DNA from: an uncultured Chloroflexia bacterium | Lineage (GTDB): Bacteria > Chloroflexota > Dehalococcoidia > UBA2979 | Direction: 5' to 3' | NCBI GenBank assembly: GCA_963728205.1 | Contig: CAVSIV010000002.1 | Coordinates: 96,001 to 160,000 of the forward strand | Length of the DNA: 64,000 nucleotides | Part shown: positions 1-64,000 of the stretch, piece by piece | Numbering within the stretch: position 1 is the stretch's first letter | Layout: every line of letters starts with the position of its first letter | Program-made: the position numbers and the translations under genes | Notes under the pieces: generated by a model | What the model was told of the DNA's origin: nothing | Seen by the model: only the letters and a program-made list of their open reading frames with translations | Databases searched by the model: none

Positions 1-2
1 AC

Positions 3-734
3 CGCGACGTCTTCTTCCAGCTGTGGAAGGCCGAGCTGGTCCCGCCGGTGATGGAACCGATCATCATGTTCCTGGCTCTCGGGCTGGGGCTGGGCACCTA
101 CGTGCAGCTCGGCGGTAATACCGACTACATCCAGTTCCTCGGCCCGGGCGTGATGGCGATGTTCGCAATGTTCGCCGCGGTGTTCGAGGCGCTCTGGGGG
201 GCGTACTTCCGGCTCGACCGGCACGGGACGTACCAGGCGATCCTTGCGACGCCGACCCGCCCCGAGGAGATCACGGCGGGCGAGGTGCTGTGGGCGGCGT
301 CGCGAGGGACGATCAACGCGGCGCTGATCCTCCTGGTGATGCTGGCGTTGACACCGGTCTATCACCTGGTGTCGTCGCCGCTCGTCATCTTCACGATCCC
401 GCTCGCCTTCGGCGCGGGGATCATCTTCGCCAGCGCCGGCCAGGCGTACGTCAGCCAGGCGCACTCGGTCAGCCAGCTGACGTACTTCTTCAGCCTGTTC
501 ATCCTGCCGATGTTCTGGTTCAGCGGTGGCTTCTTTCCGCTGGACGGCCTGCCCCGCTGGGCGGTGGTGGCGGCCTGGTTCACGCCGCTCTACCACGCAG
601 TCGAGCTGAATCGGCAGCTGATCACCGGCAACGTGGGATGGAGCGCGCTCGGACACCTGGCCTGGCTCGTCGTCGTCGCGTTCCCGCTGTTCTGGCTCGC
701 TCTGCGCCTGATGCGCCGCCGGGTCATCGTCTAG
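3..734 (+). CDS. ABC-2 type transporter permease (NodJ-like), 5'-partial
   Basis: Frame is open to the window edge (RDVFFQLWKAELVPPVMEPII...). Multi-TM protein with YIQFLGPG, GTYQAILATP, FSGGFFP and FTPLYHAV motifs. Confidence 0.85.
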   Translation, partial: RDVFFQLWKAELVPPVMEPIIMFLALGLGLGTYVQLGGNTDYIQFLGPGVMAMFAMFAAVFEALWGAYFRLDRHGTYQAILATPTRPEEITAGEVLWAASRGTINAALILLVMLALTPVYHLVSSPLVIFTIPLAFGAGIIFASAGQAYVSQAHSVSQLTYFFSLFILPMFWFSGGFFPLDGLPRWAVVAAWFTPLYHAVELNRQLITGNVGWSALGHLAWLVVVAFPLFWLALRLMRRRVIV

Positions 735-869
735 CTCTTCCGCGCTCGCGGATCCGCCGGTGCCCGCCGTCCGTGCTGCGCCACCGGCGCCGAATGCAAC
801 GAAGCCGTTACGCGGCGGCGCCTCCGGCGATCACGGCTGCAACGGTCCCGTCCGTATTCTCCGTCCGCA

Positions 870-970
870 TGGAGGCAGACCACCCGACCCGGCCTCCAAC
901 CCCTGGAGCCCGCCGGTCCGCCACCGGCGGGCTCCAGTCCGTTCTCCTTGCTTCTCCCTTCGCTTCTCCC
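870..970 (+). other. Two-hairpin intergenic structure with pyrimidine tract (candidate sRNA or terminator)
   Basis: TGGAGGC/GCCTCCA stem (870-898), perfect 15-bp stem CTGGAGCCCGCCGGT/ACCGGCGGGCTCCAG (903-937), then three TTCTCC copies. Confidence 0.45.
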
Positions 971-1034
971 TGTGCCGCCGCGCCCGCCCGATACACTCGG
1001 AGCCACTCCTGACCGTGCGAGGCGGGGAGGGCGC

Positions 1035-1838
1035 GTGAGCCGCCACGTCCTGATGTGCGAGCCGGTCCACTACCGCATCGCCTACGAGATCAACCCGTGG
1101 ATGCGACGGGCGAACGCCGTCGACGGCCCGCGGGCGCTCGCGCAGTGGCGCGGGCTGCGGCACACGCTGGAGGCGCTCGGCGTCCGCGTGGAGTGCGTCG
1201 AGCAGCGGCCCGACGTGCCGGACATGACCTTCACCGCGAACGCCGGCCTCGTGCAGGGGCGGACGTTCGTGCCGTCGAACTTCCGCTATCCCGAGCGCGA
1301 GCCAGAGCAGCTGCACTTCGTCGAGTGGTTCGCGGCGCGCGGGTACGACGTCGCTCCGCTGCACCCCCCGCACTACTGGGAGGGCGAGGGTGACGCGCTG
1401 CCGGCCGACGGACGGCTCTTCGGCGGCTACCGCTTCCGCTCGGAGGAGGGCGCGTACGACCATCTCGAGATGCTGCTCGACGTGGCGGTCGAGCGGCTCG
1501 AGCTCGTGGACCCGCGCTTCTATCACCTCGATACGTGCTTCTGTCCGCTCGGGGAGCGCCGCGCCCTGTACTTCCCGCCGGCGTTCGCGCCGGCATCCCG
1601 CGCGCTGCTCGAGGCGTCGTTCGACGACCTCGTGGCCGTACCGGAGCCGGAGGCGCTGCGCTTCGCCTGCAACGCGCTGGTGGTCGACGGGGCGGTGGTG
1701 CTGAACAGCGGCTGTCAGGAGACCGAGCGCGCGCTGGCGGAACGCGGGCTGCGCGCGGTGACGAGCCCGACCGATGAGTTCATCAAGGCCGGCGGCAGCG
1801 TGAAGTGCCTGGTGCTGATGCTCGATGCGTACGCGTAG
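1035..1838 (+). CDS. Amidinotransferase / dimethylarginine dimethylaminohydrolase family protein
   Basis: GTG at 1035 after GGAGG. Motifs YEINPWM, PDMTFTANAG, EGEGD, YHLDTCF and C-terminal GGSVKC (catalytic Cys). Confidence 0.88.
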   Translation: MSRHVLMCEPVHYRIAYEINPWMRRANAVDGPRALAQWRGLRHTLEALGVRVECVEQRPDVPDMTFTANAGLVQGRTFVPSNFRYPEREPEQLHFVEWFAARGYDVAPLHPPHYWEGEGDALPADGRLFGGYRFRSEEGAYDHLEMLLDVAVERLELVDPRFYHLDTCFCPLGERRALYFPPAFAPASRALLEASFDDLVAVPEPEALRFACNALVVDGAVVLNSGCQETERALAERGLRAVTSPTDEFIKAGGSVKCLVLMLDAYA

Positions 1839-1954
1839 CGGTGAGAGGAGCGGACCGGCCGGTCGCACGGATGCCGGCCGGTCCGCGGTGCTGTCGCGAG
1901 GCACGCTCGTCGCCGCGCGCGTTGATGGCGTTCTAGGTGTCGTGGCGGCCGCTG

Positions 1955-2599
1955 TCAACGGATGTGATTGCCCTGCTCGGGGCGGTCGGCGCCGGCAACG
2001 CCGCCGGCGCGCACGAGCAGGTCCTCGAGCTCGAGCTGCCACTCGATCGCGGCGCGGCGGCGCTCCGGCGTATTCGCCAGCTCCTCGTAGATCGCCTGGC
2101 CCCAGCGCAGGTGCTCCTCCTTCTCGAGGAGAATGAGGTCGAGCAGGCGCGCAGTGGGGCCGTCGCAGACCGGATCGGTCGCGGCGCGGTGGTAGCGGTA
2201 GTTCACGGCGAGGTGCGTCTTCAGCACGCGGTAGAGGCCGACGACGCGCAGCAGCTCGTCGCCCTGCGCCTGCAGCGCGCCCGCGAAGCGGACGAACGCC
2301 TCGTTCGGCGGCTCGGCTTTGTCGGACCCGCGCAGGGTTGGCGGCTCGTCGTGGTGGGCGCCGTCGAGCACCCGCAGCTCGGGCAGGCGCTGGCCGAGCC
2401 ACACGTAATGCTGCGAGTCGTGGTACGCGCGCTCGGAGAGGCCCCACTTCACCTTGATCGTGGGGCAGGTCGGCGCCCAGCCGGCGCCGGTGACCATGCA
2501 GAGCCGCTCGGCGTAGCGGTAGTGGGTGATGCGGCGCGCATTCTCCTCGACACCGAACGCTCCGCCGATGCGCCGCGTGTCGATCGCGTACTCCGTCAT
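1955..2599 (-). CDS. Ferritin-like fold protein with degenerate diiron ligands
   Basis: Helical protein with YAER...HDSQH...EKEEH pattern. Third gene of a tight operon. Confidence 0.6.
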   Translation of the reverse strand: MTEYAIDTRRIGGAFGVEENARRITHYRYAERLCMVTGAGWAPTCPTIKVKWGLSERAYHDSQHYVWLGQRLPELRVLDGAHHDEPPTLRGSDKAEPPNEAFVRFAGALQAQGDELLRVVGLYRVLKTHLAVNYRYHRAATDPVCDGPTARLLDLILLEKEEHLRWGQAIYEELANTPERRRAAIEWQLELEDLLVRAGGVAGADRPEQGNHIR

Positions 2600-2612
2600 C
2601 GTGGCAGCCCCT

Positions 2613-2963
2613 TCACCGCAGCGCCCTCCGCGGAGCGTCTGGAGCAAGCAGAGCGAGGCGACGTTCGATCACGCGGCGCGCGTCCGCGTCGAGCTCGGCC
2701 GTGACCAGCCGGCCGGACCGTGCGAAGTCGCGGGCGCGCTGCTTCGCGCGTTCGAGCTGCGCCGGCGCCGGAACGGTCTCGGGGTGCGAGGAGATGCAGT
2801 CGATCGGGCACACCTGCGCGCAGATCCCGCAGTCGATGCACCACTCGGCGTCGATCACGTGTCGGCGGCGCCCGGTCGAGAAGTAGTGCACCGTGCCCGT
2901 CGGGCACGCGAGCCGGCAGAGCCCGCAGTTGATGCAGGGCGTGGGGTCGATCACGTAGGTCAT
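2613..2963 (-). CDS. 2x[4Fe-4S] ferredoxin with basic C-terminal extension
   Basis: MTYVIDPTPCINCGLCRLACP...CIDCGICAQVCP. ATG overlaps the upstream stop (TGATG). Confidence 0.9.
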   Translation of the reverse strand: MTYVIDPTPCINCGLCRLACPTGTVHYFSTGRRRHVIDAEWCIDCGICAQVCPIDCISSHPETVPAPAQLERAKQRARDFARSGRLVTAELDADARRVIERRLALLAPDAPRRALR

Positions 2964-3868
2964 CAGGCGCCGGGCTCGTAGCCGCCGGTGAGCGACTGCC
3001 GCTCCTGCGCGCTCAGCGGTCGCGCCGGCAGCGCATCTGCGTCGGCGGAGTCGGACAGCGGGCCGACCAGCACCGACGTCGCGCGGTCGGTTTCGTTCTG
3101 GAGGAAGTCCATCACCTCCTCGCGCACCTGCGGCGCAACGTTGCGCCGCTGGTTCTCGCGGCCGGCCTCGGTCATCGCCTGCGCGCGCAGCGCCGCGCGC
3201 TCCGCCTGCGGATGCTCGTCGGCGATGCGCTTGAGGAACCAGTCGCCGATCGACACGTGCACGACCTCGTCGGCCCAGTTGTAGTCGTAGACGTGCTCCA
3301 TCAGGTGGTCGTCGATCCTCGCGCCGAGGCGGCTGACGCCCGAGAACAGGCGCAGCGCGGCGCCCTCGATTCCGACGTTCACGGACGACAGGATCATGAC
3401 AGGGTTCAGCGCCCGCACGCGCGCCGCGATCGCCTCCTCCTGCGTCTGCTGTTGCGCCTGGCTGGCACCGGCGAGGGTGTCCGGGTATTCGCCCAGGACG
3501 CCGCCGTAGCTCTCGAGCAGCTCGGTGCCGAGGCGCGCGTGCCGCACCTCGTCCCACGTCTGGCGCACCATCGCGAGCAGCAGGCCGTCGGGCAGCGGCT
3601 GGTCCTCCCAGCGCGCCACGTTGCGGCCGAAGGCGTCGATGCCGGCGTACTCGGCGCTCACGATCGAGGAGACGAGCGCGCGCCGGTACTCGAGGTCGTC
3701 GGGGTCCTGCAGCACGAGGCGCTGGAGGACGTCGGACGCGTAGTGGTCCGGGCCGCCGATGCGCTCATCGAGCCGCGCGCGCTCCGCGTCGTCGATCGTG
3801 GCGAGCGGGCGGTAGGGCGGGTTGCGCACCGCGGGGTGGTCGTCGAGGTAGTCGGAGAGGACGCCCAT
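2963..3868 (-). CDS. Ferritin-like diiron protein (DUF455-like)
   Basis: Full E...DEVRH...E...DEVVH carboxylate/His ligand pattern. Confidence 0.75.
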   Translation of the reverse strand: MGVLSDYLDDHPAVRNPPYRPLATIDDAERARLDERIGGPDHYASDVLQRLVLQDPDDLEYRRALVSSIVSAEYAGIDAFGRNVARWEDQPLPDGLLLAMVRQTWDEVRHARLGTELLESYGGVLGEYPDTLAGASQAQQQTQEEAIAARVRALNPVMILSSVNVGIEGAALRLFSGVSRLGARIDDHLMEHVYDYNWADEVVHVSIGDWFLKRIADEHPQAERAALRAQAMTEAGRENQRRNVAPQVREEVMDFLQNETDRATSVLVGPLSDSADADALPARPLSAQERQSLTGGYEPGA

Positions 3869-3963
3869 CGCTGCCTCCTATCGCCGTCGTGATGGGGATG
3901 GTAAGCGACCGGGGGCGAGGCAGTCGCACCCGGACCGCGGGCATCGCGTCCCAGCGCGGTCCC

Positions 3964-4020
3964 GGCAAGCGGCGGCAGGATGCCGCCGATACTGCCGGCG
4001 GCAGGATGCCGCCGCTTGCC
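3964..4020. repeat. REP-like palindrome, family B (AAGCGGCGGCAGSATGCCGCCG)
   Basis: Two internal palindromes inside terminal GGCAAGCGGCGGCA/TGCCGCCGCTTGCC arms. A related copy lies at 20358-20440. Confidence 0.7.
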
Positions 4021-4041
4021 ACGAGGCTGGGCCGGCGCCGG

Positions 4042-4389
4042 TCAGGCGCCCGCGTGGATCGCGCTCTCGAGCGTGTACTCGTAGTAGGTGATCGCCTCGC
4101 TCACCGAGAAGCGGTCGCGGATGAACTCGATCTCGGGCTGCTTCCTCAACACCGAGTCGAGGGTGAGGTTGGCGCCGAGTGCCGGCCAGCGCATGACGGC
4201 CGGCATCTTACGGCCCGGCCGCGGCTCAATCGTCTCGTCGAGCAACTCGGGCTTCATCGTCAGCAGCTTCAGGTACGCCGACGTCAGCGTCTTCACCGCG
4301 TCGGTCGCGTTGCCCTTGCGCATCATGTCGTGCGCGGACTCGATGAGCGCCCGCAGTTCAGAGTCGGTGACCTGCTCGGGCTTCGCCAT
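4042..4389 (-). CDS. Hypothetical protein
   Basis: Normal globular composition, directly downstream of the LLM gene on the same strand. Confidence 0.7.
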   Translation of the reverse strand: MAKPEQVTDSELRALIESAHDMMRKGNATDAVKTLTSAYLKLLTMKPELLDETIEPRPGRKMPAVMRWPALGANLTLDSVLRKQPEIEFIRDRFSVSEAITYYEYTLESAIHAGA

Positions 4390-4422
4390 GCCGGGACTCC
4401 GCTCGAAGGTGCGCCGCGCTGG

Positions 4423-5673
4423 CTAGATCGACGAGTTCACGGGGAACTCGATCCCATGGAGCTGCTCGTCCCGCCACGGCCGGTGCACCTTCTCGTGGCG
4501 CTCCTTGAACTCCGGCAGGACCTCGCGGCCGAACGTCTCAATCGACTCCATGATGTGCTCGTGCTTCCGGTCGCCGGCCTGCGCGACGAAGATCATCACG
4601 TCGAGGTGCTGGTCTTCGTACTGCTTCAACGTCGCGCGCAGCCGCTGCGACGTGCCGATCGCGTTGCCGCTGCGGGCGGCGCGGTAGAGCGCGCGGCGCA
4701 CCTCGTCCTCGGGCTCCTCCGCGCGCAGCTCCGTCTCGGTGAGGAAGCCGCGGCGCTGCACCTGCACCTGCGCCTCGCCCTCGGACGAGCTGTCCCGGTA
4801 GCCGCGGTAGAGGTTGGTGCGGCCCGGCTGGTGCTTTCCGCCCGTCGTCGGGTTGTAGTAGTAGCCCAGCGAGTACGAGAAGAACCCGGGGCCGCCCGCG
4901 CTGCGCTTGATCGCCTCCTCGTCGGTCGGCCCCATCATGAAGGTGTTCAGCACCGCCAGGCCGGGGTTGATCGCGTGCCCGATCGGCATGCACTCCTCGC
5001 GGATCAGCCGGTAGTACTCCTGCGTCCGGTCGCCCAGCTCCTCCGGCGTCTCGAAGCCGAAGCCGAGCGACGCCATCCCGAGCCGCGCGGCGACCATCGT
5101 GGTCTCGCGTCGCGAGGCGGCGACCCAGAGCGGCGGGTGCGGCTTCTGCACCGGCTTCGGCACGACGTTCCGCGGAGGCATCGAGAAGAACTCGCCCTCG
5201 AAGCCCTGGTAGGGAACCTGCGTCATCATGTTGGTGATCTCGCGCGTCGCCTCTTCCCACATCGCCTTCTTCAGACCGCGGTCGACGCCGAAGCCGCCCA
5301 GCTCCATGTCCGACGACGACTCGCCGGACCCGAACTCCACGCGACCGTTCGAGAGGATGTCGAGCGCGGAGATCCGCTCGGCAACGCGTGCGGGGTGGTT
5401 GTATGCGGGCGGCGTGAGCACGATGCCGTGCCCCAGGCGAATGTTCTTCGTGCGCTGCGAGAGGGCGGCCATCATCAGCTCGGGCGTCGAGGAGTGCGAG
5501 TATTCCTCGAGGAAGTGGTGCTCCACTTCGAAGACATAATCAAATCCCAGCGAGTCGGCGAGCTCCACCTGGTCGAGCATCTCGTGGTAGATGCGCTGCT
5601 CGGCTTCGGGGTCCCACTGGTCACGGTCGTACGGCTTGGGGAGCTGGAGCTCGTAGAACAGCCCGAACTTCAC
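4423..5673 (-). CDS. LLM class flavin-dependent oxidoreductase
   Basis: MKFGLFYELQ, ADSLGFDYVFEVEHHF, RVAERISALDILSNGRVEFG, PKPVQKPHPPLW. Confidence 0.92.
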   Translation of the reverse strand: MKFGLFYELQLPKPYDRDQWDPEAEQRIYHEMLDQVELADSLGFDYVFEVEHHFLEEYSHSSTPELMMAALSQRTKNIRLGHGIVLTPPAYNHPARVAERISALDILSNGRVEFGSGESSSDMELGGFGVDRGLKKAMWEEATREITNMMTQVPYQGFEGEFFSMPPRNVVPKPVQKPHPPLWVAASRRETTMVAARLGMASLGFGFETPEELGDRTQEYYRLIREECMPIGHAINPGLAVLNTFMMGPTDEEAIKRSAGGPGFFSYSLGYYYNPTTGGKHQPGRTNLYRGYRDSSSEGEAQVQVQRRGFLTETELRAEEPEDEVRRALYRAARSGNAIGTSQRLRATLKQYEDQHLDVMIFVAQAGDRKHEHIMESIETFGREVLPEFKERHEKVHRPWRDEQLHGIEFPVNSSI

Positions 5674-5829
5674 GGTAGTGCCCCCTCGCGGTGACCGGCG
5701 GCGTGAGTGCGGCGAATGCTCTGCGGTGCCTCTGAGGGTGTCAAGGCATTACGCGCGCGCATCCAACAGGTGTGCGAGCACGGCGTGTAGCATGCCCGCA
5801 CGACGGCGATCGACGGGGGGAGCGAACCC

Positions 5830-7206
5830 ATGACGCAGACGAGCGACCGAGTCGGCGAGTACCTGCAGCGTGGTCTCGATCACCTCTGGGTGCACACGCA
5901 GCAGTACAACGAGCTCGCGCGCGAGGACGGCCTCGTCGTGATCACGCGCGGCGACGGCATCTACGTCGAGGACAGCAAGGGCCGCCGCTACATCGACGCG
6001 ATGTCCGGACTCTGGGTCGTCGCCGTCGGCCACGGCCGCAGCGAGCTGGGCGAGGTCGCGAAGCGCCAGATGGAGGCGCTCCCGTACGCCAACGCGTTCG
6101 CCTACGCGACCGAGCCGGCCATCGATCTCGCGACGAAGCTCGCGCAGATCACGCCGCCGAGCATCCAGAAGGCCTACTTCGTGAACTCCGGCTCGGAGGC
6201 CGTCGAGAGCGCGGTGCGCATGGCGAAGCAGTACCACTACAACCGCGGCGCGCAGCGCAAGCAGAAGGTGATCGCGCGCCAGGGCTCGTACCACGGCATC
6301 ACCGCGATGGCGATGTCGCTGAACGGCTCGACGTATGTCAACAAGAAGCCGTTCGAGCCGCTGATGCCCGGTGTGTTCCACGTCGAGAACGTGAACTGCG
6401 CACGCTGCCCGTTCGAGAAGACGTACCCGGAGTGCGATGTCTTCTGCGCGCGGCACATCGAGGACGAGGTGAAGTTCCAGGACCCGGCGACGGTCGCCGC
6501 GATCATCGCCGAGCCGATCTCGACGTCGAACGGCTGCTACGTCCCACCGCCCGAGTACTGGCGCACGCTGCGCGACATCTGCGACCGGCACGACATCGTG
6601 CTGATCGCGGACGAGGTGATCGACGGCTTCGGCCGCACCGGCGAGTGGTTCGGCATCCAGCACTTCGACGTCGAGCCCGACATCATGACGGTCGCGAAGG
6701 GGATCTCGTCGGGCTACGCGCCGATCGCGGCGACGCTCGCGTCGCAGCGCATCGCGGACGCGTTCGTCGGCGAGAAGGGCGACGCGCTGTCGGGCGGGAT
6801 CACGTGGGGCGCGCACCCGGTGTCGTGCGCCGTGGCGCTCGCGAACATCGAGATCATCGAGCGCGAGCGGCTCGTCGAGAACGCACGCGCCGTGGGCGAG
6901 CACCTCGCGACGCAGCTCGCGGAACTGCGCGCGCGGCACCGAGTGGTGTCGGACACGCGCGGCATCGGGCTGATGCACACGGTCGAGATGAAGCGCGACC
7001 CGGCGGCGGGCGAGGATTTCCGCGCGGAGGACGACGTGGCGACGCGCATGCCGGAGCTGCTGCGCGAGCAGGGGATCCTCTCGCGTGCCGGGGCGAGCAT
7101 CGCGGTGGCGCCGCCGCTCGTGATCAACCGCGAGGAGGTCGACAACCTGGTCGACGCGCTCGACCAGGCGATCGGGCGGCTGGAGCAGGACCTGCGCCTC
7201 GCGTAG
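5830..7206 (+). CDS. Class III (omega-amino acid) aminotransferase
   Basis: YIDAMSGLW, NSGSEAVE, SYHG, IADEVIDGFGRTG, PLP lysine in TVAKGISSGY. Confidence 0.93.
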   Translation: MTQTSDRVGEYLQRGLDHLWVHTQQYNELAREDGLVVITRGDGIYVEDSKGRRYIDAMSGLWVVAVGHGRSELGEVAKRQMEALPYANAFAYATEPAIDLATKLAQITPPSIQKAYFVNSGSEAVESAVRMAKQYHYNRGAQRKQKVIARQGSYHGITAMAMSLNGSTYVNKKPFEPLMPGVFHVENVNCARCPFEKTYPECDVFCARHIEDEVKFQDPATVAAIIAEPISTSNGCYVPPPEYWRTLRDICDRHDIVLIADEVIDGFGRTGEWFGIQHFDVEPDIMTVAKGISSGYAPIAATLASQRIADAFVGEKGDALSGGITWGAHPVSCAVALANIEIIERERLVENARAVGEHLATQLAELRARHRVVSDTRGIGLMHTVEMKRDPAAGEDFRAEDDVATRMPELLREQGILSRAGASIAVAPPLVINREEVDNLVDALDQAIGRLEQDLRLA

Positions 7207-7218
7207 GCGAGGCAGCCC

Positions 7219-8214
7219 TCAACTCACGCTGCGCAGGAACTCCACGAGCTCGGCGTTGACCGCATCGGGCCGATCCTGCTGGATCCAGTGCCCGGCGCCC
7301 GGTAGCAGCACGAACCGCCGCAGGTCCGGCACCGCCTCGCGCACGCGCTCCTCGAGGTCGTCGCCGGCGCCCATGATCCCGCCGCGCACGATCACCGGGT
7401 CGAGCGCGCCGGCGACGAAGAGCGCCGGCTGCGAGACCGGCACGCCGGCGAGCTGCGGGGTGAGCTGCCAGTTGCGGTCGAAGTTCCGGTAGTAATTCAC
7501 CGGGCCGCGGAAGCCCGAGTGGCGGAACTGCTCGACGTAGTAGTCGAGGTCGGCGCGCTCCAGCCAGGCGGGGAGCCCGGCGGGTTCGGGCAGACGGCCG
7601 ATCCATCCGCCCGCGCTCATCGCCGTGTCGGTGATCGACGGCGGCGCGGCGATGGGCGCGCCCGGCGACGTGTAGAGGCGGCGCAGGAACGTCTCCGGAT
7701 CGGCGTCGAACTCGGACTCGGCGACGCCCGGCTGCTGGAAGTAGAGGATGTAGAAGAAGCGGTCGCCGAAGCGACGGCGCATCGCGGACAGCGGCGCGAG
7801 CGGTGCGCGCCCGGTGTACGGCACGCTGAGCGCCGCGACGGCCCGGAAGCGGTCCGGCCGCAGCAGCGCGAGCTGCCAGGCGATGATCGCGCCCCAGTCG
7901 TGACCGACGACGACGGCGGTGGCCTCGCCCAGCGCGTCGAGCAGGCCCGTGGCGTCCGCCGCGAGGTGCGCGATGTCGTAGTCGTCGACGTCGCTCGGGG
8001 CGTCGGTCCCGCCGTAGCCCCGCAGGTCCGGCGCGACGGTGCGGAAGCCGGCGGTGGCCAGCGCCGGAAGCTGGTGGCGCCACGAGTACCAGGACTCGGG
8101 GAAGCCGTGAAGCAGCAAGACGGCGGGCCCGCGCCCGGCCTCGGCGACGCGCATGCGCAGCCCGTTCGCCTCGACCGTTCGCAGCTCGACACCCGGCGGG
8201 GTGGGATCCGGCAT
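7219..8214 (-). CDS. Epoxide hydrolase (alpha/beta hydrolase)
   Basis: LLHGFPESWYSWRHQ, PDLRGYG, GHDWGA nucleophile, NYYRN, GHWIQQ. Confidence 0.9.
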   Translation of the reverse strand: MPDPTPPGVELRTVEANGLRMRVAEAGRGPAVLLLHGFPESWYSWRHQLPALATAGFRTVAPDLRGYGGTDAPSDVDDYDIAHLAADATGLLDALGEATAVVVGHDWGAIIAWQLALLRPDRFRAVAALSVPYTGRAPLAPLSAMRRRFGDRFFYILYFQQPGVAESEFDADPETFLRRLYTSPGAPIAAPPSITDTAMSAGGWIGRLPEPAGLPAWLERADLDYYVEQFRHSGFRGPVNYYRNFDRNWQLTPQLAGVPVSQPALFVAGALDPVIVRGGIMGAGDDLEERVREAVPDLRRFVLLPGAGHWIQQDRPDAVNAELVEFLRSVS

Positions 8215-8355
8215 GACGCACCTCCGCCGGCAGTATGCGCGTCCGATCGGACGCCCGCCGCGCCGGCGGACATGCGCCGTCCGCTTGACGCGCTCGCCCG
8301 CACGGCCGACGCTCGCGCGCGCCATCACGCCTGCCATCGCACCGGAGGAAGCCAC

Positions 8356-9429
8356 ATGGAGACGCGCGCTGCCGTCCTCGTCGAGCACGGGAAACCACTG
8401 GCCGTCGAGGCCGTCACGCTCCCGGACCCGGGGCCCCTCGAGGTGCTCGTCCAGCTCTACGCCTCGGGGATCTGCCACTCGCAGCTGCACCAGCTGCACA
8501 ACCCGGATCAGGCCACGCCCGCGCTGCTCGGCCACGAGGCCACCGGCGTCGTCGTCGCCGCCGGACGCCAGGTCACGCACGTCCGCGAGGGCGACCGCGT
8601 CATGGTGACGTGGGTGCCGCGCGACGTGACGCCGGAGACCGCGCGCCTCGCGCGCTCGAAGTTCACGTTCCGCGGCGCCGAGCACGACGCGGGCGTCTAC
8701 ACCTGGGCCGAGCACGTCCTCACCCACGAGCAGCTCGTGCTGCCGCTCGACCCCGCGGTCCCGACCGACGTCACGGCGATCATCGGCTGCGCGACCGTCA
8801 CCGGCGTCGGCGCGGTGATGGGGACGGCGAAGGTGCAGCCGGGCGAGACCGTCGCGGTCTTCGGCGTCGGCGGCGTCGGCATTAACGTGATCGCCGGAGC
8901 GAAGATCGCCGGCGCCGCGCGCGTGATCGCGGTCGACCTCGACGACGCGAAGCTCGCGTGGTCGAAGGAGTTCGGCGCGACCGACGCGGTCAACGGCCGC
9001 ACGAGCGACCCCGTGGAGGCGATTCGCGAGCTCACCGGCGGCGGCGTCGACTACGCGTTCGACGCGATCGGCATGGAGTCGGTGATCAACCAGTGCCTGG
9101 AGTGCCTGCGGCCCGGCATCCTCGGCGCGCGGCGCGGCGGCACGGCGGTGTCGGTGGGCATCCCGCAGGGACCGGTGACGCTGCACCCACGGCTGTTCCC
9201 GATGGGCGAGCGCTCGCTGGTCGGCTCGCTCGGCGGCTCGAGCCACCCGCTCGAGGACTTCCCGCAGTACGTCGAGTGGTACAAGCAGGGCGCGCTGCCG
9301 CTCGACAAGATGATCACGAAGGTCTACCCGGGCCTCGACTCCATCAACGAGGGCGTGGCGGCGCTCGAGCGCGGCGAGATCACCGGGCGCTCGATCATGG
9401 TGTACGGGCACCCGGAGGGCGCGCGATGA
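8356..9429 (+). CDS. Zn-dependent alcohol dehydrogenase (MDR)
   Basis: ATG at 8356 after GGAGG. GICHSQ, GHEATG, GCATVTG, GVGGVG. The structural-Zn Cys cluster is absent. Confidence 0.9.
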   Translation: METRAAVLVEHGKPLAVEAVTLPDPGPLEVLVQLYASGICHSQLHQLHNPDQATPALLGHEATGVVVAAGRQVTHVREGDRVMVTWVPRDVTPETARLARSKFTFRGAEHDAGVYTWAEHVLTHEQLVLPLDPAVPTDVTAIIGCATVTGVGAVMGTAKVQPGETVAVFGVGGVGINVIAGAKIAGAARVIAVDLDDAKLAWSKEFGATDAVNGRTSDPVEAIRELTGGGVDYAFDAIGMESVINQCLECLRPGILGARRGGTAVSVGIPQGPVTLHPRLFPMGERSLVGSLGGSSHPLEDFPQYVEWYKQGALPLDKMITKVYPGLDSINEGVAALERGEITGRSIMVYGHPEGAR

Positions 9430-10253
9430 CGGCCGAGCTGACGGGGCTGCAAGACCGCGTCGCCGTCGTGACCGGCGCCGGTCGCATGCGCAGCATCGGT
9501 CGCGAGCTGGCGAAGGCGTTCGCCGCCGCCGGCTGCGACGTCGTCGTCACCGGGACGGGCCGCTCGCCCGACCGCTACCCCGACGACGAGCAGGCGGCGG
9601 GCTGGCGCGACATCGAGTCGGTCGCCGACGAGATCCGCGCGGCCGGTCGGCGCGCGCTGCCGCTGGTGAGCGACGTCTCGGATGAGGCTGAGGTGCAGCA
9701 GCTGCTCGACCGCGTGATCGGCGAGTTCGGGCGCGTCGACTTCGTGATCAACAACGCCGCCGCGGCGCGCGGTCGCGATCGCGTGCCGATGGTCGATATG
9801 CCCATCGACGCGTGGGACCTCGTGCACCGTGTGAACGTGCGCGGCACGATGCTGATGTCGCGTGCGTTCGGCCGGCGGCTGATCGAGCAGGGCGTGGGCG
9901 GAGCGATCGTGAACATCTCGTCGGTCGCGGGGAAGCTGCTCGGGCCGAACACGGGCGCGTACGCGTCGAGCAAGGCCGCGATCCAGGCGATGACCGCGGT
10001 GATGGCGCGCGAGGTCGGCCAGTACAACGTGCGCGTGAACGCGATCTGCCCTGGGCTCATCGACAACAACCGGCTCGACGACGTCCCGCGCGACAGCGAC
10101 CGCTGGCGGCAGATGGTCGCGAACATCCCGCTGCGTCGCACGAGCGCCGGCGAGGACGTGCCGAACATGGCGGTCTTCCTCTGCAGCGAGCAGGGCGCGT
10201 GGATCACCGGCCAGTCGATCAACGTCGATGGCGGCCTGGCCGTGCAGCACTGA
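9426..10253 (+). CDS. SDR family oxidoreductase
   Basis: TGAGRMRSIG, NNAA, YASSK. ATGA overlap with the ADH gene. Confidence 0.9.
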   Translation: MTAELTGLQDRVAVVTGAGRMRSIGRELAKAFAAAGCDVVVTGTGRSPDRYPDDEQAAGWRDIESVADEIRAAGRRALPLVSDVSDEAEVQQLLDRVIGEFGRVDFVINNAAAARGRDRVPMVDMPIDAWDLVHRVNVRGTMLMSRAFGRRLIEQGVGGAIVNISSVAGKLLGPNTGAYASSKAAIQAMTAVMAREVGQYNVRVNAICPGLIDNNRLDDVPRDSDRWRQMVANIPLRRTSAGEDVPNMAVFLCSEQGAWITGQSINVDGGLAVQH

Positions 10254-10263
10254 CGCGGTTGCG

Positions 10264-10353
10264 GCGAGCGGAGGGCGTGCCGCCCTCCGACTTCGCGTGC
10301 GTAACGCTCGATTGCCCGCGAGCAGAGTCGGAGGGCGCCAAGCCCTCCGCTCG
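10264..10353. repeat. REP-like palindrome, family A (CGAGCGGAGGGC..GCCCTCCGACT), inverted pair
   Basis: Two small hairpins arranged as an inverted pair. A second copy lies at 11475-11600. Confidence 0.7.
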
Positions 10354-10363
10354 TCTTCCGCCA

Positions 10364-10560
10364 TCAGGGTTGCCCGGGCACGACCGCCACCGCTCCCGGC
10401 GGCTCCACTGACTTGCAGGCCGCGCTCGCGGCCGCGAACCCGACGCACTCGGGGTCGAACTTCCCGCTGTCGATCATGCCCGGCTGTCGGGGTCCGGGAA
10501 CGAGGGGTCGCCATCGGTCCGCGTGCAGCCGGCCCACTGCACCTCGGCGGCGAGCTTCGA
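10364..10560 (-). pseudogene. 3' remnant of a secreted or lipoprotein gene (..C.R..G.P.FPDP..G...KFDP....F.AA..AC)
   Basis: QWAGCTRTDGDPSFPDPDSR, then a frameshift near 10480, then GMIDSGKFDPECVGFAAASAACKS. No 5' part visible. Confidence 0.45.
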
Positions 10561-10629
10561 CGCGGACGGCGCCGCGCCGTGGGTGCCGACGGCCAGCTCG
10601 GCCCGCCTGGCCCGCCGCAGCCGCGGCAA

Positions 10630-10727
10630 GCACCGCGACCGTCAGCTGGCTGCGACGCAATCTCGGTGAGCCGCCGGCGATCGAAACCATCACCAACGTC
10701 GGGTACCGGCTGATGCACCCGGCTTGA
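10630..10727 (+). pseudogene. 3' remnant of an OmpR/PhoB-type response regulator
   Basis: TVSWLRRNLGEPPAIETITNVGYRL matches a winged-helix C-terminus. No receiver domain upstream. Confidence 0.55.
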
Positions 10728-10853
10728 GCCGCCGGACCGGCCGCGGTCTGCGCCGCCAGCGCAGCAGGCGATGCGGGCTCCGGTGCAGGAGGGGCGCCGG
10801 TCGACGCGCTCAGGGCCGTGGCCCGGCGCCGCTCGACGCGCGTTCGGTCGAGG

Positions 10854-11462
10854 TCAGAGCAGCCCCCGCGCGGCGAGCGCCGAGTGCAGCGCCGGCGCGC
10901 CCGTGAACCGGATGGCGTCCATCCCCAGCGCCCGCGCGGCGTTGACGTTCGCGGCGACGTCGTCGATGAACACGACCCGCGCGGGCGGCGCGTCGAGGCG
11001 CGCCAGCGCGCGCTCGAAGATCTCGCGCGACGGCTTGAGCGCGTGGAGCTCGCACGAGAACAGCAGCGGATCGAACCGCGACGCGACGCCGGGCAGCCGC
11101 GCCGCGAGCTGCTCCAGCAGCGACGGCGGGTTGTCGGTGAGCAGCGCGACCCGATGGTGGGGGCGAAGCGCGTCGACCAGCCTGAGCACTTCGGCGTCCT
11201 CCGACAGCACGCCGAGGTAGAGGTCGTCGAAGCGCGCGGCGTCCATGCGCAGCCCGAGGCGATCGCGCACGAGCGCATACCACTCGGCCGTCGTGAACAC
11301 GCCGCGGTCGAAGTCGCGCACGAGGTCCGTGGCGAAGAGGCGCGCGTGCACCTCCGCCGCGCTGAGGCCGCAGTCGGCGGCGAGTGCCGCGAGACGCGGC
11401 GCCGGGTCGAAGCGGCACACGGTGGAGCCGAGGTCGAACAGCATGACGGTCGCGTCGTCCAC
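10854..11462 (-). CDS. HAD family hydrolase
   Basis: LFDLGST (second Asp absent), LKPSREIF, FIDDVAANV. Confidence 0.85.
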   Translation of the reverse strand: MDDATVMLFDLGSTVCRFDPAPRLAALAADCGLSAAEVHARLFATDLVRDFDRGVFTTAEWYALVRDRLGLRMDAARFDDLYLGVLSEDAEVLRLVDALRPHHRVALLTDNPPSLLEQLAARLPGVASRFDPLLFSCELHALKPSREIFERALARLDAPPARVVFIDDVAANVNAARALGMDAIRFTGAPALHSALAARGLL

Positions 11463-11474
11463 CGCGCGATCCTA

Positions 11475-11600
11475 GCGAGCGGAGGGCATGTCGCCCCTCC
11501 GACTCGGTCACCCGAACGACCGGCGATGCGCGCGCGAGTCTACGCGCGAGGCGACCGGATGCTGCTCGCGAAGTCGGCACGCGACACGCCCTCCGCTCGC
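11475..11600. repeat. REP-like palindrome, family A, second copy
   Basis: GCGAGCGGAGGGC..CCCTCCGACT ... AGTCGG..GCCCTCCGCTCGC. Confidence 0.65.
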
Positions 11601-11656
11601 CGCCGACGAGGCGGGCGTACCATGCGGCGCGCACCACCAGCACCGGAGGAGAGCCC

Positions 11657-12592
11657 ATGACCGACCTGCCGACCCGCACGCTCGGACGCACCGGCGTCGA
11701 GGTCACCGCGCTCGGCTACGGCGCGATGGAGCTACGCGGCGCCCCGCGCGGCCGCGAGATCGCGCCCGAGCAGGCCGAACGTGTCCTCAACGCCGTGCTC
11801 GACGGCGGCATCACCTTCGTCGACACCTCGCCCGACTACGGCGACAGCGAAGAGTTGATCGGCCGCTTCGTCTCGCACCGCCGCGACGAGTACTTCCTCG
11901 CCACGAAGTGCGGCTGCCTCGTCGCCGTCGAGCCGACGCCCGACGGGCCGCGTCATGTCTACACGCGCGAGAACATCCGCGCCGCGGTCGAGCAGAGCCT
12001 GCGGCGCATGAAGACGGACCGGCTCGACCTCGTCCAGTTCCACGGCAGCCCGTCGAAGGAGCAGCTCGAGGAGCACGGCGGGCTGCAGGCGCTGCTCGAC
12101 ATGCAACGCGAGGGCAAGGTGCGGTTCATCGGCTCGTCGTCGACGATCCCGAACCTCGCGGACCACATCGCGATGGGCGTGTTCGACGAGTTCCAGATCC
12201 CGTACTCGGCGCTGCAGCGCGAGCACGAGGCGCTGATCGCGCAGGCCGCGGCAGCCGGTGCCGGCACGGTGATCCGCGGCGGCGTCGCGCGCGGCGCGCC
12301 GTCCGAGGACAAGGCGTGGCGCGCCGGCCCGATCGGCGCGCAGGGCCCGGCGCCGCAGGACGTGTGGCAGAGCGCGCAGCTCGACGAGATCCTCACGGAG
12401 GGCATGAGCCGCATGGAGTTCACGCTGCGGTTCACCCTGTCGCACCCGCAGCTGAGCACGACCATCGTCGGGACCGCGAACCCGGACCACCTGCAGCAGA
12501 ACCTCGACGCCGCGGCGAAGGGCCCGCTGCCGGCGGACCTGTACGACGAGGCGAAGCGCCGCCTCGACGCGGCCGGCGCGCGGCCGGCGTAG
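11657..12592 (+). CDS. Aldo/keto reductase
   Basis: LGRTGVEVTALGYG, DTSPDYGDSE, LATKCG, SLRRMKTDRLDLVQFH. Confidence 0.92.
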   Translation: MTDLPTRTLGRTGVEVTALGYGAMELRGAPRGREIAPEQAERVLNAVLDGGITFVDTSPDYGDSEELIGRFVSHRRDEYFLATKCGCLVAVEPTPDGPRHVYTRENIRAAVEQSLRRMKTDRLDLVQFHGSPSKEQLEEHGGLQALLDMQREGKVRFIGSSSTIPNLADHIAMGVFDEFQIPYSALQREHEALIAQAAAAGAGTVIRGGVARGAPSEDKAWRAGPIGAQGPAPQDVWQSAQLDEILTEGMSRMEFTLRFTLSHPQLSTTIVGTANPDHLQQNLDAAAKGPLPADLYDEAKRRLDAAGARPA

Positions 12593-12654
12593 CACCGCAG
12601 GCCAGTTCACGCAGCCAGCCGCCGCGGCATGCCGGCGGCTCGCAGGGGGGCGAC

Positions 12655-12981
12655 ATGATCTACGAGCTCCGCATCTACACCGCGCACCCCGGCAAGCTTG
12701 GTGCGCTGATCGCGCGGTTCCGCGACCACACCACCGCGCTCTTCGAGCGGCACGGCATCAAGAACGTCGGCTACTGGACGAACTCGGTCGGGGGCCGCAG
12801 CGACGAACTCTGGTACATGCTGGCGTTCGAGGACATGGGCCATCGCCAGCGCGCGTGGGCCGAGTTCGGAGCCGACCCGGACTGGCAGCGCGTGCGCGCC
12901 GAGTCCGAGCGCGACGGGCCGCTCGTTCACCACATCGAGAACCGGCTGATGGCGCCGACGGACTTCTCGCCGCTGAAGTAA
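12655..12981 (+). CDS. NIPSNAP family protein
   Basis: MIYELRIY...LFERHGIKNVGYW...DPDWQ...PTDFSPLK. Confidence 0.9.
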   Translation: MIYELRIYTAHPGKLGALIARFRDHTTALFERHGIKNVGYWTNSVGGRSDELWYMLAFEDMGHRQRAWAEFGADPDWQRVRAESERDGPLVHHIENRLMAPTDFSPLK

Positions 12982-13041
12982 CGGCCAGCGGAGGGCGCGA
13001 AGAACACGGCATGTCGGGCATCCAGACAGAGGAGGACGCGC

Positions 13042-13437
13042 ATGTTCAGCGGGGTCGATCACGTCGTGATCGCGGTCGAGGATCTCGACCAGGGGATCGC
13101 GAAGTACGAGGCGATCTTCGGCCAGAAGGTGAGCCGCACCGGCGAGCCGCCGGGTGCGGGCTTCAAGAACGCGTATTTCGACTTCGAGCACTCGCAGATC
13201 GAGCTCGTCGCGCCCACGAACGAGACGGGCCCCATCGGCCGCCGCATCGCCGGCTCCGGCGAGGGCGTGCACCTCGTCGCCATGCGCGTCGACGACCTCG
13301 ACGCCACGGTGGCCGACCTGCGCTCGCGCGGGGTGCGGCTGATCGGCGACCCGGGCGAGGGCAACCCCGTGAAGGGGCAGGTCTTCGTGCACCCGTCGGC
13401 CGCGGGAGGGGTGCTGCTGCAGCTCGTCGGTCGCTGA
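13042..13437 (+). CDS. VOC family protein (methylmalonyl-CoA epimerase-like)
   Basis: DHVVIAVEDL, IELVAP, GEGVHLVAMRVDD, FVHPSAAGGVLLQLV. Confidence 0.85.
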   Translation: MFSGVDHVVIAVEDLDQGIAKYEAIFGQKVSRTGEPPGAGFKNAYFDFEHSQIELVAPTNETGPIGRRIAGSGEGVHLVAMRVDDLDATVADLRSRGVRLIGDPGEGNPVKGQVFVHPSAAGGVLLQLVGR

Positions 13438-13536
13438 CGGCCGCCTCGGCATGCCTCCGGGTCCCTTCATCCCGACGCTACACTCGGGGCGGCGGGCTCG
13501 CGCCCGGCGCGCCCGCGGCTCGAGAGGAGCAGGCTC

Positions 13537-13740
13537 ATGGTCAGCTGGCTCACCAACCTCTTCGGCGGCGGCAGCGCCGTCGACCCGGTCTGCGGGATGA
13601 AGGTGAACAAGAAGGAACCGCCCGGCGGCAGCGCGGAGTACCAGGGCACGACGTATTACTTCTGCGGTCCGGGCTGCAAGGCCGAGTTCCAGGAGGATCC
13701 GCAGGGCTACCTTTCCGGGCAGAAGAAGATGGAGATGTAG
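13537..13740 (+). CDS. YHS domain protein
   Basis: DPVCGM...YQGTTYYFCGPGCKAEF..DP. Confidence 0.85.
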   Translation: MVSWLTNLFGGGSAVDPVCGMKVNKKEPPGGSAEYQGTTYYFCGPGCKAEFQEDPQGYLSGQKKMEM

Positions 13741-13775
13741 CCGATCGAATCACGCATCCGCGAACAGGAGCCGCC

Positions 13776-14366
13776 GTGGCGACGTACGACGCACGCACCG
13801 CGCTGATCGTCGTCGACGTGCAGAACGACTTCGCGGACGCCGACGGCAGCCTCTACGTCCGGGGCGGCGAGCAGATCATCGTCGGCGTGAACGACGAGAC
13901 GTCGCGCGCCGCGGCCGCCGGGGCGACCGTCGTGTTCACGCAGGACTGGCACCCGCAGTCCACGCCGCACTTCCAGAAGGACGGCGGCGTCTGGCCGGCG
14001 CACTGCGTGCACGACACGCGGGGCGCGGAGCTCCACCCGGCGCTTCGCGTCCCGGCCGGCGCCGAACGCGTGAAGAAGGGCGTCGGCGGCGAGGACGGCT
14101 ACTCCGCGTTCACCGTCCGCGACCCCGTGACCGGCGCCGAGTCCGCCACGGAGCTCCGGGCGCGGCTCCACGCACGCGGCGTCGTACACGTCGTGGTCTG
14201 CGGGCTCGCGGCCGACGTCTGCGTGAAGGAGACCGCGCTCGACGCGCTGAGCCTCGGATTCCGGACCAGCGTGCTGAGCGACCTCACGCGCGGCGTCGAC
14301 CTGCGGCCCGGTGACACCGAGCGCGCCTTCCAGCAGCTGGTCGAGGCGCGGGTGACGGTCGAGTGA
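13776..14366 (+). CDS. pncA: Nicotinamidase/pyrazinamidase
   Basis: VDVQNDF, QDWHP, WPAHCV, K..YSAF, GLAADVCV. Overlaps pncB. Confidence 0.88.
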   Translation: MATYDARTALIVVDVQNDFADADGSLYVRGGEQIIVGVNDETSRAAAAGATVVFTQDWHPQSTPHFQKDGGVWPAHCVHDTRGAELHPALRVPAGAERVKKGVGGEDGYSAFTVRDPVTGAESATELRARLHARGVVHVVVCGLAADVCVKETALDALSLGFRTSVLSDLTRGVDLRPGDTERAFQQLVEARVTVE

Positions 14367-15757
14367 CCGGCGACCACAGCGGGTCGGGCGCCGACGGCCT
14401 GGAGCCCGCGCTCTTCACCGACCTCTACGAGCTGACGATGCTCCGCGCCTACCGCGCGGAGGGTATGCGCGAGCGTGCGGTGTTCTCGCTGTTCGTGCGC
14501 GCCCACCCGCGTCGCAACTTCCTCGTCGCCGCCGGGCTCGACGACGTGCTCGCGTACCTCGAGTCTCTCCGCTTCGGCCCAGCCGCGCTCGACTACCTCC
14601 GCACGCTCCCGGAGTTCCCCGCCGACTTCGTCGACTCGCTCGCGACCTTCCGCTTCACCGGCGACGTGTGGGCCGTGCCCGAGGGCACGCCGGTATTCGC
14701 CAACGAGCCCTTGCTCGAGGTCGAGGCCCCGATCGACGAGGCGCAGCTCGTCGAGACCTACCTGCTCAACCAGGTGTCGCTGCAGACGATGATCGCGTCG
14801 AAGGGCGTGCGGTCCGTGCTCGCCGCCGGCGGCAAGCCGGTGATCGACTTCGGCACGCGGCGAACCCACGGCATCGACGCGGCGCTCAAAGCGGCACGCG
14901 CGCTGTCGATCGTGGGCGTGCGCGCGACGTCGAACGTCGAGGGCGGCCGGCGCTACGGCCTGCCTGTCACCGGGACGATGGCGCACAGCTACATCCAGGC
15001 GCACGAGGACGAGCGCGCGGCGTTCCGGGCGTTCGTGCGCGCGTACCCCGACACGACTCTGCTCGTGGACACGTACGACACCGAGGAGGGCGTGCGGCGC
15101 GTCGTGCAGCTCGCGCGCGCGGTGCGCGCCGCCGGTGAGGACTTCCGCGTCCGCGCCGTGCGGCTCGACTCCGGTGACCTCGGCGTGCTGGCGCGGAGCG
15201 CGCGGGCGATCCTCGACGCCGGCGGGCTCGCGGACGTCGACATCGTGGTCAGCGGCGGGCTCGACGAGGACAAGATCGCGGCGCTGGAGGCGGGCGGCGC
15301 GCCAATCGCGTCGTACGCCGTGGGGACGACCATCAACACCTCCGCCGACGCGCCGACGCTCGACTCCGTCTACAAGCTCGTTGCCTACGGCGGCGAGGGC
15401 CGCGTGAAGCTCTCCGAGTCGAAGGAGACGCTGCCCGGCCGCAAGCAGGTGTTCCGGCGGTTCGACGGCGGCGAGGCGGCCGGCGACGTGATCGCTTGTG
15501 CGGACGAGACGCTCGACGGCGAGCCGCTGCTGCGGCCGGTGATGCGCGACGGCCGTGTGCTGCCGGGCGCGCGGCCGCCGCTCGACGCGATCCGCGAGCA
15601 CGCGGCGGCAGCGGTCGCGCGCCTGCCGGCGCGGCTGCGCGCGCTCGCGCCGGCGGAGCCGCCCTACCCGGTCGCGCTCAGCGACGCGCTGCAGGCGGAG
15701 AACGCGGCCGTGCGGGCGCGGCTGCGCGAGATGGTGCGCGCGGCCGACGCGCGGTGA
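14363..15757 (+). CDS. pncB: Nicotinate phosphoribosyltransferase
   Basis: LFTDLYELTM, DFGTRRTHG, GTMAHS, LLVDTYD, VRLDSGDL, VYKLV. Confidence 0.93.
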   Translation: MTGDHSGSGADGLEPALFTDLYELTMLRAYRAEGMRERAVFSLFVRAHPRRNFLVAAGLDDVLAYLESLRFGPAALDYLRTLPEFPADFVDSLATFRFTGDVWAVPEGTPVFANEPLLEVEAPIDEAQLVETYLLNQVSLQTMIASKGVRSVLAAGGKPVIDFGTRRTHGIDAALKAARALSIVGVRATSNVEGGRRYGLPVTGTMAHSYIQAHEDERAAFRAFVRAYPDTTLLVDTYDTEEGVRRVVQLARAVRAAGEDFRVRAVRLDSGDLGVLARSARAILDAGGLADVDIVVSGGLDEDKIAALEAGGAPIASYAVGTTINTSADAPTLDSVYKLVAYGGEGRVKLSESKETLPGRKQVFRRFDGGEAAGDVIACADETLDGEPLLRPVMRDGRVLPGARPPLDAIREHAAAAVARLPARLRALAPAEPPYPVALSDALQAENAAVRARLREMVRAADAR

Positions 15758-15785
15758 CGCATGTCGGGCGGCTCGCTCTGTCCGC

Positions 15786-15811
15786 CCTTCGACTTCGCTC
15801 AGGACGAACGG
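15786..15811. repeat. REP-like element, family C (TTCGACT.CGCTCA..ACGAACGG), single arm
   Basis: CCTTCGACTTCGCTCAGGACGAACGG, similar to the arms at 16390-16463. Confidence 0.55.
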
Positions 15812-15824
15812 GACCGGCGGAAGA

Positions 15825-16370
15825 CTACAGCCAGCGCATCACCCGGCGGGCCGCCTCGTGGTCGCGTCGGCTCTTCTCGTCCCAGCGCTGAAGGAACGAC
15901 GCCGGGAGCGCGCCGCGCGCCTCGGCCCAGGTCAGCGGCTCGAGGGCGGACAATCGCTCGCGCGATCGCACGCCGACGAGGTACCCCGTCGCATCGCCCC
16001 AGTCGAACGCGTCGATCACCTCGCCCGCGAGCCAGCCCGTGCCGCCGGGGAAGTACGGGTCGCCTGCCTCGCTCAGCCGGTGCTCGAGGCCCGCGAGCTT
16101 GTCCCCGTCACGACCGCTGCGCAGGCCGAGCGGGTCGAGCAGCGCGGCTTGGTCGCGCGCGAGCAGCGTGACCGCGACCGTCCCGCTGGCCGCCACGAGA
16201 TCGTGCGTGAGATTCTCCTTCCACAGCCCGACCAGCAGCCGCGGCCGCTCCGGCACGATCGACGCGCCGAAGACCGAGACGCAGATCTGCGCGTTCGGCT
16301 GCTCCCCGTGCGAGCCGACCGCGCACAGCGGCGACCAGAAGTACGAGAGCGGGTCGCGGGGTGTGGTCAT
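15825..16370 (-). CDS. Flavin reductase-like protein
   Basis: PLCAVGS..NAQI, NLTHDLV, LGLRSGRDGDKLAG, DWGDAT. Confidence 0.8.
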   Translation of the reverse strand: MTTPRDPLSYFWSPLCAVGSHGEQPNAQICVSVFGASIVPERPRLLVGLWKENLTHDLVAASGTVAVTLLARDQAALLDPLGLRSGRDGDKLAGLEHRLSEAGDPYFPGGTGWLAGEVIDAFDWGDATGYLVGVRSRERLSALEPLTWAEARGALPASFLQRWDEKSRRDHEAARRVMRWL

Positions 16371-18405
16371 CTACTCGGGATTCGGGCTGGTGGTGCGACT
16401 GCGCTCACCACGAGCGGTGCCGGGGTGCTTTCTTGCCGTTCGTGGTGAGCGCAGTCGAACCACGAGCTTCCGTCCGAAGTAGTCGAGGATCACGTTGAAC
16501 CGGTCCACCCGGTGGCTCGGCCGTCCGCCGCGCGAGAGCTCGTGGTTCTCGTCGGGGAAGCGCACGAATTCCACGTCGCGGCGGAGCTTGCGCAGCGGGA
16601 CGAAGAGCGCCTCCGCCTGCGACACCGGGCAGCGCAGGTCGTCCTCGGAGTGCAGGATCAGCAGCGGCGTGCGCATCTCGCGCACGTACGTCGACGGCGA
16701 CTGGCGGAAGAGCGCCTCGCGGTCGTCGAAGGTCGTCGCGCGCTCGCCGAGGTAGCGCTGCGCGAACGTCGCGCCGATGTCGCTCGTGCCCTGGAAGACG
16801 TACCAGTCGTTGACCGCGCGCTCGCTGCAGGCGGCGGCGAAGCGCTGCGTGTGCCCGACGATCCACGACGTCATGAACCCGCCGTACGACCCGCCGAGCA
16901 CGCCCAGCCGGCGCGCGTCGGCCCACGGCATGCGGCGGAGCGCCGCCTCGAAGGCGGCGATCACGTCGTGGTAGTCCGGCCCGCCCATGTCGCCCACGAT
17001 CGCGCGGGCGAACGCGGTGTCCTGGCCGGACCCGCCGCGCGGGTTGCAGAAGACGACGCCGTAGCCGGCGCCCGCGTAGACCTGGAACTCGTCGAAGAAG
17101 GCGTGGCCGTACTGCCCGAACGGCCCGCCATGCACGCTCAGCAGCACGGGGTAACGACGGCCGGCGCGGAAGCCGTGCGGCTTCACGATCCAGGTGTCGA
17201 TCTCGACGCCGGGCGCCGAGCGCACGACGAAGTGCTGCGCGCGCTGCGTGCCGACCTCGCGACGCCAGTCGCGGTTGAGGTGTGCGAGGCGCGTGAGGAC
17301 GCCGGTCCGCAGGTCGAGCCGGTGCACCTCCGGCGGCTCCGTGACGGAGTCGAGCACCACCGCCGCGGTGCGGCCGTCGGCCGCGACCGAAAGCGCGCCG
17401 GCGGTGTGGCGCCCGGCGCCGACCCAGCGGGTCGGCTTCCCCGGCTCCGCGATCAGCGGCGACTCCGCGCCGCGGTCGCTCGCGGTCGCGAGGAGGCGGC
17501 GGCCGTCGAGCCAGAACGGCCCGCGCTCGGCGTTCGTCTGGCGGTCGAACGCGGCGTCGACCGGCGTCGCGCGCCCGCTGGCGACGGTCACGACGCGCAG
17601 CGTCGCGTTCCCGGGCTGCTCCGCGGCGAACGTCTGCGCGATGCGCCGCCCGTCGGGCGACCACGACGGCGCGCCGCCGGCGCCCGTCGCGTCCGCGAGC
17701 AGCCGCGCCCGCCCGCCCGCCGCCGGCACGAGCCAGAGCTGGTTGTTGCCGTCCTCCTCGCGCGAGCGGTGGCGCGCCGAGAGGAACGCGATCGTGCGGC
17801 CGTTCGGCGACCATGCCGGCGCGGTGTCGTCCCAGTCGCCGTTGGTCAGGCGCTGCACGCCGCCGGTCGCGACGTCGACGACGTGGATGTGGCGCCGGCG
17901 GTCGTAGGTGAACCCCTCGCCGTTGAGGCGGTACTTCACGGTGTCGATGCGGCGGTAGGGGCGGGCCGGCTGCGGGCGGTCGCTGCCGGGCGGGGGCGGA
18001 TTCTGGCGGCGGCTCGCCCGTGCGGCCGGCGAAGGCGATGCGCGTGCCGTCGGGCGACCACGCCGGCGCCGCCGCGCCGAGCGGCTGCCGGGTGAGCCGA
18101 CGCGGCTCGCCGCCGTCGGCCGCCATCACGTGGATCTGCGCGCGGCCTTCGCCCTCGCGACGCTGGAACGCGAGCCACCGGCCGTCCGGCGACCAGCGCG
18201 GTGTGACGTCGTGCGCGCCCGTCGTGAACGCGCGCGGCGGCGCGCCGCCGTCCGCGGGGACGACCCAGATCGACGACCGCACCTCGTCGCGCTCGCGGTC
18301 GAGCCGCGTCACGACGAACGCCACGCGCGTGCCGTCCGGCGAGATGTCGCAGTCCGCGACCCAGTCGATCGCGTAGAGGTCGTCGGGCGTCATCGCACGC
18401 GCCAT
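16371..18405 (-). CDS. S9 family peptidase with beta-propeller; one frameshift near 18000
   Basis: N-terminal part MARAMTPDDLY...WSPDG repeats (start 18405) changes frame near 18000 to ...PYRRIDTVKY...HGGP, GGSYGG, DLRCP, ENHELS. Confidence 0.85.
16390..16463. repeat. REP-like inverted pair, family C, inside the 3' end of the peptidase CDS
   Basis: GTGGTGCGACTGCGCTCACCACGAGCGG / CCGTTCGTGGTGAGCGCAGTCGAACCAC, 28-bp arms with 2 mismatches. Confidence 0.75.
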
Positions 18406-18464
18406 GGGCTCATTCCCTTCGTCGTCCTCGTCGTCCTCGTCGTCCTCGTCAGGCGGCGCCGTGG

Positions 18465-20303
18465 CTACTCGGCGCGCCGCGTCACGAGGTGCCGGTCGAG
18501 GAAGGCGACGACGCGCCGCGCCATCTCCAGGCGGTTCGGCAGCAGCTGGATGCCGTGGCCTTCGCGCTCGAACAGCACGTACTCGACCACGCCCTCGTTG
18601 CGGCGCACGGTCTCCACGATCTGCTCCGACTCGCTCGGCGGAACGCGCGTGTCGTGGTCGCCCTGGATCACGAGCAGCGGCGTGCGGATGCGGTCCGCCC
18701 GGTGGATCGGGGAGATGGTCTCGAGGAACGCCGGGTCCTCGCCGTACTCGGCCGCGCGGTGCTTGCGACGCCACGGCCCGGTCTGCTCGAGGAAGGTGAC
18801 GAAGTTCGCGATGCCGAAGAGGTCGACGGCCGCCGCCCAGCGGTCGGGCGCTTCGGTGATGGCAGCCAGCGTCATGAAGCCACCGTACGACCCGCCCATC
18901 ACGCCGATCCGCGCCGGGTCGACGGCGCCGCTCGCGCTCAGCCAGTCGACGGCCGCGACGAGGTCGCGCACGGAATCCATGCGCAGCTCGACGTCGTCGG
19001 CGTGTGCGTACGCCTTCCCGTAGCCGGTCGACCCGCGGACGTTCGGGACGAGCAGCGCGACGGCGCCGGTGGCGAGCAGGTAGGCGGGGGCGGCGTAGCG
19101 GCCCCACAGCGCCGGGCGCGACTGGCTCTCCGGGCCGCCGTGCACGAGCACGAGGCACGGCAGGGGGCCGGCGGCGGCCGGCTGCGCGGGTCGGTAGAAG
19201 AACGCGGGGATCTCGCGGCCGTCGAAGGTGAGGTAGTGGACGAGTTCCGGCTCCGGGAGCGCGTCGTCGGGGACCCCGTGCGTGTCGCTCCGCGTCAGCT
19301 GCCGCAGCGCGCCGGCCGCGAGGTCGGCGAGCCATACGTCGGACGGAGCGCCGGCGCGCTCGAGCGCGAACGCGAGCGCCGCGCCGTCCGGCCGCCACGC
19401 GAGGCCCGCGAGGATGCCGCGCGGCAGCTCCGACAGCGCGAGGGGCGCGCCGAGGCGGCCGTCAGCGTCGACGGCGTACGCCTCGAGCCGCGAGTACCCG
19501 TCCTCGTTGACGAGCAGCGCCAGGCGGCGCCCGGAGGGGTCGAGCGCGAGCTCTTCGATATCCCAGTCGTAGGCGAGCAGCGTCTCGCGGCGCCCGGTCG
19601 CGAGGTCGATGCGCTGCAGCGCCGCGAAGTCGCGGCCCTCGTCGGTGAGCGCGAGGACGGCGCCGCCCGGATGGGCGTGCGCGAAGGACCACTTCGCGAT
19701 GCCGTCGTGCGCGGTGAGACAGCGCACCGGCGCGCTTCCGGCGAGGTCGACGAGGTAGAGGTCGTTGTCGCCGGCGGCCTCGAGGTTCGGACGCGTGACG
19801 AGGAGCGCGGTCGCGTCGGCGTTGAAGCGGCCGGCGGCGTTCATGCCGTCCTGCTCGACCACACATCGCTCCTCGCCGGTGTCGACGTCGACGACGTAGA
19901 CGTCGAAGAACCGGACGTCACGGCGGTTCGACGCGAACGAGTACAGCCGTCCGTCGGGCGACCAGGCGCCCGGGTTGTGGATGACGCGCGGTTCGGAGAG
20001 GAGCGTGCGCCCGCCGCGGCCGGAGCTCGGGACGAGGTGGAGCTGGTATTGCTCGTCGCCGCCGTCGTCGGCGACATAGAGGAGGTCGTCGCGGCCGGGC
20101 CGCCAGGATACGCCGTAGACGACGCCCTCGGTGTCGGTGACGGGGTGCGCGGGCGCGGCCGCCTCGCCGGCGTCCGCGACGACGAATGCCTGCGGCATGC
20201 CGGCGCGGTTGGAGAGGAAGGCGACGCTGCGGCCGTCCGGCGCGAACGTCGGTGTGGCCGCGCTCTCGACGCGGACGAAGTCTTCGACGGTGAAGCCGGG
20301 CAT
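18465..20303 (-). CDS. S9 family peptidase (acylaminoacyl/dipeptidyl peptidase-like)
   Basis: HGGPESQ, NVRGSTGYG, GGSYGG, DTRVP, EGHG. Confidence 0.92.
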   Translation of the reverse strand: MPGFTVEDFVRVESAATPTFAPDGRSVAFLSNRAGMPQAFVVADAGEAAAPAHPVTDTEGVVYGVSWRPGRDDLLYVADDGGDEQYQLHLVPSSGRGGRTLLSEPRVIHNPGAWSPDGRLYSFASNRRDVRFFDVYVVDVDTGEERCVVEQDGMNAAGRFNADATALLVTRPNLEAAGDNDLYLVDLAGSAPVRCLTAHDGIAKWSFAHAHPGGAVLALTDEGRDFAALQRIDLATGRRETLLAYDWDIEELALDPSGRRLALLVNEDGYSRLEAYAVDADGRLGAPLALSELPRGILAGLAWRPDGAALAFALERAGAPSDVWLADLAAGALRQLTRSDTHGVPDDALPEPELVHYLTFDGREIPAFFYRPAQPAAAGPLPCLVLVHGGPESQSRPALWGRYAAPAYLLATGAVALLVPNVRGSTGYGKAYAHADDVELRMDSVRDLVAAVDWLSASGAVDPARIGVMGGSYGGFMTLAAITEAPDRWAAAVDLFGIANFVTFLEQTGPWRRKHRAAEYGEDPAFLETISPIHRADRIRTPLLVIQGDHDTRVPPSESEQIVETVRRNEGVVEYVLFEREGHGIQLLPNRLEMARRVVAFLDRHLVTRRAE

Positions 20304-20357
20304 GGGACGCTCCTCGCACGCGACGGGCAGTATGCGCTTTCGGCGACAGCAGTCGCC

Positions 20358-20440
20358 CTCAAGCGGCGGCAGCATGCCGCCGATGCGAACGCGGCCGTTC
20401 GGCCGGTGCCAGCATCGGCGGCATGCTGCCGCCGCTTGAG
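20358..20440. repeat. REP-like palindrome, family B, perfect 29-bp inverted pair
   Basis: CTCAAGCGGCGGCAGCATGCCGCCGATGC / GCATCGGCGGCATGCTGCCGCCGCTTGAG. Confidence 0.8.
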
Positions 20441-20442
20441 CG

Positions 20443-21243
20443 TCAGTAGTGGATCGCGCGCGGCGCGCCGCCGCCGGCGGCGATCGCGTCGCCGTTGATC
20501 GCGATCGACTTCGGCGACGCCAGGAACGCGACCACCCACGCGATCTCGCGCGCGTCGACGAGGTGGCGGATAGAGTTCGCCTCCGCCAGCCGGCGTTCGA
20601 CCTGCTCCGGCGGCACGCCCTGCGCCGCCGCGCGGTCCGCGATCACGCGCGGCGTCGCCTCGGTGCGCGTGAGACCCGGGTGCACGACCGTCACCTGCAC
20701 GCCGTGCGGGCCCAGCTCGTCGGCGAGGTTCTTCGTCATCGCGGCCACCGCGACGTTGCGCATGCTGCCGATCGTCGAGCCGGACTGCCGCGCGGCCAGC
20801 CCCGAGACGTTGATGATGCGGCCCCAGCCGCGCGCCACCATGTGCGGCGCGACCTCGCGCGCGCAGCGCAGGTAGCCCATCACCTTCACGTTCATGTCGT
20901 CGAAGAACGCCGCGTCGGTGATCTCCGCGAGGCGCGGGACCGGCCCCTGTCCGCCGGCCTTCGCCGCGCAGTTCACGAGGATGTCGACCCCGCCGAGCGT
21001 CGCGACCACCTGCTCGACCATCGCGCGCACCGATGCCTCGTCCCCGGTGTCGGCGACGACCGGCACGACCCGCCGGCCGCTCTCGCGGGCGATCTCGGCG
21101 GCGGTCGCCTCGAGCGCCTCGCGCCCGCGCGCCGTCAGCGCGACGTCGGCGCCCTCGAGTGCCAGCTCGCGTGCGACGGCGCGGCCGATGCCGCGGCTGC
21201 CGCCGGTGACGATCGCGACGCGCCCGCCGAGTTCGAGATCCAT
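20443..21243 (-). CDS. SDR family oxidoreductase
   Basis: MDLELGGRVAIVTGGSRGIG, NCAA. Atypical active site (SMRN in place of YxxxK). Confidence 0.88.
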   Translation of the reverse strand: MDLELGGRVAIVTGGSRGIGRAVARELALEGADVALTARGREALEATAAEIARESGRRVVPVVADTGDEASVRAMVEQVVATLGGVDILVNCAAKAGGQGPVPRLAEITDAAFFDDMNVKVMGYLRCAREVAPHMVARGWGRIINVSGLAARQSGSTIGSMRNVAVAAMTKNLADELGPHGVQVTVVHPGLTRTEATPRVIADRAAAQGVPPEQVERRLAEANSIRHLVDAREIAWVVAFLASPKSIAINGDAIAAGGGAPRAIHY

Positions 21244-21365
21244 CGTGTGCTCCTCGCTGTGCCGGGGTTGGGCGGCGAGCGTAGCGGGCGGGAGATGGCT
21301 TACGGGGAACTCCGTACGGAGCAGTCCCGATTCACGCGGCACAGCGTCGTCCGCATGCTGGTCGC

Positions 21366-22979
21366 ATGGACGAGATGTCGATGGGGCAGCAGGACGAACC
21401 GGCAGGCGTGCTCGGCGAGCTCGAGGCGGCCGTCGCCTCGCACCTGGAGGCGCCCGCCGTGACGGGGCGCGGTCACGGCCGGCGGCCGCGTGGGCGGCTG
21501 GTCGGCGTCGTCAGCCTCGGCGGCGGCGGGACGGAGCCGGCGACGGTGCTGCTCGCGCACACGGCGCTCGCGGCGTCGCGCATGCTGCGCCGCCCGGCGC
21601 TGCTCCTCGACCTCACCGACAGCGTCGCCGCGCCCAGTCACGCGCGCGAGCTGCCCGGGCTCGCCGACCTCGTCGCGCAGCCGGGCCTGCTGGCGGCGCA
21701 CGACGCCTTCGCACGCGCCCGCGGCGCACACCTCGGCATCGCGCGTGTCGGGTCGGCCGCCGAGCCGGCCGCCGGCGCGGTCGTCGACATGCTCGCGGAA
21801 CTGACGCGCCGCTACGCGCTGGTCGTCGTGCACGTAACTCCGGCCGCGTCGGCGCGCGCGGCCGTCGCGCAGGTCGCCGACATGGTGATCGCCGCCGGGA
21901 CGGAGGCGGACGCCGCGATGCTGCGGCGCGGCCGCCTTCCCGCGGAGCGCGACGTGATCGTGCTGGCCGCGGGTCGCGCGGGCGCCAGCGAGGGCGACCG
22001 CCGCCGGCTCGAGGACGCCTGTCGCGCGAACGTGCTGCGCGTCGTGCCGGCGGGGGCGCTCTCGGTGGTGCGGGCCGACGGCGGGGCCGCCGATGCCCGC
22101 GAGCCGTGGCGCAGCGTCGACTGGCTCGCGCGCCACATGCTGCAGCGCAAGGTCGGGCTCGCGCTCGGCGCCGGCGCGACCGGCGGTTACGCGCACCTCG
22201 GCGTGCTCGCGGCGCTCGCCGCGCGGGGGCTGACCGTCGACTATCTTGCCGCGAGCGGCATCGGCGCGCCCGTTGCCGCGGGCACCGCGCTGGGCCTGTC
22301 GCCCGTCGACATCCGCAGGCACCTCGACGACGTGTTCCGGCTGCTCGCGAAGCCTCGCCTGCCCTGGGCGGCGCACGGCACCGGCGCCGCGCTCCACGAC
22401 GTATTCGCGCGCATGACGGCCGGCCGGGCGTTCGAAGACCTGCGCGCTGCGCTCGCGCTCGTCGCCACCGACCTCGACCGCGGCGCGAGCCGCGTGCTCG
22501 ACTCGGGACCGCTCGGCGACGCGATCCTCGCGAGCATGGCGATTCCCGCGGCGCTGCCGCCCGTCACGCGCGACGGACGCCGGCTCGTCGACGGCGGCGT
22601 GCTCGACCCGCTCCCCGCGGGCGTGCTCAGCGCGGCCGGCGCCGACGTGGTGATCGGCGTGCGCCTCGCCCCCGCCGCTTCGTCCCCCGCGCGCGACGCC
22701 GGCTGGCGCGACCGCCTCGGCGCGGCCGACGTGGAGCCGGCCGTGCGCGCGTTCGACCTGATGCAGGCGCGGCTTGCGCTGGCCGGCGCCGACGGCGTCG
22801 ATGTGCTCGTCGAGCCGGAGCTGCGCGGCGGCATGGCCCTGCGCGACCGGGATCACGGCGACGCGATGATCGCGGCGGGTCACGCCGCGACTGAGGCGGC
22901 GATGGGCCGCCTGCGCGCGCGCCTCGCGCTCGACGTCGCAGGCACGCTCGCCGCGACGCCGGACCGCGTCGCCGCCTGA
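21366..22979 (+). CDS. Patatin-like protein with N-terminal degenerate MinD/ParA-like domain
   Basis: LALGAGATGGYAHLGV, ASMAIP, LVDGG. The nucleophile elbow reads AASGIG. Confidence 0.75.
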   Translation: MDEMSMGQQDEPAGVLGELEAAVASHLEAPAVTGRGHGRRPRGRLVGVVSLGGGGTEPATVLLAHTALAASRMLRRPALLLDLTDSVAAPSHARELPGLADLVAQPGLLAAHDAFARARGAHLGIARVGSAAEPAAGAVVDMLAELTRRYALVVVHVTPAASARAAVAQVADMVIAAGTEADAAMLRRGRLPAERDVIVLAAGRAGASEGDRRRLEDACRANVLRVVPAGALSVVRADGGAADAREPWRSVDWLARHMLQRKVGLALGAGATGGYAHLGVLAALAARGLTVDYLAASGIGAPVAAGTALGLSPVDIRRHLDDVFRLLAKPRLPWAAHGTGAALHDVFARMTAGRAFEDLRAALALVATDLDRGASRVLDSGPLGDAILASMAIPAALPPVTRDGRRLVDGGVLDPLPAGVLSAAGADVVIGVRLAPAASSPARDAGWRDRLGAADVEPAVRAFDLMQARLALAGADGVDVLVEPELRGGMALRDRDHGDAMIAAGHAATEAAMGRLRARLALDVAGTLAATPDRVAA

Positions 22980-23042
22980 CGCACGACGCGCCCCCCGGCC
23001 GCCTGCTCGCACCACCGGTCCGCGTTCGCGCGACGGCTCGGC

Positions 23043-25766
23043 TCAGCCGCGCAACCGCTTGTGCGCCTCCACGACCGCAACCACCGTCAGCGACGTCGCC
23101 ACCATCAGCAGCCACTGTGCCGGCGTCGGCGGCTCGAAGCGCAGCACGTACTGCGTGAACGGCAGGTACAGCGCCGCGACGTGCAGGACGAGCACGGCGA
23201 GGGACCCGCCGAGCAGGAACCGGTTGGTCAGCGGCGACGTGGCGAACGCGGACCGCCGCTCCGAGCGCGCGTTGAACACGTGCAGCACCTGGAACAGCAC
23301 CATCGTCGTCAACGCGACCGTCTGCGCCTGCGCCAGCGTGGCGCCGGCGCGGTCGAGCTGCCAGAGGAAGAGCGCCAGCGTCGCGGCGCCCATCCAACCG
23401 CCTGCGACCACGAGGCGCTCGGTCAACAGGCGGGACAGCAGCCCCTCGCCGCGGGGACGCGGCGGCGCGCGCATCAACGCCGGGTCGCCCGGCTCGAACG
23501 CGAGTCCAATCCCCTGGACGCTGTCGGTCACCAGGTTGAGCCAGAGGATCTGCACGGGCGCAAAGGGCGGGTGGAAGCCAAACAGGATGCTGCTCACGAC
23601 CGCCACGACCTCCGCGACGCCCGACGAGATCAGGAAGAACGTCGCGTTGCGGACGTTCTGGAAGGCGAAGCGGCCCTCCTCGACGGCGGCGTAGACGCTC
23701 GCGAAGTTGTCGTCGGTGATGACGAGCTCCGCCGCCTCCTTTGCGACGTCGGTGCCGGAGCGGCCCATCGCGACCCCGACGTCGGCGGCCTTGAGCGCGG
23801 CCGCGTCGTTCACGCCGTCGCCGGTGACCGCGACGACGTCCCCGCGCGCCTGCAGCGCGCGCACGATGCGCAGCTTGTCGTCGGGCGTCACGCGCGCGTA
23901 GACGTCGGTGCGCCCCACGGCGTCGACGAGCGCGGCGTCGTCCATGCGCTCGAGCTCGGCGCCGGCGAGCGTGGCCGGGTGCGGGCCGCCGATGCCGAGG
24001 TCGCGCGCGATGGCGGCCGCCGTGGTGGCGTGGTCGCCGGTGATCATCACCACGCGGATCCCGGCGCGAGCGCATCCGGCCAGGGCCTCGCGCGCCTCCT
24101 CGCGCGGCGGGTCGAGCATGCCGAAGAAGCCGAGGAACTCCAGGTCGCGCAGCGCCTCGTGATCCTCCGTCGCGGCGCCCGCCGGGCCGAGGTCGCGCCG
24201 CGCGACGCCAATCACGCGCTGGCCCTGCTCCGCCAGGCGCGTTGCCTCGGCGGCGAGCGCCACGCGATCGAGGGCCGCGCACCCCGCGGCGCGCGTCGAA
24301 CGCGCGAGCACCGTCTCGGGCGCGCCGTTCACGAAGACGAAGTCGCGACCGTCGTGCGCGCAGAACGTCGCCGTGTAGCGCTGCTCGGCGTCGAACGGGA
24401 GCTCCCCCCAGCGCGGGTAGCGACGGGAGAGCGGCTCGACGTCCACGCCGGCCCGCGCGGCGGCGACGAGGAGGGCAATCTCGAGCGGGTCGCCGGTGCC
24501 GGCAATGGCCGGCGCCGGCCCCGGCTCGTCGCAATCGTCGCTCGCCCCGGCAAGCTCCAGCGAGGCGTGCGTGGCGAGAACGGCGGCCTCGAGCAGCGCG
24601 GCGAGCACGCCGGCGGTCGCGAGGTCCACCGGCGCCCCGGCGGCGTCGCGCACCCCGCCCGCGAGCGTGTCCGCCGGACCCTCCACGCGGTACGCCACGC
24701 CTCCGGCAGAGATCAATCGGACGGTCATCCGGTTCTCGGTGAGCGTGCCGGTCTTGTCGGAGCCGATCACCGTGCAGCTCCCGAGCGTCTCCGCGGCCGG
24801 CAGCTTGCGGATGATGACGTGCCGCCGTGCCATGCGCGCGACGCTCACCGCGAGCGCGACGGTCAGCGTGATCGGCAGCCCCTCCGGGATCGCCGACACC
24901 GCCAGCGTGATCAGCGTGAGGAAGAGCTGCTGCAGGTCGCCGCCCAGCGCGAGCCCGATCGCGAGCACCGCGGCGCCGAACACGAGCACGACGACGGCGA
25001 TCGCATTCGCGAGCCCCTCCATGCGGCGCTGCAGCGGCGTCTCGACGCGACCGATCGCGCCGAGCGACACCGAGACGCGCCCGAGTTCCGTGTCGCGCCC
25101 CGTCGCGACGACGACGGCGTGCGCGCGGCCGCGCGTGAGGGCGGTGCCGGTGTGCAGCATCGACGTGCGATCGGCGGTGGGCGTGGTGGCGGTCACGGCT
25201 ACGGCGCCCTTCGGCACGGGGGTCGACTCGCCCGTGAGCACGGACTCGTCGGCCTCGGCCCCGTGCGCGTCGAGCACGCGGGCGTCGGCGGGCACGCGCA
25301 TGCCGGCGTCGACCCGGATCACGTCGCCCGGCACCAGGGTCCTCGCGTCGACGTCGCGCTCGCGCCCTTCGCGCCTGACGCTCGCCATGGTGTGCGCGAG
25401 GCGCTGCAGCTGCGTGATCGAGCGCTCGGCGCGGTATTCCTGCAGGAATCCAACGGCGGCGTTGAAGACGAGGACGGCCGCGATCACGGCGGCGTCGACG
25501 TACTCGCCGACGACAATCGTGACCGCGCCGGCGACGAGCAGGATCGCGATCAGCGGGCTGCGGAACTGGCCGCCGAGCAGACGGAGGAGGTTGGAGCCGG
25601 GGGCCCCTGGAACGACGTTCGGACCGTACGTGGCGAACCGGCGGGCGGCTTCGTCGTCGGTGAGGCCGCCGGGGGAAGAGGCGAGCGTCGCCAGCGCGGC
25701 GTCGGGCTCCAGCGCCCACGGAGCAGGCGGCAGACCGACCGGCGGAGCATCCCGCGTGCGAGCCAT
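23043..25766 (-). CDS. Cation-transporting P-type ATPase (P2A, PacL/CtpF-like)
   Basis: TGES, PEGL, DKTGTLT, TGDH, GDGVND, WLNLVTD. NGAPE replaces the usual KGAPE. Confidence 0.93.
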   Translation of the reverse strand: MARTRDAPPVGLPPAPWALEPDAALATLASSPGGLTDDEAARRFATYGPNVVPGAPGSNLLRLLGGQFRSPLIAILLVAGAVTIVVGEYVDAAVIAAVLVFNAAVGFLQEYRAERSITQLQRLAHTMASVRREGRERDVDARTLVPGDVIRVDAGMRVPADARVLDAHGAEADESVLTGESTPVPKGAVAVTATTPTADRTSMLHTGTALTRGRAHAVVVATGRDTELGRVSVSLGAIGRVETPLQRRMEGLANAIAVVVLVFGAAVLAIGLALGGDLQQLFLTLITLAVSAIPEGLPITLTVALAVSVARMARRHVIIRKLPAAETLGSCTVIGSDKTGTLTENRMTVRLISAGGVAYRVEGPADTLAGGVRDAAGAPVDLATAGVLAALLEAAVLATHASLELAGASDDCDEPGPAPAIAGTGDPLEIALLVAAARAGVDVEPLSRRYPRWGELPFDAEQRYTATFCAHDGRDFVFVNGAPETVLARSTRAAGCAALDRVALAAEATRLAEQGQRVIGVARRDLGPAGAATEDHEALRDLEFLGFFGMLDPPREEAREALAGCARAGIRVVMITGDHATTAAAIARDLGIGGPHPATLAGAELERMDDAALVDAVGRTDVYARVTPDDKLRIVRALQARGDVVAVTGDGVNDAAALKAADVGVAMGRSGTDVAKEAAELVITDDNFASVYAAVEEGRFAFQNVRNATFFLISSGVAEVVAVVSSILFGFHPPFAPVQILWLNLVTDSVQGIGLAFEPGDPALMRAPPRPRGEGLLSRLLTERLVVAGGWMGAATLALFLWQLDRAGATLAQAQTVALTTMVLFQVLHVFNARSERRSAFATSPLTNRFLLGGSLAVLVLHVAALYLPFTQYVLRFEPPTPAQWLLMVATSLTVVAVVEAHKRLRG

Positions 25767-25932
25767 GCCGTGCCCCCTCTGGCGGATGGTAGGCGTGCGC
25801 GGGCCTCGAGAAACGGCCGGAACGTCCCGCCATCTGCGGGGCTCCCGACCACACGGACGGTGCGGTGCTGGCCACTCTCGATACAGTGAGATCAGGAACG
25901 GAATCGGGGTGCCGCCCCACCAAGGGTGAGCC

Positions 25933-27522
25933 ATGAGCAACACGCAGCCGACCATTTCGCGCGACGCGATCGACGCCGTCATTTTCGACATGGACGGCGT
26001 CATCACCGATACCGCGTCGCTGCACGCGGCCGCGTGGAAGCGCATGTTCGACGATTTCCTGCGCGCCCGCGCCGACGCGTCCGGCGAGCAGTTCCAGCCC
26101 TTCGACATCGAGACCGATTACCAGCGCTACGTCGACGGGAAGTCGCGGCTCGAAGGTTTGCGCTCGTTCCTCGAGGCGCGCGGCATCGACGTGCCCGATG
26201 GGGCGTCGCAGGATGACGCGGACCGGGAGACGATCCACGGCCTGGGCGCGCGCAAGAACGCGTACTTCCTGCGGTCGCTCGACGAGCACCCGCCGCGCGC
26301 CTTCGGCCGCGCGGTGGCGTGCCTGCGTGAGCTGCGCAGCCGCGGCTTCAGGACCGCCGTCGTGTCGGCGAGTCGCAACGCGAAGCAGGTGCTCGAAGCC
26401 GCTGAGGTGGCCGACCTCTTTGACGCGCGCGTCGACGGCGTCGTCGCCGACGCGCAGGGGCTCGCGAGCAAGCCCAATCCCGCGATCTTCGTCGAGGCCG
26501 CGCGGCGCGTGCGAACGCACGTCGAGCGCGCGGTCGTCGTCGAGGATGCCATCGCCGGCGTCGAGGCGGGCAAAGCCGGCGGCTTCGCGCTCGTCGTCGG
26601 CGTCGACCGCACCGGTCACGCCGAAGAGCTGCGCGAGCACGGCGCCGACGTCGTGGTCACCTCGCTCGAAGAGCTGCGCATCGAGGGCGGCGATGACCTG
26701 CGCGCGGCCCGCACGAACCGCATCTCCGAGCTGCCGTCGGCGCTCGACCGCTCCGACGAGGTCCGCGAGCGTATGGACGACCGCCCGCTGGCGCTCTTCC
26801 TCGACTTCGACGGCACCCTGAGCCCGATCGTCGCGCACCCCGGCGACGCGCAACTCGCCGACGGCAACCGCGAACGGCTCGAACAGCTGGCGCGGCGCAT
26901 GACCGTCGCGATCGTCAGCGGCCGCGACCTGCGCGACGTCGAGGAGCGCGTCGGCATCGGCGACTGCTACTACGCCGGCAGCCACGGCTTCGAGCTCTCC
27001 GGGCCGCAGGGGTGGCACCGCACGCACGAGGCCGGCGAGCGCTTCCTGCCGGAGCTCGACCGTGTCGAGCAGGAGCTGCGGTACGAGCTGAACTCGGTCG
27101 AGGGCGTCGTCGTGGAGCGCAAGCGCTTCGCCATCGCGGTGCACGACCGCCAGGCGTCGGACGACGACCTCGACCGCATTCACCAGGTCGTGCAGGACGC
27201 GGCCGATCGGCACCGCAAGCTGCGGCTGACGGGCGGCAAGCGCATCAACGAGCTGAGGCCGGACATCGACTGGGACAAGGGCCGGGCTGTGCTCTGGATG
27301 CGCCAGGGCCTCGGTCTCGACCGACACGACACGCTCACCGTCTACATCGGCGACGACCTGACCGACGAGGACGCCTTCCGCGCGGTGTCCGACGCCGGCG
27401 TCGGCTTCGGGATCGTGGTGGCGGACGAGGACCGCGACTCGGTCGCGACGTACTCGCTGCCCGACGTGGCGGGGGTCACGGCACTGCTCGACCGGCTGCT
27501 GGACTGGACCGACTCGTCGTGA
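25933..27522 (+). CDS. otsB: Beta-phosphoglucomutase-like HAD fused to trehalose-6-phosphate phosphatase
   Basis: N-terminal FDMDGV...VEDA; C-terminal LDFDGTL, SGR, GSHG, WDKG, GDDLTDEDAF. Confidence 0.88.
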   Translation: MSNTQPTISRDAIDAVIFDMDGVITDTASLHAAAWKRMFDDFLRARADASGEQFQPFDIETDYQRYVDGKSRLEGLRSFLEARGIDVPDGASQDDADRETIHGLGARKNAYFLRSLDEHPPRAFGRAVACLRELRSRGFRTAVVSASRNAKQVLEAAEVADLFDARVDGVVADAQGLASKPNPAIFVEAARRVRTHVERAVVVEDAIAGVEAGKAGGFALVVGVDRTGHAEELREHGADVVVTSLEELRIEGGDDLRAARTNRISELPSALDRSDEVRERMDDRPLALFLDFDGTLSPIVAHPGDAQLADGNRERLEQLARRMTVAIVSGRDLRDVEERVGIGDCYYAGSHGFELSGPQGWHRTHEAGERFLPELDRVEQELRYELNSVEGVVVERKRFAIAVHDRQASDDDLDRIHQVVQDAADRHRKLRLTGGKRINELRPDIDWDKGRAVLWMRQGLGLDRHDTLTVYIGDDLTDEDAFRAVSDAGVGFGIVVADEDRDSVATYSLPDVAGVTALLDRLLDWTDSS

Positions 27523-29939
27523 GCGAGTGGATCCTGGCGTACGACGGGTACGACCCCGACCAGGAGCAGTTGCGCGAAGCCCTCTGCACGGTCGGTAACG
27601 GGTATTTCGGGACGCGCGGCGCGGGGGCGGACGTCGATGCCGGTGGCCCGCACTACCCGGGGACGTACATGGCCGGGGTGCTCAACCGCCTCTCGACGGA
27701 GATCGAGGGGCATACCGTCACGAACGCCAGCATCGTCAACCTTCCGAACTGGCTCCCCCTCCGCATCCGGCCTGAGGGCGGCGCGTGGTTCCGCACGGAT
27801 GCCGTCGAGTTGCAGGAGTACCGGCAAGAGCTCGACGTGCGCCGGGGCACACTGACGCGCTTCGTCCGCTACACGGATGCCGACGGCCGGACGACGCGGC
27901 TCACGGAGCGACGCTTCGCGCACATGGAAGACCCACACCTCGCAGGCATCGAGCTGACGGTCGTCCCCGAGGGCTGGTCGGGGCGGCTGGAGGTGCTGAG
28001 CGCCCTGGACGGGGGTGTGACGAACGCCGGCGTGCAGCGCTACTCAGGCCTCGACGGGCAGCACCTCGAGCCGCTCGTCGCCGAGCAGGTCGACGGCGAG
28101 ACCATCGCCCTGCAGGTGCGGACGAACCAGTCGCACGTGCGCGTGGCCGAGGCGGCGCGCACCCGGGTCTGGCGCGGCGCCGACGAGGAGTGCCGCGTCG
28201 ATGCGGGCCGCACGCTGGAGCAGCGCGCCGGATACGTCGCGCAGCGCTGGTTCGTCGACGTGCACGACGGCGAGCCGATCGCGCTCGAGAAGATCGTCGC
28301 CATCTACTCGTCGCGGGACGCGGCGATCTCCGAGAGCCGCGAGCAGGCCCGCATCGCCATCGACCGCGCCGGCGGCTTCGAGTCGCTGCTCGATCGCCAC
28401 GTCCTCGCGTGGGGCGACCTCTGGCGGCGGTTCCGCGTGCGGGTGCAGGCGGAGGAGCGCGTCGAGCGCGCGCTGCACGTCCACCTCTTCCACATCCTGC
28501 AGACCGTGTCGCCGCACAGCATTGACGCCGACGTCGGCGTGCCGGCGCGGGGGCTGCACGGTGAGGCCTATCGCGGTCACATCTTCTGGGACGAGCTGTT
28601 CGTCTTTCCCTTCATCAACCTCCGCTACCCGCTCCTCGGCCGCTCGCTGCTGCGCTACCGCTATCGCCGGCTGAACGAGGCGCGCTGGCGCGCGCGCGAG
28701 TCCGGCTACCGCGGCGCGCTCTTCCCCTGGCAGAGCGGCAGCGACGGCCGCGAGGAGAGCCAGACGCTCCACCTCAACCCGCGCTCCGGCCGCTGGATCC
28801 CCGACAACTCGCAGCTCCAGCGGCACATCGACATCGCGATCGCCTACAACGTCTGGCAGTACTACCAGTCGACCGGCGACGTGGGGTACCTCGCCGCGGC
28901 CGGCGCGGAGATGCTCGTCGAGATCGCCCGCTTCTGGTCGAGCATCGCGGAGTACAACCGCGCAACCGACCGCTACGAGATCTGCGGCGTGATGGGGCCC
29001 GACGAGTACCACGACGGCTACCCGTGGCGCGACGAGCCCGGACTCGACAACAACGCCTACACCAACGTCATGGCGGCATGGGTGCTCTGCCGCGCCATCG
29101 AGGCGCTCGACCTCCTTCCCCGCCAGGCGCGCGACGCCCTCGATGAATACCTCGACCTCTCCGGGGACGAGGTCCAGCGCTGGGAAGACCTCTCGCGCAA
29201 GATGTACGTGCCGTTCCACGAGGACGCGGACGGCAACCCGATCGTGAGCCAGTTTGAGGGCTACGAGCGGCTCGAGGAGCTCGACTGGGAGAAGTACCGG
29301 TCCGAGCATGGCGACGCGATGCGCCTGGACCGCATCCTCGAGGCCGAGGACGACACGCCGAATCGCTACAAGGCCTCGAAGCAGGCCGACGTGCTGATGC
29401 TCGCCTTCTTGCTCTCGTCCGACGAGCTGACCGAGCTCTTCGCTCGCCTCGGCTACGCGTTCGACAGCGGCATGCTGCTCAACAACATCGAGTACTACCT
29501 CCGCCGCACCGCCAACGGCTCGACGCTCAGCGCGGTCGTCGACGCCTGGCTGCTCGCGCGGCGCGACCGCGAGCGCTCGTGGAGCTACTTCACCGAGGCG
29601 CTCGACAGCGACATCGAGGACGTGCAGGGCGGTACGACCCCCGAAGGCATCCACCTCGGCGCCATGGCGGGGACCGTGGACATCGTCCAGCGCGCCTACA
29701 CGGGCATGGAGATGCGCGGCGACGCGCTCCGCTTCGACCCGCAACTGCCCGACGAGCTCAAGCAGCTCGAGTTCGACATCGACTACCGGGGCCACTGGCT
29801 GCACCTCGACGTCTCGCACCAGCGCATGCGGTTCACGACACGCCCCGGGAACGTCGCGCCGATCCGGGTGGTCGTCCGGAACGGCCAGGAGCACGAACTG
29901 GAGCTCGCACCGGGCGAGACGCGCGAGGTGGCCCTGTAG
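27519..29939 (+). CDS. Glycoside hydrolase family 65 (trehalose/maltose phosphorylase or hydrolase)
   Basis: REALCTVGNGY, ARGLHGEAYRGHIFWDE, GPDEYH, KQADV. GTGA overlap with otsB. Confidence 0.92.
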   Translation: MSEWILAYDGYDPDQEQLREALCTVGNGYFGTRGAGADVDAGGPHYPGTYMAGVLNRLSTEIEGHTVTNASIVNLPNWLPLRIRPEGGAWFRTDAVELQEYRQELDVRRGTLTRFVRYTDADGRTTRLTERRFAHMEDPHLAGIELTVVPEGWSGRLEVLSALDGGVTNAGVQRYSGLDGQHLEPLVAEQVDGETIALQVRTNQSHVRVAEAARTRVWRGADEECRVDAGRTLEQRAGYVAQRWFVDVHDGEPIALEKIVAIYSSRDAAISESREQARIAIDRAGGFESLLDRHVLAWGDLWRRFRVRVQAEERVERALHVHLFHILQTVSPHSIDADVGVPARGLHGEAYRGHIFWDELFVFPFINLRYPLLGRSLLRYRYRRLNEARWRARESGYRGALFPWQSGSDGREESQTLHLNPRSGRWIPDNSQLQRHIDIAIAYNVWQYYQSTGDVGYLAAAGAEMLVEIARFWSSIAEYNRATDRYEICGVMGPDEYHDGYPWRDEPGLDNNAYTNVMAAWVLCRAIEALDLLPRQARDALDEYLDLSGDEVQRWEDLSRKMYVPFHEDADGNPIVSQFEGYERLEELDWEKYRSEHGDAMRLDRILEAEDDTPNRYKASKQADVLMLAFLLSSDELTELFARLGYAFDSGMLLNNIEYYLRRTANGSTLSAVVDAWLLARRDRERSWSYFTEALDSDIEDVQGGTTPEGIHLGAMAGTVDIVQRAYTGMEMRGDALRFDPQLPDELKQLEFDIDYRGHWLHLDVSHQRMRFTTRPGNVAPIRVVVRNGQEHELELAPGETREVAL

Positions 29940-29952
29940 GAAGGAGGCCGCG

Positions 29953-30924
29953 ATGTCCCGGGCTCTCCGCTTCGGCCGCTACACGGTCGAGATCGACCAC
30001 GCCGATAAGGTGTTCTTCCCGCGCGACGGCATCACCAAGGGCGACCTCGTCGATTACTACGACGCGGTCGCGTCCGCGCTGCTGCCGGGGCTGCGCGGAC
30101 GGCCGCTGTCGCTGGAGCGCTACCCGGACGGCATCGCACGCCAGGGCTTCTACCAGAAGCGCGTGCCTGACTACTTCCCCGAGTGGATCACGACGACGCG
30201 AGTGTCGTCGGGCGAGGGCCCGCTGGAGCAGGTGCTGTGCGACCAGCGGGCGACGCTCGCGTACCTCGTGGACCAGGGCTGCGTCACGCCTCACCCGTGG
30301 CTGAGCCGCGCCGACGCGCCCGACCGGCCCGACATGATCGTGTTCGACTTCGACCCCCCGGATGCGCAGGGTGACGACCCCGCGGAGGGGTTCGAGCCGG
30401 TCCGCGACGCCGCGTTCGCGATGCGCGAGCTCGTGCAGGACCTCGGCCTGGTGCCCTTCGTCCGCACCACCGGCTCGCGCGGGCTGCACGTCGTCGCGCC
30501 GGTGCGTCGCGAGCAGGGCTTCGACGACGCGCGCGACTTCGCGGCGGGAGCCGCGCGCCTGCTCGCCCGCCGCCACCCGGACGCGCTCACCGTCGAGATG
30601 CGCAAGGCGAAGCGGCGCGGGCGCGTGTTCGTCGACTGGCTGCGCAACGCGTACGGCCAGACGGCGGTCGCGTCGTACGCGGTGCGCGCGAGGCCGGGGG
30701 CACCCGTCGCGACGCCGCTCGACTGGGACGAGCTGCGCAGCCGCTCCCTGCACGCGCAGACGTATCGCATCGACAACGTGCTGCGGCGGCTCGGGCAGAA
30801 GGACGACCCGTGGGACGGCTTCGCGCGGCGTGCCCGCTCGCTCGGCGCGCCGCGGCGGCGCCTGGCGCGCATGCTCGACGACGCCGAGCGACCGGCGTCC
30901 GGCGAGGCCGCCGGCGGTGCCTGA
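29953..30924 (+). CDS. LigD polymerase (Prim-Pol) domain protein
   Basis: DKVFFP, ITKGDL, ERYPDG, FYQK, FDFDP, TGSRGLH, DWLRN. Confidence 0.92.
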   Translation: MSRALRFGRYTVEIDHADKVFFPRDGITKGDLVDYYDAVASALLPGLRGRPLSLERYPDGIARQGFYQKRVPDYFPEWITTTRVSSGEGPLEQVLCDQRATLAYLVDQGCVTPHPWLSRADAPDRPDMIVFDFDPPDAQGDDPAEGFEPVRDAAFAMRELVQDLGLVPFVRTTGSRGLHVVAPVRREQGFDDARDFAAGAARLLARRHPDALTVEMRKAKRRGRVFVDWLRNAYGQTAVASYAVRARPGAPVATPLDWDELRSRSLHAQTYRIDNVLRRLGQKDDPWDGFARRARSLGAPRRRLARMLDDAERPASGEAAGGA

Positions 30925-31705
30925 GCTCGCCGACGTCGAGGGCTTTCGCCGCTACTTCGCACGCTACGCCGTCGGCAAGCGGATCGCGCGCGTGACCGTG
31001 GGTGCGCCCGAGATCCTGCGCAACACCTCGCCGCAGGGCCTGGGCCGCGCGCTCGCCGGCGAGCGCTTCGGCGACCCGCGCCGCCGCGGGAAGTGGCTGA
31101 TCGCCCCCGCCGCCGACCGCGCCGTGGTGTTCCACTTCGGCATGACCGGCGACCTCGACTGGCACGGCGCCGACCCGCCGCCCGACGACTTCGCGCGCGC
31201 CGCCTTCCACCTCGACGAAGGCGTGCTGCGCTATCGCTCGCAGCGCAAGCTCGGCGGCATCTGGCTCGCGGACGGCGCGGACGAGGACGCCCTGCAGGAG
31301 GTGGCCGGCGCGCTGGGCCCCGACGCCGATCGCATCGATCGCGACGCGTTCGTCGCGCTGCTCGACGCGCATCGCAAACAGATCAAGTCGCTGTTGATGG
31401 ACCAGGCGCGCATCGCCGGCCTCGGCAACGAGCTCGCCGACGAAGTCCTGTGGCGGGCGGGCGTGCGCCCAGACGTGACGGCGTCGGACCTGGGCACGCG
31501 CCGCGCCGACCGCCTCTTCGACGCGATGCGGGACGTCCTCCGCGCGGCGAAGCGCCACGGCCGCATCCCCGTCGCCGACGACTGGCTGCGCGGCCAGCGC
31601 GAGGCCGACACGCCGAGGTGCCCGCGTTGCGGCCGCACCCTCGAGCGCTCGCAGGTCGGCGGGCGCACCACGCTGTGGTGCCGCCACGACCAGCGGGCCG
31701 CCTGA
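30917..31705 (+). CDS. Fpg/Nei family DNA glycosylase
   Basis: N-terminal PELADVE, RRGKWL, HFGMTG, H2TH AGLGNELADE, Zn finger CPRC...CRHD. Confidence 0.9.
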   Translation: MPELADVEGFRRYFARYAVGKRIARVTVGAPEILRNTSPQGLGRALAGERFGDPRRRGKWLIAPAADRAVVFHFGMTGDLDWHGADPPPDDFARAAFHLDEGVLRYRSQRKLGGIWLADGADEDALQEVAGALGPDADRIDRDAFVALLDAHRKQIKSLLMDQARIAGLGNELADEVLWRAGVRPDVTASDLGTRRADRLFDAMRDVLRAAKRHGRIPVADDWLRGQREADTPRCPRCGRTLERSQVGGRTTLWCRHDQRAA

Positions 31706-31708
31706 CCC

Positions 31709-32485
31709 GTGACGCTCTACGTCGGGACGTCGGGCTGGCAGTACCGCCACTGGCGCGGCACCTTCTACCCCCGCGGCGTGCGACAGGACGACTGGCTCGA
31801 GTACTTCGCGCAGCACTTCGCGACCGTCGAGGTGAACAACACCTTCTACCAGCTCCCCGAGCGCGACACGTTCGCGGACTGGGCCGGCCGGGTGCCGGGC
31901 GACTTCGTCTACGCGCTGAAGTTCAGCCGCTACCTCACGCATACGAAGCGGCTGCACGACCCATCGGCGGCCGTCGACCACTTCTTCGCCCGCGCCGAGC
32001 CGCTGGGGGATCGCCTGGGTCCCGTGCTGCTGCAGCTCCCGCCGACGCTCGGCTACGAGCCGGATCGACTGCGCGCGACGCTCGACGCGATGCCCCCGGG
32101 CGTGCGCGTCGCGGTCGAGTTCCGGCACGACGCGTGGTTTCGCGACGAGACCTACGGGCTGCTGCGCGAACACGACGCCGCACTCTGCCTGGCCGACCGC
32201 GGGTCGCGCCCCGTCACCCCGCTCGAGCGCACCGCGTCGTGGGGCTACGTGCGCTTCCACGCCGGCCGCGCCAGCCCCGAGCCGTGCTACGGCCGCACGG
32301 CCGTCGACAGCTGGGCCGCGCGCATCGCGGCGCGGTGGAGCGCGCGCGCCGACGTCTATGCGTTCTTCAACAACGACACGCGTGCCTGCGCCCTCCGCGA
32401 CGCCCACCGCTTCGCGCTCGCCGCGCGGCGCCACGGCCTGCACCCCACACGCGTCCCGTCAGCGGGCGCCGTGACGGTCCGGTGA
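31709..32485 (+). CDS. DUF72 domain protein
   Basis: VGTSGWQY..W...FYP, VEVNNTFY, LLQLPP, VEFRH, YVRFH, FFNND. Confidence 0.92.
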   Translation: MTLYVGTSGWQYRHWRGTFYPRGVRQDDWLEYFAQHFATVEVNNTFYQLPERDTFADWAGRVPGDFVYALKFSRYLTHTKRLHDPSAAVDHFFARAEPLGDRLGPVLLQLPPTLGYEPDRLRATLDAMPPGVRVAVEFRHDAWFRDETYGLLREHDAALCLADRGSRPVTPLERTASWGYVRFHAGRASPEPCYGRTAVDSWAARIAARWSARADVYAFFNNDTRACALRDAHRFALAARRHGLHPTRVPSAGAVTVR

Positions 32486-32511
32486 GGGACAGCGGCGAGC
32501 GCCGCCGCCAC

Positions 32512-33504
32512 CTACCCCTCGCGCCGCACCTCGCGCGCGTCCTTGTCGCGCCGCGTCCCGAGGAACGCCGGGTGCCGCAGCCGGCCGTCGCGCGTCCACT
32601 CCGTGAACCGCACCTCGGCGACCACCTCGGGCCGCACCCAGTGCACCCCGCGCTCGCCGTCGAACTCCGCGAACGGCGACGCCTCGCGCTCCAGCGACTC
32701 CAGCCGCTCGCCGAGCCGCGCGAGCGTCGCGTCGTCGAACCCCGTGCCGACCTTCCCCGCGTACACGAGGTCGTCGCCGTCGTAGTACCCGAGCAGCAGC
32801 GCGCCGAATCCCGTGCGCGTGCCGCGCGGCTCCGTAAAGCCGCCCACGACGAACTCCTGCCCGTGCTGGCACTTGAACTTCAGCCAGTCCCGCGAGCGCG
32901 TGTGCACGTACGGGGCGTCGGCGCGCTTCGCGATCAGCCCCTCCCATCGCTTCTCGCAGGCCTCCACGAGGTAGGCCTCGCCGTCGCGGTTGCGATGCGG
33001 TGTGAGACGCAGGGGGGCCTCGAACGCGAACGCCGCGCGCAGCAGCCGCTTGCGATCGCGCAGGGGCAGGTTGCAGGTGTCGTGGCCGGCAAGGTAGAGG
33101 ACGTCGAACACGTAGTAGAAGACCGCGACGGTACGCCGCTCGCCCGGCTGCGGCCGGTTGTGCATGCGCTGCTGCAGCCGCGCGAAGCTCGTGACCTTGC
33201 CGTCGAACGCGACCATCTCGCCGTCGACGATGAAGTCGTCGACGCCCAGCCCGCCGAGCGCGTCGGCAATCTCCGGGTACTCGGCGTTGAGCGTCTTCCT
33301 GTTGCGGGACAGCAGGCGCACCTCGCCCCCATCGCGCGAGGCGAGCACGCGTTCGCCGTCGAGCTTGCGCTCGTAAATCCACGCCTCGTCGCTGAACGCG
33401 TCGTGCGTGAGCGTCGCGAGCATCGGCGCCATCCACGGCGGGTGCGCGCGCGTGCGCAGGCGGGCGCGCGCACCCGCCGAGAGCGGCGCGAACGGATCGT
33501 CCAC
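32512..33504 (-). CDS. LigD ligase domain (ATP-dependent DNA ligase)
   Basis: PMLATL, ERKLDGER, DGEMV, FDVL, EGLIAK, WLKFK, GRLRHPAF. Confidence 0.92.
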   Translation of the reverse strand: MDDPFAPLSAGARARLRTRAHPPWMAPMLATLTHDAFSDEAWIYERKLDGERVLASRDGGEVRLLSRNRKTLNAEYPEIADALGGLGVDDFIVDGEMVAFDGKVTSFARLQQRMHNRPQPGERRTVAVFYYVFDVLYLAGHDTCNLPLRDRKRLLRAAFAFEAPLRLTPHRNRDGEAYLVEACEKRWEGLIAKRADAPYVHTRSRDWLKFKCQHGQEFVVGGFTEPRGTRTGFGALLLGYYDGDDLVYAGKVGTGFDDATLARLGERLESLEREASPFAEFDGERGVHWVRPEVVAEVRFTEWTRDGRLRHPAFLGTRRDKDAREVRREG

Positions 33505-33506
33505 CG

Positions 33507-34214
33507 TCAGTCGCGACCGGCGGACCTGCGGCCGCGCCCGCCGCGCCCGCTGCCGCCGCTGCCACGTGACGAGCCACTGTCGGCGTCGTCCCCCGTGGCT
33601 TCCGCCGCGATCTCCTCGATCGTCCGGTCGGAGAGCACGGAGCGCGGCTCGGTGCTGACGGGGTTGCGTCGCGCGTCGGCCTCGTCGTCGTCCATCTTCA
33701 CGAGGATCCAGTGCTCCTGGCCGCGCCGCCGCCGGGTCTGCGTCAGCGCGTAGCCGCCCGTGAGCTTCTCGCCCTCGAGCCACACCGTGATGTGGCCGCC
33801 CGCGAGCTGCTCGGAGAGCGGCACCATCGCGCCCTCCGCGTCCTCGTCCACGTCGCGGCGCTTCGTGTTGCGGAACGGCCCGGTGTCCCAGACGAGCACC
33901 GCCCCGCCGCCGTACTCGCCCTCGGGGATCGTGCCCTCGAAGTCGGCGTACTCCAGCGGGTGGTCCTCCGTGCGGATCGCGAGGCGGCGCTCGCGCGGGT
34001 CCGTGGACGGCCCCTTCGGCACCGCCCACGACGCCAGCGCGCCGTCGATCTCCAGGCGGAAGTCGTAGTGCAGCGACGTGGCATCGTGCTTCTGGATCAC
34101 GAAGAGCGGGCGGCTTCGCGTGCGGTGCGCGCTGCCCCGCGGCTCCGACGTGCGACGGAAGTCGCGGCGCGCGTGATACGTGCGAAGCGTGCCATCAGTG
34201 CGTCGAGGCGGCAT
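33507..34214 (-). CDS. LigD 3'-phosphoesterase domain protein
   Basis: FVIQKHDATSLHYDFRLE, SWAVPKGP, TEDHPLEY, GEYGGG. Confidence 0.92.
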   Translation of the reverse strand: MPPRRTDGTLRTYHARRDFRRTSEPRGSAHRTRSRPLFVIQKHDATSLHYDFRLEIDGALASWAVPKGPSTDPRERRLAIRTEDHPLEYADFEGTIPEGEYGGGAVLVWDTGPFRNTKRRDVDEDAEGAMVPLSEQLAGGHITVWLEGEKLTGGYALTQTRRRRGQEHWILVKMDDDEADARRNPVSTEPRSVLSDRTIEEIAAEATGDDADSGSSRGSGGSGRGGRGRRSAGRD

Positions 34215-34342
34215 GGTGCACCTCCTCGATCCACGCTACCAGCCCCGGTCACGGCATCTCGCGCGTCGTGGTCCCGGGACTACCGGGGCGACCGCGTTTG
34301 TGATGTGATGGCCGTGCTCGCGACTGCGAGGGGAGGCCATCA

Positions 34343-35260
34343 ATGACGACGCCCGACGGACCGGACCCCGCTTACCGGATCCCGGTGAGCTACATCGACA
34401 AGTCGCGCGAGTACTACCTCGCGCAGGGCTATGGGAACCCGTACCGCTGGGCTTACTACGCGGACGTGCCGTTCACGCCGCTCGCGAAGCCGCTGGCGCA
34501 GTCGCGCGTCGCGCTGATCACGACCGCCTCGCTGATCCCCGGCGGCGCGGACCACGACCCCGACCCCGAGTCCATGCCGGTGCCCTCCGCGTACGTCGCG
34601 CCGAGCGACCCCGCGCCGAAGCGCCTCTACACACAGCACCGCTTCTGGGACAAGGACGCGACGCACACCGACGACCTCGACTCCTTCTTCCCGATCCACC
34701 GTCTCTGCGAGTACGAGGCGGAGGGCCGCATCGGCGAGCTCTCGCCGCGCTTCTACGGCATGCCGACCGACTACAGCCAGCGCCGCACCATCGAGCAGGA
34801 CGCGCCGCAGGTGCTGGAGTGGTGTCGCGAGGACGGCGTCGACGTCGCGCTGCTCGTCCCGCTCTGACCGGTCTGCCACCAGACCGTGAGCCTGGTATCC
34901 CGGCACCTCGAAGCGAACGGCATCCCGACGGTCATCCTCGGCTCCGCGCGCGACATCGTGGAGCAGTGCGGCGTGGCGCGGCTGGTCTTCACGGACTTCC
35001 CGCTCGGCAACCCCACGGGAAAGCCGTACGACGCCGCCATGCAGCGCGCGATCGTCGGCTTCGGGCTCGACCTGCTGGAGAGCGCGCGGGCACCCCGCAC
35101 CACCGTGCAGACGCCGTTCCAGTGGGATGAGTCGGGCGAGTGGCGCGCGAACTTCATGCGTGTCGACGACTCGACGCGCGCGGTGCTGCGCCGCGCGGGC
35201 GAGATGCGCCGACGCCAGCAGGAGCGGCGCAAGCAGGAGGGCCGGGCACGCGCGACATAA
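34343..35260 (+). CDS. Glycine/proline reductase selenoprotein B-like protein (Sec at in-frame TGA 34865-34867)
   Basis: ORFs 34343-34867 and 34886-35260 share a frame and join as ..DVALLVPL-U-PVCHQTVSLVSRHLEANGIPTV.., the GrdB/PrdB UxxCH motif. Confidence 0.88.
34868..34905 (+). promoter_or_regulatory. Putative bacterial SECIS element
   Basis: Hairpin CGGTCTG-CCAC-CAGACCG directly after the TGA. Alternative fold TGCC-ACCAG-(ACCGTGAGC)-CTGGT..GGCA. Confidence 0.55.
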
Positions 35261-35291
35261 GCGCGCAGCTCGGCGCAGCGGCCGAGTCCGC

Positions 35292-37118
<1,827 letters not shown>

Positions 37119-37379
37119 CGATGCTCCTCGGCGTGGTCGCGCCGGCTGTGGGTGCGAGGTGGGCGTGGCGAGGGGCGCTCGTGATGTGGAGCGGCGCCGT
37201 GTGCATCGAGTGTACGGCGGCTGCCGGCTACGCGCGCCGGCACGCGATCCCGGCGCGGTTCCGCAGAGCCGACGCGCGTTCCCCGCGTGCGCGCCACTGC
37301 CGCGACGCCGCTGCGTTCGGTGTGAGGCGCCCGGTGCCGGGGTTCCGACCGGCGGCGCACGGCGCACCGGAGCGCGAGC

Positions 37380-37820
37380 TCACTCCGATTCCTCCACGGA
37401 TGCGGCGTCGGCGGCGCATCCGTCCGCCACGGGGCGAAACACGGCCCGGTCGGCGACGACGAAATTCACGACCGCGGCGGCCACGATCCCCAGCGCGGAC
37501 GCCGCCAGGTCGGGCAGGACCACGACGGTCGCGGCGAACACGCCGACGTTGAGCAGGGCGGTGCCGGCGATCGCGGAGTGAAACCCCAGCCAGCGCGCGA
37601 CGATCGCCGCCCGCGGGTTGCGGTCACGCCACGTGAAGACGCAGCTCAGCGCGAAGTTGACCTGCGCCGAGACCAGGAACGCGACGGCGTCGGCGGGCAC
37701 GCTCCACATGCCCGCGACCAGGAGCAGCCGCAGCAGCGCGAGCTGGACGACGGCGGCCGTCGCGCCCACCAGCGCAAAGCGAGCGGGTCGCAGGGCGACG
37801 AGCCGACGGGCGTATCGCAT
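37380..37820 (-). CDS. GtrA family membrane protein
   Basis: RFALVGA...NFALS.VFTWRDR...NFVV..RAVF, four TM segments. Confidence 0.8.
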
Positions 37821-37914
37821 GCTCTCCCGATCCTCGTCGCTCGTCGCCCGGATCGCAGGTCACGCCCTGGGAGGCGAATGGGTAACGAGGCGATCGCTTC
37901 TCGCCCCGGCGCAC

Positions 37915-37940
37915 AAAAAAGAGGCCCCGGTCGGGGCCTC
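37915..37940 (-). terminator. Intrinsic terminator after tRNA-Met
   Basis: Minus strand GAGGCCCCG-AC-CGGGGCCTC followed by TTTTTT. Confidence 0.85.
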
Positions 37941-37954
37941 AACAGGTTGGGAAC

Positions 37955-38029
37955 TGGTAGCAGGGGGGAGATTTGAACTCCCGACCAAGGGCTTATGAGT
38001 CCCCTGCTCTACCACTGAGCTACCCTGCC
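37955..38029 (-). tRNA. tRNA-Met (CAT), probably elongator
   Basis: GGCAGGGTAGCTCAGTGGTAGAGCAGGGGACTCATAAGCCC...GTTCAAAT...CCCTGCTACCA. Confidence 0.9.
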
Positions 38030-38203
38030 ACGGATTTCCCAGTCTAGGTTCTGACGCCGTTCCGGTCACCCCGTGGCGCACCCGGCCGCGCCCCCGCGCG
38101 CCGCTCATCCGCGGGCCGGCCGGGGTGGGCGGCCTCCGTAGCATGGGATCAGGGGAGAACGCGGCGTGCTCGTCGCGGATGTCCCGCAACCGAGGAGGAT
38201 GCG

Positions 38204-38632
38204 ATGCGCGTGCCCGCCATCGGTCGCGTCCGTCCGTGGCTCTGGATTCCGCTCGCCGTGTTCGCCTGCGCGGCGCTGGTCACCGCGTGCAGCCACGGCA
38301 ACGCTACCCCAACCGCGAGCCCACCCCTTCAGACGTTCACGGTGACCGTGAACGCGGACGGACTCAGCCCCAGCCAGGTGAAGATGCGCGTACCCGACAA
38401 GGCGCGCCTCATCGTCCAGAACGACACGTCGGACGACTGCGTCTTCTCGTTCGGGCCGTACGTGCAGCGCATGAATGTCCCGCCGCACGACAAGTCGACC
38501 ATGGCCTTCACCGCGATTGCGACGCAGGACCTGCCGCCCAACCTCGCCGTCGAGGGCCCGATCACGATGGGCTGCGAAGGCGGCCAGCGCACCGGGACGA
38601 TCCAGTTGCTCACTTCGACGTCGACACACTGA
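38204..38632 (+). CDS. Cupredoxin-like lipoprotein
   Basis: Lipobox VTAC. Beta-rich body (GLSPSQVKM...LIVQND) with two Cys and no obvious His ligands. Confidence 0.55.
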   Translation: MRVPAIGRVRPWLWIPLAVFACAALVTACSHGNATPTASPPLQTFTVTVNADGLSPSQVKMRVPDKARLIVQNDTSDDCVFSFGPYVQRMNVPPHDKSTMAFTAIATQDLPPNLAVEGPITMGCEGGQRTGTIQLLTSTSTH

Positions 38633-38740
38633 CGCCGCGCACCACCGCCCGGCGGCGCGTCCCGCTCCCCGTCGCGCCCGTGCCGGGGTACCGTCCCCGC
38701 TGACTTCCCGCGGACGGTTCGGCGCGAGACGGAGGGTGCG

Positions 38741-39682
38741 ATGACGGCAGCTTCGCGAGCGGACGGCCGCGGCGGCGCGCGCCGCCCACCGGGCGAAGAG
38801 CCGCGGGACACGCGCGCAGCGGTCAACGGGGTCGACCTCTGCGTGTTCGACTGGCCCGGCGACGGCCCGCCCCTTCTCTTCGCGCACGCGACGGGCTTCC
38901 ACGCGCGCTGCTGGGACGAGGTGATCCGCCGCCTCCCCGGCCGTCGCGCGCTCGCGGTCGACATGCGCGGCCACGGCCGCAGCGACCGGCCTACGCCGCC
39001 CTACGAGTGGTCGCAGATGGGCGAAGACGTCACCGCGCTCGTCGGCGCGCTCGACCTGCACGGCATCGTCGCCGTCGGGCACTCGATGGGCGGCCACTCC
39101 GTGACCTACGCGGCCGGGCACGCGCCCGATCGCTTCGGAGCGCTCCTGCTCGTCGACCCCGTCATTCGCTCGCCGGAGGGCTACCGCGCCGCGGCGGCGG
39201 AGCAGCAGCGTGAGGACGCGGGCGGCTCGTCGTTCGTGGCGCGGCGGCGCAACCAGTGGGCGTCGGTCGAGGAGATGGTCGAGCGCTTTGCCGGCGGGCC
39301 CCCGTTCGGGGCGTGGGACCCGCAGGTGCTGCGCGACTACTGTCGCTACGGCCTGCTGCCGGCGCCCGGAGGCGACGGCTTCGTGCTCGCGTGCCCGCCC
39401 GCGATTGAGGCCGACATCTACGCCCACGCAGCCCTGACCGACGTCGACGACGCCGTCGCGCGCATCGCGATCCCCGTGCGCGTGCTGCGCGCGCCGCCCG
39501 CGTCGCCGGGCGCCGGCGCGTTCTCGGGGTCGCCGACAGACCCCGGCCTCGCGAGCCGCTTCGCCCACGGCGAGGATGTGCTGCTCCCCGGCGCTTCGCA
39601 CTACATCCCCATGGAGTCGCCGGCGCTCGTCGCACGGCATGTCGCGGAGATGGCGACGCTCGCGGACGCCCCGCGCGACTGA
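38741..39682 (+). CDS. Alpha/beta hydrolase
   Basis: HATGFHARCW, DMRGHGRS, GHSMGG, SHYIPME. Confidence 0.9.
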   Translation: MTAASRADGRGGARRPPGEEPRDTRAAVNGVDLCVFDWPGDGPPLLFAHATGFHARCWDEVIRRLPGRRALAVDMRGHGRSDRPTPPYEWSQMGEDVTALVGALDLHGIVAVGHSMGGHSVTYAAGHAPDRFGALLLVDPVIRSPEGYRAAAAEQQREDAGGSSFVARRRNQWASVEEMVERFAGGPPFGAWDPQVLRDYCRYGLLPAPGGDGFVLACPPAIEADIYAHAALTDVDDAVARIAIPVRVLRAPPASPGAGAFSGSPTDPGLASRFAHGEDVLLPGASHYIPMESPALVARHVAEMATLADAPRD

Positions 39683-39772
39683 GCCCGCGTGGTCCCTCAC
39701 GCGCGACGTTGCTAGGCTCCGCGTGCGCGCCGCAGCGGGGGCGCCGGACGCGCGCCGCCGGAGGTCCGCTCG

Positions 39773-40980
39773 ATGTCACGCGCCCCGTGGGTGCGCGCGA
39801 GCGCGCTGTCCCTCGCCCTGCTCACCGCGGCGACGCTCGCCACCGCCTGTCACGGCGCGCGCGGCGCGACGCCCGATGCGCCGGCCGACACGCGCGCCAT
39901 CACCGTGGCGGCCGGCAATCCGATCCGCATCGGCATCTCCTCCATCCTGGACGGCAGCCTCCGCGCGCTCGGCATCCCGCTCGCGCGGGCCGCCGAGCTC
40001 GGCGGGCGCGGCGTGACCGTCGACGGCCACCCGCTCGACTTCGAGCGCTCCGACGACGCCTGCACCGCGGACGGCGGCGTGGCCGCCGCCCGCACGCTGA
40101 TCGCGAGCGGCGTCGTCGCCGTGATCGGGCCGGTCTGCTCGGCGTCGGTGCAGGCCGCGCAGCCCATCTACGCGGCCGCCGGCGTTCCCGTGCTGTCGCC
40201 GGCCTCGACCGCGATCGGCGACACGGTGCCCGTAAGCGGCACGGCGTACGCCGGGTTCTTCCGCCTCGCCTACGACGACGCGATCCAGGCGCAGGCGCTT
40301 GCGCGCTTCGCGACCGAGCGCCTGCACGCGAGCACGGCCTACATCGTCGCGTTCGACGATTTGTTCGGCGCGCAGTACCGCGACGCCTTCGCGGCTGCGT
40401 ACGCCGGGCGCGTCGTGGGCGCCGCGTCGTTCCCGGCCGGCGCCACTGCGTTCCCCTCGGCGGTCCGCGGATCCAGGACTCGCATGCGCAGGTGGTGCTG
40501 TTCTTCGGCTACTCCGCCGAGGCCGCCCCGTTCGCCCGCGCGCTTCAGGCCGCCGGGGTGCGCGTCCCGCTGCTCACGCCCGACACCGTGCACGACTCCC
40601 AGTTCCCGGCGCAGGCGGGCAGCGCGGCGGAGGGCGTCTACGTCGCCCTCCCCGACCCCACTCCGTCCGGCGCCGCCTACGAGCGTTTCAGCGCCGCCTA
40701 CGTTGCCGCGTACGGCGCCTCCGCCGCGGCCGCCCCGTTCACCCCGCAGGCGTTCGACGCCACCGCCGTCCTGGCCGACGCGCTGCGACGCGTCGCGCGG
40801 CCCGCCGGCTCCGCCCTCACGATCGACCTCACCGCGCTGCGCGCCGCGGTCGCGCGGACCGATCTCACGGGCGCGTCGGGGCGGGTGCGCTTCGATGCGC
40901 TGGGCGACAACGTCGGAACGGCGACGCCCGTGCGCATCCTCGTGGTGCGGGAAAGCACGTTCGTCGACACGGGGTTCTAG
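39773..40980 (+). CDS. Branched-chain amino acid ABC substrate-binding lipoprotein; frameshift near 40466
   Basis: Lipobox ATAC, PIRIG, DDAC, VIGPVCS, FFRLAYDD. Continues in another frame as RIQDSHAQVVLFFGY...AFDA...GASGRVRFDALGD. Confidence 0.82.
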
Positions 40981-41077
40981 CGTGGACGAGGTTGCGGGGC
41001 GCCTGCTGCGCGAATGATCTACCCTGAACGAACGGGGACGGCGGCGAGCAGAAGCGTCCCCTGGGAACGAGGGCACC

Positions 41078-41698
41078 ATGCCGAACGACACCGAGCGCAC
41101 CGACGGAGCCACGCCCGAGATCCGCTTCACGGACGACGCGGCGGAGAAGCTTGCCGAGGTGATCGGGAACCACCCGAATCCGGTCGCCGGCCTGCGGCTC
41201 CAGATCCTCGGCCGTGCCGAGGGCCAGTTCCAGCACGTCCTCAGCCTCGTCGAGGACGGCGCGCAGATCGAAGACGACATCGTCGTCGAGACCGACGACG
41301 GTATCCGTGTCTTCGTCGAGCGCATGAACGCGAAGTACCTCGACGGCGTAGAGATCAACTACGCCGACAAGGGGCCGGGTCGGACCGGCCTCGAGTTCTC
41401 GAACCCCAACCCGCTCTGGATGGACGAGCGCGAAGAGCTGGTTCAGCGCATCTTCGACGAGCAGGTCAACCCCGCGATTGCCGCACACGGCGGCATCGTG
41501 AACCTGCTCGCGGTCGACGGCGACACCGCCTACGTCCAGTTTGGCGGCGGCTGCCAGGGCTGCGGCATGGTCAACGTCACGCTCCAGCAGGGCGTCGAGG
41601 TGGCCGTCAAGGAGCTGGTGCCGAGCATCGAGCACATCGTCGACGCCACGGACCACCAGTCGGGCACGAACCCCTACTACCAGCCCGCGAAGAAGTGA
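41078..41698 (+). CDS. nfuA: NfuA-like Fe-S carrier (degenerate A-type domain plus NifU C-terminal domain)
   Basis: IRFTDDAA...INY...F.NPN, then VNPAIAAHGG...GGGCQGCG...TL.QGVE...DATDH.SG.NPYY. Confidence 0.88.
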   Translation: MPNDTERTDGATPEIRFTDDAAEKLAEVIGNHPNPVAGLRLQILGRAEGQFQHVLSLVEDGAQIEDDIVVETDDGIRVFVERMNAKYLDGVEINYADKGPGRTGLEFSNPNPLWMDEREELVQRIFDEQVNPAIAAHGGIVNLLAVDGDTAYVQFGGGCQGCGMVNVTLQQGVEVAVKELVPSIEHIVDATDHQSGTNPYYQPAKK

Positions 41699-43167
41699 TG
41701 CCGCCGGGCATGCCCGGCCGCGCGCCAGGCGCGCCGCTCCGCGTCCTGCTCGTCTCCACCTACGAGATGGGCCACCAGCCACTGGGCCTCGCGGCCCCGG
41801 CCGCCGCGCTGCGCGGAGCCGGCCACGACGTCCGGACCCTGGATCTCGCCGTCGAGTCCCCGGAGCTCGAGCGCTTCGACGACGTCGACCTCGTCGCGAT
41901 CTCAATCCCGATGCACACGGCGGCGCGGCTCGGGATCGACCTCGCCGGCCGCCTGCGCCGCCTGCGGCCGGCGCTGCGCATCGCGTTCTACGGCCTCTAC
42001 GCGACGCCGCTCGCCGACCGCCTCGCGCGCGACGGCCTCGCCGACGCCGTGATCGGCGGCGAGTACGAGCCCGGACTCCTCGCGCTCGCCGCGCGCCTCG
42101 CCGGCGCGCCGGCCGACCCGCTCGCGCTCGCGGGCGTCGGCCCGCAGCCCGCGTTCGCGCGGCAGGCGTACCCCGTCCCGGATCGCACGGGATTGCCGCC
42201 GCTCGACGCCTACGCACGCCTCCAGCTCGGCGACGAGCAGCGGCTCGCGGGCTACGTCGAGACGACCCGCGGCTGCGCCCACCACTGCACGCACTGCCCG
42301 CTGACGCCCGTCTACGGTGGGCGCCTGCGCGTCGTGCAGGCCGAGACGGTGCTCGCGGACATCGATCAGCTCGTCGCGGCCGGCGCGCGCCACATCACCT
42401 TCGGCGACCCTGACTTCTTTAACGCCCTGCCCCATGCGCGCGCCGTCGTCGACGCCATGCGCGTCCGCCACCCGGACCTCACGTTCGACGCGACCATCAA
42501 GGTCGAGCACCTGCTCGAGCACGCCGACGCCCTCGCCTGGCTGCGCGGGCGGGGCTGTCTCTTCGTCACCTCCGCGTTCGAGTCGACGAACGACGCCACG
42601 CTTCGCCTGCTCGACAAGGGCCACACGCGCGACGACATGGATCGCGCGGTGGCGGCGGCCGAGGCCGCCGGGCTGCCCGTGCGGCCGACGTGGGTGGCGT
42701 TCACGCCGTGGACGGCACCGGCGGACCTCCTGGACATGCTCGCGTTCATCGAGTCGCGCGGGCTCGTCGAGCACGTGCAGCCGGTGCAGTACGGCATCCG
42801 GCTGCTGCTGCCGCCCGGCTCGCCGCTCGTCGACCGGCTGCGCGACGAGGGCCGGCTCGGCCCGTTCGACGACGACGCCCTCACCTATACGTGGGCGAGC
42901 GCCGACCCGCGCATGGACGCGCTGCAGCGCGAGCTGGCCGGGATCGTGGAGTCGGCGGCGTGCGCGAGCTGCGACGCGGAGCCCGCCGTGGAGACGTTCC
43001 GCCGCGTGAAGCAGGCGACCGTCGCGGCGCTCGCGGGCGACGCGGCGCCGGTGGCGGTAGCCGCACAGCCCCGGCGGGTGGTGCCGGGGCTGACCGAGTC
43101 GTGGTTCTGCTGAGCGGAGCCGACGGGGGCGCAGTTGGCGCCCCTCGACCGCGCGCTCGGGCTGTGA
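41698..43167 (+). CDS. CUAEP-tail radical SAM selenoprotein (ArsL-like; Sec at TGA 43111-43113)
   Basis: B12-binding-like N-terminus, TRGCAHHCTHC motif. Read-through gives ..ESWFC-U-AEPTGAQLAPLDRALGL*. TGATG coupling to nfuA. Confidence 0.88.
43121..43147 (+). promoter_or_regulatory. Putative bacterial SECIS element
   Basis: GGGGCGC-AGTTG-GCGCCCC stem-loop starting after a 12-nt spacer from the TGA, extendable by CGA/TCG. Confidence 0.7.
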
Positions 43168-43183
43168 CCCCGGCCGCCTCGCG

Positions 43184-43579
43184 CTAGACGACCGTCACCG
43201 GGATCCGCTGGGTCTCCTCCTGGAGTTCCTCGGCGACGCTTCCGTCGATCAGGTCGCGGAACGCGCTGTGCTCATGCGACGCGATCACGATGCGATCGAC
43301 GTGCTCGTCGCGCGCGACCTCGAGGATCCCGCGCACCGGGTCGCCCGCGAGCCGCACCTCCTCCTGGACGTGCAGACCCGGGTCGAGGCGCTCACGGACC
43401 TTCCGCAGCCGCTTCTCGAGCACCGAGTGCGTCTCCTTCGCGTGCTGTGACACCTCGGGCAGTTCGCCCACGCTGACGAGGACGAGCTCGAAATCGCGCT
43501 CGCCGCGGCCCAATTCGAGGGCCTTCGGCAGCGCGTGCTCGGAAAACTCCGTCTCGTCGATCGGAACGAGGATCTTCAC
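43184..43579 (-). CDS. Universal stress protein
   Basis: KILVPIDETEFSEHAL...GDPVRGIL...DRIVIASH...GSVAE...PVTVV. Confidence 0.85.
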   Translation of the reverse strand: MKILVPIDETEFSEHALPKALELGRGERDFELVLVSVGELPEVSQHAKETHSVLEKRLRKVRERLDPGLHVQEEVRLAGDPVRGILEVARDEHVDRIVIASHEHSAFRDLIDGSVAEELQEETQRIPVTVV

Positions 43580-43758
43580 CGCGTACTCCCTCCAGGGGGG
43601 CGTGGATGGCCCTCCTTCGAGTCTACGAGGGCCGCGCGACCATCCCGGCGCAACGGTCGCCGTCCGTCGACAGCGGGCGCACCAACTCAGCGGCGCCGGA
43701 GAGGGCGCCGATCTGGTGGGCGGCGCGAGCCGCCCCCTCCCTTTCCCCGCCTCTGCCG

Positions 43759-44994
43759 TCAGTCGATGTCGAACGTCAGACGGCCGTGCGCCGCGCGCAG
43801 CGCCGCTTCGACCGCTTCCGGCGTCTCCCCGCGGGCGAAGATGAACCCCAGGTACTCGCTGCCCTCGGGCAGCGGCACGACCTCGCTGCCGGGGTGAATC
43901 GAAATCGTGACCGATTCGATCAGCGGCACGCGCTCCGCCTCCGCGATGCCATGCACGGCGCGCAGCGTGCCTCCCCGCGGGATCGGGATCATCATCACAC
44001 CGGCTGCCGCCGACTGCCGCTCGTAGGACGGCACCTCTGCGCCGATCGCGTGGCGCAGGAGCAACTCCTCGAGCGACATGCCCGTGCCGAAGCTCAGCGT
44101 CCGCGAGCACAGGCCACCGATCGACCGCGCCGCGATGTCGACCGGGTAGACGCCGTCGTCGTTGATCCGCAGCTCCGCGTGCACCGGCCCGTCGAAGAGC
44201 GCCAGCGCGGCACACGCCTGCTCGGTGGCCGCGATCGCCGCCTTCTGCCGTGCCTCGGGCAGCCGCGACGGCGTCACGTAGATCGTCTCTTCGAAGTACG
44301 GGCCCTCCAGCGGGTCGGGCTTGTCGAAGACCGCGAGCACCCGCAGCCTTCCATGATCGAGCAGCCCCTCCAGCGAGACCTCGATGCCGGGGATGTAGCC
44401 CTCCACGAGCAGGCGGTCCACGAGCTCGTGGCCGCACTCGTCGCGCGCGTCGGGTGACTCGAGAATGCGTCGCACGCGCCCGAAAGCCGCGACGAATGCG
44501 TCGGCGTCGTCGGCGCGGATCACGCCCTTGCTCGCGGAAAGCGCGAGCGGCTTCAGCACGACGGGGTACGTCAGGTCCGCGGCGGCCGCGCGGGGATCGT
44601 CGAGCAGCGACACCGCGCGGAACGCGGGCGACGCGATGCCGGCGGCGGCCAGCCGCTCGCGCAGCAGCAGCTTGTTCCGCGTCGCCTCCACGGCCGCGAC
44701 GGGGTTGTAGGGCAGCTCGAGCCGGCGCGCCGCGCGCGCTGCCACCAGCGCACCGCCGTCATCCACCGCCACGATCGTGTCGAGCGGGTGCCGCCCCGCG
44801 AACGCCTCGATCTCGCCGGCGCCGATGTCGGGCTCGGTGAAGTTCAGCCCGAGCGTCCGCCCCTCGGACAGCGATTCCAGCGGACTGCTCGCGTCGGAGC
44901 CGACGACCACCTCGACGCCGAGCTTCGCCGCAGCCTCCATGAAGTCGGGCGCGCGGTAGGAGCGGGTGGGGATCAGGAGCATCACTCGCGGCAC
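43759..44994 (-). CDS. ATP-grasp domain protein (amino acid ligase-like)
   Basis: RNKLLLR, YPVVLKP..SASKGVIR, LVEGYIPGIEVSLE, HAELR, DIAARSIGG. Confidence 0.9.
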   Translation of the reverse strand: MPRVMLLIPTRSYRAPDFMEAAAKLGVEVVVGSDASSPLESLSEGRTLGLNFTEPDIGAGEIEAFAGRHPLDTIVAVDDGGALVAARAARRLELPYNPVAAVEATRNKLLLRERLAAAGIASPAFRAVSLLDDPRAAAADLTYPVVLKPLALSASKGVIRADDADAFVAAFGRVRRILESPDARDECGHELVDRLLVEGYIPGIEVSLEGLLDHGRLRVLAVFDKPDPLEGPYFEETIYVTPSRLPEARQKAAIAATEQACAALALFDGPVHAELRINDDGVYPVDIAARSIGGLCSRTLSFGTGMSLEELLLRHAIGAEVPSYERQSAAAGVMMIPIPRGGTLRAVHGIAEAERVPLIESVTISIHPGSEVVPLPEGSEYLGFIFARGETPEAVEAALRAAHGRLTFDID

Positions 44995-45029
44995 AGCGCA
45001 CCTCCCGGTCGGGTTCGGGGCGTGAACGC

Positions 45030-45099
45030 AAAGCAGCCGGCCCGGGGGCCGGCTGCGATCGTATGCGCATCCGCGCGCCGGCCGCCTCGCGGCCGGCGC
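45030..45099 (-). terminator. Two GC hairpins between the iscA-like and ATP-grasp genes (possible terminator or processing site)
   Basis: Stems at 45033-45056 and 45075-45099. Only a short T run follows on the minus strand. Confidence 0.4.
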
Positions 45100-45108
45100 A
45101 AAGCGTGG

Positions 45109-45444
45109 CTAGTGGCCGCCGCAGCCGCAGCTGCCGCCGCCGAGCGCCGCCGCGTTCGGCGCCTCGATGGCGAAGCCGGACTGCATCACGTCGTCCACGT
45201 AGTCGATCGACGCGCCCTCGAGCACCGGCGCGGACGCGGAGTCGACGATGAAGGTCAGCGTGCCGACCCGGATCACGGAGTCCTGGTCCGACGCGCTGTC
45301 GAGGCCCATGCCGAACTGCGGCCCGCTGCACGCGCACCCGCCCGACTGGGCGAAGATGCGAATCGCGTGGTCCGGGGTCTCCTCGCGGTCGGCAAGGAGC
45401 GCGCTCAGGCGCTGCTGGGCCAGGTCGGTCACGGTCAGGTTCAT
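45109..45444 (-). CDS. HesB/IscA A-type Fe-S carrier
   Basis: GGCACSG, IDYVDD..SGF...PNA, C-terminal CGCG. Confidence 0.9.
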   Translation of the reverse strand: MNLTVTDLAQQRLSALLADREETPDHAIRIFAQSGGCACSGPQFGMGLDSASDQDSVIRVGTLTFIVDSASAPVLEGASIDYVDDVMQSGFAIEAPNAAALGGGSCGCGGH

Positions 45445-45556
45445 GTGGGATTCCCATCGGGTAGCGCGCCCGAAAGCGCAGCGACAGCTTCGCTAATCAC
45501 GTCCCATGATGACGGACCGGGGGAAGGCCTGCAAGGAGCGAGCCTCGCGGCGCCCG

Positions 45557-47725
45557 TCACGCGCCCGCGATCACCGTCAGCAGCTCTTCGCCGAACCGGC
45601 CGACGCGCGCCTCCCCGAGCCCCCATACCTCGAGCAGCGCCGCGTGCGAGGCCGGCCGCGCCGCGACGAGCTCGCGCATCGTGCGATCCGAGAACAGCGT
45701 GTACGCCGGCACGCCTTCCGCTCGCGCGCGCTCCGAGCGCCACCTCCGCAACGCCTCGAACAGCGGGTCGCCGCGCACCGCCTCGATGCCGGGATCCCGC
45801 GAGCCTTCGCCGCCGCCCGCGCTCGCGCTCGACCGGCGCGTCGGCGCAGCTGCCGCCGGCGGCGGCGGCGGCGCCTCCGGGTGCGCCGCGCTCCACTCCG
45901 CGACCACCGCGAGCAGCTCGCGCCCGAACCAGTCGGCGCGCTTCTCGCGGATGCCCCAGACCGTGAGCAGGGCGTCGCGGTCCCGCGGCCGCCGGATCGC
46001 GACCTCGCGCGCCGTCCGCAGCTCGAACACGCGCGACGGGTCGAGCCCGCTGCGCCGCGCGATCTGCTCGCGCACCTCGAGGATCGCGTCGTACAGCTCG
46101 CGGGGGTACTCGATGCGCACGGCCGTGCCCTCGCCCCGGCAGTTGTCGCAGCGGTCGCACCGGTCCGCCGGCGTCTCGCCGAAGTAGCGCAGGATCACCG
46201 CGCGCCGGCAGGTGTCGGTCTCCGCGTACTCCGTCATCTCGCGCAGCCGGCCCTCGGCGTACGCGCGGTGCCGGGTGATCGACGACACGTCGATCGGCGC
46301 GGCCGGGTCGAGCGTCGTCAGCCGCAGCTCCGACGCCTCGAGCAGCCCGCTGTCGCGCAGGGCAGCCACCGTGATCGCGAAGCGGTCGATGTCGTCGTCG
46401 CCGGCGCCGGGAGGTAGCCGCCCGCCGTGCTGCGCGGCGAGCACGACCCAGTGCCGCCACGTGCGGCGCACGGTCGCCTCGTCCGGGTGCGCCTCCTCGA
46501 TCATGCGCTGTGCCAGCCGCCGGTCGCGCTCCGCGTAGAGCAGCACGCACTCGGCCGGGTCGCCGTCGCGGCCGGCGCGCCCGGCCTCCTGGTAGTACGA
46601 CTCGAGGCGGGCGGGCATGTTGTGGTGGATGACATAACGGACATCGGGCTTGTCCACGCCCATGCCGAACGCCGTGGTCGCGACGATTACGGGCAGCTCC
46701 CCGAGCGTGAACCGGCGCTGCACGCTCGAGCGCTCGTTGCGCGGCAGCCCGGCGTGGTAGGCGGCCGCGCCGACGCCGGCCTCGCGCAGCGCCTCGGCGA
46801 CCTCCTCGACGCGCCGCCGCGACCGCGCGTAGACGATGCCGGCCTGCCCGGGGTGGGCGAGCGCGTACTCGACGATCCAGCGCAGCCGCTCCTCGGGCCG
46901 GCTGATCGGCCGCACGACGAAGCTGAGGTTCGGTCGGTCGACGGTGGTGATCACCTCCACCGCGCGGCCGGTAAGGCCGAGCCGTTCGAGGATGTCGCGC
47001 CGCACCTGCGGGTTCGCCGTCGCGGTCAGCGCCAGCGTGCGCGGGGAGCCGAGGCGCTCCCGCACCGAGCCCAGCTGCAGGTAGTCGGGCCGGAAGTTGT
47101 GCCCCCACTCCGAGATGCAGTGCGCCTCGTCGACGGCGAGCAGGTTGACGCCGGCGCGCCGCAGCCCCTCCGTGAAACGCTGGTTCGCGAACCGCTCGGG
47201 CGCGACGTACAGCAGCGAGGTGCGCCCCGCGATGAAGTCCGCGTACCGCCGGTTCTGCTCTTCGCGCCCGAGGTTCGAGTTGATGAACGTCGCTGCGACG
47301 CCGGCTGCCTGCAGCGACTCCACCTGGTCCTGCATCAGCGCGATCAGCGGGGACACGACGACCGTGCGGCCGACCTCGAGCGCCGGCAGCACGTAGCAGA
47401 GGCTCTTGCCGCTGCCGGTGGGCATCACCGCCAGGACGTCGCCGGCGGCGAGCCGCGCGAGCACGTCGGCCTGGCCGTCGCGGAAGTCGGGGTACCCGAA
47501 GGTCTCGCGCAACCGCTGACGATAGCGGTACAGCTCGGCGGGCAGGCGGACGCGCGGAGCGCCGGGAGCGGCGGCCGGCCGGGGAAGGGGGTGTGGCTGC
47601 GGCGCAGCCGCGAGCGCCTCCGCCGGGTGCGGCGGCGCGTCGCCCGCCGGCCGTCCGCAGGCGGGACAAAACGCCGCCGCGGGCGGGACGGCATCGCCGC
47701 ATCCGGGGCACTGAATCGAGATGAT
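45557..47725 (-). CDS. recQ: RecQ helicase with two HRDC domains and a probable N-terminal zinc ribbon (start uncertain)
   Basis: MPTGSGKS, VDEAHCISEWGHNFRP, AFGMGVDK, QEAGRAGRDG, CRR..CDRCDNC. Frame stays open 71 codons upstream of TTG 47512 and contains CPGC..CPAC. Confidence 0.9.
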   Translation of the reverse strand: MISIQCPGCGDAVPPAAAFCPACGRPAGDAPPHPAEALAAAPQPHPLPRPAAAPGAPRVRLPAELYRYRQRLRETFGYPDFRDGQADVLARLAAGDVLAVMPTGSGKSLCYVLPALEVGRTVVVSPLIALMQDQVESLQAAGVAATFINSNLGREEQNRRYADFIAGRTSLLYVAPERFANQRFTEGLRRAGVNLLAVDEAHCISEWGHNFRPDYLQLGSVRERLGSPRTLALTATANPQVRRDILERLGLTGRAVEVITTVDRPNLSFVVRPISRPEERLRWIVEYALAHPGQAGIVYARSRRRVEEVAEALREAGVGAAAYHAGLPRNERSSVQRRFTLGELPVIVATTAFGMGVDKPDVRYVIHHNMPARLESYYQEAGRAGRDGDPAECVLLYAERDRRLAQRMIEEAHPDEATVRRTWRHWVVLAAQHGGRLPPGAGDDDIDRFAITVAALRDSGLLEASELRLTTLDPAAPIDVSSITRHRAYAEGRLREMTEYAETDTCRRAVILRYFGETPADRCDRCDNCRGEGTAVRIEYPRELYDAILEVREQIARRSGLDPSRVFELRTAREVAIRRPRDRDALLTVWGIREKRADWFGRELLAVVAEWSAAHPEAPPPPPAAAAPTRRSSASAGGGEGSRDPGIEAVRGDPLFEALRRWRSERARAEGVPAYTLFSDRTMRELVAARPASHAALLEVWGLGEARVGRFGEELLTVIAGA

Positions 47726-47809
47726 CGGTACGGGTCCCCTCGCCTGCAGCCGAGATTCTACCCCGGCGCCGCGGTGCGGGCCCCCGTCGGTTCACGGGCG
47801 GGCGGCGCC

Positions 47810-48616
47810 TCAGGCGGCCTCGGCGAAGATCCCGCGGTACCAGTCGACCTTCTTCTCCAGGCCGTCCGTCCCGCCGAGCGAATCGACGATCGCGAAGTCA
47901 TCGCCGTCTTCGTCGAGCGCCTCCGGCTTCGGACCGCGGACGAGCCCGTCACCGATGCCGAGCAGCTGCGAGATGCGCCGGCCGTTGTACGTCACCCAGG
48001 CGAGCGCCGAGCCCTCGCCGTCATGGTGGCCGGCGATGCCCTCGATGATCCCCTCGGGAAAATTCCAGGCCGTCGCGACCTCGACGCCCCACTCCACGTG
48101 GTCGTAGCCGAACACCGCCCGCTCCGCGTCGCACGGCTCATCGGCGTTTGCCACGCGCGCGACGACCTCGCGGTAGCGCTCGGGCTCCTGCGCGGCCATC
48201 GCGAGCCGGCCGACGTCGTGCAGCAGGCCCGTCGTGAACGACTCCGTGCGCGGTCCGCCGGGCCACGCCGATGCGTCCGACAGCATCGCGGTGGCGAGCA
48301 GGTGCCGCCACATCTCGTCGGTGTCGAGCCCGGCGCGGTCGAGGTCGCGGAACGTCTGGCCGAGCGTCGCGCCGGCGATGATGCGGCGCGTCGACATCAG
48401 GCCGATGCGGACGATGGCGTCGCTCGCCGTCCCGATGCGGCGGACCGCCGTCTGCGCGGCGGCGTTCGCTGCGCGCAGGACGGCCACGGTCAGCGCCGGG
48501 TCGCTCTCGATGACGGCGGCGACGTCGGTGATTGTCGCGTCGTGGCGCGACATCAGCGAGATCGCGCGGGCATGCGTGGCCGGCAGGGTGGGGAGCTTGC
48601 TGGTATTCGCGGTCAC
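47810..48616 (-). CDS. HDOD domain protein
   Basis: LPTLP, IESDPALT..VLRAAN, AIVRIG, W.H, GLLHDVG, E...FGYDH, WNFP, HH. Confidence 0.9.
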   Translation of the reverse strand: MTANTSKLPTLPATHARAISLMSRHDATITDVAAVIESDPALTVAVLRAANAAAQTAVRRIGTASDAIVRIGLMSTRRIIAGATLGQTFRDLDRAGLDTDEMWRHLLATAMLSDASAWPGGPRTESFTTGLLHDVGRLAMAAQEPERYREVVARVANADEPCDAERAVFGYDHVEWGVEVATAWNFPEGIIEGIAGHHDGEGSALAWVTYNGRRISQLLGIGDGLVRGPKPEALDEDGDDFAIVDSLGGTDGLEKKVDWYRGIFAEAA

Positions 48617-48803
48617 GGGGCAGTCCCTCGGGGGTGCGTGAGCGCTCCGCCCCCGGGGCGGAGGCATGCGGTCCGATACCGCGATCATCGGTGTCGGCGT
48701 TGATCTCCACAGGTCGCGCCGACCGCGACCTGGCGCGAGCGCGCGCGTTGACCCCCGCGCGCGCCGCCCGGAACATGGACCGGCGGGGATGGATGGAGGC
48801 GGT

Positions 48804-49372
48804 TTGAGTCTGCGCCGCTCGCTGCTGCGTTCGACCGTCGCCCTGGCCCTCGCACTCGCGATCGCCGGCTCCGCCGCCGCCTGTCGCGGCGGCGGCAACG
48901 CCACCCCGTCGCCGACCGCCACCGCCGCTCCGCCGGCGACCCCGACGGCCAGCGCGACCACGGTCGCCGTCACCTCGCTCCACGACGTGAACTTCGAGGA
49001 CCCCGCCCTCGCCGGCCCGCTCATCAACCGCGCCGGCGGCGGCGAGGTGCACGAGAACCGCGTGCGGTTCGCCGACCTGATCGGGGGTGACGGCGTCGAC
49101 GAGGCGGTCGTGATCGTGGACTGGGCGGCACGGCGGGGGAGATCGGTGCGGGCGTCTTCCGGCTCGAGGGCGGACGCCCCGCGTTCGTCCAGTTCCTGCG
49201 CTACCAGGGCAGGCTCGACATTCGCCAGGACCTGGTCGTGACGCTCGAGGGCGTCTACGCGCCGGGTGACCCGGAGTCCAGCCCTTCGCGGCTGCATGAG
49301 ATCGCGTACCGCTGGAACGGCTCGCAATTCGCCGTCTTCACGGACCAGGTGATCGCGAACCCGTCGCGCTGA
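48804..49372 (+). CDS. Lipoprotein (LppP/LprE-like); 1-base frameshift near 49122
   Basis: Lipobox AAAC, Pro/Thr linker, ADLIGGDGVDEAVV. Continues in another frame as GGTAG...YAPGDPESSPS...YRWNG. Confidence 0.65.
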
Positions 49373-49563
49373 CGGGCGCTTGCATCGCAACCGTCGCCTT
49401 GTCACGTTATCCCCGAGTTATCCACGACCTTTGACAAACACGTTTGTTGATGCCACGCCGCGGCGTGGCAGTGTGCGCGTGGTCGCCGCTTTGACAGCCC
49501 CCGCCGAGCGGGAGTGCAATGCGGTCGCGCTCCACAACGATCGGGTCCGGGAGGAGAGGGAGC

Positions 49564-50068
49564 ATGGCCGACTTCGATCTGCGGTCGTCGAGTTTCGTGG
49601 ACGGCGACTACTTCGAGCGCGACTACGTCCTCGCGGAGGAGTATGGCTTCGGCTGTGCGGGCGGGAACGCACTCGCCGCAACTGTCCTGGGGCGAGCCGC
49701 CGGCCGGCACGCAGAGCTTCGCGCTCACCCTGTACGACCCCGATGCGCCGACCGGCAGCGGCTTCTGGCACTGGGTTGTGGTGAACATCCCGGCGAACGT
49801 GCGCGAGCTGCCGCTGGACGCGGGCAACCCCGAGAGTGGCAAGCTGCCGGCGGGCGCGCTTCAGGTGCGCACCGACTTCGGGAAGCCCGGCTACGGCGGC
49901 CCCTGCCCGCCCGCGGGCGACCACCCGCATCGGTATATCTTCACGGTCCACGCGGTCGGGGTAGAACAGCTCTCGGTCACGGCGGACACGTCCGCGGCGG
50001 TGGTCGGCTTCCAGCTGCACTTCAACACGCTGGCCACGGCGGCCCTGATGGGCCTCTACAAGCATTAG
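49564..50068 (+). CDS. YbhB/YbcL (PEBP) family protein; frameshift near 49670
   Basis: MADFDLRSSSF...GFGCAGGN, then SPQLSW...YDPDAPTGSGFWHW...YGGPCPP...HRY in a different frame. Confidence 0.85.
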
Positions 50069-50084
50069 GGGACGAGGCCGGAGG

Positions 50085-50621
50085 TCAGGTGCCGCGCGAC
50101 CCCGCGTCCGCCTCGGCTTCGGCGGCGGCTTCCGCCTCGAGTTCCGCGAGCCGGCGCTCGAGCGCCAGCGCGCAGCGCGCCGGTTCCGCGATCGCGATCT
50201 CCGAGAGGAGCGCACGCACGGTCCCGCGGCCCCAGGCGCTCTCGTGCGTCTCGCCGAGCCGCTCCTCCAGGCTGCGCGCGAGCGACGCGAGCATGCGGCG
50301 GTCCTGGTCGAGCCGTGCCAGCAGCCCGGGAATCGACGGCGCGGCGTACAGCAGCGCCAGCACGACGCTCGGGTCTCGGTCCTGCCGTCCGCCCGGCGCC
50401 GTCGCGCCGGCGGCCACGCTGCCGAGTGTCGCGGCCACCAGCTCCATCTCCGTCGCGAGCGCCGCCGCGCGCCAGCGCGGCGATCGCCCGTCGCCGTCGG
50501 TGCGCTCCGCGCCGGCCTCGCCCATGCGGCGCAGCGCCGCCGCGATGCGGCGGTGCAGCTCGCCCGACGCCTCCTCGAGCGCGTCGAGCGGAAGCGCGTC
50601 GAAGGCGTTTGTCTGCGCCAT
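50085..50621 (-). CDS. Hypothetical protein, possibly a degenerate DinB-like helix bundle
   Basis: Helical; HESAWGRGTVRALL resembles a DinB C-terminus without the His ligands. Confidence 0.55.
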   Translation of the reverse strand: MAQTNAFDALPLDALEEASGELHRRIAAALRRMGEAGAERTDGDGRSPRWRAAALATEMELVAATLGSVAAGATAPGGRQDRDPSVVLALLYAAPSIPGLLARLDQDRRMLASLARSLEERLGETHESAWGRGTVRALLSEIAIAEPARCALALERRLAELEAEAAAEAEADAGSRGT

Positions 50622-50698
50622 CGGGCGAGGTCCCTTTCCGCGGGCTCCGGGTCGGCCGCGGCTTCGCGCGGGACTCGTGCACTCGCTACGCTACGCGC

Positions 50699-50926
50699 AT
50701 GAAGCTGGGCCTCGGCGGACATCTTCTCGTGCTGGCCGCGCTCGTCGTCAACCTCTGGTTCGGTGGCGATCTCCTGCAGGCGTGGCTCGGGTGGGATGTG
50801 CGCCAGGTCTTCGAGTTCGCGCTCATCCTCGCGTACATGTGGCTCGTGCTCGGCATCCGCACGCCGCTCCCGTGGCAACGGCGGGACGAACGGGCCGGTC
50901 GCGATGAGGACGGGCGCGGCGCCTGA
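50699..50926 (+). CDS. Small membrane protein
   Basis: Two hydrophobic segments (MKLGLGGHLLVLAALVV...FALILAYMWLVLG). Confidence 0.6.
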   Translation: MKLGLGGHLLVLAALVVNLWFGGDLLQAWLGWDVRQVFEFALILAYMWLVLGIRTPLPWQRRDERAGRDEDGRGA

Positions 50927-50976
50927 CCCGTCGCCGTGGTCGGGCACTCGGAAGCAGCCGGCCGTGGGCCGGTCGT

Positions 50977-51053
50977 GGGCGATTAGCTCAGTTGGCCAGA
51001 GCGTTCGGTTTACACCCGGAAGGTCGGAGGTTCGAGCCCTCCATCGCCCACCA
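50977..51053 (+). tRNA. tRNA-Val (TAC)
   Basis: GGGCGATTAGCTCAG...TTCGG-TTTACAC-CCGGA...GTTCGAG...ATCGCCCACCA. Confidence 0.95.
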
Positions 51054-51278
51054 CACGCCCCCGCCACCCGGCGGCGCCGCACTCCCGCTTGTTCGCCCCG
51101 CCCATGCCGCCGAGCCGGCACGGACGACCCGTCGCCCGCCCGCCCGTCCGCGTCCGGGACACGCGTACTCTGTTGATCGTCCTCAGACCGCCCACCTACA
51201 CTCCGCGCGCCCTCGCACCCTGCGGGCCGCCTATCGCACGCACGTCGCACGCGGCGTGACGAGAACCGGGACAGTGCC

Positions 51279-52934
<1,656 letters not shown>

Positions 52935-53086
52935 GTCGGCATTCGCGCGCGGAGCAGCGAGCGGCCGGCCTCTGGCATCGCCGGTCACGGACGACGGACG
53001 CGACGGGCACGCCCGCAACCGGCGAGCAGCGAGCCGCCAGCCCGCTGGTGTCACCTGCCAGGAATGACTGCGTGCGGGAGGACCTC

Positions 53087-53566
53087 ATGCCCGACGTCAT
53101 CGACGACCTAATCCGGGGCGACGCCCAGGCGCGCGCCGAGCTGATGGAGGCGGTCGACGCCCTCACGGCCGAGCGGCGGCGCATCGGCTGGTTCGGCCCC
53201 GAGCAGTGGTCGGTCCACGACATCGTCGCGCACATCGTCGGGTGGCAGGACGGCTTCGCGGCGGCGCTCGAGGCGATGGCCCGCGGCGAGCGCCCGCAGA
53301 TCCCCGGCTTCGCCGGCGGCGATGACTTCGACGCGTTCAACGCCGCGTCGGTCGCGCAGCGCAGCGACCGCTCGTGGGAGCAGCTGATGAGTGAGGCGCG
53401 CGCCGCCCGCGAGCGCCACGAGGCGGCCGTCCGCGGCCTCCGCGGCGCCGTCGATGCCGACCGGATCGTCCCCGGACGCAGCGCCTACAACCTGGCCGAC
53501 ACCGCTGAGCACGATCGCGAGCATGCCAGCGACATCCTCGCGTGGCGTCGCGCGCAGGGCTTCTGA
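53087..53566 (+). CDS. DinB/ClbS-DfsB-like four-helix bundle protein
   Basis: WSVHDIVAHIVGW...FNA...EHDREH. Confidence 0.8.
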   Translation: MPDVIDDLIRGDAQARAELMEAVDALTAERRRIGWFGPEQWSVHDIVAHIVGWQDGFAAALEAMARGERPQIPGFAGGDDFDAFNAASVAQRSDRSWEQLMSEARAARERHEAAVRGLRGAVDADRIVPGRSAYNLADTAEHDREHASDILAWRRAQGF

Positions 53567-53610
53567 GCCCCACCCGCAGATGAGAGGCCGAGTGAGATGA
53601 GGAGCCCCCG

Positions 53611-54429
53611 ATGATCGATCGCGTCCACCACGTCGGCGTCGTCGTGCACGATGCCGATGCCGCCCTCGGCTTCTTCCGCGACGTCATGGGACTGCAGGTC
53701 ACCGAGGACCGCGTGATCGACGAGCAGGGCGTCCGCGGCGTGCTCCTCGCGCTCGGCGAGAACGAGATCGAGCTGCTCCAGCCGACCCGCGACGACACCG
53801 GCGTGGCGCGCTTCCTGGAGAGCCGCGGGCAGACGCTGCACCACATCTGCTTCAACACCGACGACGTCGCCGGCGAGCTCGCGCGTCTGACGGCGGCCGG
53901 CGTCGAGCTGATCGATGAGGCGCCGCGCGACGGCCTTGCCGGCCGCATCGCGTTCGCGCATCCGAAGTCGGTGCACGGCGTGCTCGTGGAGTTCGCGCAG
54001 CCACCGGCGGGCGCGCACACGTCGACGGCGAAGGGGTTCGACCACCTGGCGGTCACCGTCGCGGACTACGCGGCCGCGCAGGAGACCTGGAAGCGCGTCG
54101 CCGGCCTCACGGTCAGCGGCGAGATCCGGCCCGAGGGCCGCGGCATGGTGATCGGCCAGCTGCGCTGCGGGCAGTGCGTGATCGAGCTGCTCGCGCCAAC
54201 GTCGCCCGACTCGCCGATGGCGCAACGCGTCGCCGAGCAGGGGGAGCGCGCGGCGTCAATGGTCGCCATCGAGGTTTCCGATATCGCGGCCGAGATCGCC
54301 CGGTACCGCGCGCAGGGCTTCACGCTGCCCGACGCAGCGCCGGGTGCGCTCCCGAATTCGGTGACGTCGACGCTCTCGGCCGAGCAGGCGTTCGGCCTCG
54401 CAATCCAGCTGATTCAGTTCAACCCGTAG
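53611..54429 (+). CDS. mce: Methylmalonyl-CoA epimerase-like protein with tandem VOC domains
   Basis: HHVGVVV, IELLQP, LHHICF, HPKSVHGVLVEF, then a second VOC repeat. Lies in the mutase cluster. Confidence 0.8.
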   Translation: MIDRVHHVGVVVHDADAALGFFRDVMGLQVTEDRVIDEQGVRGVLLALGENEIELLQPTRDDTGVARFLESRGQTLHHICFNTDDVAGELARLTAAGVELIDEAPRDGLAGRIAFAHPKSVHGVLVEFAQPPAGAHTSTAKGFDHLAVTVADYAAAQETWKRVAGLTVSGEIRPEGRGMVIGQLRCGQCVIELLAPTSPDSPMAQRVAEQGERAASMVAIEVSDIAAEIARYRAQGFTLPDAAPGALPNSVTSTLSAEQAFGLAIQLIQFNP

Positions 54430-54575
54430 TCGTCGGGCAGATCGGTAGCCGGCGACGTGGCATGCTCGCCGCATCTCGCGCGCTCGCGGGCGTGCGGCGG
54501 GCGGCGTAAGCCGGCGCCGGGGCGGGCAGAGCAGGGCGCCCGGCGCCCGGGAGCGCGGAGAAAGGGAGACCCCAG

Positions 54576-54986
54576 ATGGCTGACGAGGAATCGCGCATTC
54601 GCGTGCTGATCGCGAAGCCGGGCCTGGACGGGCACGACCGCGGCGCGAAGGTCGTCGCTCGCGCCCTCCGCGACGCCGGCATGGAGGTGATCTACACGGG
54701 CATCCGCCAGACCCCGGCGATGATCGCCGAGGCGGCGCTGCAGGAAGACGCGCAGGTCGTCGGCCTGTCGATCCTCTCCGGCGCCCACCTCGAGCTCTTC
54801 CCGCGCGTCGTCGAAGAGCTGAAGCAGCGCGGCGTCGACGACGTCCTGCTCTTCTGCGGCGGCATCATCCCGCAGGAGGACATCCCGAAGATCCGCGAGA
54901 TCGGCTTCCAGGGCGTCTTCGGCCCCGGCACGGACACGAACGAGATCATCGACTTCGTGAAGAACCACGCCCCGGCGCGGGCATAG
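54576..54986 (+). CDS. Cobalamin-binding subunit of methylmalonyl-CoA mutase
   Basis: [31 protein letters not shown]. Confidence 0.94.
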
Positions 54987-55958
54987 GTGCGCATGGAGGT
55001 CTCCGAGCTCGTCGACGGCGTGATCGCCGGGAATCGCCGCGCGCTGGCGCGTGCCATTTCGCACGTCGAGGCCGACTCGCCGTCCGGCCGCGCGGTGCAG
55101 GCGGCGCTCTACCCGCGCACCGGACGCGCCCAGATCGTCGGCTTCACCGGCTCCGCGGGCGCCGGCAAGTCCACGCTCGTCGGTGCCGTCACACGCGAGC
55201 AGCGCAAGCGCGGCCGCACCGTCGGCATCATCGCCATCGACCCGTCTTCCCCGTTCTCTCACGGCGCGATCCTCGGCGACCGCATCCGCATGCAGGACCT
55301 CACCGCCGACGGCGGCGTCTTCATGCGATCGATGGCCTCGCGCGGCAACCTGGGCGGCCTGTCGGAAAGCGCGACGGGCGTCGCCGACGTCATGGACGCC
55401 GCCGGCTTCGATGTCGTGATCATCGAGACCGTCGGCGCCGGCCAGGACGAGGTCGAGATCGCGACCGCCGCGCAGACCACGGTGCTGGTGACGAACCCCG
55501 GCGGCGGCGATGAGATCCAGTCGATGAAGGCCGGGCTGATGGAGATCGCCCAGGTGCTCGTCGTGAACAAGTCGGACCTCGCCGGCGCCGACACGGCCGT
55601 GACACAGCTCAAGGCGCTGCTCGCGATCGCGACGCTCGGCGCGTGGCGGCCGCCCATCCTCAAGGTCGTGGCGAAGACGAACGAGGGCGTCTCGGACCTG
55701 GTCGACGAGATCGACGCGCACAACGCCTTCATGCATTCGCGCGAGCACGCCGAGACCGAGCGCCGCGAGCTCGCGCGCAAGCAGATCGTCGCGCTCGCGC
55801 GCGCGGCGATGCATCGCGAGGCGCTCGCGACGGCGAGCCGCAGCGGCGCGCTGGCCGCGCTCATCGACGCCGTGGCGGACCGCCGCCGCGACCCTCGCTC
55901 GGCGGCGGAGGAGCTGCTGCTCGCGGTACGCCGCGAGTGGGGCGCGGCGGAGCGCTGA
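54987..55958 (+). CDS. meaB: MeaB/ArgK GTPase chaperone
   Basis: GSAGAGKST, DPSSPFSHGAILGDRIRM, ETVGAGQ, NKSD. Confidence 0.93.
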   Translation: MRMEVSELVDGVIAGNRRALARAISHVEADSPSGRAVQAALYPRTGRAQIVGFTGSAGAGKSTLVGAVTREQRKRGRTVGIIAIDPSSPFSHGAILGDRIRMQDLTADGGVFMRSMASRGNLGGLSESATGVADVMDAAGFDVVIIETVGAGQDEVEIATAAQTTVLVTNPGGGDEIQSMKAGLMEIAQVLVVNKSDLAGADTAVTQLKALLAIATLGAWRPPILKVVAKTNEGVSDLVDEIDAHNAFMHSREHAETERRELARKQIVALARAAMHREALATASRSGALAALIDAVADRRRDPRSAAEELLLAVRREWGAAER

Positions 55959-56016
55959 GCCGCGGCCGGCCCACGCCGGCGGCGCACGCGCGGCGCATCG
56001 ATATCATGGAGCCCGC

Positions 56017-56721
56017 ATGAGCCAGCGCCTGCGCGTCACGTTCTCCGCGACCGGCCCGGTCCAGTACGTCGCGCACCTCGACATGATGCGGACGTGGGAG
56101 CGGGCCATCCGTCGCGCCCGGCTGCCCCTCGCGTACACGCAGGGGTTCTCCCCGCATGCGCGGCTCTCGCTCGCGGCGCCGCTGCCCGTGGGCGTGCTCG
56201 GCGAGCGCGAGCTGCTCGACCTGTGGCTCGACCCGCCGGTGGCCCCCGACGCCGCTGGGCAACAGCTCGCCGCCGCGATGCCGCCGGGCATCGGCGTGAT
56301 CGCCGTCGAGGAGGTCTCCGACGCGCTCCCCTCGCTCCAGTCGTCGCTGCTCGCCGCGCGCTACGCGGTCGCGCTGCCGACGGACGTCGACGTCGGCGCG
56401 CTCCGGGCGCGCGTGGCGGCGCTGCTGGCGCGCGACACCCTCGACTGGACGGAGGAGCGCGGCGACAAGACGCGCCGCTACGACCTCCGCGCCGCGATCC
56501 TCGACCTCGCCGTCGTCGATGCCGTCTCGCCGGCAACGGGCGCCGTGCTGACGATGCGGCTCTCGCTCGGGGAGGGGCGCACCGGCCGGCCGTCGCAGGT
56601 GCTGCTCGCGCTCGCCCTCGACGGCGACGGGCTGCCGGTCACGCGCACGGAAGTCGAGCTGAGCGACGGCGCCCTCGTGGCGCGCGCCCCGGCGCCGCGC
56701 CGCGGGCACGTGGGGCCGTGA
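56017..56721 (+). CDS. DUF2344 radical SAM-linked protein
   Basis: YVAHLDMMRTWERAIRRARLPLAYTQGFSPH. Confidence 0.88.
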   Translation: MSQRLRVTFSATGPVQYVAHLDMMRTWERAIRRARLPLAYTQGFSPHARLSLAAPLPVGVLGERELLDLWLDPPVAPDAAGQQLAAAMPPGIGVIAVEEVSDALPSLQSSLLAARYAVALPTDVDVGALRARVAALLARDTLDWTEERGDKTRRYDLRAAILDLAVVDAVSPATGAVLTMRLSLGEGRTGRPSQVLLALALDGDGLPVTRTEVELSDGALVARAPAPRRGHVGP

Positions 56722-57347
56722 CCGTCCGCCTGCTGCTCGTGCGGCACGGCGAGACGGACGAGAACCGCCTCGGCCGCTCGCAGGGGCGTCGCGACGTGCC
56801 GCTCAACGCGACCGGGCGCGCGCAGGCGGCCGCACGCGCCGAGTCGCTGCGGACGCACCCGCTGGCGGCGGTCATATCGAGCCCCGCCGCCCGCTGCCGC
56901 GACACGGCCGCCGCGATGGCGGCGCCGCACGGTCTCGACGTGCGGACCGACACCCGGCTGCAGGAGCTCGACCAGGGCGCGCTCGACGGGCTGACGGGCG
57001 CCGAGATGCGCGATCGCTATCCGGAGGTGCTGCGGCGCTGGGGTGCCGACGACCCGCGTGACGTGCGCATGCCCGGCGGCGAGACGCTCGGCGAGGCGCA
57101 GGCGCGCATGGTGGAGGCCGCGCGGGACCTCGCGCGCGAGTTCGCCGGCGCGGAGGTCGTCGTCGTCTCGCACAACCTCGCGATGAAGGCGCTGCTCTGC
57201 CACGCGCTGGGCGTGCCGCTCGGCGGGTTCCGACACCTGGTGCTTGACCCGGCGTCGCTCAGTGTCGTCGACGTCCGCCGCGACGCGCCGTGGACGGTGA
57301 TCGGCATGAACGAGCGGTGCGTGGTCGCCGGTCTGCCCGCCGGGTGA
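56718..57347 (+). CDS. Histidine phosphatase family protein
   Basis: LVRHGET, SSP..RC..TA, LQELDQG, PGGET, VVSH. Confidence 0.9.
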   Translation: MTVRLLLVRHGETDENRLGRSQGRRDVPLNATGRAQAAARAESLRTHPLAAVISSPAARCRDTAAAMAAPHGLDVRTDTRLQELDQGALDGLTGAEMRDRYPEVLRRWGADDPRDVRMPGGETLGEAQARMVEAARDLAREFAGAEVVVVSHNLAMKALLCHALGVPLGGFRHLVLDPASLSVVDVRRDAPWTVIGMNERCVVAGLPAG

Positions 57348-57407
57348 CCGCGAGCAGGCGCTCTGCTACCGTGAGCGCCGGCGGGGTGGGCAAGGATCCG
57401 CGTCAGC

Positions 57408-57782
57408 GTGCGGTCGTTCCGTCTCCCCACGTTCGGGCTCGCGCACATGGTGATGGCCGTCGCGCTGCTGCTCGTCGGGCTCTTCCTCTACGCCACCGTG
57501 CAGACTGCCGCGCAGAGCTACCGCCTGCACCGCGAGCAGAAGCAACTCGACCAGCAGGTGACGACCCTGCGGCGCCAGCGCGCCGAGCTACAGGGCCTGC
57601 TTACCTACCTGAACTCGGACGAGTACATCGAGGCGTTCGCGCGCCAGCAGTTCGGCCTCGTGCGTCCCGGTGAGACCGCCGTCGACGTCCGGGCCCCGTC
57701 GCAGTCGGCAGCGGTCGTGAAGCCGGGCGAGCGCTGGTGGGAGGTGCTCTTCGGCCTGGGCGACGCGACGCCGACCCCGTGA
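57408..57782 (+). CDS. ftsB: Septum formation initiator FtsB/DivIC
   Basis: One TM segment, coiled coil, YIEAFARQQFGLVRPGE. Confidence 0.85.
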   Translation: MRSFRLPTFGLAHMVMAVALLLVGLFLYATVQTAAQSYRLHREQKQLDQQVTTLRRQRAELQGLLTYLNSDEYIEAFARQQFGLVRPGETAVDVRAPSQSAAVVKPGERWWEVLFGLGDATPTP

Positions 57783-57829
57783 CGGCCCGCGTGATCCGCT
57801 AGGCTCTACGCGCACCCGAGGGTCCGCCG

Positions 57830-58900
57830 ATGGCCGATGCCGCACGCCCGCACGCCGGCGCCGACGCGCTGCCGCGCAGCCGCGCGACGGCGGCGTTCGA
57901 GCGCCGTGTCGGCCGCGCGCTCGGCGTGTATGCGAGCGGCTCCGCGCCGCTCGTCGTCGCCGCATCCGGCGGCCCCGACTCCACCGCCGCGCTGGTCGCC
58001 ACCGCCCGGGTCGCCGCGGGCGAGGTCGTTGCGGCGTGCTTCGACCATCGCATGCGCGCGGCGGCGGAGACCGCCCGCGACCGTGCCTTCGTTCGCGACG
58101 TCGCGCGGGCGGTTGGAGCAGCAGTGCGCGTCGGGTCGGCGCGCGGCACGCCGCCCCGCAGCGAGAGCGCGGCGCGCGAGTTGCGCTATGGGTGGCTGGC
58201 GCGCGTGTGCGGTGCCGATGGTGCCACCGTCGCGGTCACAGGGCACACGCTCGACGACCAGGCGGAGACGGTGCTGCTGCGGCTGGCGCGTGGCACGGGG
58301 CTCGAGGGCGCCGGGGGGATGGCCGGCGTCGCCGCCTGGCCGCTGCCGCTGCAGGGGGGAGCGGAACGGGCGCTGCGAGTGGTGCGGCCGCTGCTCGATC
58401 TCTCACGGGGTGACGTCCTCGAGTACCTCGACGCGCTGGGTCTCGCACCGCGCGAGGACGAGACGAACGCGTTGCTGGCCTTCGACCGAAATCGCGTGCG
58501 GCATCGGGCGCTGCGGGACCTGCGACGCATCAACGGGCGTGCGACGGAGCACATCGCCGGCTTCGCTCGGCTCGCGCGCCGCGACGACGAGGCGCTTACC
58601 GCGTGGGCGCGGCGCGTGCTCGACGCAGAGGTAACGTTCGCTGCGGGCGCCGCCCGGGTGCCGCGCCGCCTGCTCGGGAACCTGCCGCCGGCGGTCGCGT
58701 CGCGAGTGCTGCGCCTGGCGGCAGCGGAGCTCGGCCTACGGTTCGAGGGGGCGCAGCTGGAGCTCCTGCTCGCGGGAGCGCGGTCGGGGGCGCGGATCGC
58801 GCTCTCCGGCGGCTCGGCGCGCGTCGAGGCGGAATGGGTGGAGATCGCGCCGGAGCCGCGATCGCGGGCGCTGCGACGCCCGGTCGCGGGCCGCGACTGA
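57830..58900 (+). CDS. tilS: tRNA(Ile)-lysidine synthetase
   Basis: SGGPDS, DHRMR, ARELRY, GHTLDDQAETVL, RPLL, RNRVR. Confidence 0.92.
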   Translation: MADAARPHAGADALPRSRATAAFERRVGRALGVYASGSAPLVVAASGGPDSTAALVATARVAAGEVVAACFDHRMRAAAETARDRAFVRDVARAVGAAVRVGSARGTPPRSESAARELRYGWLARVCGADGATVAVTGHTLDDQAETVLLRLARGTGLEGAGGMAGVAAWPLPLQGGAERALRVVRPLLDLSRGDVLEYLDALGLAPREDETNALLAFDRNRVRHRALRDLRRINGRATEHIAGFARLARRDDEALTAWARRVLDAEVTFAAGAARVPRRLLGNLPPAVASRVLRLAAAELGLRFEGAQLELLLAGARSGARIALSGGSARVEAEWVEIAPEPRSRALRRPVAGRD

Positions 58901-58995
58901 GGCCGCCGCCGATTGCGGCTCGCGCGGCGGGCACGTATTCTGGGGTTCGTCCCGATCAACGGCATCGAACGGGTTCGGGTCGCTGCCGAGCGGCC

Positions 58996-59024
58996 TTGAC
59001 GCAGAATGCGTGGTTGGGTAGTCT
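58996..59024 (+). promoter_or_regulatory. Sigma70-type rRNA operon promoter
   Basis: TTGACG-N17-TAGTCT, about 190 nt upstream of the 16S gene. Confidence 0.7.
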
Positions 59025-59213
59025 CCTCGTTCGGCGCTCACGCGAGCGCCCCCGCACATTTACATCTGGATAGCAGACAGAAACCAAAACAGGATCCCCG
59101 TTAGCCGCGGGGGCCCGGGATACGGGCGTGCCTTCGGGCACGTGCGGATCATGGGTGCCTCGGCGGTGATTCCGACGAACCAAGCACCCGCTTCGGCGGA
59201 TGTGAGATTTCGT

Positions 59214-60698
<1,485 letters not shown>

Positions 60699-60947
60699 TA
60701 GGGAGTTGCACCGTCCGGACTCACATCGAAGCAACGGTGTTGCCTCGATGCCGGCGAAGCTCCTAGTCGATCGGCCCGTCGGCCTTGCGCGAGGGATGTT
60801 CGTCCTCCGCCGGCCGGGTCGTCAGCATCGAACCTCGCTGGGCCTGGCGAGGGCTTCTGTCTGCTATCCAGCTGTCGATGTGCGCCCGCTTCGGGGACGC
60901 GCCCGCTCTCACGGCGACGCGGAGGGTCCGGGGTGCTGTGCACCGGA

Positions 60948-61024
60948 GGGCCATTAGCTCAGCCGGTTAGAGCGCAGTCCTGATAAGACTGAGGTCCCTG
61001 GTTCGAGTCCAGGATGGCCCACCA
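60948..61024 (+). tRNA. tRNA-Ile (GAT)
   Basis: GGGCCATTAGCTCAG...CAGTC-CTGATAA-GACTG...ATGGCCCACCA in the ITS. Confidence 0.96.
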
Positions 61025-61070
61025 CCGCACGGTGTCGCGGGGTCGTCCGAATTGGACGTCGAGGCTCCAG

Positions 61071-61146
61071 GGGGCCGTAGCTCAGCTGGGAGAGCGCCGC
61101 CTTTGCAAGGCGGAGGTCGGGGGTTCGATCCCCCCCGGCTCCACCA
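61071..61146 (+). tRNA. tRNA-Ala (TGC)
   Basis: GGGGCCGTAGCTCAG...CCGCC-TTTGCAA-GGCGG...CGGCTCCACCA. Confidence 0.96.
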
Positions 61147-61398
61147 GGTCACCGAGCGCACGACAGGCACCGATGCGAACCGCCCCGGCGGCGCGACCGC
61201 TTCGAGCATGGCTCGAGGTCGCGCGGCGCGGGGCGGCGTATTGACGCCGGCAGCATCGCGGGCCAGCGGCCCGCGGCGGCACGTTTAGAACAGAATACTG
61301 CTCAAGAATTTCCTGAACTGCGAGTAATCGTCGAGTGTCGGCGCAGCGTGTTCGCACGTCGCGCCGATCGCGAAGATCGCGGAGTGTGCTTGACGGAG

Positions 61399-64000
<2,602 letters not shown>

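What the first reader, a model, noticed from the sequence alone, without database searches (positions are those of the whole stretch)
41078..45444. Candidate undescribed pathway: Sec-tailed ArsL-like radical SAM enzyme, ATP-grasp ligase and two Fe-S carriers
Seen: nfuA is translationally coupled (TGATG) to a radical SAM gene. Converging on it are an IscA/HesB carrier, a stand-alone ATP-grasp enzyme and a USP. An amino-acid-type substrate-binding protein lies just upstream on the same strand. Known, from memory: the arsinothricin enzyme ArsL has this layout (STFE..QP N-terminus, TRGC..C..C, FFNA, P.QY..RL...GSPL), transfers the 3-amino-3-carboxypropyl group of SAM to As(III), and ends in a Cys-rich RCCLKC tail. 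This protein matches those motifs (STYEMGHQP, TRGCAHHCTHC, DFFNA, PVQYGIRLLLPPGSPL) but ends in Cys-Sec-Ala-Glu-Pro and has an extra CASC near the tail. Inference: the Cys-Sec pair captures a metalloid or other soft electrophile, the radical SAM enzyme makes an aminocarboxypropyl (amino-acid-like) product, and the ATP-grasp enzyme ligates it into a peptide. No arsM, arsR or arsenic exporter is in the window, so the product may differ from arsinothricin.
Basis: partly seen in the sequence, partly recalled or inferred. Interest (0 to 1): 0.88.

Follow-up and report, generated by a model that had tools for sequence, protein, structure and literature searches.

The report
Selenoprotein radical SAM, ligase, Nfu module
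A selenocysteine-tailed relative of the arsenic-carbon bond enzyme ArsL sits here with an amino-acid ligase and an iron-sulfur carrier, and this trio recurs in many bacterial phyla, pointing to an uncharacterised, widespread small-molecule pathway.

Summary
The genes and motifs are there as described. The radical SAM gene (41698-43167) is a true selenoprotein. Its in-frame TGA (43111-43113) is followed by a covarying SECIS hairpin and by conserved protein sequence, and the genome has selA, selB, selD and tRNA-Sec.

It is a scoring member of the curated but uncharacterised NCBIfam family NF040546 (CUAEP/CCAEP-tail radical SAM). It is a sister of ArsL, not a member: 35% identity to an RCCLKC-tail protein and below the ArsL cut-off.

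The new result is the linkage.
- In 401 genomes of the window's phylum, 104 have both the enzyme and this L-amino-acid-ligase-type ATP-grasp gene, 3 the enzyme alone, 27 the ligase alone.
- In a second phylum the same 7 of 181 genomes have both.
- An Nfu or YggX gene lies beside the ligase in 82 of 126 loci.
- The sister RCCLKC-tail enzymes also sit beside such a ligase, on 35 of 36 plasmids.

USP, the substrate-binding protein and the CASC motif are not conserved; IscA recurs only in close kin and one other locus.

Most likely the enzyme transfers an aminocarboxypropyl group to an acceptor held by the Cys-Sec arm, followed by ATP-dependent ligation. That chemistry is inferred, and the acceptor is unknown. 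No arsenic genes are nearby.

The parts
41078..41698 (+). NfuA-like two-domain Fe-S carrier (degenerate A-type domain plus Nfu domain with CQGC). Its stop overlaps the start of the next gene (TGATG).
   Evidence: Pfam Fe-S_biosyn plus NifU. NCBIfam NfuA models score 105 and 81 bits, below their cut-offs. It is the only Nfu-domain gene found in the genome by tblastn. An Nfu gene lies beside the radical SAM or ATP-grasp gene in 32 of 80 related loci and in 55 of 126 ATP-grasp loci.
41698..43167 (+). CUAEP-tail radical SAM selenoprotein, 489 aa. It has an N-terminal B12-binding-like domain, CX3CX2C at C193/C197/C200, C287, and C471-U472 in the tail.
   Evidence: NF040546 scores 565.6 bits (585.3 with read-through) against a cut-off of 500. 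ArsL model NF040542 scores 286 against a cut-off of 450. AlphaFold2 mean pLDDT 92.7. Nearest folds are AprD4, OxsB, TsrM, MgmA and MiaB.
43111..43113 (+). In-frame TGA read as selenocysteine (U472).
   Evidence: TGA at this codon in 52 of 79 complete tails, Cys codon in 26, TGA-TGA in 1. The protein stays conserved after it. selA, selB, selD and tRNA-SeC (anticodon TCA) are in the genome.
43126..43144 (+). Bacterial SECIS-type hairpin: 7-bp stem, loop AGUUG, starting 12 nt after the UGA (15 nt after its first base).
   Evidence: In the 52 TGA-bearing sequences, 89.9% of cells pair. The covariation score is 0.454 against 0.171 in shuffles (0 of 500 reach it), with 59 cells changed on both sides. 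In the 26 Cys-codon loci only 53.8% pair.
43184..43582 (-). Universal stress protein-like gene. It lies inside the locus but is not a conserved part.
   Evidence: Only weak NCBIfam UspF and KdpD-like matches. No homologue in any of the 80 related loci.
43759..44994 (-). Stand-alone ATP-grasp enzyme with L-amino-acid-ligase architecture, the conserved partner of the radical SAM enzyme.
   Evidence: Pfam ATPgrasp_N plus ATP-grasp_4 plus LAL_C2. Nearest solved relative is L-amino acid ligase BL00235, 3VOT, E 7.6e-38. Co-occurrence and adjacency are given.
45033..45056 (-). Terminator-like hairpin with a T-rich tail, between iscA and the ATP-grasp gene.
   Evidence: Pattern scan. This is a consensus match only.
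45109..45444 (-). IscA/HesB-type A-type Fe-S carrier, a lineage-specific neighbour.
   Evidence: TIGR00049 scores 75.5 bits against a cut-off of 58.8. Found beside the module in 4 of 80 loci, three of them the closest kin.
39773..40980 (+). Branched-chain-amino-acid-type substrate-binding protein gene, frameshifted in this assembly. It is not a conserved part.
   Evidence: Two overlapping ORFs. The frame switches near 40460-40490. PRK15404 matches at E 1.2e-12. No cluster of conserved neighbours contains it.

Best explanation
The locus encodes one copy of a conserved module, not described in the papers I could search. The module has three parts:
1. an Fe-S or iron carrier: NfuA here, a single-domain Nfu or YggX in other lineages;
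2. an L-amino-acid-ligase-type ATP-grasp enzyme;
3. an ArsL-like radical SAM enzyme whose flexible C-terminal arm carries a Cys-Sec (or Cys-Cys) pair.

Shown here:
- The radical SAM protein is a real selenoprotein of family NF040546.
- The ligase and the radical SAM enzyme are a functional pair across phyla.
- An Nfu or YggX gene usually travels with them.

Inferred mechanism:
- As in ArsL, the [4Fe-4S] cluster cleaves SAM at the C-gamma-S bond. This gives methylthioadenosine and a 3-amino-3-carboxypropyl radical.
- The radical is coupled to a soft acceptor held by the C471-U472 pair, possibly with C287 as a third ligand. The product is a non-proteinogenic 2-aminobutyrate-type amino acid.
- The ATP-grasp ligase joins this amino acid to another amino acid, or supplies the peptide on which the enzyme acts.
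- Nfu keeps the oxygen-sensitive cluster loaded.

The acceptor is not identified. Arsenic is unlikely. Selenium delivered through SelD is not obligatory.

My odds: about 0.9 that the module and the selenoprotein reading are right, and about 0.4 that the chemistry is aminocarboxypropyl transfer followed by ligation in that order.
For: Sec decoding
- TGA lies at the same codon in 52 of 79 tails, with Cys in 26. AEPTxxQ(L/F) is conserved after it.
- A covarying hairpin is present only in the TGA loci.
- selA, selB, selD and tRNA-SeC are present.

Family
- NF040546 is over its cut-off.
- 35% identity, E 1e-86, over residues 14-425 to an RCCLKC-tail protein.
- ArsL chemistry and the arsenic-binding role of its CCxxC tail are taken from passages of two preprints.

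Pairing with the ligase
- 401 genomes of the window's phylum: both 104, radical SAM only 3, ligase only 27, neither 267. One 'ligase only' genome (G222) in fact has a radical SAM fragment cut by a contig end.
- Of the 104, 65 have the genes within 5 kb: 44 on the same strand (most gaps in the 65 are 30-116 nt) and 21 on opposite strands.
- Second phylum: the same 7 of 181 genomes have both, and 174 have neither.
- In 5 genomes of other phyla where the genes are unlinked, a 48-56% identical ligase was found elsewhere in 4.

Fe carriers
- Nfu, YggX or IscA lies within 1.5 kb of the ligase in 82 of 126 loci.
- Operons rSAM-Nfu-DUF169-ligase and rSAM-Nfu-ligase occur in the second phylum.

Parallel in the sister family
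- 35 of 36 plasmids with an RCCLKC-tail enzyme carry a ligase of the same architecture 0.3-3.5 kb away. One is a Pantoea operon: rSAM-hyp-ATP-grasp-MFS-ArsM.

Ligase type
- LAL domain set. The nearest solved relative is L-amino acid ligase BL00235.
Against: - No assay exists for this family, and nothing computed here tells aminocarboxypropyl-radical chemistry from 5'-deoxyadenosyl chemistry.
- The ligase occurs without the radical SAM enzyme in 26-27 of 131 ligase-bearing genomes. Five of these were checked down to E 1e-5 and had no hit. In 23 of 25 such loci it still sits beside Nfu or YggX. So the ligase has a role that does not need this enzyme's product, and it may act first.
- The window's ligase is closer to BL00235 than to the arsenic-island ligases (24% identity, E 6e-16). 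The two pairings may therefore be independent recruitments rather than one inherited cassette.
- Only two or three non-cluster Cys/Sec are conserved: C287 at 89%, plus C471 and U/C472. ArsL uses three tail cysteines.
- I could not measure where the tail sits in the model, because no coordinates are given.
- selA carries a frameshift in this assembly. If that is real and not an assembly error, the TGA could not be decoded in this organism.
Confidence: 0.45

Rival explanations
1. Ligase first, tied to iron-sulfur metabolism. The core unit is Nfu or YggX plus the ATP-grasp ligase, which makes a small peptide used in Fe-S or iron handling, for example a low-molecular-weight thiol. The radical SAM selenoprotein is an optional downstream modifier of that peptide. 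Its Cys-Sec arm serves as a sulfur/selenium relay or redox arm.
For: - The radical SAM enzyme is almost a subset of the ligase's distribution: 3 genomes have it alone against 26-27 with the ligase alone.
- In genomes without the radical SAM enzyme, 23 of 25 ligase genes lie beside Nfu (20) or YggX (3).
- Where the radical SAM gene is unlinked, Nfu stays with the ligase: L117, L126-L128, L260.
- The NfuA here is the genome's only Nfu-domain gene, which fits a housekeeping role.
- Ligase fusions with a sulfotransferase (two clusters) and with a sulfite reductase (one sequence) hint at sulfur chemistry.
Against: - No thiol product or thiol-pathway gene was tested here.
- An Nfu neighbour is equally explained by the needs of a radical SAM cluster, or as a remnant after loss of the radical SAM gene.
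- The sister family pairs the same kind of ligase with ars genes and no Nfu.
- The fused forms are few and may be gene-calling artefacts.
Confidence: 0.25
2. An arsinothricin-like organoarsenical (or antimonial) pathway. The Cys-Sec arm binds As(III) or Sb(III) as the ArsL tail does, and the ligase makes a peptide of the arsenic amino acid. The arsenic resistance and methylation genes lie elsewhere in the genome.
For: - The closest characterised enzyme is ArsL.
- ArsL's vicinal cysteines bind As(III).
- Sister-family loci combine the same two enzyme types with ArsM, ArsR, aquaporin and ArsN1.
- An ArsN1-like acetyltransferase (39% identity) exists in this genome at C4:158151-158600.
Against: - No ArsM-grade, Acr3, ArsB, ArsR or ArsQ match in the window. 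None in the whole 89%-complete genome at E 1e-8, apart from generic methyltransferase hits and one ArsC-like gene.
- None of the recurrent neighbour clusters annotated from the 80 loci is arsenic-related.
- The module is in about a quarter of the sampled genomes of the phylum and is tied to the housekeeping Nfu. That is unlike a sporadic resistance-island trait.
- The ArsL model score is well under its cut-off.
Confidence: 0.1
3. Canonical radical SAM enzyme with a redox arm. The C-terminal Cys-Sec forms a selenenylsulfide that shuttles electrons or a hydrogen atom, like the Gly-Cys-Sec-Gly tail of mammalian thioredoxin reductase. The enzyme does ordinary 5'-deoxyadenosyl chemistry on a peptide or protein substrate.
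For: - Positions that alternate between Sec and Cys are usually redox-active nucleophiles (established knowledge, recalled).
- The tail lies on a lower-confidence C-terminal extension: pLDDT falls to 74 and 66 in the last two 10-residue blocks.
- The nearest solved folds are all 5'-deoxyadenosyl or methyl-transfer enzymes.
Against: - No structure of ArsL was among the Foldseek matches or the sequence matches to solved chains, so the fold matches cannot tell the two chemistries apart.
- The closest sequence relatives by far are the ArsL family.
- The tail replaces ArsL's substrate-binding tail at the same end of the protein.
Confidence: 0.12
4. No pathway. The TGA is a plain stop and the neighbours are there by chance.
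For: - Table 11 gives a complete 471-aa ORF.
- selA is frameshifted in this assembly.
- USP, the substrate-binding protein and mostly IscA are indeed unconserved neighbours.
Against: - Conservation past the TGA, the Sec/Cys alternation and the covarying hairpin.
- Co-occurrence of 104 of 107 in one phylum and 7 of 7 in another.
- A second gene (the substrate-binding protein) also has a single-base frameshift. This fits an indel-prone assembly rather than a dead selA.
Confidence: 0.03

Closest known systems
CUAEP/CCAEP-tail radical SAM (seleno)protein, NCBIfam NF040546
   Same: The window's protein is a member. Its score is over the cut-off, and it has the same CX3CX2C core and the WFC(U/C)AEP tail. 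A named public record (NC_011961.1, Thermomicrobium roseum DSM 5159) carries a gene annotated with this name.
   Different: Nothing differs in the protein itself. What this report adds to the family is the conserved ligase and Nfu/YggX partners and the SECIS. The only paper found that mentions the family calls it uncharacterised (passage read).
ArsL, arsinothricin biosynthesis radical SAM enzyme (RCCLKC-tail family, NF040542)
   Same: - Same two-domain core, alignable from residue 14 to 425 at 35% identity.
- Cysteine-rich C-terminal end.
- The RCCLKC-tail family is also paired with an LAL-type ATP-grasp gene, on 35 of 36 plasmids.
   Different: - The score of 286 is under the 450 cut-off.
- The tail is different: about 65 extra residues ending in C-U/C-C AEP instead of RCCLKC.
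- No ars genes nearby.
- Fe-S carrier neighbours instead.
- The substrate is unknown.
L-amino acid ligases (BL00235, BacD/YwfE, DdaF)
   Same: ATPgrasp_N plus ATP-grasp_4 plus LAL_C2 architecture. Sequence matches: 3VOT at E 7.6e-38, BacD at about 1e-15, and weak NCBIfam BacD and DdaF hits.
   Different: All curated equivalog scores are far below their cut-offs. Sources name the protein only 'ATP-grasp domain-containing protein' or 'biotin carboxylase'. The substrates are unknown, and it is linked to Nfu/YggX rather than to an antibiotic cluster.
NfuA servicing of radical SAM enzymes such as LipA and MiaB in E. coli (recalled, from no call)
   Same: A two-domain NfuA-type carrier is encoded directly upstream of, and overlapping, a radical SAM gene.
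   Different: The radical SAM enzyme here has no conserved cysteine triad in a position known to hold a sacrificial auxiliary cluster; only C287 and the tail pair are conserved. In many genomes Nfu stays with the ligase rather than with the radical SAM gene.
Thioredoxin reductase C-terminal Gly-Cys-Sec-Gly redox arm (recalled, from no call)
   Same: A vicinal Cys-Sec on a flexible C-terminal extension, replaceable by Cys-Cys in other species.
   Different: Different enzyme class. No flavin or dithiol centre is predicted to reduce the pair.

Membership tests
NF040546 CUAEP/CCAEP-tail radical SAM (seleno)protein | Whole-protein HMM score at or above the curated cut-off (500 bits) | tested here: met
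   565.6 bits for the table-11 ORF and 585.3 bits with read-through, covering profile positions 1-467 of 468.
NF040546 CUAEP/CCAEP-tail radical SAM (seleno)protein | C(U/C)AEP motif near the C-terminus, with U encoded by TGA | tested here: met
   FC-TGA-AEPT at residues 470-476. The same column is U in 52, C in 26 and UU in 1 of 79 tails.
NF040546 CUAEP/CCAEP-tail radical SAM (seleno)protein | Radical SAM CX3CX2C cluster motif | tested here: met
   C193, C197 and C200 are invariant in 79 sequences. Pfam Radical_SAM scores 46.6 bits.
Bacterial selenoprotein gene | SECIS hairpin shortly after the UGA, supported by covariation | tested here: met
   Hairpin at 43126-43144. 89.9% of cells pair, the covariation score is 0.454 with 0 of 500 shuffles as high, and slid controls give at most 0.150. 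Cys-codon loci pair at 53.8%.
Bacterial selenoprotein gene | Sec insertion machinery in the same genome | tested here: met
   selB 309.9 bits, selD 363.6 bits (itself with one TGA), tRNA-SeC 73.8 bits with anticodon TCA, selA 408.5 bits. Caveat: selA is split by one frameshift in this assembly.
ArsL (NF040542, arsinothricin biosynthesis radical SAM protein) | HMM score at or above the curated cut-off (450 bits) | tested here: not met
   286 bits.
ArsL (NF040542, arsinothricin biosynthesis radical SAM protein) | RCCLKC (CCxxC) C-terminal arsenic-binding tail | tested here: not met
   The aligned position holds AACASC in the window. Both Cys are present in only 5 of 79 family members. The family's conserved pair lies about 50 residues further on.
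ArsL (NF040542, arsinothricin biosynthesis radical SAM protein) | Context with arsM and arsenic resistance or export genes | tested here: not met
   No such gene in the window, and only generic hits elsewhere in the genome. Compare for true RCCLKC/ArsL loci.
ArsL (NF040542, arsinothricin biosynthesis radical SAM protein) | Cleavage of SAM to methylthioadenosine and an aminocarboxypropyl radical | not testable with these tools
   Needs an enzyme assay. Known for ArsL from the preprints read.
L-amino acid ligase (ATP-grasp) | ATPgrasp_N, ATP-grasp_4 and LAL_C2 domain set | tested here: met
   41.6, 101.3 and 64.8 bits, all over the Pfam cut-offs.
L-amino acid ligase (ATP-grasp) | ATP-dependent formation of an alpha-dipeptide from free amino acids | not testable with these tools
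   No assay. All curated NCBIfam equivalogs (BacD, DdaF) are far below their cut-offs.
NfuA (TIGR03341) | HMM score at or above the cut-off (269 bits) | tested here: not met
   105.2 bits. The two-domain architecture and the CxxC of the Nfu domain are present, so I call it NfuA-like.

The most novel reading that the evidence does not exclude
The module makes a so far unknown, widely distributed small peptide metabolite. Its key residue would be built by radical aminocarboxypropyl transfer onto a sulfur, selenium or metal atom presented by the enzyme's own Cys-Sec arm, with the atom or the cluster supplied through Nfu or YggX. This would be a second, non-arsenic use of ArsL-type chemistry, serving iron-sulfur or metal homeostasis in many phyla. 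It would also imply that the RCCLKC-tail enzymes of Bacillus, Priestia and Pantoea plasmids make arsenic-containing dipeptides rather than free arsinothricin.
Probability: 0.2. Interest if true: 0.9.

Novelty: new variant of a known kind. Interest (0 to 1): 0.72.

Why it matters
ArsL is so far the only canonical radical SAM enzyme known to make an aminocarboxypropyl radical (passage read). Its closest sister family is much more widespread:
- 107 of 401 sampled genomes of one phylum carry it;
- the 80 related loci kept come from at least eight differently named lineages.

That sister family has no known function. This report shows three things:
- it is a true selenoprotein;
- it is locked to an amino-acid ligase and to Fe-S or iron carriers;
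- the ArsL-side relatives are paired with the same kind of ligase.

Together these turn an isolated annotation into a testable two-enzyme pathway. They point to public records of cultured organisms that carry the genes: Thermomicrobium and Thermogemmatispora for the CUAEP/CCAEP type, Priestia and Pantoea for the RCCLKC type. They also suggest that carbon-heteroatom bond formation by this chemistry is not confined to arsenic.

Tried and rejected
Not conserved, so dropped as parts
- USP, the substrate-binding protein and RecQ were checked in 80 loci. USP is found in 0 loci. RecQ is a neighbour only in close kin, with one weak partial match elsewhere. No conserved cluster contains the substrate-binding protein.
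- IscA is kept only as a lineage-specific neighbour (4 of 80).
- The formyltransferase-like gene seen with YggX is treated as lineage synteny (5 of 80; 36 of 126), not as a part.
- The CASC motif as a second metal site: both Cys are in only 5 of 79.

Selenium as the obligatory substrate
- SelD is common in the phylum (298 of 401). It is only mildly enriched with the enzyme: 97 of 107 against 201 of 294.
- Six genomes with the Cys-Cys form lack SelD, three of them 99% complete.
- So selenium through SelD is not required, though it is not excluded where SelD is present.

Arsenic context
- tblastn of ars proteins from annotated plasmid loci against the whole genome found nothing in the window.

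Searches that added little
- Structure. The PDB sequence search with the radical SAM protein gave only weak core matches. Foldseek gave class-B-like radical SAM folds and no ArsL. The model's coordinates are not exposed, so I could not measure tail-to-cluster distances.
- The protein atlas added nothing beyond the LAL domain set.
- Fused forms. Three singleton radical SAM plus ligase proteins have incomplete domains and may be gene-calling artefacts. I give them little weight.

Literature
- CUAEP: 2 papers, 1 relevant.
- 3-amino-3-carboxypropyl with radical SAM and ATP-grasp: 1 paper, unrelated.
- ArsL, homologs, ACP radical, selenium: nothing relevant among the 15 of 41 papers listed.
- Arsinothricin with ATP-grasp: 1 paper, unrelated.
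- DUF169: nothing on function in the listing of 15 of 19 papers or in the two I opened.
The ArsL alignments in the supplements of the papers may bear on which residues define the chemistry.

Not tested
- The idea that the ligase makes a low-molecular-weight thiol.
- Transcription of the locus.

Full report
WHAT IS THERE

Searches confirm the gene layout.
- An NfuA-like gene lies at 41078-41698 (Pfam Fe-S_biosyn plus NifU). It ends in a TGA whose last base is the first base of the ATG of a radical SAM gene.
- By table 11 that gene stops at TGA 43111-43113 (471 aa). Read through, it runs to a second TGA at 43165-43167 (489 aa).
- Converging on it from the minus strand are a USP-like gene (43184-43582), a stand-alone ATP-grasp gene (43759-44994) and an IscA/HesB gene (45109-45444).

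1. The protein goes on for 14 residues after CUAEP.
2. The upstream substrate-binding gene is split by a frameshift.
3. A terminator-like hairpin lies between iscA and the ATP-grasp gene.

THE TGA IS A SELENOCYSTEINE CODON

The search for related loci matched 599 stretches, of which 529 encode relatives. The best 80 were kept.
- Two of the 80 are cut before the tail. Of the remaining 78 plus the window, 52 have TGA at this codon, 26 a Cys codon and one TGA-TGA.
- The sequence after the codon, AEPTxxQ(L/F), is conserved in both kinds.
- In the 52 TGA sequences a 7-bp hairpin with loop AGUUN starts 12 nt after the UGA (15 nt after its first base). 89.9% of cells pair, 59 cells are changed on both sides, and the covariation score is 0.454 against 0.171 in shuffles (0 of 500 reach it). 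Sliding the partner gives at most 0.150.
- The same columns in the 26 Cys-codon loci pair in only 53.8% of cells.
- The genome holds selA, selB, selD (itself with one TGA) and a tRNA-SeC with anticodon TCA.

One caveat: selA is broken by one frameshift in this assembly. The substrate-binding gene in the window has the same kind of defect, so I read both as assembly indels. That reading is an inference.

FAMILY

- The protein scores 565.6 bits (585.3 with read-through) on NF040546, 'CUAEP/CCAEP-tail radical SAM (seleno)protein', whose cut-off is 500.
- It scores 286 bits on the ArsL model NF040542, whose cut-off is 450.
- It aligns at 35% identity over residues 14-425 with an RCCLKC-tail protein of a Priestia plasmid (E 1e-86). 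The window's CASC falls where that protein has its cysteine tail, but both Cys are present in only 5 of 79 family members.
- The conserved cysteines of the family are the CX3CX2C triad, C287 (89%) and the C471-U/C472 pair.
- An AlphaFold2 model built from a 67-sequence alignment is confident (pLDDT 92.7). Confidence falls over the last 20 residues.
- The nearest solved folds are AprD4, OxsB, TsrM, MgmA and MiaB. No ArsL structure turned up.

So the protein is a member of NF040546. It is a sister of ArsL, not a member of the ArsL family.

In the literature, a 2022 preprint names NF040546 as an uncharacterised protein with a rare CU motif (passage read). I found nothing else about the family.

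THE LIGASE IS A TRUE PARTNER

The ATP-grasp protein has the L-amino-acid-ligase domain set. Its nearest solved relative is the ligase BL00235 (E 7.6e-38). Public sources name it only generically.

Within the 80 related loci, many of which are short contigs:
- an orthologue (42-80% identity) lies in 34;
- an Nfu gene in 32, DUF169 in 11, YggX in 9, IscA in 4;
- USP in 0.

In 401 genomes sampled from the window's phylum:

| Genomes | Count |
|---|---|
| Both radical SAM family and ligase | 104 |
| Radical SAM family only | 3 |
| Ligase only | 27 |
| Neither | 267 |

- One 'ligase only' genome in fact has a radical SAM fragment cut by a contig end.
- Of the 104, 65 have the two genes within 5 kb: 44 on the same strand (most gaps in the 65 are 30-116 nt) and 21 on opposite strands. 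Seven are far apart on one contig and 32 are on different contigs.

In other phyla:
- In a second phylum, 7 of 181 genomes have the radical SAM family. The same 7, and no others, have the ligase.
- In five genomes of other phyla whose radical SAM locus lacks the ligase, a 48-56% identical ligase was found elsewhere in four.

Kin are not independent, so the Fisher values overstate the case. The pattern nevertheless holds in two phyla and survives unlinking.

IRON CARRIERS AND DUF169

I fetched 126 ligase loci of the first phylum. Left out were G000, three unpublished genomes, one split gene and second copies.
- Nfu lies within 1.5 kb of the ligase in 55, YggX in 27 and IscA in 3. At least one of them is there in 82.
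- Twelve more have YggX on the far side of an adjacent radical SAM gene.
- In the 25 loci from genomes scored as lacking the radical SAM family, 23 have Nfu (20) or YggX (3) beside the ligase. Five such genomes, 94-98% complete, had no radical SAM hit even at E 1e-5.
- Where the two enzymes are unlinked, Nfu tends to stay with the ligase and DUF169 with the radical SAM gene.
- One genome of the second phylum has all four in a row: rSAM-Nfu-DUF169-ligase (L261).
- In this genome the NfuA-like gene is the only Nfu-domain gene found. There is no YggX, and a DUF169 gene lies elsewhere.

A PARALLEL IN THE SISTER FAMILY

- tblastn against plasmid records found 36 plasmids with an RCCLKC-tail enzyme.
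- A ligase with the same architecture (ATP-grasp_4 plus LAL_C2) lies 0.3-3.5 kb away on 35 of them: Bacillus 20, Priestia 7, Pantoea 6, Alicyclobacillus 1, Klebsiella 1.
- The exception is the Pseudomonas record annotated arsQ-arsL-arsM.
- In Pantoea the order is ArsR, then rSAM-hypothetical-ATP-grasp-MFS-ArsM-GTPase-aquaporin.
- This ligase is only 24% identical to the window's. It may therefore be a separate recruitment.
- I found no paper that links arsinothricin with an ATP-grasp enzyme.

WHAT IT MOST LIKELY DOES

Shown:
- a selenoprotein of NF040546;
- a ligase that is its functional partner;
- an Fe-S or iron carrier that usually travels with them.

Inferred from ArsL (passages read):
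- reductive cleavage of SAM to methylthioadenosine and an aminocarboxypropyl radical;
- coupling to an acceptor held by the C-terminal chalcogen pair, perhaps with C287;
- ATP-dependent ligation of the resulting amino acid.

The asymmetry of the distribution means the ligase also works without this enzyme. The reverse order (ligase first, radical SAM enzyme as a modifier) and a role in Fe-S or thiol metabolism are therefore serious rivals.

Arsenic is unlikely. No ars gene is in the window, and none of Acr3, ArsB, ArsR or ArsQ is in the genome at E 1e-8.

Selenium through SelD is not obligatory. Six genomes with the Cys-Cys form lack SelD, three of them 99% complete.

LIMITS

- No enzyme data exist for this family.
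- Supplements of the ArsL papers could not be read.
- The counts include a few genomes flagged as unpublished. No conclusion depends on them.

Noticed in passing
L130:1483-6275; L131:2444-8275; L132:7001-11744: RCCLKC-tail (ArsL-family) radical SAM genes on 35 of 36 plasmids sit 0.3-3.5 kb from an LAL-type ATP-grasp gene inside arsenic islands. In Pantoea they form an operon with an MFS transporter and ArsM. This suggests an arsenic-containing dipeptide product. I found no paper on it.
   Followed up: partly
L102:5972-5977: One Planctomycetota relative has two TGA codons in a row (WF-U-U-AEPT) where the others have Cys-Sec or Cys-Cys.
   Followed up: no
window 40460-40490: The branched-chain-amino-acid-type substrate-binding gene changes frame once. 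This is either a pseudogene or an assembly indel.
   Followed up: partly
G000:C2:333050-333100 (outside the window; loci L001, L002): selA is split into two frames by a single frameshift. If real, it would disable Sec insertion. I read it as an assembly error, because selD and this radical SAM gene keep their TGA codons.
   Followed up: partly
G000:C4:158151-158600 (outside the window): A GNAT gene 39% identical to an arsinothricin-resistance acetyltransferase ArsN1 lies about 2 kb from selD.
   Followed up: no
proteins P0123-P0126, P0129, P0130: Longer proteins contain this ligase fused to other domains. Two clusters carry a sulfotransferase domain, one sequence an assimilatory sulfite reductase, and three single sequences partial CUAEP-type radical SAM domains. 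Some may be gene-calling artefacts.
   Followed up: partly
L129:5509-9855 (NC_011961.1): In the named Thermomicrobium roseum DSM 5159 megaplasmid, the annotated CUAEP/CCAEP-tail gene is flanked by a PLP-dependent aminotransferase and an MFS transporter. This is a cultured organism in which the family could be studied.
   Followed up: no
L099:2098-2787; L261:485-1141; G000:C6:108013-108675: A DUF169 (COG2043) gene follows the radical SAM gene directly in most of the 11 of 80 loci that have one, mostly Planctomycetota (median gap 60 nt). It sits between Nfu and the ligase in one operon. Its function is unknown.
   Followed up: partly
window 45557-47512: A RecQ helicase gene follows iscA on the minus strand. 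It is syntenic only in the closest relatives.
   Followed up: no
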